From NCBI GenBank assembly GCA_964016885.1, contig OZ024740.1, forward strand, positions 239,134,001 to 239,198,000: DNA of 64,000 nt, written 5' to 3'. Position 1 is the stretch's first letter. Each line of letters begins with the position of its first letter. Shown here in pieces: positions 1-64,000 of this stretch. The notes under the pieces are model-generated. The model worked only from the letters and a program-made list of their open reading frames with translations. It was not told the DNA's origin and searched no databases. This stretch comes from Eledone cirrhosa. Taxonomy: Eukaryota. The position numbers and the translations under genes are program-made.

Positions 1-51
1 CATAAGGAAAGTATATACTTTCAAACGTTCAATCATCTGACAGGAAGGTAT

Positions 52-94
52 ACGATGCTGACGATAGCTAATAAGCTTGAAACTAGTTCATCGT
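52..94 (+). ncRNA. Minimal type I hammerhead ribozyme, family H1
   Basis: acgatg-CTGACGA-tagct/aata/agctt-GAAA-CTAGT-T-catcgt; stem I acgatg/catcgt, palindromic stem III ACTAGT; related copies at 11517 and 12303. Confidence 0.8.
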
Positions 95-295
95 TCTTTT
101 GTCAGTGTTGAACAAAAGGGCAACGATGGTTGCCGAACACTGTACGGCTTAATTCGGGCTGTTTGTTTACAAACAAACCGAACATTATAATAAATGTTCG
201 GTAAACCCATACGTACATATATATATGTGTGCATGTATGTATATATATACATACTACTGCACGTCTGTATACATATATGTATGTACGTATACATA

Positions 296-341
<46 letters not shown>

Positions 342-1060
342 CACACATATATATGATATTTATATGTAAATATGTAATCATTATCGTCTTGTTTACCTAC
401 TATTTATTTTTATTCTTAGTTTCTATATTTTACTGCTCATTTGTCGTTGCCGTGGTATACATTACCTAATACCTTATCCTTCTCTTATACACTTGTTTAC
501 TAAGAAACATTTTTACATATTTACATACTTCTAACGTTCTTTTATATAATTATGCCTCATTCTTTACACGCTCCTTACTATTTTCTAATAATCTTATTGT
601 CTCTTTCTGTCACTCTATAGATATGAAAACATTCGGTGTTAGCATTGTTTCGAGCGTATTTTAACCGTAAACAACACGTAACATAGTTTAATTGTAAAAT
701 ACATACTTAGAACTTGGCAACGTGTAAGCATCTTATTTTATTCAACCTTTTACTTACACTAACCTTCACAAATACTACTTTCCATCTTGTCATATAAAAA
801 GTATAACCAGAAAATTTTAGTCTTTAAAGAATTTCACACAGAATTAATTATAATATTAATAGCCAAAACCTAATTACCTAATTAACAATGAATAATTTTG
901 TTATACTTTGGGAGGGTCATGTTGCCAATAAGAAACACACGCACCAGTTGCTTTCACTTCAGTTTATTATATATTTATAAATTTATAAATTTACAAATCT
1001 ACAAACTTATAAATTTCTGGTTGGTTGGTTGGTTCCACAACCAGATAGTTGTTTATATAT

Positions 1061-1105
1061 AGTCATAGTCCTTTCGTCACACACTCTGTGACCTCTTCAG
1101 TGACT
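1061..1105 (-). ncRNA. Minimal type I hammerhead ribozyme, family H2
   Basis: Minus strand agtca-CTGAAGA-gGTCAC..GTGAC-GAAA-ggact-A-tgact; lies in a ~200 bp repeat (900-1110) shared with 57740-57910. Confidence 0.75.
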
Positions 1106-2499
1106 GGGGATTCCTTTCTTTGTTTCTGTGCCTTTCCTTTCTTCTATCCTACGCCATAGTATAACAATATCGGTTTCAACACACGATTTCAGATAAAGAA
1201 TCTTGCTAAACAAATTCAGAAACGAAATGAATAATTTCATTCACGTAATCCTTTGCATCGAAACCAAATAAGTCCAATATTTCCATTTCTTAAAATTTCA
1301 TTATTTTGTCTAGAGCTATAAATTTCATTGGCTGATTTTCAATGTTGTTTCATTATGTTGTTGTATTTCTGGGGTTGTGGTGTGGTACGTTGTCTATGGC
1401 TAAATTTTCATTGGTTGGTTTCCAAAGTTGTTTTGTTAAGTCGTTCTTTTATAATGCTGTGTGTGATTGTTATCGTTTCATTTTTTAAATTCGTAGTTTG
1501 TATGATGTCTTCATTGGTCGTGTTTGGTGTTGTGTATCTATGTCGTTTTGTTGTGTTTTCTTGTTTATCTGGTTAAAGTTACGATCATAGTTGACAACAA
1601 TATCTGTATTAATGCCTTTTACCATACTCCTTGTATTTTTTCTTCTCATGTACTGCGACACCAACCCGTGGGCAGGTAAACGAAGCACCAGCAGGGTATG
1701 TCACCCTACCTCACCTCGTCCTCAATCGTAAAGACCAGGTACACAGATACTTACCTGTTAAATATCAACCACGATCTCTTACGACTGCTCTTTCGAAGGA
1801 ATAAGAAAGCCTCTAGGATAAACAAAATACGACACTTACCACTTTGCCTTTTTTATTGAAGAATTTATTAGGTAAGAAGGCAATATCTTTTGTGACATAT
1901 CTCTAACATGCTTGGTTGAGACCAGACCCATGTTCACTGTCTCTCTCTCGCTTTCGTTACTGTTGCTTTTGTTATTAACGTTAAACAATCTACCTGTACT
2001 TTTTCATTTGCAAAAGTATAGTAGTGGTGGTGGTGGTGGTGGTGGTGGTGGTGGTGGTGGTGGTAGTGGTAGTGGCTGTGGTAGTGGTGGTAGTAGTAGT
2101 ATTAGAGGTAGTTATGTTATATTTTAATTTGTTATAAAGGTAGAAAAAGTGAAACAATACTATTATAAAAACAAAGATACAAAGTGGTTGATTTCTTTAT
2201 CACCTGGTCAACAGTAGGAGATGATAACGATGCCGTCTCTGTTGTATATATTTTAAAACAATATTGCACGCTTATGTTATGATTCTTTCAATACTACTTC
2301 CACAAGTTCAGCAAAGATTCTGTTTTTTGTTGATGAGGTCAGAATAATGGTTTCTAATTTAGACACAAGCAAGGTCAGCAATTTAGGGAAAGGAGAAAGT
2401 CGATTTAAATCGATCCCAGTAATTGATTGATACTTTATTTCATAGACCCCGGAAAAATGAAAAGTAAAGTTGACTTCAGAGATTCAGGCCACCCGGAAA

Positions 2500-3575
2500 A
2501 CACAAGTCACTTATAGAATGCCTTCTCTACGGACCGAATTTTATCCTATCCGGAGGCTTTGTCACATTTGAGTTCTTTAATTTCTCTTGTGACCTCAGAC
2601 CTTCAGAGGTTAGTCACTGCTTCACGATGCACCTCAAGTATATCAGAAGATGCTGTTGTGCCCGGGTGTAGAAGATCAGCAAAGTTTTCTCTCCACATCG
2701 GGAGGATGCACCTCTGAAAGATGTGAACCCAAACGCATTCCTGTTAGTAGGCGTGGAGGAGAACTTCTTATCAAAGTTGGTGGATGGTCTGCTAGAATAT
2801 TTTATTTGATGATCTGAATGTCGAATTCCAGCTTAGCCCCCAAATCCTCTCATGTTTTAATTTTGGACGCCTTTACTGTCTCTGCTGCGACCTTTCACGG
2901 GAGCTTGTGCATTCTACATGTGAGTGGAGTTCCACTGAAGCAGGTGGAGAAGTTCAAGTAACACGGGTGATGGATGACAGGAGGCTGAATTTAGTGCAAG
3001 AATTCCAGGAGATGGTGCAATAATGCACCAGCTTCAAAGTTTGGTCATCAAAAGAAGGGAGGTAGGTGTAATAACCAAACTCGCTATCTTCAATTCGATA
3101 TTCGTGCCAACCCTTGTCTATGGTCAAGAATCTTGGGTAATGACTGAAATACAAGCAACAGGAATGGAGTTCCTACGAAGAGCTTTTGGAGTAATGTTAT
3201 TCGATAGAGTGCGTAGTTCGGAGATGAGAAAGTCGCTACAGGTAGGAACGCTTCTCCGAATTGAGAGATCACAGCTCCGATATTACAAACATGTGGTTAG
3301 AATGTCTCATGAAGAGTCGCTGGACAGATTTTTACGGGTAAAATCAACCTGAAGGAGGCACAGGGGTGGACTCCGAGCAAGTTGGTTGGATAAGAACCAT
3401 GAGCTCGGCTGGTCTTTCTTGGGGATCCAGTCGGATCAATCGGAGACATTTGCTTTTTACAGGACCGGCTGGAAGGAGTGTTTGAGGACTCTGCCCCCCA
3501 CGACTGTCTCAGGAATAGAAGAAGAAGAAGAAGAAGAAGAAGAAGAAGAAGAAGAAGAAGAAGAAGAAGAAGAAG
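2500..3575. mobile_element. Decayed RTE-like LINE fragment, 5' part inverted, (GAA)n tail
   Basis: + ORF 3023-3352 KLAIFNSIFVPTLVYGQESW...RSQLRYYKHVVRM resembles the LINE post-RT region; 2500-2950 reads as LINE-like residue on the minus strand; (GAA)n at 3518-3573. Confidence 0.65.
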
Positions 3576-3687
3576 GTTTATCCCGGTCAAATGTGAATTC
3601 AGAACGTGAAGAACCAGAACAAATACTGATAAGCATTTGTCAGACACCCAAAAGACTCTGCCAGTCCACCGCCCCCGTAACGTCAGA

Positions 3688-3910
3688 ATAATGGTTTCTG
3701 ATATAAGCACAAGGCCAGCAATTTGAAGGGAAGGGGAAAGTCGATTAAATCGACCACAGTGCGTTACTGGTACTTTATTTCATTGACCCCGTAAGGATGA
3801 TGAAAAGCAATGTTAACCTCGGTGGGATTTGAACTCAGAATGTACAGAGCCAGAACAAATACTGCTAAGCATTTGTCCAACGCTCTAAAGACTCTGCCAA
3901 TCCACGGCCT
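3688..3910 (-). mobile_element. tRNA-derived SINE (major family)
   Basis: Reverse complement of the family consensus: ..gacccc-gtaaggatga..aacctcggtgggatttgaactcagaa. Confidence 0.8.
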
Positions 3911-5111
3911 TCATAAGGTCAGAATAATACCAACAGATATCCTAATATGTCTTTCGTACTTGTCGAAACAATGAAAATACTACCAGTCAATGACTCATAT
4001 TGTTTTGTTCCCCACCATATAATTATTTCTACCTAGCTATATAATGCTCCCTGCATTAAATATGAACACTAACATATTTCTTTTACTATTTAATAAGGGA
4101 GAATAGGACAGCGACCGTAATTCTTTTTCAGGGCCTCGAAGACGTGGCTCAAATGTTTGCAGCAGAGCCTTCCTTACTTTCACTCGTGCGTTGCAAGCCA
4201 GCGCGTTGAACCAACCATGTTCAGTAGTGCCCTCCGTCCTCCTCAGTTGTTAGCATCAGAGTGTACTCCACTAAATGCACCCAAGGGCTAGTTGGTGATA
4301 TTAAACTGGGCTACGGAGAAATTCAACCATGTAAGTTGGCCGCAATGAGATTTGAACTTAGAACGGAACAAATACCATAAGATTTCGCCTTGGATTTATC
4401 TTATTGATTACGAAAGACTAAAATACGAAAGACTAAAATGCGGGATTTGAACGCGAGATTTGAACGCAGTACATAGAAAGTTCAGATCCACTCCCACCCT
4501 GTATTTTCTATATCTTACAAAAATTGCAACCAATTGATGTTAGATGTTAGTCTTAACCCGTCACTCAGTTTAGCATCACTTGGTTTTTGGATGGCTTTAA
4601 CTGAGTTCAGTGTAACCAGCTCTCTGATTTCAGGATAACTTCCCCCATCCCCCCCACCCGGTCTTGAGAAAAAAAAAAAGAAAGTTGGAGTTATATCCCC
4701 TGTTTTATAACTCCCAAGCACGCCATGATGGATCTTTTGATAAACTAATTGCATGGACAAATGCTGTTAATGAAATATTTTCATCTTATTCACTATATCA
4801 TATAACTGCTACACTACCGCATGTGGGTCTTGTAATGCAGGACGCTCTCCGGAGGTATTTTCCTTCCGACAAATTCTGGCTGATATTCCAATAGCAGTCG
4901 ATTGGCTGGGTCAATAAGTATGGTTACCAAGCAACAAATGCGATGAGGTCTGTAAGTTCATGCTGTCTTTTCAATAAAATATAATACTTCCACAATATTA
5001 TTTTTTTTTCTCTCTCTGTTTTCTTTCGTTGAGCAGTCTACTAACAACTTCCATTGCTATCTGTCCCATTAACACCAACACCACCACCCCCACCAACACC
5101 ACCACACACCC

Positions 5112-6550
5112 CTTCTTCTTCTTCTTCTTCTTCTTCTTCTTCTTCTTCTTCTTCTTCTTCTTCTTCTTCTCCTCCAGCATCATCATCACCATCATCATTG
5201 CCATAGTATTCATCATCATCATCATCATCATCATCAATGTCATTATCATCGTCATCGTCATCATCTTTATCATCTACATCATCAACATCACCATCATTTA
5301 CATCAGTCCACCACCACCACCATAACCACCACCACCGCCACCACCGCCACCGCCACTACCACAACCACCACCGCCACCACCACTACCACAACCACCACCG
5401 CCACCACCACTACCACAACCACCACCGCCACCACCGCCACCACCACTACCACAACCACCACCGCCACCACCACTACCACAACCACCACCACCACCACCAC
5501 CACTACCACAACCACCACCGCCACCACCGCCACCACCGCCACCGCCACTACCACAACCACCACCGCCACCACCACTACCACAACTGCCACCACCACCACC
5601 ACTACCACAACCACCACCACCACCACCGCCACCACCGCCACCACCACTACCACAACCACCACCGCCACCACCACTACCACAACCACCACCACCACCACCA
5701 CCACTACCACAACCACCACCACCACTACCACAACCACCACCGCCACCGCCACTACCACAACCACCACCGCCACCACCACTACCACAACCACCACTGCCAC
5801 CACCACCACCACTACCACAACCACCACCACCACCACCACTACCACAACCACCACCGCCACCACCACTACCACAACCACCACCGCCACCGCCACCACCATC
5901 ACCACTACCACAACCACCACCGCCACCACCGCCACCACCGCCACCACCACTACCACAACCACCACCGCCACCACCACTACCACAACCACCACCGCCACCA
6001 CCGCCACCACCACTACCACAACCACCACCGCCACCACCACTACCACAACCACCACCACCACCACCACCACTACCACAACCACCACCGCCACCACCGCCAC
6101 CACCGCCACCGCCACTACCACAACCACCACCGCCACCACCACTACCACAACTGCCACCACCACCACCACTACCACAACCACCACCACCACCACCGCCACC
6201 ACCGCCACCACCACTACCACAACCACCACCGCCACCACCACTACCACAACCACCACCACCACCACCACCACTACCACAACCACCACCACCACTACCACAA
6301 CCACCACCGCCACCGCCACTACCACAACCACCACCGCCACCACCACTACCACAACCACCACTGCCACCACCACCACCACTACCACAACCACCACCACCAC
6401 CACCACTACCACAACCACCACCGCCACCGCCACCACCATCACAACCACCACCGCCACCACCACTACCACAACCACCACCGCCACCGCCACCACCACCACC
6501 ATCACCACCACCACCACCATCACCACCACCACCACCGCTACCACCACCAC
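5112..6550. repeat. Compound trinucleotide satellite: (CTT)n, (CAT)n, then CCA/CCG/CTA/CAA higher-order array
   Basis: Directly visible; source of the poly-H, poly-G and poly-V ORFs. Confidence 0.95.
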
Positions 6551-6884
6551 TATAACTATCATTACAGTTCATCATCCTATTTATTATCATTGCCGTCATC
6601 TTTCACCTTCACCTTTTCCTACTCCACCCCGCCACCACAGCTATCGCCAACAATGTTACCACCCCCATAACCAAAACCACTATAATTACCCCAACAACCC
6701 TCACCCAACTAAATATAGTAGTGTCATGCCACACCCCAGCCTCCCCGATCACCTTCACAGAATATATGTAAATAAAATGTTTAAACTATCATATGACATA
6801 GTACTACGTACACCTAACCACCGTCTTTCGCGTTCACTATATCACTATATTCCTGTGCGCACGTTTGTGTGTGTGCATACGTGC

Positions 6885-6930
<46 letters not shown>

Positions 6931-7087
6931 CAACGAGTGGGACCCCGACGGCTGAGCTCAAGCCGTTTCGACGGCTTGAGCTCAGCCGTCGGGGGTCCCA
7001 CTCGTTCCTATTACCCACTCTACTACCCTAAGTATTGAGTACTTTGGTGCGTTATGGTCCACCTGGTTCCTTACCACATTTCCTTCG

Positions 7088-7125
<38 letters not shown>

Positions 7126-7183
7126 AGTTAAGAACTAGCTGTCGAAACGGCCGGAGCTCAGCCGTCAGGGTGCTGAATATTTT

Positions 7184-7244
<61 letters not shown>

Positions 7245-7440
7245 CGAAGGAAATGTGGTAAGGAACCAGGTGGACCATAACGCACCAAAGTACTCAATAC
7301 TTAGGGTAGTAGAGTGGGTAATAGGAACGAGTGGGACCCCCGACGGCTGAGCTCAAGCCGTTTCGACGGTTAATTCTGGACTCATTCAGAATTAGCCGTC
7401 GAAACGGCTTGAGCTCAGCCGTCGGGGTCCCACTCGTTCC
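6931..7440. mobile_element. Cluster of short inverted repeat ends with a hammerhead 3' half (family H3) in (TA)n
   Basis: GAAACGGCTTGAGCTCAGCCGTC (GAAA, hairpin stem III, GUC) followed by a shared tail ending ..ccttcgtTATATA; further copies at about 8715-8900, 9585-9690 and 11313-11460. Confidence 0.7.
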
Positions 7441-7555
7441 TATATATATATATAGGGAGTGAAACTTGGAGTTACTGTAGGTTCACCCGGGTGAGCACTC
7501 GATGTTTAGGTTCACTTCTGTGTCGAGGTGTAGAGCTAGACAGATTATATTATAG

Positions 7556-7765
7556 TGAAAAGATAACTAGGACGATTGGTTACTCCTTCATTACATTTAT
7601 TGGTAGGTGACGCGCGTTTCGCCACTCATCAGCTCAATGTTCGATCTGTATCGATTTTGGGTAAGATCGATACAGATCGAACCCTGAGCTGATCAGTTGC
7701 GAAACGCGCGTCACCTACCAATAAATGTAATGAAGGAGTAACCAATCGTCCTTGTTATCTTTTCA
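7556..7765. repeat. ~100 bp-arm inverted repeat with hammerhead 3' half GAAACGCGCGTC
   Basis: Arms tgaaaagataac..gatctgtatcgat / atcgatacagatc..gttatcttttca; (TA)n on the right flank. Confidence 0.75.
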
Positions 7766-8416
7766 ATATATATATATATATATTTCAGCCGGTAGAAAAA
7801 GCGAAACGAAACGCAGAATCGTAGAAATGCTGGCAAGCGCTCCAATAGTTAAGAAAAACCAGAGCTAAACAATATGTTAAAACGCCATACAAACTGAAAA
7901 GTGGTCAAGAAGGCATTAACCATCTAAGCCAAAAAACAAGTGAAGCTAAACAGGTCAAACAAAATAAATGATATAAACAGACCTAGACCCAAGCGGAATT
8001 GATGGTAAAATCCAAATGCAGGGTTTCTATGACACCTAAATCAATAATACTGTCTGCTTAAAACTATAAACTTTCAGCATAAAGATCGAACAAGGAATAT
8101 CACGTTATCAACAGGTATTTTGCTCTGTAACCAACTTTGTGAGTGACACAGAACCTTGAAAAGCACATGTGTAAATCACGAGGAAAAAATTCCCCAGATT
8201 TTGGCAAATGAATTCAGTATGTGTATATCATACAAAAAATTGCATAGATAGCACCAATCGAATAAGCACTCAACCGGGTAGTTTTTAAAATAAATTTATG
8301 CAATTAATCTGTCAATAGAATTATTAACAGGTTAATTGTAAGACTCGGGAGATTAATATAAATATATATTCAGCGAGAATCGTATTTTTCGGCCGGTAGA
8401 AAAAGCGAAACGAAAC

Positions 8417-8463
<47 letters not shown>

Positions 8464-8611
8464 ATATATATATGTACATATATATATTGTTTATTAACAG
8501 TTTGACTTATTTCTGCCAGGATCTAAATAAAAAGGTAAGATGTTGTTAAGGGCCACAATTGGTTGTTTGTGTACACACTTATCACCTATATATATATATA
8601 TATATATACAT

Positions 8612-8711
<100 letters not shown>

Positions 8712-8898
8712 GTATATAACAAAGAAAGTGTGGTACGGAACTAGGTTGACCATAACGCACCAGAGTACTCAATACTTAGAGTAGTAGAGTGGGTAATAGG
8801 AAAAGAGTCAGGATCCCGACGGCTGAGCTCCAGCCGTTTCGACAGCTAGATCCGAACATGTCCGGATCTAGCTGTCGAAATGGCCTGTCGGGGTCCTG

Positions 8899-8987
<89 letters not shown>

Positions 8988-9205
8988 GTGTGTGTGTGTG
9001 CGCGTGTGTGTGTGTGAGAGTGTGTGTGTGTATTTGTAGTTATTGGCAAGGTCAATAACAATGTTAGAACACCATGTAATACAGAAGTATTATTTCATCA
9101 TCTGATATCCTACAATATCAGATGATGAAAGTTTTGGTCTTTGTAGTTGGCTTTCATCAGATTGGATTTCGTTGGCCATTCAAACGAGTTACAGAGTCAT
9201 ATGTA

Positions 9206-9268
<63 letters not shown>

Positions 9269-9270
<2 letters not shown>

Positions 9271-9348
9271 ATTGCCTTGTCTGATGAACGAATGCGGACG
9301 TTTCTTGTATTCGTCTTATTCGGGAAACCTCTGGTAACGAGGTAATTA
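9269..9348 (+). ncRNA. Type I hammerhead ribozyme, family H4
   Basis: taattgccttgt-CTGATGA-acgaat..attcgg-GAAA-cctctggT-A-acgaggtaatta; 12-bp stem I with G-U pairs, GUA cleavage triplet, directly after (TA)n. Confidence 0.8.
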
Positions 9349-9703
9349 TACTGTATTGTTTATTATACATTAAATATATATATATATAATAAATGAGTGA
9401 AGAGTAACACGGATAAGCAATACAGTAGGGTTTATTCCAAGTATTGACATATGTTTCATTGGCTAGATGTGTCTAAAAGTAGCTATCAAACAACGCCGCA
9501 CGTTAACATGATCCATTGTACAGATTACTCATAACCACTACTTGGATTACCTTATATGACACCTCGTTTACTTCAATATATATATAATGAAGGAAGTGTG
9601 GTAAGGAACCAAGTGGACCATAACGCACCAGAAATAAATAGCCGTCGAAACGGCTTGAGTTCTGCCGTCGGGGTCCTGAACATTTTCCTATATATATATA
9701 TGT

Positions 9704-10019
9704 GTGTGTTGAACAATGAAAACAAAAGACAAAGTTTATTGTTTAATCAGTTCATTGTTTTACGATCGTTTCAAAAGGTTGATTGACCATGATAAAATGA
9801 TCAATAGTAGTTATTTAACATATTATTAGTCTCGATACTATAGATCCATCTTACTATCTTCGTCTGAAATGATCTGATTGTTTCAGATATGGAGTTACAT
9901 AACTACTATTGATTAGTCACTATATCGATTTATCATGATCAATCAACTTTCTGAAATGATCGTAAAACGAGGAACTGATTAAACAATAAACTCCATTTTG
10001 TTTTCATTGTTCAACACAC
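9704..10019. repeat. Imperfect inverted repeat with hammerhead 3' half GAAACGATCGTA
   Basis: gtgttgaacaatgaaaacaaaa.. / ..ttttgttttcattgttcaacac; tacgatcgtttc near 9761-9772. Confidence 0.65.
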
Positions 10020-10060
10020 TCTTAAACACATACACACACACATATGTATGTATGCATCTA

Positions 10061-10525
10061 TCTAAATTATAATAAAGTAAGAAGCGCCGGATTACGTACG
10101 GTTTCTAAGTTTTTATCCCATTAGTAAAATAAGTTGGATTACTTTGAATAAATAATGAATGAATATTACATAATTTATCTACTAAATTTCGTGGCTGTTC
10201 ATTAAATATATTTTATTATTTATTTAAAGATTCACTTCTTTATATGAAATTTAAACCATAGGTAAATGACAAGATATGATGCCTATTCACAATTTCAGCA
10301 AATTTCAATAATATTAAAACATCCTAATGGGGGTTAAGCCCCCTATAGTGAAAATTTTGGAAGCCCATAACTTGAGTATTGGAACATCTATTATCACGGG
10401 GGTTTTCTATTAATTAAACGTAATATTGAAATGTAGAGTTTTTCTCCATAAATTATATCATTGATTTAAAATCAATCATCATTTTCTTACAAAAAAAAAA
10501 AAAAATGGCGCGGGTAATTCAACTA
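10061..10525 (+). mobile_element. Possible non-autonomous Helitron remnant
   Basis: Starts TCTAAATTATAATAAAG and ends gcgcgggtaattcaacta, resembling Helitron 5'-TC and 3' termini; degenerate. Confidence 0.35.
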
Positions 10526-11125
10526 TATATATATATATATATATATATGAACAAAGTTTATATGGTTCGTTGATTATTCAACGAATACAATTTTACAATA
10601 GATTAGAAGCACTCGACAAAATTTTTTTCTGGAGTATTTAATATTATTCAAAATATTAATAAATGAAAAATATTCTCATAACCAAAATATATATTTTATA
10701 GGTACAATGGTGTTTAAGTACGTTTTCATCAGATGAAATATATGAGAGATTGGATATGCGACATACCGCTACGGTTTTGATTATTCAATCCCACTACCGT
10801 AGCGGTATGTCTCATATACCTCTCTTTCTTACTTGGAAAAAGTTACATCTATGGTGCAAATTTGGTGCTTTTTGGTCCAGCCGTTTGGCGAAAAGTTTGT
10901 TACATACATACGGCCGTCAGCTTTATAATATATATATATATATATATATTTTTTTTTTGATATATATATATATATATATACATAAACACACACACGCACA
11001 CACATATATATGAATATAACACCATGTTCAATATAGACTAGAACTGTTCCATTCAAAAGAAATGTATATATATATATATATGGTGAGATACAACTGAAAT
11101 ACATATAATTTAGTCTATATTTATG

Positions 11126-11181
<56 letters not shown>

Positions 11182-11456
11182 AAATCAAAAGATGGTTAAA
11201 AGAGTTCCATGTATTTTATTATGCGCATTTCAAAAACAAATATCATCATGGGATGATATTTGCGTTCACTGCTTTATTGTGCTACAATAAAACTCACCTC
11301 CTTCATATATATAAAACGAAGGAAATGTGGTAAGGAACCAGGTGGACCATAACGCACCAAAGTACTCAATACTTGAGGTAGTAGAGTGGGTAATAGGAAC
11401 CAGTAAGACCCCGACAGCTGAGCTCAAGCCGTTTCGACGGCTAATTCTGGACTCAG

Positions 11457-11512
<56 letters not shown>

Positions 11513-11516
11513 TATT

Positions 11517-11557
11517 CGATGCTGACGATAGCTAATAACCTTGAAACTAGTACATCG
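11517..11557 (+). ncRNA. Hammerhead ribozyme, family H1
   Basis: cgatg-CTGACGA-..-GAAA-CTAGT-A-catcg; stem II has one mismatch. Confidence 0.75.
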
Positions 11558-11700
11558 TTCCTGTGTCAGTGTTGAACAAAAAGGTGACGTGGTTGCCTAA
11601 ACACTGTACGGCGTAATTCGGGCTGTTTGTTTGTTTACAAACAAACCGTGTTCGGTAAACCGATACGTGCATATATATATGTGTGCGTGTACGTATATAC

Positions 11701-11827
<127 letters not shown>

Positions 11828-11878
11828 GTATATATATATATGTATATATATATATGTATATATATATATATAAATATA

Positions 11879-12002
<124 letters not shown>

Positions 12003-12302
12003 AATTGAAACAAAATGAAAACGAAATTTCATTTCTCACTCTTAGTATGGCACTTACTTAAATGTAAGTATGCATGTATACGTACATACATATATGTATA
12101 CAGACGTACAGTAGCATGCACATATATATATATATATACATATATATATACATATGCATACAGGTACACATACATATATGCACGTATCAGTTTAGCGGCG
12201 CTAACGTCGCTTTGTTCGTTTGTAAACAAACTGAACAGCCTGAATTTATGCCATACGGTGTTAAGGCAACCACGTCACCTTTTTGTTCAACACTGACACA
12301 GG

Positions 12303-12347
12303 AACGATGTACTAGTTTCAAGCTTGTTAGCTATCATCAGCACCGTT
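12303..12347 (-). ncRNA. Hammerhead ribozyme, family H1 (best copy)
   Basis: Minus strand aacggtg-CTGATGA-tagctaacaagctt-GAAA-CTAGT-A-catcgtt; canonical core, GUA site. Confidence 0.85.
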
Positions 12348-12380
12348 TACCCATCTGCCAGATAGTTGAACGTTCGAAAG

Positions 12381-12428
12381 TATATACTTTCCTTATGAAA
12401 ATTAACGGCTGAGCAGCCTAATTTGCAT
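12381..12428 (-). promoter_or_regulatory. Putative octamer + TATA promoter upstream of the H1 hammerhead
   Basis: Minus strand ATGCAAAT-34 nt-TATATA; same spacing at 25683 and 53704. Confidence 0.5.
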
Positions 12429-12880
12429 ATTGAGTGAGTTAAATCGGTCAGGCATACCGAAAACGATAAATTGAAACAAAATGAAAACGAAATTTCATTT
12501 CTCACTCTTAGTATGGTTCAGTTTGTTTACAAACGAACAAAGCGACGTTAGCGCCGCTAAACTGATACGTGCATATATGTATGTGTACCTGTATGCATAT
12601 GTATATATATATGTATATATATATATATATATATATGTGCATGCTACTGTACGTCTGTATACATATATGTATGTACGTATACATGCATACTTACATTTAT
12701 GTATATATATATATGTATAAATTATATCTCATAAAATAATATAACTGGATTTTCCACATTATACATATTGTTAGCACCCCAAACACTTAAATTGGGTTTA
12801 TATTTTAATATAACCTAATGTTTGTTGAGTGAGATGGTTACCAGTCAGAGTTTAGCTTTAAACTATCTCTGTTATTGTAT

Positions 12881-12962
<82 letters not shown>

Positions 12963-13220
12963 GAGAGGCGTATTTTGGAATCTGTCATGCGTAAGTGTGT
13001 GTAATGTTTTGGTTTTTATCAGGAATATCTTTGTGTACGTACACACATACATAAATAAATACATAATGCATACACACACACACACACATACACACATATA
13101 TATATATACGTGTGTATTTGTATTTGTGCGTTTATGTATGTCTCTCTCTCTCTGTATATATATATATATATATATATATACGATATTAAACAATGGAAAC
13201 TACATTTATAAAAGCATATT

Positions 13221-13286
13221 TATTTCATTATATATATTTCAGGGATATCATATTAAAAATATTGTATGCCCTCTTCAGACAAAATA
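13221..13286 (-). ncRNA. Hammerhead ribozyme, family H5
   Basis: Mirror copy of 13428-13493. Confidence 0.75.
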
Positions 13287-13427
13287 CAATATATAAACAG
13301 TTTTATAAATAAATTTGACATACCTTGGAAAATTTACAACTTCCATTGTTCCATAACAACTTTTTAAATGGAAGTTGTAAATTTTCCAAGGTATGTCAAA
13401 TTTATTTATAAAACTGTTTATATATTG

Positions 13428-13493
13428 TATTTTGTCTGAAGAGGGCATACCATATTTTTAATATGATATCCCTGAAATATATATAATGAAATA
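13428..13493 (+). ncRNA. Hammerhead ribozyme, family H5
   Basis: tattttgt-CTGAAGA-ggg..catatt/aatatg..ccct-GAAA-tatataT-A-atgaaata. Confidence 0.78.
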
Positions 13494-13620
13494 AATATGG
13501 TTTTATAAATGTAGTTTCCATTGTTTAATATCGTAAAATACTCCAAAAAGCTGTTGAGTGCTTTTATATCAGTTATAAAATATTTACTCGTTGTAACCCA
13601 ACAATTTTAAATAAAATTTT

Positions 13621-13687
<67 letters not shown>

Positions 13688-13969
13688 TGAGACAGTAAAC
13701 AAAAAAACAAAAACAAAAAACAACGTGGCAGCGATGAGGCAGTACAAATGTTAATATTAGTGGGGTGTATATATATATACATATATGGTGAGAATACTAG
13801 AAAGCGTGAGGGTCTTTGGGGAGCTGTATATAAAGCAAGTCCGTTCTGTAGTATCTGTCACCCCTCTTCGTTGTTGATGAGAATCCTAAAACAGCCTATC
13901 GCCATGTTAGATTCCTTCGTAGAGAGAAACAATTTTGAACAACACCTCACAGACGCCGCTGTATATCTG

Positions 13970-14138
13970 TAGCAGCAGCAGCAGTAGCAGCAGCAGTAGT
14001 AGCAGTAGTAGCAGCAGCAGCAGTAGTAGCAGCAGTAGCAGTAGTAGTAGTATTAGTATTAGTAGTAGCAGCAACAGCAGGTGTAACAACAGCAACAGCT
14101 GTAACAACAACAACAGCAGCAGCAATAGTAAAAAAAGC

Positions 14139-14188
<50 letters not shown>

Positions 14189-14535
14189 CGAAATTAGGAA
14201 CTGCAACAGTGCCAGCAGCAGCAGCAGCTTAGTATCAACAGCGCCACAGGTAGCTGCAGTATAGTAGTAGTAGTAGCAGTAATAAATGCAGTAGTAGTAG
14301 TAGTAGCAGCAGCAGTAATAAATGCAGTAGTATTAGCAGCAGCAGTAGTAGTAGTAGTAGTAGTAGCAGCAGCAGTAATGAATGCAGTAGTATTAGCAGC
14401 AGCAGCAGTAGTAGTAGTAGTAGTAGTAGTAGCAGCAGTAATAAATGCAGTATTATTAGCAGTAGTAGTAGTAGTAGTAGTAGCAGTAGTAGCAGCAGCA
14501 GTAATAAATGCAGTATTATTAACAGCAGCAGCAGC

Positions 14536-14576
<41 letters not shown>

Positions 14577-14820
14577 CAGTAGTAGCAGTAGCAGTAATAA
14601 ATGCAGTAGTATTAACAGCAGCAGCAGTAGTAGTAGTAGTAGTAGCAGCAGCAGCAGTAATAAATGCAGTATTATTAGCAGCAGTATTATTGCAGTATTA
14701 TTAGCAGTATTATTATTAGCAGCAGCAGCAGTAGTAGTAGTAGTAGTAGTAGCAGTAGTAGCAGCAGTAATAAATGTAGTAGTATTAGCAGCAACTGTGG
14801 TAGTAGTAGTAGTAGTAGTA
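13970..14820. repeat. Compound (GCA/GTA/CAA)n satellite with recurring gtaataaatgca node
   Basis: Directly visible. Confidence 0.9.
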
Positions 14821-15357
14821 GAGGTTGCCTACATTTATTACACTACTACTACTTTATAACAGATACTTAACAACGCGCTGTTCAGCGTATTTTGCACGAC
14901 GCATCTCTAGTTGATAAACTAAATCAGTGATTGTGTCACAGACAAACATACGCACGCGCAGTAGTATACATTACCGCAGACTCCCGTTTACACATTCTGC
15001 GATAAAGTATACACACTTTCAAGTAAACAACACCAGCACTTTACGAATACATTCGTATATATATATATAGGTAGATATATCTGTATATTTTATTTATATT
15101 AGCTGCAACTATCATTCTTTCGGCTTTTATTTTATATAGAAATAGAATTACACTAACTTTACTATTAAATATATTATATTTTCCAAGTCAGGATACAAAT
15201 AATCAGCAGTTAGTGAGTTTGTGTGTATGTGGATACGTCTGCATGTGTGCATGCTGTTAAGAGGGTGCACACACAAACATAGAAACATAGAAACAAACAC
15301 ACACATACATACATAACCCCAGGAACTTAACTGAAACTAACTTCCCTCACTACTGCA

Positions 15358-15430
15358 ATGGCTGTCTCGGATGAGAAATATGTTGTGCTTGCTCTTGATG
15401 AGAGCGAACATTCGGAATATGCTTTCGATT
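15358..15430 (+). CDS. First coding exon of a universal stress protein (UspA-like) gene; later exons not found
   Basis: MAVSDEKYVVLALDESEHSEYAFD(W), matching the USP beta1-alpha1 pattern VVxAxDxSxxSxxAF(D)W; ends at donor T|GTAAGT (phase 1); gcaATGG start context. Confidence 0.7.
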
Positions 15431-15651
15431 GTAAGTAAATATTTCATTATTCATTTCTCCCTAACAACGTACTGCAACCATTATTACTGTAATATTTACT
15501 TAATCACTGTCACAAACATTTTCTTTTCTACCATCGAACCAAACTGCGAAGGAAGCCTTTTACTAGATTGTTTGTTCGACCCATTAGAATTCTCCTCAAA
15601 TCACTTCCACACTTTTGCTGTGTTAAAAGAAAGAGAAGTATACACTGGACA

Positions 15652-15846
15652 ACACACCTGTCACCCCTTTTGGGGTGGGTGGGTGAGAGTTGTCTTCTCT
15701 TGTGAAAATGGGTACTGCTTTCATTATGCACTGGGATAATTGCTGGCCTGGTGCCAAACGTAGAAACATTTGTGTAAAATCTCCCTATTTTGGGGTACTG
15801 TTTTTCACGGTACTTTCCGTTTCGTTTTAAGAGGTTGGCAGGTCTG
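15652..15846 (+). mobile_element. MITE-like element (TIR cacacctgtca / tggcaggtctg) with internal SINE piece
   Basis: Terminal inverted sequences; inverted sister copy at 17445-17736. Confidence 0.5.
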
Positions 15847-16509
15847 GGACAATGTAATCCCTGATATAGAAAATTACAGATTGGTTTGGTTACTATTGGA
15901 GAATCTGTGATCATAGAATAGGCCTTCTCGATCGGAGCAGACCCGTTGCTAAACATGAAGTTTGTTTTTCGTTTTCTGAAATAAAAAAAAAAACCTTCCA
16001 AAAATCAAAAACTTTTTTGTTCGAAGTAGTTAATACTAGGTACTTTAAATTGGCGGTACAGCATCAATGTCATTTCCAGCTTCCCCACTAACTCGCGTGC
16101 GCCTCCACACATATACACACATACTTACACACGCCCCCCCCCCCCCCACACACACATAACATAAATATATACCTGTGCAGAAATACTTTCACTTTCCACA
16201 ACATTACACTCATACTTTCTGCCTCTTGGCCCACACTCTCATTCATGTACTACCACACCCACTTACAAACACTACCCTTTTCTTCTTCTTCTTCTTCTTC
16301 TTCTTCTAAATCCTGTTTACATGTAATTTTGTTCTAGAAACTTGCCCTATACTATACGTTATTTTTGGTAATTGCAATCGTCACCCCCCCCCCCCCCCCA
16401 ACCATCACTATCACGATCCTTCCCACACCAACTCAACCATCATCACTCCTTTCACCCCCCCCCCATCAACAGAATACCACAGTAGCAATAACTATTTCAT
16501 TAGATTGGC

Positions 16510-17050
16510 AGGTAAAATCAACTTGAGCGGGATTTGAACGCAGAGAGATAGCATAATAATTGTTTCTACGTTAGGCACAAGGCCAGCAATACCCAGTGTA
16601 TTACTGGTACTTTATTTTATCGACCCCGTAAGGATGAAAGGCAAAGTTAAATGGTTTCTAATTTAGATACAGGACCAACAATTTAGGGAAGGGGAAAGTT
16701 GAGTACATTGAATCCAGTACTTGGGTGGTACGTTATTTTACCGACCTCGTTAGGATGAAAGGTAAAGTTGAGCTCGGCAGGATTTGAACTTAAATGGCTG
16801 GAAAAAATATCTCAATGCATTTTGTTCGACGCTCTAACGATTCTGCTCTAAAAAAAAACACCTATAATGATGGTTTCTGATTTAGGCACAAGGCCAACAA
16901 TTTGGGGGGAGGGGAAAGTCGATTAAATTTATCCCAGTGCGTTACTCGTGATTTATTTTATCGACCCCGTAAGGATTTGAACTCGGAACATAAATGGTTT
17001 GAAAAAATATCTCAGTGCATTTGTTCGACTCTCTAACGATTGCCCTAAGA
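16510..17050 (-). mobile_element. Cluster of SINE fragments
   Basis: Several ggtactttattttatcgacc-cgtaaggatgaaaggcaaag / ggatttgaactc blocks. Confidence 0.75.
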
Positions 17051-17444
17051 AACACCTATAATAATAACAGCAGTAACAAGAGACAAAAGAATTAGGTGTG
17101 TACGTTTAGTAAAGTAAAATAATATAATAGATATCGACTGTCCAGAAGAGAGTGAGAAAGTCGCAGGTAGGCCAATAGTCATGAGCCTACGATTTCGAAG
17201 GCGTGTATTCCATCCTGATTTTTGTAAGTGGATCATGTAATTTATAAGTGTATATACCTGTAACCGATTCATAAACCACATGTGACTAAATTACATACAT
17301 TTTACATTTGGTTTCGGTCTATTACTAGCTTTACATAGGCCTGGGAATCATTAAACAATGAAGATCTAATCTAAATTTCATAGTAGACAGGAAGTAATAT
17401 TATGGTAGCTTTTGCTGACTTTGGGTTCATTACATCTTATGGAG

Positions 17445-17736
17445 CTAACTGGCAACCTCTAAAAACCCAAAACGGAGAGTACCATAAAAAAAGTGCCCCA
17501 AAATGGGAAGAAATGAGGCAAAATGGAGAGAGTTTACATAATTGGTTTTACTTTTGGCACAAGGCCAGCAATTACCCAGTACATTACTGGTACTTTATTT
17601 TATCGACCCCGTAAGGATGAAAGGCAAAGTTAACCTCGACGGGATTTGAACTCAGACCGTAAAGGGATGTAACTATGCTAGAATGAAAGCTATATCCATT
17701 TTCACAGGGGTGGGACAGGAAGAGTTGACAGGTCTG
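17445..17736 (-). mobile_element. Sister MITE copy with a longer SINE insert
   Basis: ctggcaacctctaaaa..gttgacaggtctg; SINE at about 17540-17682. Confidence 0.5.
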
Positions 17737-18395
17737 TAACTCGTTTCCTTTGACATTCATAAGAGTCACTAAAGATCTGCCATTGTTAATTATTAATGAG
17801 ACGAAGCAACCAATTTTATTGTCGCACACCTTTCATAAATAAATCTCGTAAAACAACTTGTTAGACGGTTTTGAATTTAACGTCAAATTATTCATCGTTA
17901 AAAGATGTCACCATAAATCCATAACTTTTGAATTTGAATACAGCATATATGAATTTGCTTATTTTGTTTCTATTTTAATTGTGTATATTCGAAAAAACAT
18001 TAAATAAATTGTATTCCACAGATGTCTTTTCTAAAGCAAATGATATAAATTATTACTAACAAAAAGTCAAGCTTATTGTTGATTTGTTGAATTGATACTT
18101 GAAACCGCTAAGAACTTGTCTAGAAACATTGCTGATTGAATTCAATAATTCATAACACGAGGCCAAATAGATGATTAATATCAGTTTAAATATGATAACT
18201 GAACATTAAAGATGTGAATATAAATTTGACTATAGTGTATAATATAAACATGGTTGTTGTCATTTAAATGGAGACCTACTCTAACCCAGCAGGCCTATGT
18301 TTAGTTGTTATTTTTCTAGTAGGTAATAGCGACTTCAGTGAAAAATACATTCAAGTGTGTGCAGGGAAAAAGGAAGGTAAATGATGATGATGGTA

Positions 18396-18499
<104 letters not shown>

Positions 18500-18622
18500 G
18501 GAGGTGAGTTTTATTGTAGTACAATAAAGCAATGCAGATATTGGATAAGAAGCACTCTACAGTTTGTAGGACTGGAGTATAAATAATATATAAGATCAAA
18601 AGATGGTTAAAAGAGTTCCATG

Positions 18623-18693
18623 TATTTTATTATGCGCATTTCAAAAACAAATATCATCATGCAATAACATTTGCGTTTTCGTCAGATAAAACA
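18623..18693 (-). ncRNA. Hammerhead ribozyme, family H6
   Basis: Mirror copy of 18796-18866. Confidence 0.78.
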
Positions 18694-18795
18694 GGGAGAC
18701 ATGATATGAAGGTTAAAACACACTTGTGAATAGTGCAGTTTTAAATCAACATGCACTATTCACAAGTGTGTTTTAACCTTCATATCATGTCTCCC

Positions 18796-18866
18796 TATTT
18801 TATCTGACGAAAACGCAAATGTTATTGCATGATGATATTTGTTTTTGAAATGCGCATAATAAAATA
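18796..18866 (+). ncRNA. Hammerhead ribozyme, family H6
   Basis: tattttat-CTGACGA-aaa..caaatgttatt/gatgatatttg..ttt-GAAA-tgcgcaT-A-ataaaata; perfect 8-bp stem I, palindromic ATGCGCAT stem III. Confidence 0.82.
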
Positions 18867-18898
18867 CATGGAACTCTTTTAACCATCTTTTGATCTTA

Positions 18899-18938
<40 letters not shown>

Positions 18939-19053
18939 CCAGCCCGCCCGCCCGTCCCTTCAATCTGTCTAATTTCTCATTCTTTCTTCTGATGAAGGAC
19001 TAAACGTTAAGACCCTCTGCCTGCTATTTCAAGCATTAACCTAATATATTATA

Positions 19054-20965
19054 CTAGCAGAAGTGCCCGGCGTTGCTCGGAGTTAAATTGCTTTAAAGTA
19101 CTTTTAATGATTCCACTCAATTATGAATATTGAGGCATTGAAAGTAAGTACGGGTAAGTTTGAAAATATACAACAATAGCATCTACTCACTATATGTCAG
19201 ACCGGCAAGACTGCAGTAGTGCTGAATAGAGGAGTCACAACACCTCTCTGTAGACCACATTTTTTGTTCTGCCTTTGGGCGCAAGTATGAATAAGTTCTG
19301 CTTGCATCCCACTCTTGAGCATGCGACGTATAATTGGCCGTGTGAGAAGCACGGCTGGGCTAAATGCAGGCCTGCCGTTGATAGCGTTTGGCCTTGGGAC
19401 TTGTTGATTGACATCGCTAAGTTTAACGGGGAATTGAAGTCGGCGCAGAGTACAGAGGGATTCCGTACCTGATGGAGTTAACGGTATTCTGGGTAGGAAG
19501 ACGTTTTCTGTAGCACCGCAGCTCGTGAGAATTGTGGCTTCAATTACATGCGGCAGGAGGTTTCTTACCACTAACCGTGTTCCGTTGCAGAGACGTGGTG
19601 GTTCCATGTTCTTCAACAGCATGACTGCAGTCCCAACTTCGACGCGCAGTTCATGAGGTGGCAGTTGAGAGAGGTCCAAGGAATTGAGGAATTCTGTTGG
19701 AAAATCGTCAACCTCATCTTTGTCCACCACTTTATCCACAGATTTGTAGGTACGGAGGTTTCCAGCAATGCGTTGCAGAAGGTCCTCATTGATTTTTGCA
19801 ACTGAGACATTTTTGGGAGCCAATATGGCTCTATCACATAGCCAACTCGTGTTTTTGTAGTTGGTCGCCATATCAGGAAATACAGAGGCTGTGAGGTCGT
19901 CAACAGTGTCGACAACGGTGCCTACTTGCGAGACTGCCATTCCTCCAGCTGCATCTGAAGGTGCAGTGCCGTCACCAACTGTTAAGAGGTCCTTTGAGAA
20001 GTTGGCTGCTGAGTGGTCGCCGAGCAGTTGGGCTCTCATGTTTGTTGTGAGGGTCAGGATTGTCACTTCCTGCCACAAGGAAGATGACTTAATGCAAGCC
20101 CCCACAGTGTCGGCCCTGATGCCTTTTGGAACAACTGGAAGAGTTTGTCGAAAATCACCAGACAGCAGTAGAGGTACTCCTCCCATCGGCCGGTTGCATT
20201 CCCTGATGTCTCGTAGGGTCCTGTCTAACGCCTCAAGGGACCCTTTATGGGCCATTGTGCATTCGTCCCACACAATTAGGTGACATCTTTTCAAGACTTC
20301 AGCTTTGTCAGAGTCCTTGGTGATGTTGCAGGTTATTGTGTCGTCTGAAGTCGTGTTGAATGGCAGTTTAAATGCGGAATGAGCTGTCCTACCTCCGGGC
20401 AGCAGAGTTGCGGCAATGGCAGAAGAAGCCACAGCCAGGGCAATTCCTTTCTGCTGTCGCACTTTGGCGAGGAGGAGTTTATTGACGAATGTTTTACCAG
20501 TTCCTCCTGGGGCGTCCAAAAAGAAGATACCTCCTCTGTGTTGACGAATGGAAGTGCAAACTGTGTCATACGCCTGCCGTTGGTCCTGCAACAATTTCGG
20601 CTCGTTTTCGTTGATGAACAGTTCGAGGGCGTAGACGTCGTAGGCAGTTTCCTGAATTATGCCCGTCGGAAGTTAGTCGGAGCCCGTTTGCTGAACTTTT
20701 GGCAGTCCATAGAATGGAAGGTCATTTCCGCCGGCAGTTAGGATTTTGTTCTCGATGTCAATGAGAGCTTTGTTGAAGAATTCGTCGCTGAGTCGTACGT
20801 CGGAATGAGGGAGTAGCAGTTGTCCTTGGTGTATGTAGTCATCGGAAAGGTCCTCTTTGTATTTGTCCCATAAGGATGCAGGGTGGCTTAACTCGCATGT
20901 CTGCAGTAGCACCGCAAAGAGTTGCCGAAGAGTTCGCGCTGAGCGTATTGTAGCTGCCTAGGCCA
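19054..20965 (-). mobile_element. Helitron, 5'-truncated, with intact 3' terminus
   Basis: Minus strand ends ccgagcaacgccgggcacttctgCTAG|T (subterminal hairpin plus CTAG); contains a helicase reading frame. Confidence 0.9.
19235..20960 (-). pseudogene. Helitron RepHel C-terminal Pif1-like SF1B helicase, disrupted
   Basis: FLDAPGGTGKT, GGRTAHS, IVWDEC, GDFRQTLPV, LCNGTRL, RLQFP; in-frame stop near 20673; frameshift near 19415 before AMSINKSQGQT..SHGQLYVACSRV..NVVYREVL*. Confidence 0.9.
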
Positions 20966-21110
20966 TTGTGAATCTTGCATGCATTAATTTCAACTCTTCT
21001 TATTAATAACTGCATCGTTTCATTCCAGGAACTTTATTGAAAAATAAACCTCATTTGGTCATTCCATGAGAATGTCTTGTTCAACCTATGAACTGTTCAG
21101 CCGACCCTCG
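20966..21110. mobile_element. Truncated mariner-type MITE
   Basis: Matches 41372-41550; ends ..accctcg-TA. Confidence 0.65.
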
Positions 21111-21201
21111 TATATATAAAACAGGATGGATTCAGTTTGAAACTGGTTTGACCATTACTCAACTGAGCACTCGATACTTTGTGTTTACTCTGGACGATAA
21201 T

Positions 21202-21252
21202 GCATTCCTGATGATTACATACGAATGAAACAGTTCTAGTACTGTAGACTGC
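21202..21252 (+). ncRNA. Hammerhead ribozyme, family H7
   Basis: gcattc-CTGATGA-ttacatacgaat-GAAA-cagt..actgT-A-gactgc; stem I 5 of 6 pairs, weak stem II. Confidence 0.6.
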
Positions 21253-21469
21253 CTTATATATATATATAGTGAAAGAATGAAGAGTAACATGGTTGGCTGT
21301 ACAACAAGGGGCTTTATTTCAGGTATTAACAATTGTTTCATTGGTCAGGTGAGTCTAGAGGCCGCTAATCACTCGAAGTTGCGTCACTCGATCTCCATTA
21401 CATTATTTACCTCTGATCAACTCCAAGTATAACCTACATAGCAATTCCCGCTGTCTAACTATGGAAACA

Positions 21470-21660
21470 TCTTGTTGAGTGGTTAGAGAATTGGATTCAC
21501 AATCTTGAGATTGTAAGTTCCATTCCTGGACCGGGCGATACGTTATGTCCTTGAGCAAGACACTTTATTTCTCGCTTCTCCTTCTACCTGGAGTTGCAAC
21601 CGATAGATAGTACTAGCAACTGGAAAGACCGACGAAAACATTCGGTCCGATTTGATGAAA
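21470..21660 (+). mobile_element. Second tRNA-derived SINE family
   Basis: agtggttagag..A/B-box-like..gtccttgagcaagacacttt; relatives at about 47190-47340, 57440-57650(-), 59400-59700(-) and 63040-63115. Confidence 0.6.
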
Positions 21661-21667
21661 GTCGATC

Positions 21668-23507
<1,840 letters not shown>

Positions 23508-23719
23508 GTAAACAACTATGTAGTTTTATACAGATAACAGTAGATATACGTTCGTTCGTTCATTGTAAACGAAAGTATAGTCGATTAAATTTGCTTATAT
23601 ATGTATAAATACATACCAGACACCCACTCCACATCAAACGTCTGCCGAACACTTGAACACATTTGTACGTAAAATCATAGTAATTTGATGTATGTATATG
23701 TATGTATGAATGTATGTAT

Positions 23720-24008
23720 GTATATATGCGTTGCTTTATATCTGGCATTGCTTTATATCTGGAGATCTCTCTTTATATCTGTATATCTGGCAGTGCTTTA
23801 TATCTGGAAACCTCTCAGCACTTGTCGTCACATGGTACCATGGGTCCAGCACTATGTGTCAATAATTGTCACAAGTGTAGTGTTTGTACCAGAGTTTTCA
23901 AGTCGTTGGCTGGACTTAAATGTCACATTCGTTCAGCGCATCGGTAGGGGTTCTCCTACATGGATATAAAGTAGTGGCCGTACTCGAAAACGAGTTGGCA
24001 GTCACCAT
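23720..24008 (+). mobile_element. 3' end of RTE-like LINE (family C) with C2H2 finger and (TATG)n tail
   Basis: CSVCTRVFKSLAGLKCHIRSAHR*; copies at 44651-45037 and 61886-62281. Confidence 0.65.
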
Positions 24009-24145
24009 GTATATATGTATGTATCTATGTATGTATGTATGAATGAATGTATGTATGTATGTATGTATGTATGTATGTATGTATGTATGTATGTATGTAT
24101 GTATGTATGTATGTATGTATGTATGTATGAATGAATGAATGAATG

Positions 24146-24462
24146 TAATTTCGAGTACATTTTTGACCGGCCACCTTCCTGGTGACAAGGTTGTAAAAGA
24201 AAAGAAATTGTCATCCCTTGAATCGCAAGAATGTTTTGCAAATTTTGAAGGTGCCAGCTATCGCAGCCATTTGTAGACTATGAATTAGGGAGCTGCGCTC
24301 TTTGTCCGCAAATCCAAGTTCAGTTGTACATTGGTCCAAGTGGGTTGGTATATAACCCGTAACTCCGATAATGATGGGTATGAAGCTGAGAGTGTATCTT
24401 GGATACCGGATTTGTAAACTCCTCATCAATGGTCCGTAGATGTCCTCCTTCTCCTGTATTTT
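24146..24462 (-). mobile_element. 3' fragment of R4-like retrotransposon, family B
   Basis: KIQEKEDIYGPLMRSLQ..IPIIIGVTG..KICKTFL; near-identical to 43725-44050; flanked by (TATG)n. Confidence 0.8.
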
Positions 24463-24629
24463 TGTATGTATGTATGTATGTATGTATGTATGTATGTATG
24501 TATGTATGTATGTATGTATGTATGTATGTATGAATGAATGCTTGTATGTATTTATGTATGTATGTATGTATGTCTGTATGTATGTATTTATGTATGTATG
24601 TATGTATGTATGTCTGTATATATATATAA

Positions 24630-24920
24630 GTTCTTTTGGTTTTATAATTTCACAAATTTTTACCAATAGAGAGAAAGTCAGTTTCTAACATAGACACAAG
24701 ACTCTCTCATTGGAATTTAAACAATATCAACTAGGTAGATATGTCTGCATGTCTGCATGCATACATGTGTGTTAAGGTATGGATGTTATTGTGTGTGTGG
24801 ATGTGTATGTTTTGAGTTATATGTATGCATGTGCATATCTGCACATATGTACATGTGTACATGGACTTATTACATGCATAATCTTTGAAATGTTTTACAT
24901 ATTTTTACTGTATTGTACAT
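24630..24920 (-). mobile_element. 3' UTR fragment of R4-like family A
   Basis: Matches 41575-41880. Confidence 0.7.
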
Positions 24921-24950
24921 GTATGTATGTATGGATGGATGTGCGTGCGT

Positions 24951-24987
<37 letters not shown>

Positions 24988-25335
24988 TGTGAGTGTGTGT
25001 GTGCCTATCTCTGTATGTAGGTAGAAACGGTGTAAATGAGATACTGGTTAATATCTGGGTCATCATTTCTAATCTTCTGTATTACATTTCATTGTATTTT
25101 CGTGTAGGATTCTTAGTTCTTAGTTCTGTGTGTCACTTTACCAATCAGGTATCGATTCTGTATCCTCTGAAGTAGTTATTGTTGCCATCGATTAGCCTTC
25201 TATAATGTAGTATATGAGTAGTTGGCGTTACATTTCAATTTTAACTAATGTATCTGATTCCAGTTAATAAATTCTAGTTCAGTTATATATGTGTGTATAT
25301 ATACATATATATACATATATAATATAAATATATGC

Positions 25336-25439
<104 letters not shown>

Positions 25440-25472
25440 GTATATATATATATATATATATATACGTATATA

Positions 25473-25521
<49 letters not shown>

Positions 25522-25593
25522 GCATATATGTATATATATATATATATACGCATATATATATATATATACGCATATATATATATATATATACGC

Positions 25594-25627
<34 letters not shown>

Positions 25628-25682
25628 ACGCACATATATACATATAATGCTAATTAATCCTAGGCGGTCGAGTTTGCACTAT

Positions 25683-25835
25683 ATGTAAATGAGCATCTCC
25701 AGCCGATGTTTCACACGCAAAAAGCATATGAGCTGTAGCTTAGTCTTGTCTCAGCATCGAGTGAGTAAATGTCACTAATTATGGATAACAATCCAGAAAC
25801 ACGTGTATCACCTGTTTCTGAGAAGCGAGACTTTT
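25683..25835 (+). other. Degenerate octamer/TATA plus hairpin-enclosed hammerhead element (family H8)
   Basis: ATGTAAAT-34 nt-catatg; agtcttg..tctcag / ctgaga..cgagact enclosing ctaatta (degenerate core)-tggat/atcca-GAAACACGTGTA. Confidence 0.5.
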
Positions 25836-25934
25836 GTGTGTGTATTATTATACATTAACAAGGGCGGTGCCCCAGCATGGCCTCAGCTGGATGGCTGGAA
25901 CAGGTAAAAGAGTAAAAGAGTAAACATAAACAAT

Positions 25935-26126
25935 GGCGGTGGAATGGCAGTATCGGTAGAGGGTCGGACGCCATGCTTTGACGCATAGAGTTACGCCCCT
26001 TGCCATTCTGAGTTCAAATCCCGCCGAGGTTAACTTTGCCTTTCATCCTTACGGGGTCGATAAAATAAAGTACCAGCAATGCACTGGGTAATTGCTGGCC
26101 TTGTGCCAAAAGTAGAAACAATTATT
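25935..26126 (+). mobile_element. Full-length tRNA-derived SINE
   Basis: A-box-like TGGCAGTATCGGTAGAG, B-box GAGTTCAAATCC, core gcctttcatccttacggggtcgataaa; TSD-like acataaaca. Confidence 0.88.
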
Positions 26127-26873
26127 ATACATAAACACATCGTATGTTTTTATATTACGAACCACGCTATGCTAGTACTACGTCTAAAAAATTAGTTTAT
26201 ATGGATATATAAAGAATTTTGTAAATATAATATTTATGTCCAGTATATAGCTTTATATGGAAGGCGTTCATATCTCAGCCATTTGCTGTCTCATAGAGAG
26301 TAGCTTGGCGCCAAATTGCTTTTCCTTTGTAAGTACGATTCTTGCCAAGTTTACATTGACATGAAACGGAATTTCCTTTGTCATTCCGCAAAAGAGTAAT
26401 GAACTTAATTCTACAGGATTTCTCAAAACAACCAAAGTGCTTAAGCAGTATAAAAAATGATGATAAAAAAAAACACACCTCCAGAATGAAGCGCCTAACA
26501 TTTTAGATCAAAACGTCTTCGGCTGACTAAGATTCTAATAAAAATATGTTATTATTCTTAACAGACTTGAGATTTAATAGATCTAGATCATGGAATGTGA
26601 AATATGAAGGTACATATCCGATGTGTGTGGTTTATGAAGGGAAAAGCGTTCGTTAATTGGTATCTGGTTGTAAAGTAATCACTGGAAATAACGTTAATGA
26701 TGATGATAAAAGCAGCGACCTAAATTCTGGTCTCTAGACTAGATTGTACTTAAGAATGAAGGTTTTACTGCGAGGTATATCAAGTATCAAGGGGTGTAAC
26801 GCTCGTATGGATATTCATTCATCTTAATAAAATCGTTGAAGCCAAATATTTATCGCCTCTGTTATGCCTCTGT

Positions 26874-26932
<59 letters not shown>

Positions 26933-29900
26933 GTACCAGTCGACATAAATGCTCGGGCTATGCATCCATAGCCCTGGAAATAATGTTGGTGTAGTTTTCT
27001 AACTTTTTGGGTCTGGTGTATTGACCTCGTACCTTTTCTTCAATAGACGCAGTAATTTTTTCTTTATATCTTTTAGGTTATTTAGCAGCTCTCTGAGACT
27101 GCTGTAAACTCGGACAACTCTGAAGTTCATACAAAACTGATTATGAGACGAAAATTCGTCGGAAACTTGCTGCACCCTGTTTTCATTCGGTCTGGGTTCA
27201 TTCTCGCTTTCTTGGTTTTTTGTTCCATTCCTTTCTTACTGTCTCCGACCTTTTCCAGCCGATCTTCAGGTTCCACCTCCCCATGGGGTGGAATTGCTTC
27301 TCTGAGCATCTGACTGATCTTGTGCGACGTTTCAGTGCCCTATCACATTGACCCTGATGCTGATGGCATTGAGGATTTTCCTCTGTTTTTGCTTTCGCTC
27401 TGTTCTTCCTCGCAGCTGCGACCGTCGGTATACCAGAAATAGCGGTAGCAGCAGTCGGGCGATTCTGCTAGTAATAATAATAATAACCTTTTGATAAAGT
27501 GACAGCGAGAATTGGCTTTAAAATATGAGAATTAAATGTAGACAGTTTGTATATACAGGAATTATTTCAAGCGCAATGAAGCACAGAAAATCTATCTCGA
27601 GCCTTAAAATATTTTAGCTCTGATGAATGCCAAGAAGTTTGATACTGGGCAGTGTTCCAAAATCATTTTATATCGAAGTAGAGCCTTTAAGTCTATCATC
27701 TCTGAGTTTGCAATAAATCTGCAATACATCTGCAAATACAGAAACCAGAAATTAGTGATTTATAAAAGTTTATGCGGATCAGGATCGAGTAGGAATTTGA
27801 AAAAAAAATTCTTCACTATGCCGAAACACTAATTCTATTACATACATACATACACACATTACATAATGGCTACATCTTGATTTCGAAAACTGACATCACT
27901 TGATTGTTTTTTCACACATGGGTGGCACAAACATAACTTTTTAGCACTGCCAACGATTTACATTCCTTTCTGCGTATGCTGTAGCGAAAAAAAAAAAAAA
28001 AAGCCATTTTGGCTACGGCTAGCCATGATCATGAAACACACGTGAAAGATGTTTAGATCAAATGATGTCTGTACTTGAAGCATTTTAAGTAAAGAAAGGT
28101 CTTGCACTAGGCCAATCTCACTCTCTGAACAGCGGTGACATGTGCCTAAAAAGCAGAACAGGTCAACATCATTGGCTGTAATAGAGTTGCAGGTTTTACA
28201 TTAGAGTTTTCCTTCTAGAATGATGTCCTAACACGGACCAAGGGTCTCTTACTCTCGGTGGACTATATAAAAAAAAACCTCTTAATCACATGACCATGCA
28301 TGCGCCCATAAACATTACAGTCATATAATGTCAATAATTGAAAGTTCAAAACAAATAGCATTAACAAATAGAATAATAGAAATCTCTCGTTACTGAAAAT
28401 GTCCTGACAGCGAGTGAATGATAAAATCTTTATTCAACAAATTTCAATTATATTTTACATTTGCAATAAAAAAAATGAAAGGGAAACTGGAGGGGATGGC
28501 AGACTCTAGTCTAGGTGTTATATATCAGCTGTGTCACGTGGTCAAGCTGGAGAGAGCATTGCCAGAGAACAGTCAGAGACACTTCCTCAAGTAGGATGTA
28601 CTTCTCCAAATTTTGCGGTCAAAAACGGCAGTTGGAGGACTGAGGTCACCAGATTTCTCGACGGCGATTCGCTGATAAGAAAAGTAAACGATCGGTCAAG
28701 TTCCGGTTAGTGCAAACATGAACCAGATCGACCAGGTAGTTATTTCTAACTAAAAGTGGCATAGTTGAATGGTTAAGAAATTGGCTACGTAATTATAAGG
28801 CCCCGGGTTCAACCCCATTGTGTGGAAAGATCGGCATGTGCGATTTACAGTAGCCCCGAGTCGACCTAAGCCATATGAATGAAATTGGATTGACAAAAAC
28901 TGGTTAGAATCCCATCGGATGGACTGTATCTACTATTCAAAGGAGTCGCTTTGAAACAGATTGTCAAGCCGAATCTGCATGAGAATTACGTTAAGATTAC
29001 GCGTGTCTTTGGATTGCTCAGCACTGGAAAGTTAATTTCACCAGCAGGCTGTTCCGCTGTTCGAACAACTGGAACATTCATCGTTGAAATCAACGGAGGT
29101 GCTTTCCTTCCTTCTCTCCTATTTCTGGCAGTTGGATGGCTTAATTAGTGAAATGTAGATTGAGAGTAAATCAAGATAATCTTGTCTGTTAATTGAACAT
29201 ATTACTGGACTGTAAGCTGCAAGGGAACCAGAAAGATCTGGTACCTATTAATGATCTTTAGGCAAACTGAAACATTGTCGAATAAAGTGTTTTGATACGA
29301 GAATAAAATAGGACTCGTCTCTCTTTAGCAAGAGGTCGAATACATCAATTAATTCGTTAGTTGACTCCGATAATATTCTATATTAAAGGAGACTTACAGC
29401 CTCCACCACCGCAAAAAAGAGAGTGAAAACACCCGAGCTAACAAGAGTGCCTCAACGAAGTCATTCGACATGCTAGATATAAACTAAATCTTTGTTAGAT
29501 CAACGCTTACTGTTAAAAAAAAATGTTACGTCAAATACACTGTCTGAATAAAATATGGCACGGTCAGGGTAGTAACGTTTCGAGAAGATGTCTCCTGTAT
29601 CTCGATCCTGATTTGGGGCCAAACATTGATAATACATTGCATGCATGTATGGTCCCGTAACTCCTGACGGAGTCGTAGGCGCGCCGTAATGACATACGGC
29701 GTTTCTACGGCATTTTAAAACTTGATGGAACCCATCCGTCACCAGGTCTGAACACACCAGATTTCTTTCAGAGAAGGATAGAAAGTGAGAGAGAGGAAGT
29801 GAGAAAGAGATATAGAGGAAGAATCGACCCCAGTACTAAACTGATACTTTTTTATCGACCTCGAATGGATAGAAATCAAAATTGACCTCAGCAGGATTTG

Positions 29901-30439
29901 AATCCAGACAGCACAGAGGCAAATACCGGAAAGCATTCTATCCGACGTTCTAATGACTCTGCAATTTCGTCGCTTCATAATACAGTACCGCATGGAAAAA
30001 ACCGAAGGATACATTGATCAATGTAGTTTTTGTTATACAAAAGGATTGGAACATATTTGAGAGTCGATATATTGGATCACGAGTGTGTGGGGGGTAAACA
30101 GCAATAAAAATAATAACAAACAAGCCGAAAAGGGGCAAGGTCACAGGAAATTTGAAACATGCTTTTCGATGGATTCAAATATAATGAAATAAATAACTTA
30201 CTATGAAGAAATAGTAATGTTGGCAACAACAACGACGATAACAAGATCTATAACAACAACTACAACGACATTAATAACAACAATAACAACAACTAAAAAA
30301 CAGCAACATGACAATGATTATAATAATAACTAAAATAACACCTACAACATTGACAATAACAACAGCCATACTAACAGCAGCAATAACAACAATAATGATG
30401 ATTTCATTTATTAGCCACAAGGGCCGACAACAATAATGA

Positions 30440-30586
30440 TAATGGCTTCTTATATAGGCACAAGGCCAATAATTTGAGGGGAGGGGAAAGTCGATTAAAT
30501 CGATCAGTACGTTACTGGTACTTTATTTTATCGACCCTGTAAGGATGAAAGGCAAAGTTAACCTCGGCGGGATTTGAACTCAGACC
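30440..30586 (-). mobile_element. SINE (major family)
   Basis: Matches family consensus. Confidence 0.8.
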
Positions 30587-30885
30587 TTGCAACAATAATA
30601 ATAACAAAAATGACAACTACGAATGCTACTATAACTGCAACAACAACCATAATAACAGCAACACAACAATGACAATAACTGTAAAATACTGACAACAGGA
30701 AGTAGCTTTAAAATATGACATGTGCATCGGAAATTGAATAAAAGGCATATCCCTGTTAACAACTTACACATCAGAGATTTTAAATGAAAAACAACACAAA
30801 GTAAAACACAAAATACAAAAACGGGACACACGCACACACATATACATACTCTGTCTGTCTGTCTGTCTGTCTCTCTCACTGTCTA

Positions 30886-30953
<68 letters not shown>

Positions 30954-32574
30954 GCTTTTTCTCTGCGTCCACAATGCGGAAAAACCAACGATTTAAGAAT
31001 AGATATTGTAAGCCCAGCAACAAACAAATAGAAGAGAGTCAAATTATGCTGAGTATCACATGTATGGCCGCCAATAAGACGTATGAATAGGGCCAACAGA
31101 ATGGAAATTATTTAAACAATTGAGACTCGATCGAGCAGATGTAAGATGAAAGGCGTTCCAACTGCGATCACTGTCTTTATTTTCTTTGTTTTTAGGTAGT
31201 ATACACCGTCTCTCAATAATGTACTCTTTTTCTGTTTTTAAAGATAGACATGTGTCGATCGAGAGAGATTTAACTGCTATTTCTAGCTGGCCAAAGTACA
31301 CTTTGTTGTACATTTGATGTGAAAAATGGTCTTTATATAAACATATAACACTTGGAGAAAATCGAGTTAATGGGTAGGCGGAACCTTTACGAGATCTTTC
31401 GACCTGCTATTGAAAGACCACTGCTATCCTCTTAAAAGGCGCATTAGATATTGTCTTTATCTTTCTGGGTCATCCAATCGCGAATGACCTCTGGTGATTT
31501 CCTTGAGAAATGTTGTAGCTGTGTGCTTGTCATAGAATTTTCTCGGAAGAATATAAAATCAGGTTTCTGTTGTCATTTTTCTTATATTCTTTTTTACACG
31601 ATTAGGTACAGAAACGTTCGCCACGCTTGCCTGTGTACTTAAAACATACAGAGCTGAAAAAATACCGCAAGTCATTTTGTCCAGCGCTTCAACAAGTCCG
31701 CGAATCCACCGCAATGTTGGCTTTGGTAGATTTGAACTCAGAACGTAAAATACCAGATTAATGGTTCTACCAACCAACTTATTATAAATAGTTATTATTT
31801 TCGAGTTACAATAGACCAGAAGTTTTCCAAATTCAGACATATAGGCACGCGTATATACAAACATGTACATGCATCAAAATAAGGACACTGGTCTGAATAA
31901 ACCAGTTTATATTTCTTTCTCTTTAGTTATCAGTATCTTCCTTGTCAAAGGAAGGCGAAAGAATAGCTACAAGAATATCAATAATTGAAATAATAGCACA
32001 AAATGAAAAGCAGATATATGCTTTCAGAATAAAACACGATATTGTTCTAGAAAACAACGTCACATCAGTAAGACTGAGAATATTAGCTTGGGAGATATTA
32101 GCCAATTAACTGGATATTAGATCGTATTGTTTGTGAGCGAGTATTTGCTTTTGATAACGATTTCTACTTTAGCACAAGGTAGGGGAGGGAAACGTCGATT
32201 AAATCGACCGCCAGTACTTGATTGGTACTTTATTTTATTGGCATTGGAAAGATAAAAGTTGACCTCTAACGAAACTGTCCTCGGGTTTGCTATTAATAAT
32301 AGTTATTAACCTTCTATTCGAGGTCATCTTTCCTGGGTTGATAAAATAAATTTCCCAATTAATTACCTGGGTGATCAACCAACCATACAGAACTATTTGT
32401 TACCGTGTGCAAATGTAAGAAATCAATACGTAGGTACAAATACACACAGAAGATCAGTGGAATTTGTGAAACCCAGCGGAATTTGAACTTAGAACTTAAA
32501 AAGCCAGAATGAGGCTGCAAGGCATTTTATCCAATTCTATAACGATACTGCCAATCTACCTATACATAATAGTT

Positions 32575-33117
32575 AGTATCGGAAGAGCGTCAGACAACAT
32601 GGCCCTTTACATTCTGAGTTCAAATCCCGCCGAGGTTAACTTTGCCTTTCATCCTTACAGGGTCGATAAATAAAGTACCAGTAATGGTACTTTATTTTGT
32701 GCTAAAAGTAGAAACAATTATTTACTATTAATGGTTTCTAATCCAGGTACAAGGCTATCGTTTTAGTGTGAGAGGAAGGGAATAAAATTTATCGATCCCC
32801 AGTACTTGACACATAGTTTATGTTATCGAACTCGGAAGGATGAAAGGCAAAGTTGACATCAAAAGAAGTTGACTAGAAACTATTCATTAAACATAACCAT
32901 ACCATGTTAAACGGACATTTTTTAATGGATTTATGGATGCAACCGAAAATGTTCGAATATATATATATTAATAATTGTTTCTACTTTTGGCACAAGGCCA
33001 GCAATTACCCAGTGTATTACTGGTACTTTATTTTATCGACCTCGTAAGGATGAAAGGCAAAGTCAACCTCGGCGGGATTTGAACTCAGAATGGCAAGGGC
33101 CGTAACTCTACGCGTCA
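32575..33117. mobile_element. SINE cluster: + copy 32575-32720, - copies to 33117
   Basis: Consensus matches in both orientations. Confidence 0.78.
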
Positions 33118-35113
33118 ATATATATATATTAATAATTATTTTTTCTGAGTGGCAAGTAATCAATTATTCCATTTTGAAGGGGCTGTGAACCTCATACAAA
33201 ATGACACACACACACACACACACACACGCACCCACACACGTGTATCTCTACGATAATTATAAGTAGAAAAGGTCTTAGGGATGGACAAAAATGTTCTTGG
33301 TAATATAGAAGAAGTGTGACTGACAATTTCGTTACTCGTAATATACAGGGTCTTATAGTGAATAAATAAAGATTGTTGTTGCTCTTGTTGATGTTTAACC
33401 TGATCGAGAAAAGTTTTATATTGAAGGTATTCTAGTCGTAACCATCTTATCTTTTATTCAGGTATAGTTTATCCAGGATTACATTGTGCAATGTGTCCTT
33501 CCCTTCTTAAGACATTAGTGTGTAGTTTGCAGAACATTTGGCTGCTATTTTTAGCTGTTTGGTAGCTACGTAGGAGCTCCATCGATTTTTCAGAGGTTAA
33601 GAGTTGTAATGTTGGTAGACAAAATTGTTGCTCATTCATAGACAAGTGCTCCAATGTAGTAGTAATACAGACAATGTACACAACTAAACTTGTTGATTTA
33701 AGTGACGTTTTATAAATGCTGTTTCCATTAGACAGAAGAGGTCGTCTGCTAGTCAATATTGGTATTTCTTTTCAATGAAACGTGTGTCTATATCTAGACG
33801 AGAGTTTGTCTTTGGCAAAGTAGCTGTTTACTTAGTACACATATATTAAAGAAACATCAAACTTATGACTCCTGGCGTTCAACTACAATTCAGCTTAAAG
33901 ATGGAATTAGCTATTTATACTTGTTATACCCATACATATACATACACACAGATGCATACATGTATATACATGTTTATACAAGCACATTCACTCAGATATA
34001 CATATACAGATACACACACATTCTTTCTCACACACACTGTGACTCAGCTGCACACACAGATGTGTGCGCATATACATAATACATGCATACGCATGCATAA
34101 ACACACACACACACACACACACATACACACAGGTCCACACATACATGCGTGCTGGTATACACGGATGCGTGCTGGTATACATACGTATATATAAACAGAC
34201 AAACATACGTAAACACTTTACACACACACAGAGACACTCACACACACAAACACTAAGAAACATAATCATTCACAAACACATGCACACACACAATTTGTAA
34301 ATATAAACAATCTCATCTTATCAATGAAGATAACGACTCCTTGTCTCTCTCCCACGCAAACAGTTCACCTCATTGCCCTCCCTGTGTCTATATTTCTTTA
34401 GTTCTGTGTGTTAACAGCAATAGTTAAACATAAGATTACTAACAACATCTTAAGTATTCATCCCAGACTCCTAAATTGCTTTCTTTTCAAAACTGAAAAC
34501 AACTATTTCCTTTAAAGAAAAAAAAAACACCTCCATTACTAGTCGGCCTACACTTTTCTGAGGAAGCAGACGATACACTCTGATCATATATTGTACACAT
34601 GTTTCTTAAAAGGCAAATGGCTGATCATTCATGCTGCATTGCATTACCTATAATGAAATAAAAATCTTTCCTACTTTCAATAATTTACTCATAATCATCA
34701 TTCTTCGACTACTGTCGAGATGATGGATCTCACCCTCATGCCCCAGAATTCCCTGTCCCCCATATAATGTGGTTCCCTGAGGAACAGGAACCCTGGTGCA
34801 GTCAGTTGCGAAATCCATCATCTTTTCAAATAGCTAATAATGTGTGTGGGCGCCACTACTACACACATGTGAAAGAATTTGACAGCCAAGTTTGACTTAT
34901 ATCTGTTCCAATCGACTCCAAATATTTTTCTTTATATATTATTAAATGTATATATCTATAAAATATAGTATCATCGAGAAAAAAAAAGAAGAAAGTGGTA
35001 GAAACAGAAATATGAAAACAGGAGGCGATAAAAATATTTTTTCCGTGTCTCGTTTTCAATTTTCTTCGTCATACATACACGCGTGCACGCACACACACAC
35101 ACATACACGGCCA

Positions 35114-35176
<63 letters not shown>

Positions 35177-35181
35177 ATATA

Positions 35182-35246
<65 letters not shown>

Positions 35247-36619
35247 CTATGTATGTATGTGTGCAAGCATGCATGCAAGAATCTGTATGTTTTGCTTTAT
35301 GTATGTGTACATATACATATGTTTTATTTCTATACTTGTGTATAAGTAGCTATTACTGGCTAAGCACTAGGAATGTTTTATACATTTTTGTAGTTCCATT
35401 AATAGCTTGTAATCACGATTTCTTAATTAGCCGTGTCCTTCCTGGTCTCCCGAAGCTCAGCTTCTGAAGGTTGATGCTGTGGCTGTTAATTATATAATCA
35501 ACTACCCTCAGTAATTATAGTTATAAATCTAAAATGATGGTCCAAATGGAGTATCTGTAAATTTCTCATTAGTTCGGCATAGATGTTTTTCTTTTATCTT
35601 TAACACCATGTTGCCGTCTGTTAGACGATTGTCTGTTAGACGATTGCCGCGCACAGTTTCATTTATCTGTCCCACATCATTAAGTTTGGTATGTTATTGC
35701 CCATAATTTTACAGGAAACAAACTGAATGTTAGGTGGTTCGTGACTTTGACAAGGTTAACCCAAGTATGTTAACATGTAATCAAATGTTTCAGCCGTGAT
35801 CATCCTTTCTTACCTTATGTGTTCGGTTCTTATACGAGACAATAGTGTGAGATTTGAGGCAAATTTGACAGCTAATTATAACAGGATGAGCGACCACGTA
35901 GAATCCCACACTGCCTTTTGTTATGTCACGTTAACTCTCTAAATGACCCAAACAATTTAGTTGGGTTCAGGTTCAGCCTAACAGTTACTGTAGGTAGTAG
36001 AATTTCTACTTAAATTTGCGAGTGTTTCATTTGTTTGCAGTGCTGATTTCAAATTCTGCAGCTAGATGAGAGAAATATCCAACCTATAAAATAGATGCTT
36101 TAGAAATACAACATGTAACCAGAGACGGATTGGCCATACGGGAATATGGGCAATGTCCGGTGGGCCTCTGAGTTGGGTGAAAAAAAAAAAAAAACTCCCG
36201 AAAAATATATTAAGGAGCTTTGGGACGACTTGATAAGTGATGGGTGACAGGGCCAGTTTTAAAACCTAGTCCGTATTTGTATGTAGCCATTTCCATTAAC
36301 AGCTGCATATATCCATTCTTCGACTTACACATACACCTCGCCTTATTCAGCACACCTCCACTCTCCGCTCTTCTACTTTACCAAAAATAACATCAATATC
36401 ATCTATAGAATCTATGAGCTAATACATATATTAACTCTGTGTGAATTATTTAATTGAACCAGTAATAAAGATCAAAGAATTCACTACCTTCCCTATTGAC
36501 ACGCGAGATAAAAAACTAATCATCCAACTCACTATACGTCTGAGATGAATAATTAACATCACAAGCCACAATGGGGAGAACGTAAACAAACCACCCGAGG
36601 GCGACACAAAACTGACCAT

Positions 36620-37062
36620 AACATATACCACACTGTTGAGATTAAATGCTAACTACAACATATACCACACTGTTGAGATTAAATGCTAACTACAACATAT
36701 ACCACACTGTTGAGATAAAATGCTAACTACAACATATACCACACTGTTGAGATTAAATGCTAACTACAACATATACCACACTGTTGAGATAAAATGCTAA
36801 CTACAACATATACCACACTGTTGAGATAAAATGCTAACTACAACATATACCACACTGTTGAGATTAAATGCTAACTACAACATATACCACACTGTTGAGA
36901 TAAAATGCTAACTACAACATATACCACACTGTTGAGATTAAATGCTAACTACAACATATACCACACTGTTGAGACTAAAAGCTAACCACAACATATACTA
37001 CACTGATGGGACTAAATGCTAACTACAACATATACCACACTGTTGAGATTAAATGCTAACCA
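36620..37062. repeat. 37-bp minisatellite, about 12 copies
   Basis: Unit aacatataccacactgttgagattaaatgctaactac. Confidence 0.95.
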
Positions 37063-37362
37063 CTATAAACGAAGATTTAAAGCTAAACATACCCCCCACC
37101 CAACACATATGCAACAACAATTAAAAAAAAACTAATGCGGCCCACATCATATAAGAGAGGCCTAACACAAACTGTAAAACTAATCACATATATGAGATTG
37201 AAAAATTACAACACATCACACTGTTGAGATGAAATACCACAGCACAAACCGCACAGGTAAAATTGAAAACCAGCAACATACACACACCCTGCAGGTAAGA
37301 TGAAAACTAACAATGCACACACCACACAGATAAGATGAATACTAATCACAGCACAACATATC

Positions 37363-38955
37363 ACACAGGTAAAATTGTAAACTAACTACAACACAGGTAA
37401 AATTGTAAACTAGCCACAACACAGGTAAAATTGTAAACTAGTCACAACACAGGTAAAATTGTAAACTAACTACAACACAGGTAAAATTGTAAACTAACTA
37501 CAACACAGGTAAAATTGTAAACTAACTACAACACAGGTAAAATTGTAAACTAGTCACAACACAGGTACAATTGTAAACTAACCACAACACAGGTAAAATT
37601 GTAAACTAACCACAACACACAGGTAAAATTGTAAACTAGCCACAACACAGGTAAAATTGTAAACTAACCACAACACAGGTAAAATTGTAAACTAACCACA
37701 ACACAGGTAAAATTGTAAACTAACCACAACACACAGGTAAAATTGTAAACTAGCCACAACACAGGTAAAATTGTAAACTAGCCACAACACAGGTAAAATT
37801 GTAAACTAGCCACAACACAGGTAAAATTGTAAACTAACCACAACACAGGTAAAATTGTAAACTAACCACAACACAGGTAAAATTGTAAACTAACCACAAC
37901 ACACAGGTAAAATTGTAAACTAGCCACAACACAGGTAAAATTGTAAACTAGCCACAACACAGGTAAAATTGTAAACTAACCACAACACAAGTAAAATTGT
38001 AAACTAACCACAACACACAGGTAAAATTGTAAACTAGCCACAACACAGGTAAAATTGTAAACTAGCCACAACACAGGTAAAATTGTAAACTAGCCACAAC
38101 ACAGGTAAAATTGTAAACTAACCACAACACAGGTAAAATTGTAAACTAACCACAACACAGGTAAAATTGTAAACTAGCCACAACACAGGTAAAATTGTAA
38201 ACTAACCACAACACAGTTAAAATTGTAAACTAACTACAACACAGGTAAAATTGTAAACTAGCCACAACACAGGTAAAATTGTAAACTAACCACAACACAG
38301 GTAAAATTGTAAACTAACTACAACACAGGTAAAATTGTAAACTAGCCACAACACAGGTAAAATTGTAAACTAACTACAACACAGGTAAAATTGTAAACTA
38401 ACCACAACACAGGTAAAATTGTAAACTAGCCACAACACAGGTAAAATTGTAAACTAACCACAACACAGGTAAAATTGTAAACTAACCACAACACAGGTAA
38501 AATTGTAAACTAACTACAACACAGGTAAAATTGTAAACTAGCCACAACACAGGTAAAATTGTAAACTAGCCACAACACAGGTAAAATTGTAAACTAACTA
38601 CAACACAGGTAAAATTGTAAACTAACCACAACACAGTTAAATTGTAAACTAGCCACAACACAGGTAAAATTGTAAACTAGTCACAACACAGGTAAAATTG
38701 TAAACTAGTCACAACACAGGTAAAATTGTAAACTAACCACAACACAGTTAAATTGTAAACTAACCACAACACAGGTAAAATTGTAAACTAACTACAACAC
38801 AGGTAAAATTGTAAACTAGTCACAACACAGGTAAAATTGTAAACTAGCCACAACACAGGTAAAATTGTAAACTAGTCACAACACAGGTAAAATTGTAAAC
38901 TAACCACAACACAGTTAAATTGTAAACTAACCACAACACACAAGTAAAATTGAAA
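37363..38955. repeat. 28-bp minisatellite, roughly 55-57 copies
   Basis: Unit caggtaaaattgtaaacta(a/g)(c/t)(c/t)acaaca with minor variants. Confidence 0.95.
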
Positions 38956-39512
38956 GCTATCCCCACACCTCATACAACACAGGTGATATATAAAACTGAT
39001 ATCGAAAACCAACAATCATAATTCCTTTAACAACCAAAGCAGAAAGAAACAGGTCAGATTGTTTGACCGGATCATACAAAACAAGCAATACACGTTATAG
39101 AGTTTTTACTGCGCTGGGGATTAATCAATATCACACATGTACATGGTATCCCAGCATTCTTCCGTATATTTTATATATGCCTTGAAAAGATGGTGAGGGC
39201 ACCGCATCAGTGTATGCGTTTGTGTGAATGAACGGGTGAGTGTGTGCATGTGTTTGCAGGAGTAACTATATACATAACATGTATAAGACACGCACACACA
39301 TGCACGCACACACTCTCACACGTACACACACACAAACGCATTCATACCACGCAAACATTAACATTTCGAAGCACCGGACTATTTTATGTCGGTAAATGAT
39401 AACTCAAAACACTAAGTACGTTAAATGTAACAAACATATGCACACTCATATATATATTTAATATAGAAATGACTTCCCGATTGATTGGTTACTCCCGATT
39501 GAACCCGGGATA

Positions 39513-39568
<56 letters not shown>

Positions 39569-39631
39569 GGAGGTGAGTTTTATTGTAGTACAATAAAGCA
39601 ATGCATATATCGCATAAGAAGCACTCTACAG

Positions 39632-39700
39632 TTTGTATCTGATGAAAACACAAATATTATTGCATGATGATATTTGTTTTTGAAATGCGCATAATAAAAT
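39632..39700 (+). ncRNA. Hammerhead ribozyme, family H6
   Basis: CTGATGA-aaacacaaatattatt..gatatttgttttt-GAAA-tgcgcaT-A-ataaaat; element 39566-39740 lies between two (TA)n tracts. Confidence 0.72.
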
Positions 39701-39731
39701 ACAAGGAACTCTTTTAACCATCTTTTGATCT

Positions 39732-39779
<48 letters not shown>

Positions 39780-40621
39780 AGAGAGAGAGAAAGAGAGAAA
39801 GAGAGGGGTGGGGTGGGGGAGATTAAAAGAGACACAGAACAATTACTCAAAGATTTATCAGTTTCACGCCTGGGCGTTAGCCCTTCATCAGAAAAGAGTA
39901 AAGTCAGCAGATATAAGAGCTTGGAAGGCCGAAGAAATAAACATATATTAACTCTCTAGTTTTATATTGTCTTTTGAGTATTTTCTCATAATTATGTCCA
40001 CGATTTATGTTTAGTTAGTTCTATTCCCATTATAAGATTTTACACCAACATACACAGAAATATGATTTATTTGGTATATATATCATTTTGTGCTCACGAT
40101 TACAGAAACCACATAACTAACACTAATCTCGAAATAACTTCCAGAGCTTCAATGTTCATCCGATGTTGGCTATGACAACAACTAGACTGCTGAGCTGATG
40201 TCTGAAGAAACATGTCAGAAATACGTTTTGTGATATTTTAATTTTTACACCACTAGATTCCATCACAGTTGCTCTACTTACCGAACTTTCCACCTACAAC
40301 TATAATTATTAATACTAGCAGTTATTACTGATACCCTCATTCCACACATTGCTTATATATTAATGTACCACGCTTTTTAAACATTGCTTTGTTTGTACAC
40401 ACACACACACACATATATACACACACATATGTATGTATGGATGTATATTAGAAAAAACGAGGAAGTTTCGTTTACATATGAAAAATATTTATTGCGTATC
40501 GACCTGTTACGCGCGTTTCGCAAATGATTGGCTCAAGATGACCCATAGGAGTATTTCACCGTACTACCTACACTATATATATATATATATATATATTATA
40601 TATTATATATATATATGTATA

Positions 40622-40731
<110 letters not shown>

Positions 40732-41371
40732 ATATATATATATGTGTGTGTGTGTGTGTATATATATATATGTGTGTGTGTGTATATACATGTGTGTGTA
40801 TGTGTATATATAAGTGTGTGTGTGTGTGTATATATATATGTGTGTGTGTGTGTATATATAAGTGTATGTGTGTGTGTGTGTGTGTATATATAAGTGTATG
40901 TATGTATGTATGCATATATGTAAGTATGCATGCGTATGTGTGTAAGTATGCATGCATATATATGTATGTATGCATACATATATGTATGTATTGTGGACTG
41001 GTGCTACCTTTTGGCTATCTAGGCAGCCGCTTAAGACGATACCTCTTTGGAGCACATTACTCAATCTTAAACATCAGTTTTATACAAATTTGTGTAATCA
41101 AATTAAATATATAATAATTTCCTTTGATCAATAATCATATCACTCATCCTCTTTGCTGTGCAGCAGCCTAGTGGAAATATCAAAAGCGGTGTAGTTTTCT
41201 AAGTGTTGCCGAAGCAAGAAGTGTCAAAAGCTATGTTTGTCATCTTGCCAAAATGTAAGTTGAAATTATTTTGTTTGGGAAATGCAACACATACCTGGGA
41301 GAAGGGGTGACAATTGTAGAGCTAGCCTAGAGCGCTAAATCCCAGACGCTGACCCTGTTCTTGTGTATATA

Positions 41372-41550
41372 CGAGGATCTGTTGAAAAGTTCATAGGAGT
41401 GATGCTCGAGCTGTGAAATCTTACATGCATTATTTTCAACTTATTAATAACGGCATGGTGTCTTTCTAGGAACTATGTTGAAAAATAAAGCTCGTTTGGT
41501 CATTCCATGAGCGTATCTTGGTCAGCTATGAACTTTTCAGTCCACCCTCG
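41372..41550. mobile_element. Mariner-type MITE
   Basis: TA|cgaggatctgttgaaaagttcatag ... ctatgaacttttcagtccaccctcg|TA: imperfect TIRs with TA target duplication. Confidence 0.75.
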
Positions 41551-41574
41551 TATGTATGTATGTATGTATGTATG

Positions 41575-43605
41575 TTCTTCTGGTTTTATAATTTCACAAA
41601 TTTTTTCCCAATAGAGAGAGAGAGTCGGTTTCTAACATAGACACAAAACTCTCTCATTGGAATTTACACATCAACTAGGTAGATATGTATGTATGTCTAC
41701 ATGCATGCATGTGTAGATATGGATTGTATGTGTGGATGTGTATGTTTTGAGTCGTATGTGTACATGTGTATATGCTTAGTATCTGTACATGTTTAGTATC
41801 TGTACATGTGTATATGCAGTTATTAGATGCAACATTTTTGGAATGTTTTACATATTTTTACTGTTTCATTAATGGATTGCACTTGTAATTTCCTAACTAG
41901 TTGTGTTCTTTCTGTTCCTGTGAAGCCTAGCTTCTCAAGATTTGTATTGAGGCAGTTACTAACATATCCCAGTGCCCCAATAATCACAGGCATAAATCTG
42001 AAGGTGTAATCAGGGTGGAGTATCTGCAGATTTCTCATCAGTTCTGCATAAATATTCTTCTTTTCGCTAATCTTTGATATTATATTGGCATCTGCTGGAC
42101 AGCTAATTTCCACTACTGTGCATGTTTTCTTCTCCCTGTCCCATATCATAATATCTAGTCTGTTATGCCTGCATTTTATTGGGGTTTTTACTGGAACATT
42201 CCACCAGTACTCTTTCATATTATGGATGTCTTCCATATTGCTGTAGTTTTTAATGTGTTTATTATCGGGGCTATCTTTTCTACGGATTGCATTGTACAGT
42301 GTTTTGGCCACTACATCATGCCTCATAGGTAGATAGTACCGCGATGACATCTTTGGACAGCTGCTTATGACATGGGTGACATCTTCGATGTTAATTCTGC
42401 AGAGTCTGCACTTGTTATCACATCTAGGTGTTTTGCCTGCATCCATATCTCTTTTGTGAATCAGGTATTTCGTGTTGATTTCCTGTTCTTGGATTGCAAA
42501 AGCGTAGCCTTCAAAGTGGGAGCCAATATAGCGGTTGTTGGTCCAAGATAGACTACTTTGCTTATCTATATTACTCTCACTCTGGAGCTTCCTGGCAGCA
42601 TATCAATGCATGATTTTTTTCTGATAAGCATGCAGTTTTTCATGCAGATAAACTTGCTCGAGAGACGGGTTCCTACGCTTCGAGGTTCGTAGATGTTGTC
42701 GGAGGGATATGATGCGACATTCAAATGCTGTCTGGACTGATGTTAGGTCTTTGCCTCCCTGCTTACGTTTCAAGTAAAGGCGGTCTATGTCACTGTTGAT
42801 GTGGAAGTTTCTGGTGTTGTTTAGTATCTTTCGAGTTTTAACATCAATTGCTCGGATTTCGTCTATCGTCCAATTGAGTATTCCAAAAGTTGGTGTTAGG
42901 ACAGCCACAGCAAACACATTGTGGGCCAAACTCCATTCCTATATCCTTTGAGAATGTTATAACCAGGTCAAGATTTTTCTTCATCCCATCCATGTTCTTG
43001 GCATAGAGTTTCAGATCATCCACAAAGAAATTATGGGTTAGGTTCGTATTTCTGTCCTCCTGTGAGCCAATGATGTATCCTTCACATTTCTTGAGCAGAA
43101 ACGACAAGGGGTTTAATGACAGGATGAATAATATCACAGAGAGACTGTCTCCCTGAAATAAACCCCTGCAATATTTTATTTTATCAGTGATAATAGAGTC
43201 CTCCTTCTCTGTCTTTAACTTTAGGATAGTAGTCCAAGAAGAAGACAGCCTCTCTATGGCTCTGATAATAATGTCTGGGACTTTAGCAAGTCAGAGGGCC
43301 TCTATCATCCAAGAGTGGGAACAAAATCGAAAGCTTTCCCGTAGTCCAGCCAGACTGTAGTCATATTCCTCCTAAGTTGTCGCACCTCCGACATCGCAGT
43401 TTTGTTGATTAGGAGTTGTTCAGCACATCCCCAAACCCCTTTCTTTCCAGCTGCTTGTTCATCTGTGATGATGTTATTATTTTCACAGTGATCTTGGAGG
43501 AATAGGTTCAGGTAGGCTGTATACATCTTATACATCAGGTTCTGGCATGCAATGAGTCGGTAATTTTTTGCCAGGTGAGTATCTTTGTTCTTGGAGACCA
43601 GTAAT
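41575..43605 (-). mobile_element. R4/Dong-like non-LTR retrotransposon family A (RT + CCHC + restriction-like endonuclease), decayed
   Basis: WLDYGKAFD, GLFQGDSLS, FFVDDLKLY, CRLCRINIEDVTHVISSC, RHD, NRLDIMIWD..VEISCP..K..Y; frameshifts and deletions; (TACA)n at both ends. Confidence 0.88.
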
Positions 43606-43724
43606 GTTTGTGCTTTATGTATGTACGTATGTATGTATGTATGTATGTATGTATGTATGTATGTATGTATGTATGTATGTATGTATGTATGTATGTATGT
43701 ATGTATGTATGTTATCTCTTTCTC

Positions 43725-44582
43725 TTAATTTCGAGTATATATTTTTTTTGACCGGCCACCTTCCTGGTGGCAAGGTTTTAAAAGAAAAGAAATTGCCATC
43801 CCTTGAATCGCAAGAATGTTTTGCAAATTTTGAAGGTGCCAGCTATCGCAGCCATTTGTAGACTATGAATTAGGGAGCTGCGCTTTTTGTCCGCAAATCC
43901 AAGTTCAGTCATACTTTGGTCCAAGCGGGTTGGTATATAACCCGTAACTCCAATAATGATGGGTATGAAGCTAAAGATGTATCTTGGATACTGGATTTGT
44001 AAACTCCTCATCAATGGTACGTAGATGTCCTCCTTCTCCTGTATTTTTCTGACAACGTTTACATCAAGTGAGCAGCTGATCTCCACAACAGAACACGTTT
44101 TCAATGTGTGGTCCTAAACAACAATATCAGGCCGGTTACGCTTTAATTTGGTGGCAGTTTTTATTTTCAGGTTCCACCAGTATTCCTTAGTGCCATCTGT
44201 CTCAATATATTCTTCCTCGTTTGTTGTTAATTTTGTTTTCTGAAGTGCGTTCCAGATGGTTCTAGCTATCCCATCGTGTCTCATGGGGAGGTAGTAGCGA
44301 GATGACATTCTTTCGCAGCTGGCAACAATGTGGCTTACATCCTCGATCTTTGTTTTACATAGCCTACATTTATTGTCAGCTGATGGCCCTCCCCTTTTGT
44401 GCAGCAGATATTTGGTAGGGAGTTCTTGTTCCTGTATTGCATAGAGATATCCCTCAAGGTGTGATGTCATAAACTTGTCGGAACTCCATGCCAGGCTTTT
44501 TGAGTGGTTTACCCCCTCTATGGTCCGTGTTTTACGTCTCAAGTATCCATGCACAACTTTTTCTGTAAATTGGTCAATTTTT
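43725..44582 (-). mobile_element. R4-like retrotransposon family B, 3' part
   Basis: YAIQEQEL, CRLCKTKIEDVSHIVASC, RHD, NRPDIVV, VVEISC; bounded by (TACA)n. Confidence 0.88.
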
Positions 44583-44650
44583 TTATGTATGTATGTATGT
44601 ATGTATGTATGTATGTATGTATGTATGTATGTATGTATGTATGTATGTAT

Positions 44651-45035
44651 GTCAAGGTAGAATTCTAGGAGAAGGACAACTCTGATATAACACCTGCAAC
44701 CCTGATGGTATCCAATGATGTTGACTTGTTCTTCTTTTTGGTAAATATCATCTTGGTTAAGAGAGTCTGACTGGCTTTGTGCAGTGCCTTTGCTCACTAT
44801 AAAAGCTTCATGGCACAGGCATTGCCTTATATCTGGAGATCTCTCTGCACTTGTCATCACATGGTACCATGGGCCCAGCACTATGTGTCAATAATTGTCA
44901 CAAGTGTAGTGTTTGTACCAGAGTTTTCAAGTCGCTGGCTGGACTAAAAAGTCACACTCGTTCAGCGCATCGATAGGGGTTCTCCTACATGGATATAAAG
45001 TAGTGGCCGTACTCGAAAACGGGTTGGCAGCCACC

Positions 45036-45037
<2 letters not shown>
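44651..45037 (+). mobile_element. RTE-like family C 3' end
   Basis: Near-identical to 61886-62281; followed by (TATG)n. Confidence 0.65.
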
Positions 45038-45066
<29 letters not shown>

Positions 45067-45476
45067 TGTATGTATGTATGTATGTATGTATGTATGTATG
45101 TATGTATGTCTATGTGTATGTGTGTGTATGTATGTATATATGCGTGTATGTATGTATGTATGTATGTATGTATGTATGTATGTATGTATGTATGTATGTA
45201 TGTATGTATGTATGTATGTATTGATGCAAATGTGTATGTATGCATGCATGCATTGTATTAAGACCGTGCTGCTATTGTGGTTTACAACAAAAAGAGAAAA
45301 TTATACAAGAGAATGATAATGTAGTAAGATAATATAGCAGAAATAGATATCTTGTTGCTAGTTTAGCGGTTAATGCTTAACAATATAGATAGAGGAAATA
45401 ACAAGAATAGATAGATAGTCAGAGAGATAGATAGGTTGGGAGATCGACAGATAGACGAGGAGTAGATAAATAGATC

Positions 45477-45509
<33 letters not shown>

Positions 45510-45666
45510 AATGGATAAAAAGTTTCATGGATAGATTCATAAATGTTTACAAAGTTAGGTAAACATTTTTGGGCAAAACAAAAGCTAGATAGACTGTTCT
45601 AAAGACGTATAGTTGCTTAAAGAGAACAAAAGAAATAGAATGAAACAGAGCTAAGAATATATATAG

Positions 45667-46150
45667 CTAAGGCCTCCTTCGATCAAGGTTGGTCATGGAT
45701 AGTATCCTGTTGTCAGCTCGGCTGGAGCAGCGTCTCCGGTGGCTAAACAGTCCTATATGTGAGTGACAGTCTCTGTCACATAGAACACATATGTATATGA
45801 TCTCTGCTCTGTTGGATTTATTGCGCTCCTTTCGCCGGCCTCTCCTCTCTGGTGCTGCAGTCATCAAACTCCCTTCCTCTGATCTGAGGTGTTGATTCAG
45901 GGTGTTCTCCATCTTGGCCGCTCAGCTGCGAGGTCCTCCCAGGACTCTGTGTTGATCTTAATGGTCTTCATATCTCTCTTAACAATGTCCTTGTATCGCA
46001 GCCGAAGTCGACCGGTGGCTCTCTTTCCAGAGGCCAGCTCCCCATATAAGATGTCTTTTGGGATGTGGTCATCATTAATGCGGTGGACGTGTCCTAACCA
46101 CGCAGTCTATACTGTTGGGACAGGGTTAACATACTGGGAAGGTCAGCATG
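45667..46150 (-). mobile_element. RTE (BovB-like) LINE 3' fragment
   Basis: HVHRINDDHIPKDILYGELASGKRATGRLRLRYKD; CVLCDRDCHSHIGLFSHRRRC. Confidence 0.8.
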
Positions 46151-46159
46151 AATAAGAAC

Positions 46160-47130
46160 CCCGGGTATAGATGAACCGCTTTTCACTTGCCTGTAAGGCT
46201 TCTGGTCTAACAACCAGCATCAAGAAGACTGAGGTCGTACATCAACCAACCCATCTTCCAGGCATGCAGGAGGCGTTAAACAGATGCCGTCAGATCAAAG
46301 GCATCCACTTGTACCCATCACTATTGATGGCACAGATCTGAAATATATGAGCTCCTTTACTTACCTCGGCAGTAAGGTGAACCACTCTGCATCCCTAGAT
46401 GATGAGATTGTTAATCGCATCTCCAAGGTAACTGATGCTTTTGGCAAACTACATCACCGCCTACGGAGTGTCAGAAGTATATCCCTGTAAACAAGTTTCA
46501 GTTTATCGTGCAGTGATACTGACAACACTCTTATATGGCTCTGAGTCATGGACAACAAACGCTGTCTTCGCCCTGTCTGTGGATATTTACTTTCTGACAG
46601 CGTCTCCAATGCCGAACTGTTCACAAGATGTAACATTGGTGGGATTAAGTCATTTCTGATGCAATCCTAACTCAGATGGGCTGGTCATGTCCTACGGATG
46701 TCTGAGGATCGCACGCACACCTAAGGTACTGTTGAACAGTCAGCTCCAGGATGGTGTGCCTAATATGGGCAAGCCACTACTCCGATATAAGGACAAACTG
46801 AAGTATAATCTTAAGTCTGTCAACGTATCTCTTTCTTCGTTTGAAGCGATGACTGCCAACCATAAAAGATGGAGAACCCTCTGCCATAAAGGTAGAAGGA
46901 ACTTTGAGAAATCTCGTTTAGCCCACCTCTGTGAGATAAGATCTGACACCAGAGTCTGTTCAGGCATTCCAGCCTGCTCTGTTCAAGATCCTGTCACCTG
47001 CACCAAATGCGTATTGATGTGTAAATCAGCAGCTGGATTGAAGTGCCATTTGAGGCATAAACATAAAACAATGAACTGAAAAGACTGTTGAACCCTCATG
47101 TGTCGAATCGATAGGAGAGTCCATCATATA
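46160..47130 (+). mobile_element. RTE-like LINE 3' fragment
   Basis: GLTTSIKKTEV, FTYLGS..LDDEIVNRISK, TLLYGSESWT, C-terminal CTKC..CKSAAGLKCHLRHKH. Confidence 0.82.
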
Positions 47131-47559
47131 TATATTTATGTATATATACACATCTACCCCCCCCCCCCCACACATATATATAACATGAAGGAACATGGGT
47201 TAGTGGTTAGAGCGTCGGGCTTACAACCGTGAGGTTGTGAATTCGATTCTCGGACCGGGCCTTACGTTGTGTTCTTGAGCAAGACACTTTGTTTCACGTT
47301 GCACCAGTTCACACAGCTATAGAAATGAGTTGCGCCATCACATTGTTTGTATGTAAGGAAGACAGATAGAGTAAATAAATGTATATAGAGAGGGAACAAA
47401 TGATTTTATTGATTATATGAAATGAAATAACAACAATGAAGTTCTGGTATTTGACCACGGAAGTTCGACCACGGTGGCATTTGATCTCGTAATACACATC
47501 ATAAGATATTTTATCTGATAATATATCATTTCTGCTACTACCTTTCTATATTTCAGTAA

Positions 47560-48607
47560 TTGGCAGTGTCGGTAGAGGGTCGGACGCCATGCTTTCAAGC
47601 ATAGTTACGTCCCTTTACGTTCTGAGTTCAAATCCCGCCGAGGTTCACTTTGCCTTTCATCCTTACGGGGTCGATAAAATAAAGTACCAGTAATGCACTG
47701 GGTAATTGCTGGCCTTGTGCCTAAAGTAGAAACAAGTATTGCTTTCTTACACAACGCCATAGATTTTGGTGGGAGAGAACATAATATTGCCCCCTGTATT
47801 TGAATGGTACTATATTTTATCAACACTAGAAGGACGAAAGGTTTAGCTGCCTTCGACAAGATTTGAACTTAGAACGCAACAGGTTGTAATTTTAATTGGT
47901 TCTGCTACATAAAAATTGATTTCTAATTTAGACACAAGGCTAACAAATTTGAGGAAAAAGCGAAGTAGATAGTATTAACCCCTGTACCTAACTGGTATTT
48001 CAATTTATACACCACAGAAGGATTAAAGGCAAAGTTGTTTTGGGTAGAATTTGAACGTGAAGTGCTGTGGTCAGGTATTCTAGGCATTTTCCAACGCTCT
48101 AAAGATTTTGCCATTTAAAAAATTTTATATTAACTACAAAATATAGGGAAGTATCGGTAGAGCACCAGACAACATACTTTGAGGCATAGAGTTTCGCCCC
48201 TTTACGTTATGAGTTCAAATCTCGCCGAAGTAAACCCCTCCTTTAATCCTTACGGGGGTCTATAAAATAAAGTACCAGTAACGCACTGGGGTTGATTTAA
48301 TTGTTGGCCTTGTGTTTAAATCAGAAACCAATGATAATAACCAACTACTTAGTAGCATTCTTTATATTCCTGTCTTTCATCCTTCCAGGGTCGATGAAAT
48401 AAAGTACCACGCAAATACTAGGGTCTCAAATCACACCTTTTGCTTAAATTAGAAACCTATGTTAACTAAAAAACTAGTGCGATAATTGTTTCTACTTTTG
48501 GCACAAGGCCAGCAATTACCCAGTACATTACTGGTACTTTATTTTATCGACCCGTAAGGATGAAAGGCAAAGTTAACCTCGGCGGGATTTGAACTCAGAC
48601 TGTAAAG
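47560..48607. mobile_element. SINE cluster: 47560-47735 +, 48150-48330 +, 48483-48607 -
   Basis: Consensus matches; last copy flanked by direct repeat agtgcgataat. Confidence 0.8.
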
Positions 48608-49289
48608 TGCGATAATATAGTATAAAGTGTATGGTTTATGTCATTCAATATAGCTATGTTTGGTGAATCGTGTTCAGCGGTTACATCCACGACTCATTCA
48701 AATAGCTGTTGCACCGTTCTTATATTCTGAACAAGACACGTAGCTGTTTGGGATTCGTTGTAAAGCCTTAAACTGACACCTTGGATATTTAACATCTGTT
48801 ACTCCTGTATATGTACATACATATATCTATTTTTTTCTTTTTTGCGCACACACACACTCACACGCACACACACGCACACACACATACACGCACACACACG
48901 CGCACGCGCACACACACACAAACACACACACACACATACTGATAATAAGCATAGGGGTTTATATTATTAATAAAAATCCTTGAAGGCGGTGCCCTCAGCA
49001 TGAATATTGTCCAATTAAAAGAATATTAATGTGTGATTATTTTCCTAATAATTTACATAAACACGGCAGTAACAATGTTTACACTATTTTACGTGTTAGA
49101 ATAACAAATGGGAAACAGATATTCCAATTGTTTAGCTTATGTTAGCTGTATGTCTTGGTTTCATTGTTGATTTGAAACGTTGCTAGAGGACTATTGTATA
49201 TGTAATCTCACCAACACCTGTCATTCGAGAAACAAGTCTCTGAAATCCATCCTATTAATGAAGTATAATACATTATTTTCTAAAACTTA

Positions 49290-49480
49290 GGGCGGTGGAT
49301 TGGCAGTATCGGTAGAGGGTCGGACGCCATGCTTTGCAGCACAGTTACGTCCCTTTACGATCTGAGTTCAAATCCCGCCGAGGTTGACTTTGCCTTTCAT
49401 CCTTACGGGGTCGATAAAATAAAGTACCATTAATGTACTGGTTGATTGCTGGCCTTGTTCCAAAAGTAGAAACAATTATT
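49290..49480 (+). mobile_element. Full-length SINE with 17-bp TSD
   Basis: ttattttctaaaactta at 49273-49289 and 49476-49492. Confidence 0.9.
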
Positions 49481-49664
49481 TTCTAAAACTTAAGGTGATG
49501 GATTGGCATGATTTAAATAATTTGTTCTAGCCCATTACATCTTGAGTTCCCACTTCCGGAGTCGATAAAGTACCTGGTATATATTAGGGTCGATGTGATC
49601 GACTTTCCTCTTCCTCAAAACCCTGTTGACCTCGTGCTTAAATTATCGATCTCAGAAGACTAAG

Positions 49665-51090
49665 GGTGGTAGATTAGCAGTATCGGTAGAGCGTCGGACA
49701 ACATGTCTTGCCGCATTGAGTTACGTTCAAATTCTGCTGAGTTTAGTTTTGCCTTTCATTCTTACGAGGTCGATAAAATAAAGTACCAGTAACGCACTAG
49801 GGTCGATTTAATCGACTTTCCACTCCACCAAATTGTTGATATGGTGCCTCAAGGGGAATTGGCAGTATCGGTAGAGAGTTGGACGCCATGCTTTCTAGTA
49901 TAGTTACGTCCCTTTACAGTTTGAGTTCAAATCCCGCCGAGGTTAACTTTGCCTTTCATCCTTACGGGGTCGATAAAATAAAGTACCAGTAATGTACTGG
50001 GTAATTGCTGGCCTTGTGCCAAAAGTAGAAACCATTAGTTTCTGAAACTGCGTTCTCCCAATCTTTCATTCATAATTTAAATGATTTTCTTGTGGTGCTA
50101 TTGTTCGGAATATAGCGATTATTTTTTCATTGCTTCTATAGATATTGTTACTGATGCTTTGGAGAAGAATCACGCATAGCCTGATGTTATTGCTGCTACT
50201 ATTATTTGCGACTTGTGTAAAGTTGTATTGTTTTTTTTTTTGTGTTATCGATACTATTGTATCTCTGAAAGTATAAAGCTGGTTTTCATATTGTTTTTAT
50301 TTAGCCTCAGATCAGTTTTTATATAACAGATCTATACTCAAAAGGGTTTCGTTCTTGACCATCACATCTTTTTTTTTCAGACTGTATATAAGGATACATA
50401 TTTAATGTGCTTCAATGTATCTTATTTTATCAACCTCGGAAGAATAAACCGCAATGTTGACCTCACTGAAAATTGAACTCATAAAATAAAGAGCCGGAAC
50501 ATATACTGCAATGTGTTTTGTCCACCGTTTTACCAATTCTGTCAATCCATTAATTTAGACTGGTATTATATTTTATCGTCACCAGAAGGATTAACTGCAA
50601 ATTTAACCTCGGTATGATTTGAGCTCAGAATGTAAAGAGTCGGAACAAATATCGCTCTAACGATACCTTATTTTTACATCGCTCTAACGATACCCTATTA
50701 TTTTACATAGGGCGGTGAATTGGCAGTATCGGTAGAGAGTTGGATTATGCTTTCCAGCATAGTTACGTCCCTTTACGATCTGAGTTCAATTCCCGCCGAG
50801 GTTAACTTTGCCTTTCATCCTTACGGGGTCGATAAAATAAAGTACCAGTAATGTACTGGGATAAGTGCTGGCCTTGTGCCAAAAAGTAGAAACAATTATT
50901 TTACATGTTGAGGGTTGTATCAGTAGCGAGACGTCAAAACTCTTTGTGGTATTTAGTTACGGCTTTCTACGATCTGAGTTCAAATCCTACCAAGGTCAAG
51001 TTTGGCTGCCATCCTTCCGGGGTCCATAAAGTACTATTTAAGTACTGGAGTCGATATAGTCAACTTTGCCTTCTCCTCAAAATTACTGGC
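49665..51090. mobile_element. SINE cluster including 49853-50036 + and 50710-50900 +
   Basis: Consensus matches. Confidence 0.8.
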
Positions 51091-52204
51091 CATAATTAGG
51101 AATTACAATTTTATGTGGTGATTTACCTGATGTTTCTCTCCTTAGAATCCTTCCATATATTTATCTTTTTCTATGATGGAATTACATCATTATTTCCGGT
51201 GTACCCCTCATATGATTTTGTGTATTACCCTCTCATTTTATTTCATTAAGCGACTCCATGTATCAGAGAGGTTAAATTGTTATGTAATTAGAAGAAAGCA
51301 ATATAATCAGCTTTATTTAATCTGCAGATATATCATGTAGACTGATAATTTTAATGATGCCGACGAGGGCGTACCTTACGTGGTCACGCAGTGTACTAGA
51401 AATAGCAGTGAAATCTTCCTCATATCACAGCTCTCCGTTAAAAAAATATAGAAGGAAACATTACATAATGCAATCCTAGATACCTCTAAAAAAGGCAAAA
51501 TTCATAAAGCTGCAACGCTTTTCATTATAGATTTGCTCGACGAAGGGTAACATAAAACACCATCAGCATCATCACCGCCATCACCCCCTCCCCACAACTA
51601 CAACAATAACAACAACAGCAGTTAATCGTTTATGTATTCTCTGTATACCTTACCTTCTTTCATTAATGTAAAGCAACAGGAATGGATATATTAATTAGAC
51701 TGCCGTTCCATTGAAAACACAGTCTATATTCTTTTGATGCTGTTCTCTATTAAAAAAGACCACAACACAAAGCAAAGCAGACAAAACGAAACAAAACAAT
51801 CCCATTCCTTACAATTCACATTTAATATCATCAGGTAGTTCGAAAATGGAAGGGATAATAGATTAAATGGCGTTGTCATATTTGAAATAACGAGTATTGA
51901 AAGGATTAATTAGAAAGGAATATATTAAAAGTAATATATAATTCATTCATTTGAAGATGAGCCGGAAAAATAGAAACATAGACTGAGAGAAATAAATAGA
52001 TAGGCAAAGAGGGAGAGAGAAACAAGGGAGAGGACAGATATATAGAGCTAAGTTGCTAATGCACATACAAAATCTGGCAACTTTATTCTGTAGCTTCCAG
52101 GAAGTTGCTTTAGGCTGTCTTCTGATGCGACCATTGACGTGATTATTATTCCTCAACAAGATGGCAAAACCAAATAAATGCTTTTTATTTATGACACTAT
52201 AAAG

Positions 52205-52845
52205 GGTATTGGCAGTATCGGTAGAGCGTCGGACAACAGGCTTCGTAGCATAAAGTTACGTTCTGAGTTCAAACCCTGTCGAGGTTAGCTTTGCCTTTCA
52301 TCCTTACGGGGGTCGATAAATAAAGTACCAATAATACATTGAGGTCGGTTTAATCGACTTTCCCCTCCCCCAAAAATTTTGGCTTTGTGCCTAAATCAGA
52401 AACCATTATGTTTAGGGCGGTGGATTGGCAGTATCGGTAGAGCGTCGGACAAAATGTTTTGCAGCATTTAGTTACGTTCCTTTACGTTCTGAGTTCAAAT
52501 CCCATCGCGCTTAACTTTGCCTTTCATCTTTACGAAGTCGATAAAATAAAGCACCAGTAACGTACTAGGGTCGATTTAATCGATCGCCCCCCCCCCACCA
52601 ATTATTGGCCTTGTGCCTATAGTTTTGTTGCTGATATTATTGTTGTTGTTAATGTCAATGTTGTAGATATTATTTTAGTTATTGTTATAGTCGTTGTCAT
52701 GTTCTGATTTCAAATCCCGTCGTGGTTAGCTTTGCCTTTCATCCTTACGGAGATCGATAAAATAAAGTACCAGTAATACACTGGAGTCAATTTAATTGAC
52801 TTCCCTTCTCCCAAGATTGCTGGCCTTGCGCCTAAATCAGAAACC
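52205..52845 (+). mobile_element. Three tandem SINE copies
   Basis: Consensus matches starting near 52205, 52415 and 52700. Confidence 0.8.
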
Positions 52846-53035
52846 ATCATTCTAACTATATTGATTTCCATCATTGGTACAAGGCTACAACTTCAAGTTA
52901 GAAGGTAGAGACGATCACGTTGATTCGTAGTTTATTTTATCGATTACGCAGTGATGGCGGTTGTTTAGCAAATAAGCCAGAGCCTCAAATAAATACCTTG
53001 CTAAAATTGTTCTTTGTACTCCATGTTTACATTCT

Positions 53036-53250
53036 GTGCGTGAGTGTGAATATAAGTGTGAATGTGAGTGTGAATGTGAATGTAAGTGTGAATGTGAGTG
53101 TGAATATAAGTGTGAATGTGAGTGTGAATGTAAGTGTGAATGTGAGTGTGAATATAAGTGTGAATGTGAGTGTGAATGTAAGTGTGAATGTGAGTGTGAA
53201 TATAAGTGTGAATGTGAGTGTGAATGTGAGTGTGAATGTGAGTGTGCGTG
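53036..53250. repeat. Hexamer-based satellite (tgtgaa/tgtgag/tataag)
   Basis: Directly visible. Confidence 0.9.
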
Positions 53251-53615
53251 TATTGTTTCTGTCTTTCTATTCTTAACTTCTCTCCTACTCTCGTTTCTTT
53301 TCTGTTGAAGGACCAACGCCCAATACATTGAGGACACTTCTCTTTCCTTTCAGACAGGCGTTAACCTAACAACAGTTTTCGTAATTTGTTCTACGTGTTT
53401 TTCACTCTATTTTTATTGTTGACTTTGCCACACGCACACACACACACGCGCGCATACACACACACACATTTTAAATATACATATATATATATAAATATTT
53501 CGTATCTCCAAGGAAATACGGTTTTAGGAAGCCGTAGCTATGCAAACACCGGGGGGGGGGGGGGGGGGGGGGGGCTAACGCCCTCTGGTGATGTCCAGCA
53601 GAAGCAAGGGGGATA

Positions 53616-53659
53616 ACCGTCTATGCATTTCAGGCTTAACTGGCCTTCGTCAGGACGGT
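53616..53659 (-). ncRNA. Hammerhead ribozyme, family H9
   Basis: Minus strand accgtc-CTGACGA-aggc/cagttaa/gcct-GAAA-tgcaT-A-gacggt; enclosed by gtccagcag (53593) / ctgctggac (53686). Confidence 0.85.
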
Positions 53660-53703
53660 CCCTCCCACCGCTTGCGACTGCTGGACTAGAAGACAGGCGA
53701 GAA

Positions 53704-53752
53704 AATATAGTTTCCTCGTCTGTGTAAATGAGGTGATTAATCTCATTTGCAT
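53704..53752 (-). promoter_or_regulatory. Putative octamer-PSE-like-TATA promoter of H9
   Basis: Minus strand ATGCAAAT-gagattaa-TCACCtcatttacacaga-cgaggaaac-TATATT. Confidence 0.5.
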
Positions 53753-53788
53753 ATGAAGCTGCATAAGTTGGCTCAACTTAATCCTATT

Positions 53789-54645
<857 letters not shown>

Positions 54646-54670
54646 TATGTCTTTGGAAGCATCCGAAACT

Positions 54671-54860
54671 ATAATTGTTTCTACTTTTTGGCATAAGTCC
54701 GGCAATTACCCCAGTGTATTACTGGTGCTTTATTTTATTGACCCCGTAAGGATGAAAAACAAAGTGTATCTCGGCGGGATCTGAATTCAAACCGTAAAGG
54801 GCCGTAACTCTATGCTGTAAAGCATGGCGTCCGACCCTCTACCGATACTGCCAATCCGCA
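54671..54860 (-). mobile_element. Near full-length SINE
   Basis: Matches family consensus. Confidence 0.82.
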
Positions 54861-55297
54861 ACTATAGTGATTCCCAGAAGACAGTTGATAAGCGGGAATT
54901 GTCCATGTGCTTGTCTTTACCGAGTATTATGTTTTTTTTATATGTCGCACATTTTTAAAAGTTATATATATATAAAAGAAGTTTGCTTTTATGTTAATAA
55001 TTAAAGTCGTTCATGCGTTTTCAACTAATCTGGCCCCCGACATGCTCGCCAGCGACTTTTTCGTTGAAAATGGAATTGGGGGGAGGGGGGCGGGGAGATA
55101 GTGAGAATTTACTACTCTTTCTAGCACACAGGTACTCGTGTCTATAATCTATACTTTAATAAGAGCTGTGAGTCTGTCCGTCCGTCGTGCTATCTCTATA
55201 TATATAGAGAGGGAAATACTACTCTACCACTCACTCACTCCCTCTCCCTAACTAAAATGTAACGTGCGAACGAACGAAAAGAATACAGAGCTTTTTG

Positions 55298-55328
<31 letters not shown>

Positions 55329-55417
55329 GGAAGTTTTTTTCCATGTTGACAGAGTACAATCATAATGTAGCACATGTAACTGTAGTTACACACACACACT
55401 AACACACACTCTCTAAA

Positions 55418-55461
<44 letters not shown>

Positions 55462-55505
55462 TGACAATAAGAAGTCAGATTTGCAGCTTGTCATAAAACT
55501 TTATT

Positions 55506-55593
55506 GCATATTACAACTGTTTCGATATCAATCAGCTCGGGTTTGATCAGGCGATCGGGTCTCGACTCTTAATCGACACCCCTTCAGATATGC
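55506..55593 (-). ncRNA. Hammerhead ribozyme with long stem II and an A9G core variant (family H10)
   Basis: gcatat-CTGAAGG-ggtgtcgatta..tgattgatatc-GAAA-cagttgT-A-atatgc; 11-bp stem II rich in G-U pairs. Confidence 0.65.
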
Positions 55594-57861
55594 GAGTTTA
55601 CATGGGTGGTCCCATCAAACTATAAATATATGACATGATCACCTGTTAATAATAGTGTTATAATCCTGCAACAATTTGATGCCGACAAAAGTCTAGAATT
55701 GATTATCATAGAAATATATCTGAAAGATTTATAATTTTTTAGTTCAGACTTTATTTCTTGTCATGAACTTAGTTTGAACAGAATATCTTACCAACAGTTC
55801 TTTATCACATTTAGATATAATGATTAATAATCTATATAACAGCCAGTCTAGCATAAAACACACTTATATTTCATTCTTATCTTCATATTTGTGATGCAAG
55901 AATGGCGGAATATAATTGGAAGAATTCTTAGGTTTCGAAATGTCGGAAGTGGGATTATCACGTTACAAGAATACTTGAATTAAACTACTGGTGTTTAAAA
56001 TATTACTTGAGATCCAGTAAGAGTAGGCATTTATTTAACTCTAGCAAAAATACTGTCCTGGCGTTTTTCTGATAGTGCCTGTATGTGTACATTGGTGTGT
56101 GTATGTGTACATTGGTGTGCGTGCGTTTTATAATGTATTAAAAGAGAAAACTATATCTTTAACAAGCTCAGTATATGAATCTGCGTTGATATATTTCGTC
56201 TTGCTGTTTATACAATTTTATACAACGCCGTTTATTCTCTACAAAATGGTGATCCCCGAGTTAAGTAAGGAGAGGATTTGAACTAGTAATAAGCAGAGAC
56301 ATCATTGAAACTGCTCGCTACAGGAGCTTCGATGAGATTCAAATCGGTACTGATTTTTGATATCAGTGTCTTTTTTTATCGAGTATCGGCTACCTGAGAG
56401 CCTTTATTCTAGGAGTGTGGTGAACCATATATAATAAAGTGGCAACATTTCTTTCGTGACGGGTAAACGATATAAATTTGCAACACCATATATGATTTCG
56501 CTGTTTATTTACTTTAATACTTACGTACAATGTTTGTTTGCCGAAGCAGGAAATCCATGCAGACACGCGCACACAAAAATTCTTATTTACTATTATGTAT
56601 GTATGGACCCGTAACTCTTGAGGGAGTCGCAGGGGCGCCATATTGACATATGGCGTTTCTAGGGCATTTTTATACCTGGCGGAGCCCATCTCTCCGAGTC
56701 TGAGTACAGCAGATTTCTTCCAGAGAAGGATAGAGAGTAAGAGAAAGGAGGTGAGAAAGAGATATAGAGGTGCATATGAAAACATAAACTTATATAACAC
56801 TTTTATATACAATAAAAATATGTGTAGACTCGCTGCCGAAGAAAAAATATTTTTCCACAACGAAACGAAACGCATATCACAAATTACTGTGGGTAATCGA
56901 TGGGTTTGGCTAATAATTAGAACTCAGTGTGCTATTCCGTTTGTCATACAAACAAGTCAACAAAAGCTGGAGTAAATTCAATTCATTTTCTCAGATCCAG
57001 ACTGAAAGTATGTGAGAGTACAGAGTCTCAATAATAACAAGAAATAACAGATGATGTTATTTCATATATTAATTTGGACACGTGTTACTGCAAGAACTTG
57101 CTCTACAAATTGCACAATGAATTACACGATTTGTGACTAGAAATTAATGGGCTTCATTATGGCTTATATACATAATATCTGTAGCTAAGCCTGAGCACTA
57201 AAAGGGATCAGATTCCATGACAAGAGTTGAAACGTTTGTCCGTTATGATTTTATATGATACAAAGGGAGATTGCACTGTTAACCTATCCAATAAAACATT
57301 TATAGTCACAAATCTGAGAGATAGAATTGACAGAATCCATTTGTTGTCGTCGGTACCTCGTCTATTCAACAAGGGTAAGATACGTTATTGGACTCTGTAG
57401 TGAATGGAATATGCTATTCTTTTCATTCTGTCTTTCGCCGTACATTTATATGTCATCTATAAAAGGGTAAAGTCCAAGGGAAAGACAAAGTCCCATACAG
57501 CTTTGCATTAGTGACATCGCAACTCTCTTTTTCCCCAGCTGAGTAAACTGGAGCAACATGAAGTAAAGTATCTTGCTCAATGACAAAAGGCACCACCCGG
57601 TCTAGTATTCGAACTCAGAACCCCATGACTGTAAACTCAATGCCCTAACTACACACACACCGCACACATATATATATATAATTCGTTTTTGAATTTGTTT
57701 TGCGAGATTTCTTATCAGAAAACGTGTGTTGAAACAGGTAGTGTTATACTTTGGGAAGGTCATGTTGCCAATAAAAACACACGCACCAGTTGGTTTTTCA
57801 CTTCAATTTATTATAAATTTCCGGTTGGTTGGTTCGATAACCGGAAGGTTGTTTATATATT

Positions 57862-57904
57862 GTCAAAGCTCTTTCGTCACACATTCTGTGACCTCCTCAG
57901 TGAC
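57862..57904 (-). ncRNA. Hammerhead ribozyme, family H2
   Basis: gtca-CTGAGGA-gGTCAC..GTGAC-GAAA-gagcT-T-tgac. Confidence 0.72.
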
Positions 57905-58719
57905 TAGGTTTTTATTTTGTGTATCTCTCTTTTGTTCTGTCTTACACCATCTTGTTTTTGAGTAAACAAGATGGTGTATATAATTTTTCTGAATGAAGAA
58001 GATTCAATGTAGCTAAAATCCATGTCTGTTTTGAAAGAATATATTAATATTGTTGTTACGTAAAACCTTACGAAGAGAAGCACAATCTCATATAGTCTTA
58101 GAATGTCGTTGAAAATAAATGAATAAATATAACATTCCACTATTCTTATAACTGATCTAAAGTTTGTATGAATATGAGAGAGTATAATCTAATTCACCAC
58201 ATAACATATGTCTATATATCTACACACACGTACTCCTTATATGCACATATGAATATAACACTTACATTAGATCATGTATTAGATATATTTTTATGTAGTA
58301 ATATAGAGATCTCAATGCAAGAAGCAGACAATAATTAATTCTTTATAACAGGGATATATACCAAAATACGTTTGTATTAATTGTAAATTGGCGCCATGAT
58401 ATTTATTAATTTATTCAGGGCATTCTTTGAAGAGTGTTTAAAATCATGATTTCCCTTAGTAAGACTTTTCTACAGCAACATAAGAATATAACTTCAAAAC
58501 ATTCTGGAAGTGTTGTCCTTCAGGTCTGAAAAAATGTTGAAAATTCTAAATAATGAGTATTTTTGCTGTACCAAAGATTCTGCTAGGATGAAACCCAAAT
58601 TTGTCCAGGATATTGGTATAGTTCTTGTTATAAAGAAATATATTTAATTTATATATAAACCACCCGAGCGTCGAGTGGATCAAAATTCTTAGAAAATGTA
58701 AACAAATCTCTCTCAAAGC

Positions 58720-59120
58720 AGCAAAATACACACATAAAATATATTTATTTGAAACAAATCAGAGATCTAAATACAAGAATCAAATAAATTGAATAAACTG
58801 AATTAAATATTTAGAAAATGTAGAAAATCTCGAACGCAGAAACTATCTGTATCTACAGTCGTTTGTTATAAATAATAGCTTCGAACTTTGTAGCGGCTGC
58901 CGGTCACTTTTTTCCGCCTCTTGGGCTATTTTACTCGATTTTCTAAGTTTTTATTTATAGCAATCGACTGTAGTTACAGTTATTTCCTACGTTCGAGATT
59001 TTCTACATTTTCTAAATATTTAATTCAATTTGTTTAATTCATTTAATTTTTGTATTGAGATCTCTGCATTATTTCAAACAAATGTATTTAATATGTGTGT
59101 GCATATGTGTATATTTTGCT
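58720..59120. mobile_element. Foldback/MITE-like element with long imperfect TIRs
   Basis: gaattaaatatttagaaaatgtagaaaatctcgaacg / cgttcgagattttctacattttctaaatatttaattc within ~150 bp arms. Confidence 0.7.
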
Positions 59121-60144
59121 ATATGCATTTATATATGTATGTCTCTCGCAATTATTTTAATTATCTCACCCACCTCTTTTTCCCCTCACCACTCCCGTCT
59201 CAACCCAAAATTCCATAAAAACATTTATCAATCAAACTTGATACCCACGCACGCAAACAAATCATGGGGTCGCTCTATCTGCTAGAAATAACAGTTAAAT
59301 TTCCTCACAAAACAACCCAATCGTCTTTAAATGTAAATTACGCGTTACCTAATTTAGTTCTAGAAGCCCATCAATCGGGGTTAACGTGGGCTAAACAACA
59401 GTAATCTGTGAATGTCTGTCAAATCTCCGTTGGTTCCGATGGTGTTCCAGTTATTCGAACAATATAACAGCCTCCTCGTGAAATTAACACGCAAGTGACT
59501 GAGCATTCCACAGACAAGTGTACCCTTAACGTAGTTCTCAGAGAGATTCAGTGGGATACATTATATGAAAAAACTGGCTCTTTGAGTTACAGATACAACT
59601 CAGCTTTTCTAGCTATGTCGACTGAAGCAACTGGAAATAAATGTCTTGCTCAAGGACACAACACGCCGCTGGGAATAGAGTCCAACGACCTTAGGATCTT
59701 GAGCAGAAGAATCACACATGCAAGTGTATGCTTACAATATACTCATCTCTCTATATATACACATACATACACAAGTTCATATATTCCCCATATGCTTCAG
59801 TGTATTGTTAGAAAGTCATTATTTTAATATTCAGAGAAGTAATTAAATATAATGAGAGGATTCCAATAAATGAGATAAATTATACTATCTATTCCTCTCC
59901 ATGTATCTCTCTATTTCTTTCTTTTATATAATGATATACGAGAAACACAACTACTTTGATGACTAGGATTATATATCAAGACTGAATTTTTCCCAATTAA
60001 TGCTAACGCTAACACGCTATCGTAAAGAAAGCGCTTTGCCAATGCACAGTGCTTATACACACATACGTATATACATACATACCTACATACATACATACGT
60101 ATGAAAACTTTAGTTATGTTACTAAATCCGATAACTAAAGTTTT

Positions 60145-60287
60145 CGTATCGGTAGAGAATCGGACGCCATGCTTTGCAGCATAGAGTTACGGCCCTTTGA
60201 GGTCTGAGTTCAAATCCCGCCGAGGTTAACTTTGCCAGTAATGTACTAGGTAATTGCTGGCCTTGTGCTGAAAGTAGAAACAATTAT
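60145..60287 (+). mobile_element. Internally deleted SINE
   Basis: Consensus match lacking the central core. Confidence 0.75.
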
Positions 60288-60347
60288 ACATATGCCTAGT
60301 ATTGACAGTCGCGGGAATGAAAACTCAATACCACAGAAGAAATATAT

Positions 60348-60480
60348 ATATTCTTTATTAAAGCCAAGCTTGAGTCTTGTTATTCTAAAGTTTCTCCTGT
60401 GTAGTCACAAGTTGGAGCTGCGAGTCTATTGGAGAAACTCCAGAGTAACACCACTTAAGCTTGGTCTTAATAAAGAATAT
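60348..60480. repeat. Short inverted repeat with hammerhead 3' half GAAACTCCAGAGTA
   Basis: atattctttattaaagccaagctt / aagcttggtcttaataaagaatat. Confidence 0.6.
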
Positions 60481-60784
60481 CTCTCTCTCTATATATACCT
60501 TTGAAAAGTCGGTTACATTGTTTGAAATGACAAATCTTTTGCATAATGACAGGCATATATAAATCTAACGTTCATCTCATGTGTCTTTATTCACAGAAAA
60601 TACCTGATAATCCTTCAGACTGTACATTATATGAAAGACAATTTAGCATGCCTAATAGACCGCCTCTCCACCAGTATCCCTCCTCTTTCTCTGTATGTAT
60701 GTATGTATGTATGTATGTATGTATGTATGTATGTATGTATGTATGTATGTATGTATGTATGTATGTATGTATGTATGTATGTAT

Positions 60785-61080
60785 GTTCTTCTGGTTTTAT
60801 AATTTCACAAAGTTTTACCAATAGAGAGAGAGTCGGTTTCTAACATAGACACAAGACTCTCTCATTGGAATTTACACAACATCAACTAGGTAGATATGTA
60901 TGTATGCATGCATGCATGTGTAGATATGGATGTTATTGTATGTGTGGATGTGTATGTTTTGAGTTGTATGTGTGCATGTGTATATGCTTTGTATCTGTAC
61001 ATGTGTATATGCAGTTATTAGATGCAAAATATTTGGAATGTTTTACATATTTTTACTGTTCCATTAATGGATTGTACTTG
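60785..61080 (-). mobile_element. R4-like family A 3' end in (TATG)n
   Basis: Matches 41575-41890; another copy at 62431-62745. Confidence 0.8.
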
Positions 61081-61112
61081 TATGTATGTATGTATGTATG
61101 TATGTATGTATG

Positions 61113-61144
<32 letters not shown>

Positions 61145-61885
61145 GGAAAGGAATGTGTTTCTCTTTGTTGAATATAAGTCACCAATTTGGTTGAGGTATA
61201 AGTACCAATTTAGCGGAGAAGTATTTAGAAGTTGGTAAGGTTGCCACGAGTAACCAGGTTTGGTAGAAACATATAATAAGAATATCGACAACGACTTTTA
61301 GCTTGGTTTTACATTATTTATTAACAGAGGTTGAGCTGGCATGCCAAGAGAAATAAAATAATTCAATTAAGATTACAAGAGAAAATACGGTCAACTGACT
61401 GAAGGCGTTTAGCCAGCTCCGTAGGAATGTTTTGTCGTTACATATTGTTTGCGCTGGCGGAGCAAAAGAACAAGCAGTGTTTACTTAGCATGGTCAAGCC
61501 TTGAAGTCCTCTAGCCTGGAAGTGGTGGCGTCCTCAAATCTTTGCGGGCTATTTCTCCCTCAGAACGCGTAGGGATACATCCTCTTCTACTGGCGCTGGT
61601 TGGCTGAGCTGAGCCAAATCACGCACAGAGAATGTATGTGAGCCCGCGGAATGTAGGTCACTACATATGTATGTCAGGTCACCAGTTGGTGCTACTGGTA
61701 ACATGTATCCCAGTACAACCTGTCCCATGGTTGGGTCGTTGGCGACTAAACTGGCAACCCCATCAAGGTTTCTTGGTGAGGAGGGTGACTTTGGACATCC
61801 TGCAGGACTAAAAACAAAATCTGTCAAAGGGCAAATGAGCTCTTAAGAGTCAATGGCCATCCAAAATCACCGGGAGAGATGACCT

Positions 61886-62280
61886 CTTAGCCTTTGTCAT
61901 GGCAGAATTCTAGGAGAAGGAAAACTCTGATATAACACCTGCAACTCTGATGGTATCCAATGATGTTGACTTGTTCTTCTTTTTGGTAAATATCATCTTG
62001 GTTAAGAGAGTGGGACTGGCTTTGTGCAGTGCCTTTGCTCACTATAAAAGCTTCACGGCACAGGCATTGCTTTATATCTGGAGATCTCTCTGCACTTGTC
62101 GTCACATGGTACCATGGGCCCAGCACTATGTGTAAATAATTGTCACAAGTGTAGTGTTTGTTCCAGAGTTTTCAAGTCGCTGGCTGGACTAAAAAGTCAC
62201 ACTCGTTCAGCGCATCGGTAGGGGTTCTCCTACATGGATATAAAGTAGTGGCCATACTCGAAAACAAGTTGGCAGCCACC

Positions 62281-62281
<1 letters not shown>
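61886..62281 (+). mobile_element. RTE-like family C 3' end
   Basis: Matches 44651-45037. Confidence 0.65.
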
Positions 62282-62313
<32 letters not shown>

Positions 62314-62796
62314 TGTATGTATGTATGTATGTATGTATGTATGTATGTATGTATGTATGTATGTATGTATGTACGTACGTATGTATGTATGTATGTATGT
62401 ATGTATGTATGTATGTATGTATGTATGTATGTTCTTCTGGTTTTATAATTTCACAAAGTTTTACCAATAGAGAGAGAGTCGGTTTCTAACATAGACACAA
62501 GACTCTCATTGGAATTTACACAACATCAACTAGGTAGATATGTCTGTATGTATGCATGCATGTGTAGATGTGGATGTTATTGTATGTGTGGATGTGGATG
62601 TTTTGAGTTGTATGTGTGGAAGTATCTGTACATGCGTATATGCAGTTTTTAGATGCAAAATTTTTGGAATGTTTTACATATTTTTACTGTTCCATTAATG
62701 GATTGTACTTGTAATTTCCTAACTAGTTGTGTTCTTTCATTTCATGTATGTATGTATGTATGTATGTATGTATGTATGTATGTATGTATGTATGTA

Positions 62797-62849
<53 letters not shown>

Positions 62850-62870
62850 ATGTATGTATGTATGTATGTA

Positions 62871-62905
<35 letters not shown>

Positions 62906-63261
62906 ATGTATGTATGTATGTATGTATGTATGTATGTATGTATGTATGTATGTGTGTGTGTGTATGTGTCTATGTATGTATGTATGTATGTATGTATGTA
63001 TGTATGTATGTATGTGTGTGTGTGTATATATATATATATATTGGTTAGGATGTTGCTCCCACGGTCATAAGATTGTAGGTTCGATTTCATGGACCGGGTG
63101 GTGTTCCTGAGCAAATGCATTCGGCATATAGTATCAGCATTGTCCAACCTGGTGATCAGCCCTTTTCATTCCCCACCACCTCTCTCTCTTTGGTATTTTT
63201 TTTATCTAAAGGCATTTTTTCCAATTCCAACCACCCTCAAACTATCTTATTTCTCATTCTT

Positions 63262-63297
63262 TCTTCTGATGAAGGACTAGCGTCCGAAACGTTAAGA
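63262..63297 (+). ncRNA. Very small hammerhead ribozyme, family H11
   Basis: tctt-CTGATGA-aggac/tagc/gtcc-GAAACGTT-aaga; internally deleted sister at 18985-19012; related motif at 39855-39897(-). Confidence 0.72.
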
Positions 63298-63380
63298 CCC
63301 TCTTCCTGCTATTTCAAGCGTTAACCTAATATATTTCTTCCATATAATGTACCGATTGTGTTGTTGTTATTTCTGTTTAC

Positions 63381-63423
<43 letters not shown>

Positions 63424-63462
63424 ATATTAAATAAATGGAAACTATATTTATAAAACCATATT

Positions 63463-63523
63463 TATTCTATTATATATATTTCAAGGTACCAAAAATTTTG
63501 GTACGCTATCATCAGATAAAATA
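63463..63523 (-). ncRNA. Hammerhead ribozyme, diverged family H5
   Basis: tattttat-CTGATGA-tagc-gtaccaaa/tttggtac-ctt-GAAA-tatataT-A-atagaata. Confidence 0.75.
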
Positions 63524-63627
63524 CAGAATGTTTTATAAATATTTGACATGACCAAGGATAATATACCTTAACGGTTCAAGTTATCCCTTCTACATATAAA
63601 TATCTCTTCTATATATATAAATATATA

Positions 63628-63707
<80 letters not shown>

Positions 63708-63794
63708 GTAATAATAATAAATGTGAAGACTAAAATCCAAAGAGAGCGCGATACGGATAAATATATATCAAATATATAAGGACCCTAGAGCAAA

Positions 63795-63920
63795 TATTTA
63801 TTTAAATAACAGATTAAAGTTTAAGCAAAGAATCGCTGCTTTCACCCTTCTGAAGATCCCGTTAAGAGTGAAAGCAGCGATTCTTTGCTTAAACTTTAAT
63901 CTGTTATTTTAATAAATAAT
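63795..63920. repeat. ~55 bp-arm inverted repeat
   Basis: aaataacagattaaagtttaagcaaagaatcgctgctttcac / gtgaaagcagcgattctttgcttaaactttaatctgttattt; the loop contains CTGAAGA. Confidence 0.85.
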
Positions 63921-64000
63921 ACACACACACACACACACACACATGCACACAGATATATATATATATAATACACATCGGATCCCAGATTAGGGATTTACTT

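Follow-up and report, generated by a model that had tools for sequence, protein, structure and literature searches.

The promoter of newt satellite 2 is composed of octamer and PSE elements, and the Pol III promoter of the Schistosoma Sm-alpha satellite is of the tRNA type. Like the elements described here, satellite 2 of newts and salamanders consists of tandem units (~330 bp) that contain a hammerhead, together with an internal promoter of the snRNA type used by Pol II, and Sm-alpha resembles them as a hammerhead repeat with an internal promoter, which is attributed to Pol III (PMC2220036). Our elements differ from Sm-alpha in their PSE/TATA-type motifs and are set apart from satellite 2, by description only, by an invertebrate host, many divergent families, a TATA box and two host-matched layouts.

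Metazoan non-LTR retrozymes are also similar: their non-coding units are a few hundred bp long, are repeated in tandem and exist as monomers and multimers, have a type I hammerhead whose palindromic stem III is weak, are found together with Penelope elements and give stable predicted circles (the circles reported here are likewise predictions), as described by Cervera and de la Pena (2020, PMC7229834) and Li et al. (bioRxiv 10.64898/2026.07.22.740005). Unlike them, the units here reach 466-500 bp; moreover, these retrozymes "seem to lack promoters" (PMC7761336), whereas at least eight families here carry snRNA promoter motifs matched to the host. The bioRxiv study ties non-LTR retrozymes to Penelope pLTRs, and does not use the word "promoter"; for plant LTR retrozymes, promoters have been reported (PMC9695139 and PMC12029980). 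Penelope-like elements (Penelope/Neptune) share (TA)n targeting, 5' inversions, partial tandems, two 3' ends and a type I hammerhead with our units. The combination of 5' inversion and (TA)n has been described for Penelope (Craig et al.), and the Penelope tail with two 3' ends has been attributed to an RT that starts at two internal sites (PMC11167929). The units here differ in having no ORF and a short stem II subtype, and the promoter-like module reported below is missing from the Penelope-linked hammerhead clusters sampled. No snRNA-type promoter of an invertebrate retrozyme was found among the top-ranked papers of the literature searched, most subscription papers, Repbase and supplements being outside its scope. 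A search pairing hammerhead ribozyme with bimaculoides gave no match, and "ribozyme" is absent from the accessible text of the O. vulgaris repeat annotation (PMC13282606).

Here, we analysed a window of 64,000 nucleotides from Eledone cirrhosa, starting at C1:239,134,001 of a microsatellite-rich assembly of 3.0 Gb. The initial annotation had described three hammerheads (H9, H1 and H8), each downstream of an octamer, a spacer of 34 or 35 nt and a TATA box, with a purine run and a TCACC/CAGCC motif in between. Octamers, boxes and spacers were all found in these places, as were the purine runs and a TCACC (H9), TCAGC (H1) or CCAGC (H8) motif. The features are as follows.

53742..53753, minus strand: H9 12-mer TATGCAAATGAG with the octamer (53752-53745), identical at -77/-78 of the host U6 gene L001 and of MRP
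53732..53736, minus strand: H9 PSE-core-like TCACC, 27 nt 5' of the TATA box (PWM score 1.3, p 0.06)
53704..53709, minus strand: H9 TATA box (TATATT), 35 nt past the octamer; predicted start near 53679
53593..53686, minus strand: H9 hairpin around the hammerhead
53615..53660, minus strand: H9 type I hammerhead, core intact, palindromic stem III ATGCAT, predicted cleavage after 53622
53490..53780, minus strand: whole F9 copy of H9 with (TA)n at its end; the unit is 324 bp in the tandem locus L026
12418..12429, minus strand: H1 12-mer TATGCAAATTAG with the octamer (12428-12421), identical at -78/-80 of the U6 gene L002 and both tRNA-Sec loci
12408..12412, minus strand: H1 PSE-core-like TCAGC, 26 nt 5' of the TATA box (score 3.0, p 0.03)
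12381..12386, minus strand: H1 TATA box (TATATA), 34 nt past the octamer; predicted start near 12356
12303..12347, minus strand: H1 type I hammerhead, core intact, palindromic stem III ACTAGT, predicted cleavage after 12310
12000..12703: whole F1 insertion of H1, more than one unit (12000-12637, minus strand) with an inverted arm (12556-12703, plus strand)
1..351, plus strand: second copy of the F1 subfamily; the window edge interrupts its promoter and leaves the TATA and the hammerhead (58-88)
11517..11781, plus strand: third F1-subfamily copy, 5'-truncated just 5' of the hammerhead and without promoter
25682..25693, plus strand: H8 12-mer TATGTAAATGAG with the octamer variant ATGTAAAT (25683-25690); the majority of F8 copies have ATGCAAAT
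25699..25703, plus strand: H8 PSE-core-like CCAGC, 26 nt 5' of the TATA-like box
25725..25730, plus strand: H8 degenerate TATA (CATATG), 34 nt past the octamer; F8 mostly has YATATA
25768..25812, plus strand: H8 decayed hammerhead with a mutated core

The H9 start prediction is based on the distance from TATA to start, 30 in all four host U6-class genes scored. H9, H1 and H8 are copies of non-coding units of 320-490 bp with a type I hammerhead, which in the case of H8 has decayed. The core of the H8 copy in the window is broken (CTAATTA). In its family (F8), an intact core was found in 11 of the 28 anchored copies (one further copy, of 29 in all, lacked an anchor); ATGCAAAT is kept in 22 of these 28. 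F8 copies are ~80% identical, as in an old family, and the window copy is probably old and dead. An outer stem starting 23-25 nt after the TATA box had been described for all three elements. This applies to H9 (23 nt past the TATA start, fold z -4.15) and to the inner stem of H1 (25 nt), but the outer stem of H1 starts at 15 nt and that of H8 at 18-24 nt, with weaker enclosing-stem z scores of -1.9 and -1.4, respectively.

With Rfam, H1 had an HH9 match below threshold (E 0.033), and H9 and H8 had no match; the hammerhead call is therefore based on the pattern of the core and the covariation of stem II. A whole-window Rfam scan was swamped by microsatellite-driven miRNA matches, with no hammerhead among the 150 of 206 matches listed. 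The alignment of hammerheads from seven families was invariant at 12 core columns and represented one subtype. Its stem II was paired in 25 of 28 cells with 11 double changes, a result reached in 0 of 500 shuffles, a control that ignores relatedness. The initial annotation had called the families unrelated. This is true of the bodies of F9, F1 and F8, among which no relation is detectable (local-alignment z of at most 2.1 for the TATA-to-core and post-hammerhead parts of H9, H1 and H8), while F1, Fx and F7 are related; it is not true of the spacers of H1 and H8, which are weakly related (z 1.9-3.4), nor of the hammerhead, of which all seven aligned families share the one subtype.

The motif common to H9, H1 and H8 exceeds the octamer and is the 12-mer TATGCAAATKAG. 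Across the genome, there are 29,531 exact matches to the pattern TATGCAAATKAG-N29-37-YATATA, compared with 533 to the reversed control. We also used an unbiased sample of 80 evenly spaced stretches of 10 kb from contigs C1-C5 (800 kb), in which the module occurred 15 times (0-4 times in ten shuffles). Eleven of the 14 exact 12-mers in this sample had a TATA downstream, and a relaxed hammerhead likewise followed 11 of the 14 (background rate 3.3%). Strict hammerheads numbered 72, with none after shuffling. The initial observation is confirmed. Conversely, only 10 of the 72 sampled hammerheads, all within 3 of 14 clusters, have the 12-mer. The octamer is not a general hammerhead feature, and a second lineage (F13/L133) has the layout of host U1-U5 genes without it. 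The module is real and conserved, and is found in a known class of element.

Units are arranged head-to-tail and lack an ORF; among the frames listed in a scan for ORFs of at least 220 aa over the loci studied, those over units were microsatellite artefacts, and the units are shorter than an RT. Unit lengths are 324 bp for F9, 456-502 bp for F1 and 466 bp for the F1-related Fx. Tandem arrays comprise F1 units of 456-502 bp, 30 Fx units of 466 bp, 11 L133 units of 310 bp and F9 dimers at 324 bp, and no tandem with two hammerheads was seen for F8. The 12-mer is also present in the families F5, F6 and F7 and in a few single copies. The start of a dispersed copy usually lies in the tail of the preceding unit, so that such copies often hold more than one unit, promoter included, and they often have a 5' inversion. 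There are two preferred 3' ends before (TA)n, at ~390/448 in F1, ~362/434 in Fx and ~250/291 in F9. The 5' ends of copies did not clearly accumulate at either the predicted start or the predicted cleavage site, in samples that were small and partly biased. Circles predicted from one cleavage site to the next have fold z scores of -5.7 to -9.7 (30 shuffles), the F1 value being inflated by a TA tract; in F9 and Fx, a near-perfect inverted self-copy follows the 12-mer and makes a hairpin in the predicted circle. The Fx unit is covered by contigs of four runs from three organisms, which is not informative on expression and suggests that Fx also occurs in organisms B and C. The elements of H9, H1 and H8 are very probably retrozymes. 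The proposal of an undescribed small-RNA retroelement system is not supported, as the units are built like non-LTR retrozymes and a snRNA-type Pol II promoter has a precedent in newt satellite 2.

To relate the module to the host, upstream regions of U1, U2, U3, U4, U4atac, U5, U6, U6atac, U11, U12, 7SK, RNase P, MRP, SRP and tRNA-Sec were compared, the genes being placed in their usual polymerase classes. At all 20 loci of the Pol II snRNAs U1, U2, U4, U5, U11 and U12, a YCAGY-like core was found at -55 to -58, with a TATA-like box 23-29 nt past it; AATTW lies 32-34 nt before the core in 19 of the 20, and the 12-mer in none. 7SK and RNase P have the same core, located 33 nt before the TATA. 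All seven U6-class loci, namely U6 (three distinct promoters), U6atac, MRP and tRNA-Sec (two), have the 12-mer at -77 to -80 and a TATA at about -30, with a spacer of 38-40. U3 carries TATGTAAAATARG 34 nt before its TATA, an octamer-like motif with 2-3 mismatches to the 12-mer. Runs of at least four T occur in six of six host Pol III RNAs, at the ends only. Left out were five of the ten U6 array loci (with a repeat over the 12-mer), three of four U6atac loci without any promoter, U4atac (whose core at -72 fits neither class) and three SRP loci with neither motif. The loci displaying the layouts are L001, L002, L164, L168, L309 and L310 as against L073-L078, L169-L171, L254-L267, L247 and L083. 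Such layouts would be useful for guide-RNA expression in Eledone cirrhosa. Many host snRNA promoters also have a distal ATTACCTCCCTT near -265 in common.

The initial annotation had placed a snRNA-type promoter on mobile, self-contained ribozyme units; the layout does match that of the genome's own snRNA genes, while the use of a particular polymerase is a prediction. The intervening motif agrees with the host PSE, TCACC/YCAGC corresponding to the PSE-like core of U1-U12, 26-27 nt 5' of the TATA. This distance is 27 in 32 of 35 F9 copies, 26 in 39 of 46 F1 copies, 25-27 in 22 of 31 F8 copies, 26 in 10 of 14 F5 copies, and 26 and 27 in the single copies of F6 and F7. It remains at 26-27 whether the octamer-to-TATA spacer is 34-35 (F9, F1, F8, F7) or 39-40 (F5, F6). 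F9, F1, F8, F5, F6, F7, F13 and L133 all have a YCAGY-like core that is followed at 23-29 nt by a TATA-like box, and Fx is ambiguous; another family, F12 (L134), was left out of this count, as it has TCAGC 26 nt before TATA in one copy and CCACC there in typical copies. For this post hoc hypothesis, a PWM built on 14 host Pol II promoters gave permutation p values of 0.059 (F9), 0.027 (F1), 0.052 (F8), 0.065 (F5), 0.020 (F6), 0.22 (Fx), 0.004 (F13) and 0.002 (L133). In the lineage lacking the octamer, AATTW-33-core-26/27-TATAAG was found in 15 of 15 F13 loci (L288-L302) and 11 of 11 L133 units, which are counted as one lineage because similarity guided the choice of the F13 loci and all L133 units come from one array. 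This lineage gives the strongest independent support for a Pol II-type layout, and its U1-U5 arrangement suggests that the octamer is dispensable.

The U3 promoter resembles the elements in its octamer-like motif, 34 nt and TATA, aligns without gaps to H1 and H8 and differs in the 2-3 mismatches to the octamer. It ranked first of 17 host promoters for H9, H1, H8 and Fx, significantly only for H8 (p 0.008).

Judging from these sequence comparisons, the module is probably a functional promoter, a reading that we hold with good confidence, and it is likely that the ~30,000 repeat copies transcribe themselves and spread via circular RNA, without the dependence on neighbouring genes that a recent review proposed. 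By analogy, they would work like newt satellite 2. We consider it moderately probable that the whole cycle runs through Pol II, from a snRNA-type promoter and tandem transcription to a self-cleaved circle and reinsertion by a Penelope-type RT. Unit anatomy, tandem arrays, motif match with spacing and insertion ends are observations, and we infer the rest of the cycle. SNAPc would bind the YCAGY core and TBP the TATA box, with a POU/Oct factor presumably on the adjacent 12-mer. Transcription would start ~30 nt past the TATA start and continue through the T5-T7 tracts into the next unit. Because the predicted start lies inside the 5' arm of the enclosing stem, the full stem would form only in multimers or circles. 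Two hammerheads, probably acting as a dimer via the palindromic stem III as known from other retrozymes (PMC6155905), would excise a monomer containing the promoter of the next unit, and its ligation would yield a circle carrying its own promoter; RtcB-type ligation and copying of circles by RT are described for other retrozymes (PMC7229834). A Penelope RT/GIY-YIG protein would then prime at (TA)n targets from two AT-rich sites of the unit and copy more than one round, and only multimeric loci would act as source elements. An upstream promoter is copied only if it is in the RNA template, and since the copies contain the promoter, the template would be a multimer or circle.

The insertion ends with their (TA)n signature would fit a Penelope-like RT. 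One head-to-head junction was found: at L124:4366-4376, a 5'-truncated Penelope element faces a 5'-truncated F1 copy with ~9 nt between them, which is a possible two-template insertion. The L124 element belongs to a young Penelope-type family (copies ~98% identical); its ORF has a weak Pfam RT match (E 0.012) and an Atlas placement with RT/HTH_animal clusters. Among 29 other long copies of this element, one adjoins F1, across a TA tract. The F1/Penelope adjacencies at L235, L237, L242 and L332, with TA tracts or unrelated DNA between the two, were read as nested insertions.

The main alternative keeps the same retrozyme cycle and takes the module as a captured U6-class type 3 Pol III promoter, with partial read-through of T-runs giving the dimers, or assumes that both polymerases are used. 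A U6-type Pol III promoter was our first reading as well, and was downgraded by the spacing and T-run tests. A TATGSWAATKAG 12-mer 5' of the TATA, which marks the host U6 class, is present in the elements, and the exact 12-mer was found only 5' of Pol III genes (in 7/7 U6/U6atac/MRP/tRNA-Sec loci, against 0/20 Pol II snRNA loci), which counts for this alternative and against the Pol II model. F5 and F6 have an octamer-to-TATA distance of 39-40, like that of host Pol III genes, and F5 has its best PWM site at 40 and tRNA-Sec as its closest host promoter overall. Fx fits better at 33-34 nt (AATTAGT at 34, p 0.018) than at 25-27, and the outer 3' ends of F9 and Fx coincide with T-runs. The Pol II model is further weakened by single-family p values of only 0.05-0.065 for F9, F8 and F5, by the octamer families, in which neither an AATTW box at -33 nor the distal ATTACCTCCCTT near -265 of host promoters was seen by inspection, and by the 12-mer hairpin in F9/Fx circles, which could shape the spacer for RNA reasons. 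In addition, PSE plus TATA selects Pol III in vertebrates, and the rules of polymerase choice vary between animals (PMC1761439). On the other hand, H9, H1, H8, Fx and F7 have 33-35 nt between octamer and TATA, so that the abundant families are 4-5 nt short of the host U6-class spacer of 38-40, and the U6 class, which has the identical 12-mer, lacks a YCAGY core at 26. Sense-strand T5-T7 runs lie inside F1, Fx, F9, F13 and F5 units and argue against Pol III; F5 has a T5-T10 run ~25-30 nt past the hammerhead in five of five copies checked. The second hammerhead could be reached only by read-through of T5-T7 runs, and Pol II fits both this and the spacing. The outer end of F1 is 8-9 nt beyond the T-run, a coding Penelope element also ends T-rich, and the lineage without octamer has a pure U1-U5 geometry. 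A Pol III promoter thus appears unlikely as the general explanation, and the Pol II model is preferred.

It is less probable still, and in our opinion quite improbable, that the module is a vestigial or structural passenger and that retrozyme RNA stems from read-through of host transcription. Read-through without a promoter has been proposed for animal retrozymes generally, is the current answer in the review literature (PMC7761336), and would agree with the pairing of the motif region in predicted circles; however, families with unrelated bodies have nothing in common apart from the 12-mer, the spacing of the core, the TATA and the core of the hammerhead, and the second lineage has a different host layout at the same hammerhead-relative position. 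The idea that the units are pseudo-LTR pieces of autonomous Penelope, with the module as its mRNA promoter, could draw on the presence of a promoter and of type I hammerheads in Penelope pLTRs (Craig et al.; PMC11167929) and on the derivation of retrozymes from pLTRs (bioRxiv 2026.07.22.740005), but is very improbable, given head-to-tail units with no ORF, 0 of 12 F1/Fx/F9 hammerheads downstream of a same-strand Penelope ORF in the 800 kb sample (9 of 32 in three clusters lacking the module), and one Penelope family examined without the 12-mer upstream of its ORF in three of three loci scanned.

With non-LTR retrozyme anatomy and the snRNA-type promoter of newt satellite 2 already known, what appears to be new here is that the geometry agrees with that of the host's own snRNA promoters, that this match occurs in many divergent families and that there is a second layout without octamer. 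The genome offers a precise alternative to the read-through answer, in which the motifs are named, the start site is predicted, the polymerase is predicted from host geometry and two layouts serve as internal controls, as well as a way for an upstream promoter to be inherited by a retroelement. In addition, the ~30,000 exact modules scattered over the genome offer potential sites for Oct, SNAPc and TBP. As a tentative and somewhat doubtful generalization, there may be an old animal clade of circular-RNA retroelements, in which a promoter inside a self-cleaving circle allows an upstream SNAPc/TATA promoter to be retrotransposed and at least two lineages hold different host layouts. In that case, satellite 2 would exemplify a general rule, and animal retrozymes would have to be seen as SINE-like elements that transcribe themselves from an upstream-type promoter, not as passengers of read-through.

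Several other observations were made. Further hammerheads or Penelope 3' fragments of the window are located at 9281, 13436/13278, 18804/18685, 39639, 57900, 1100, 63266, 63515 and 63800-63913; several of them form inverted pairs, and none has the 12-mer at the module position. In F12 (L268-L287), an abundant family of hammerheads, CCAAT and TATAAATA lie upstream and a 5' tract is rich in GT; the family may represent a Penelope pLTR whose promoter is of the mRNA type. The U4atac locus L308 has GATTAATCAG at about -72, with 9 nt in common with the F9 spacer. L003-L012 (C19:31.78-31.84 Mb) form a tandem array of variant U6 genes, in which a repeat insertion replaces the 12-mer 5' of the TATA in 5 of the 10 loci. 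The Fx array L243-L244 has units of 469 bp whose variants partly alternate (units 8/10 and 9/11 are identical), which hints at a higher-order repeat.
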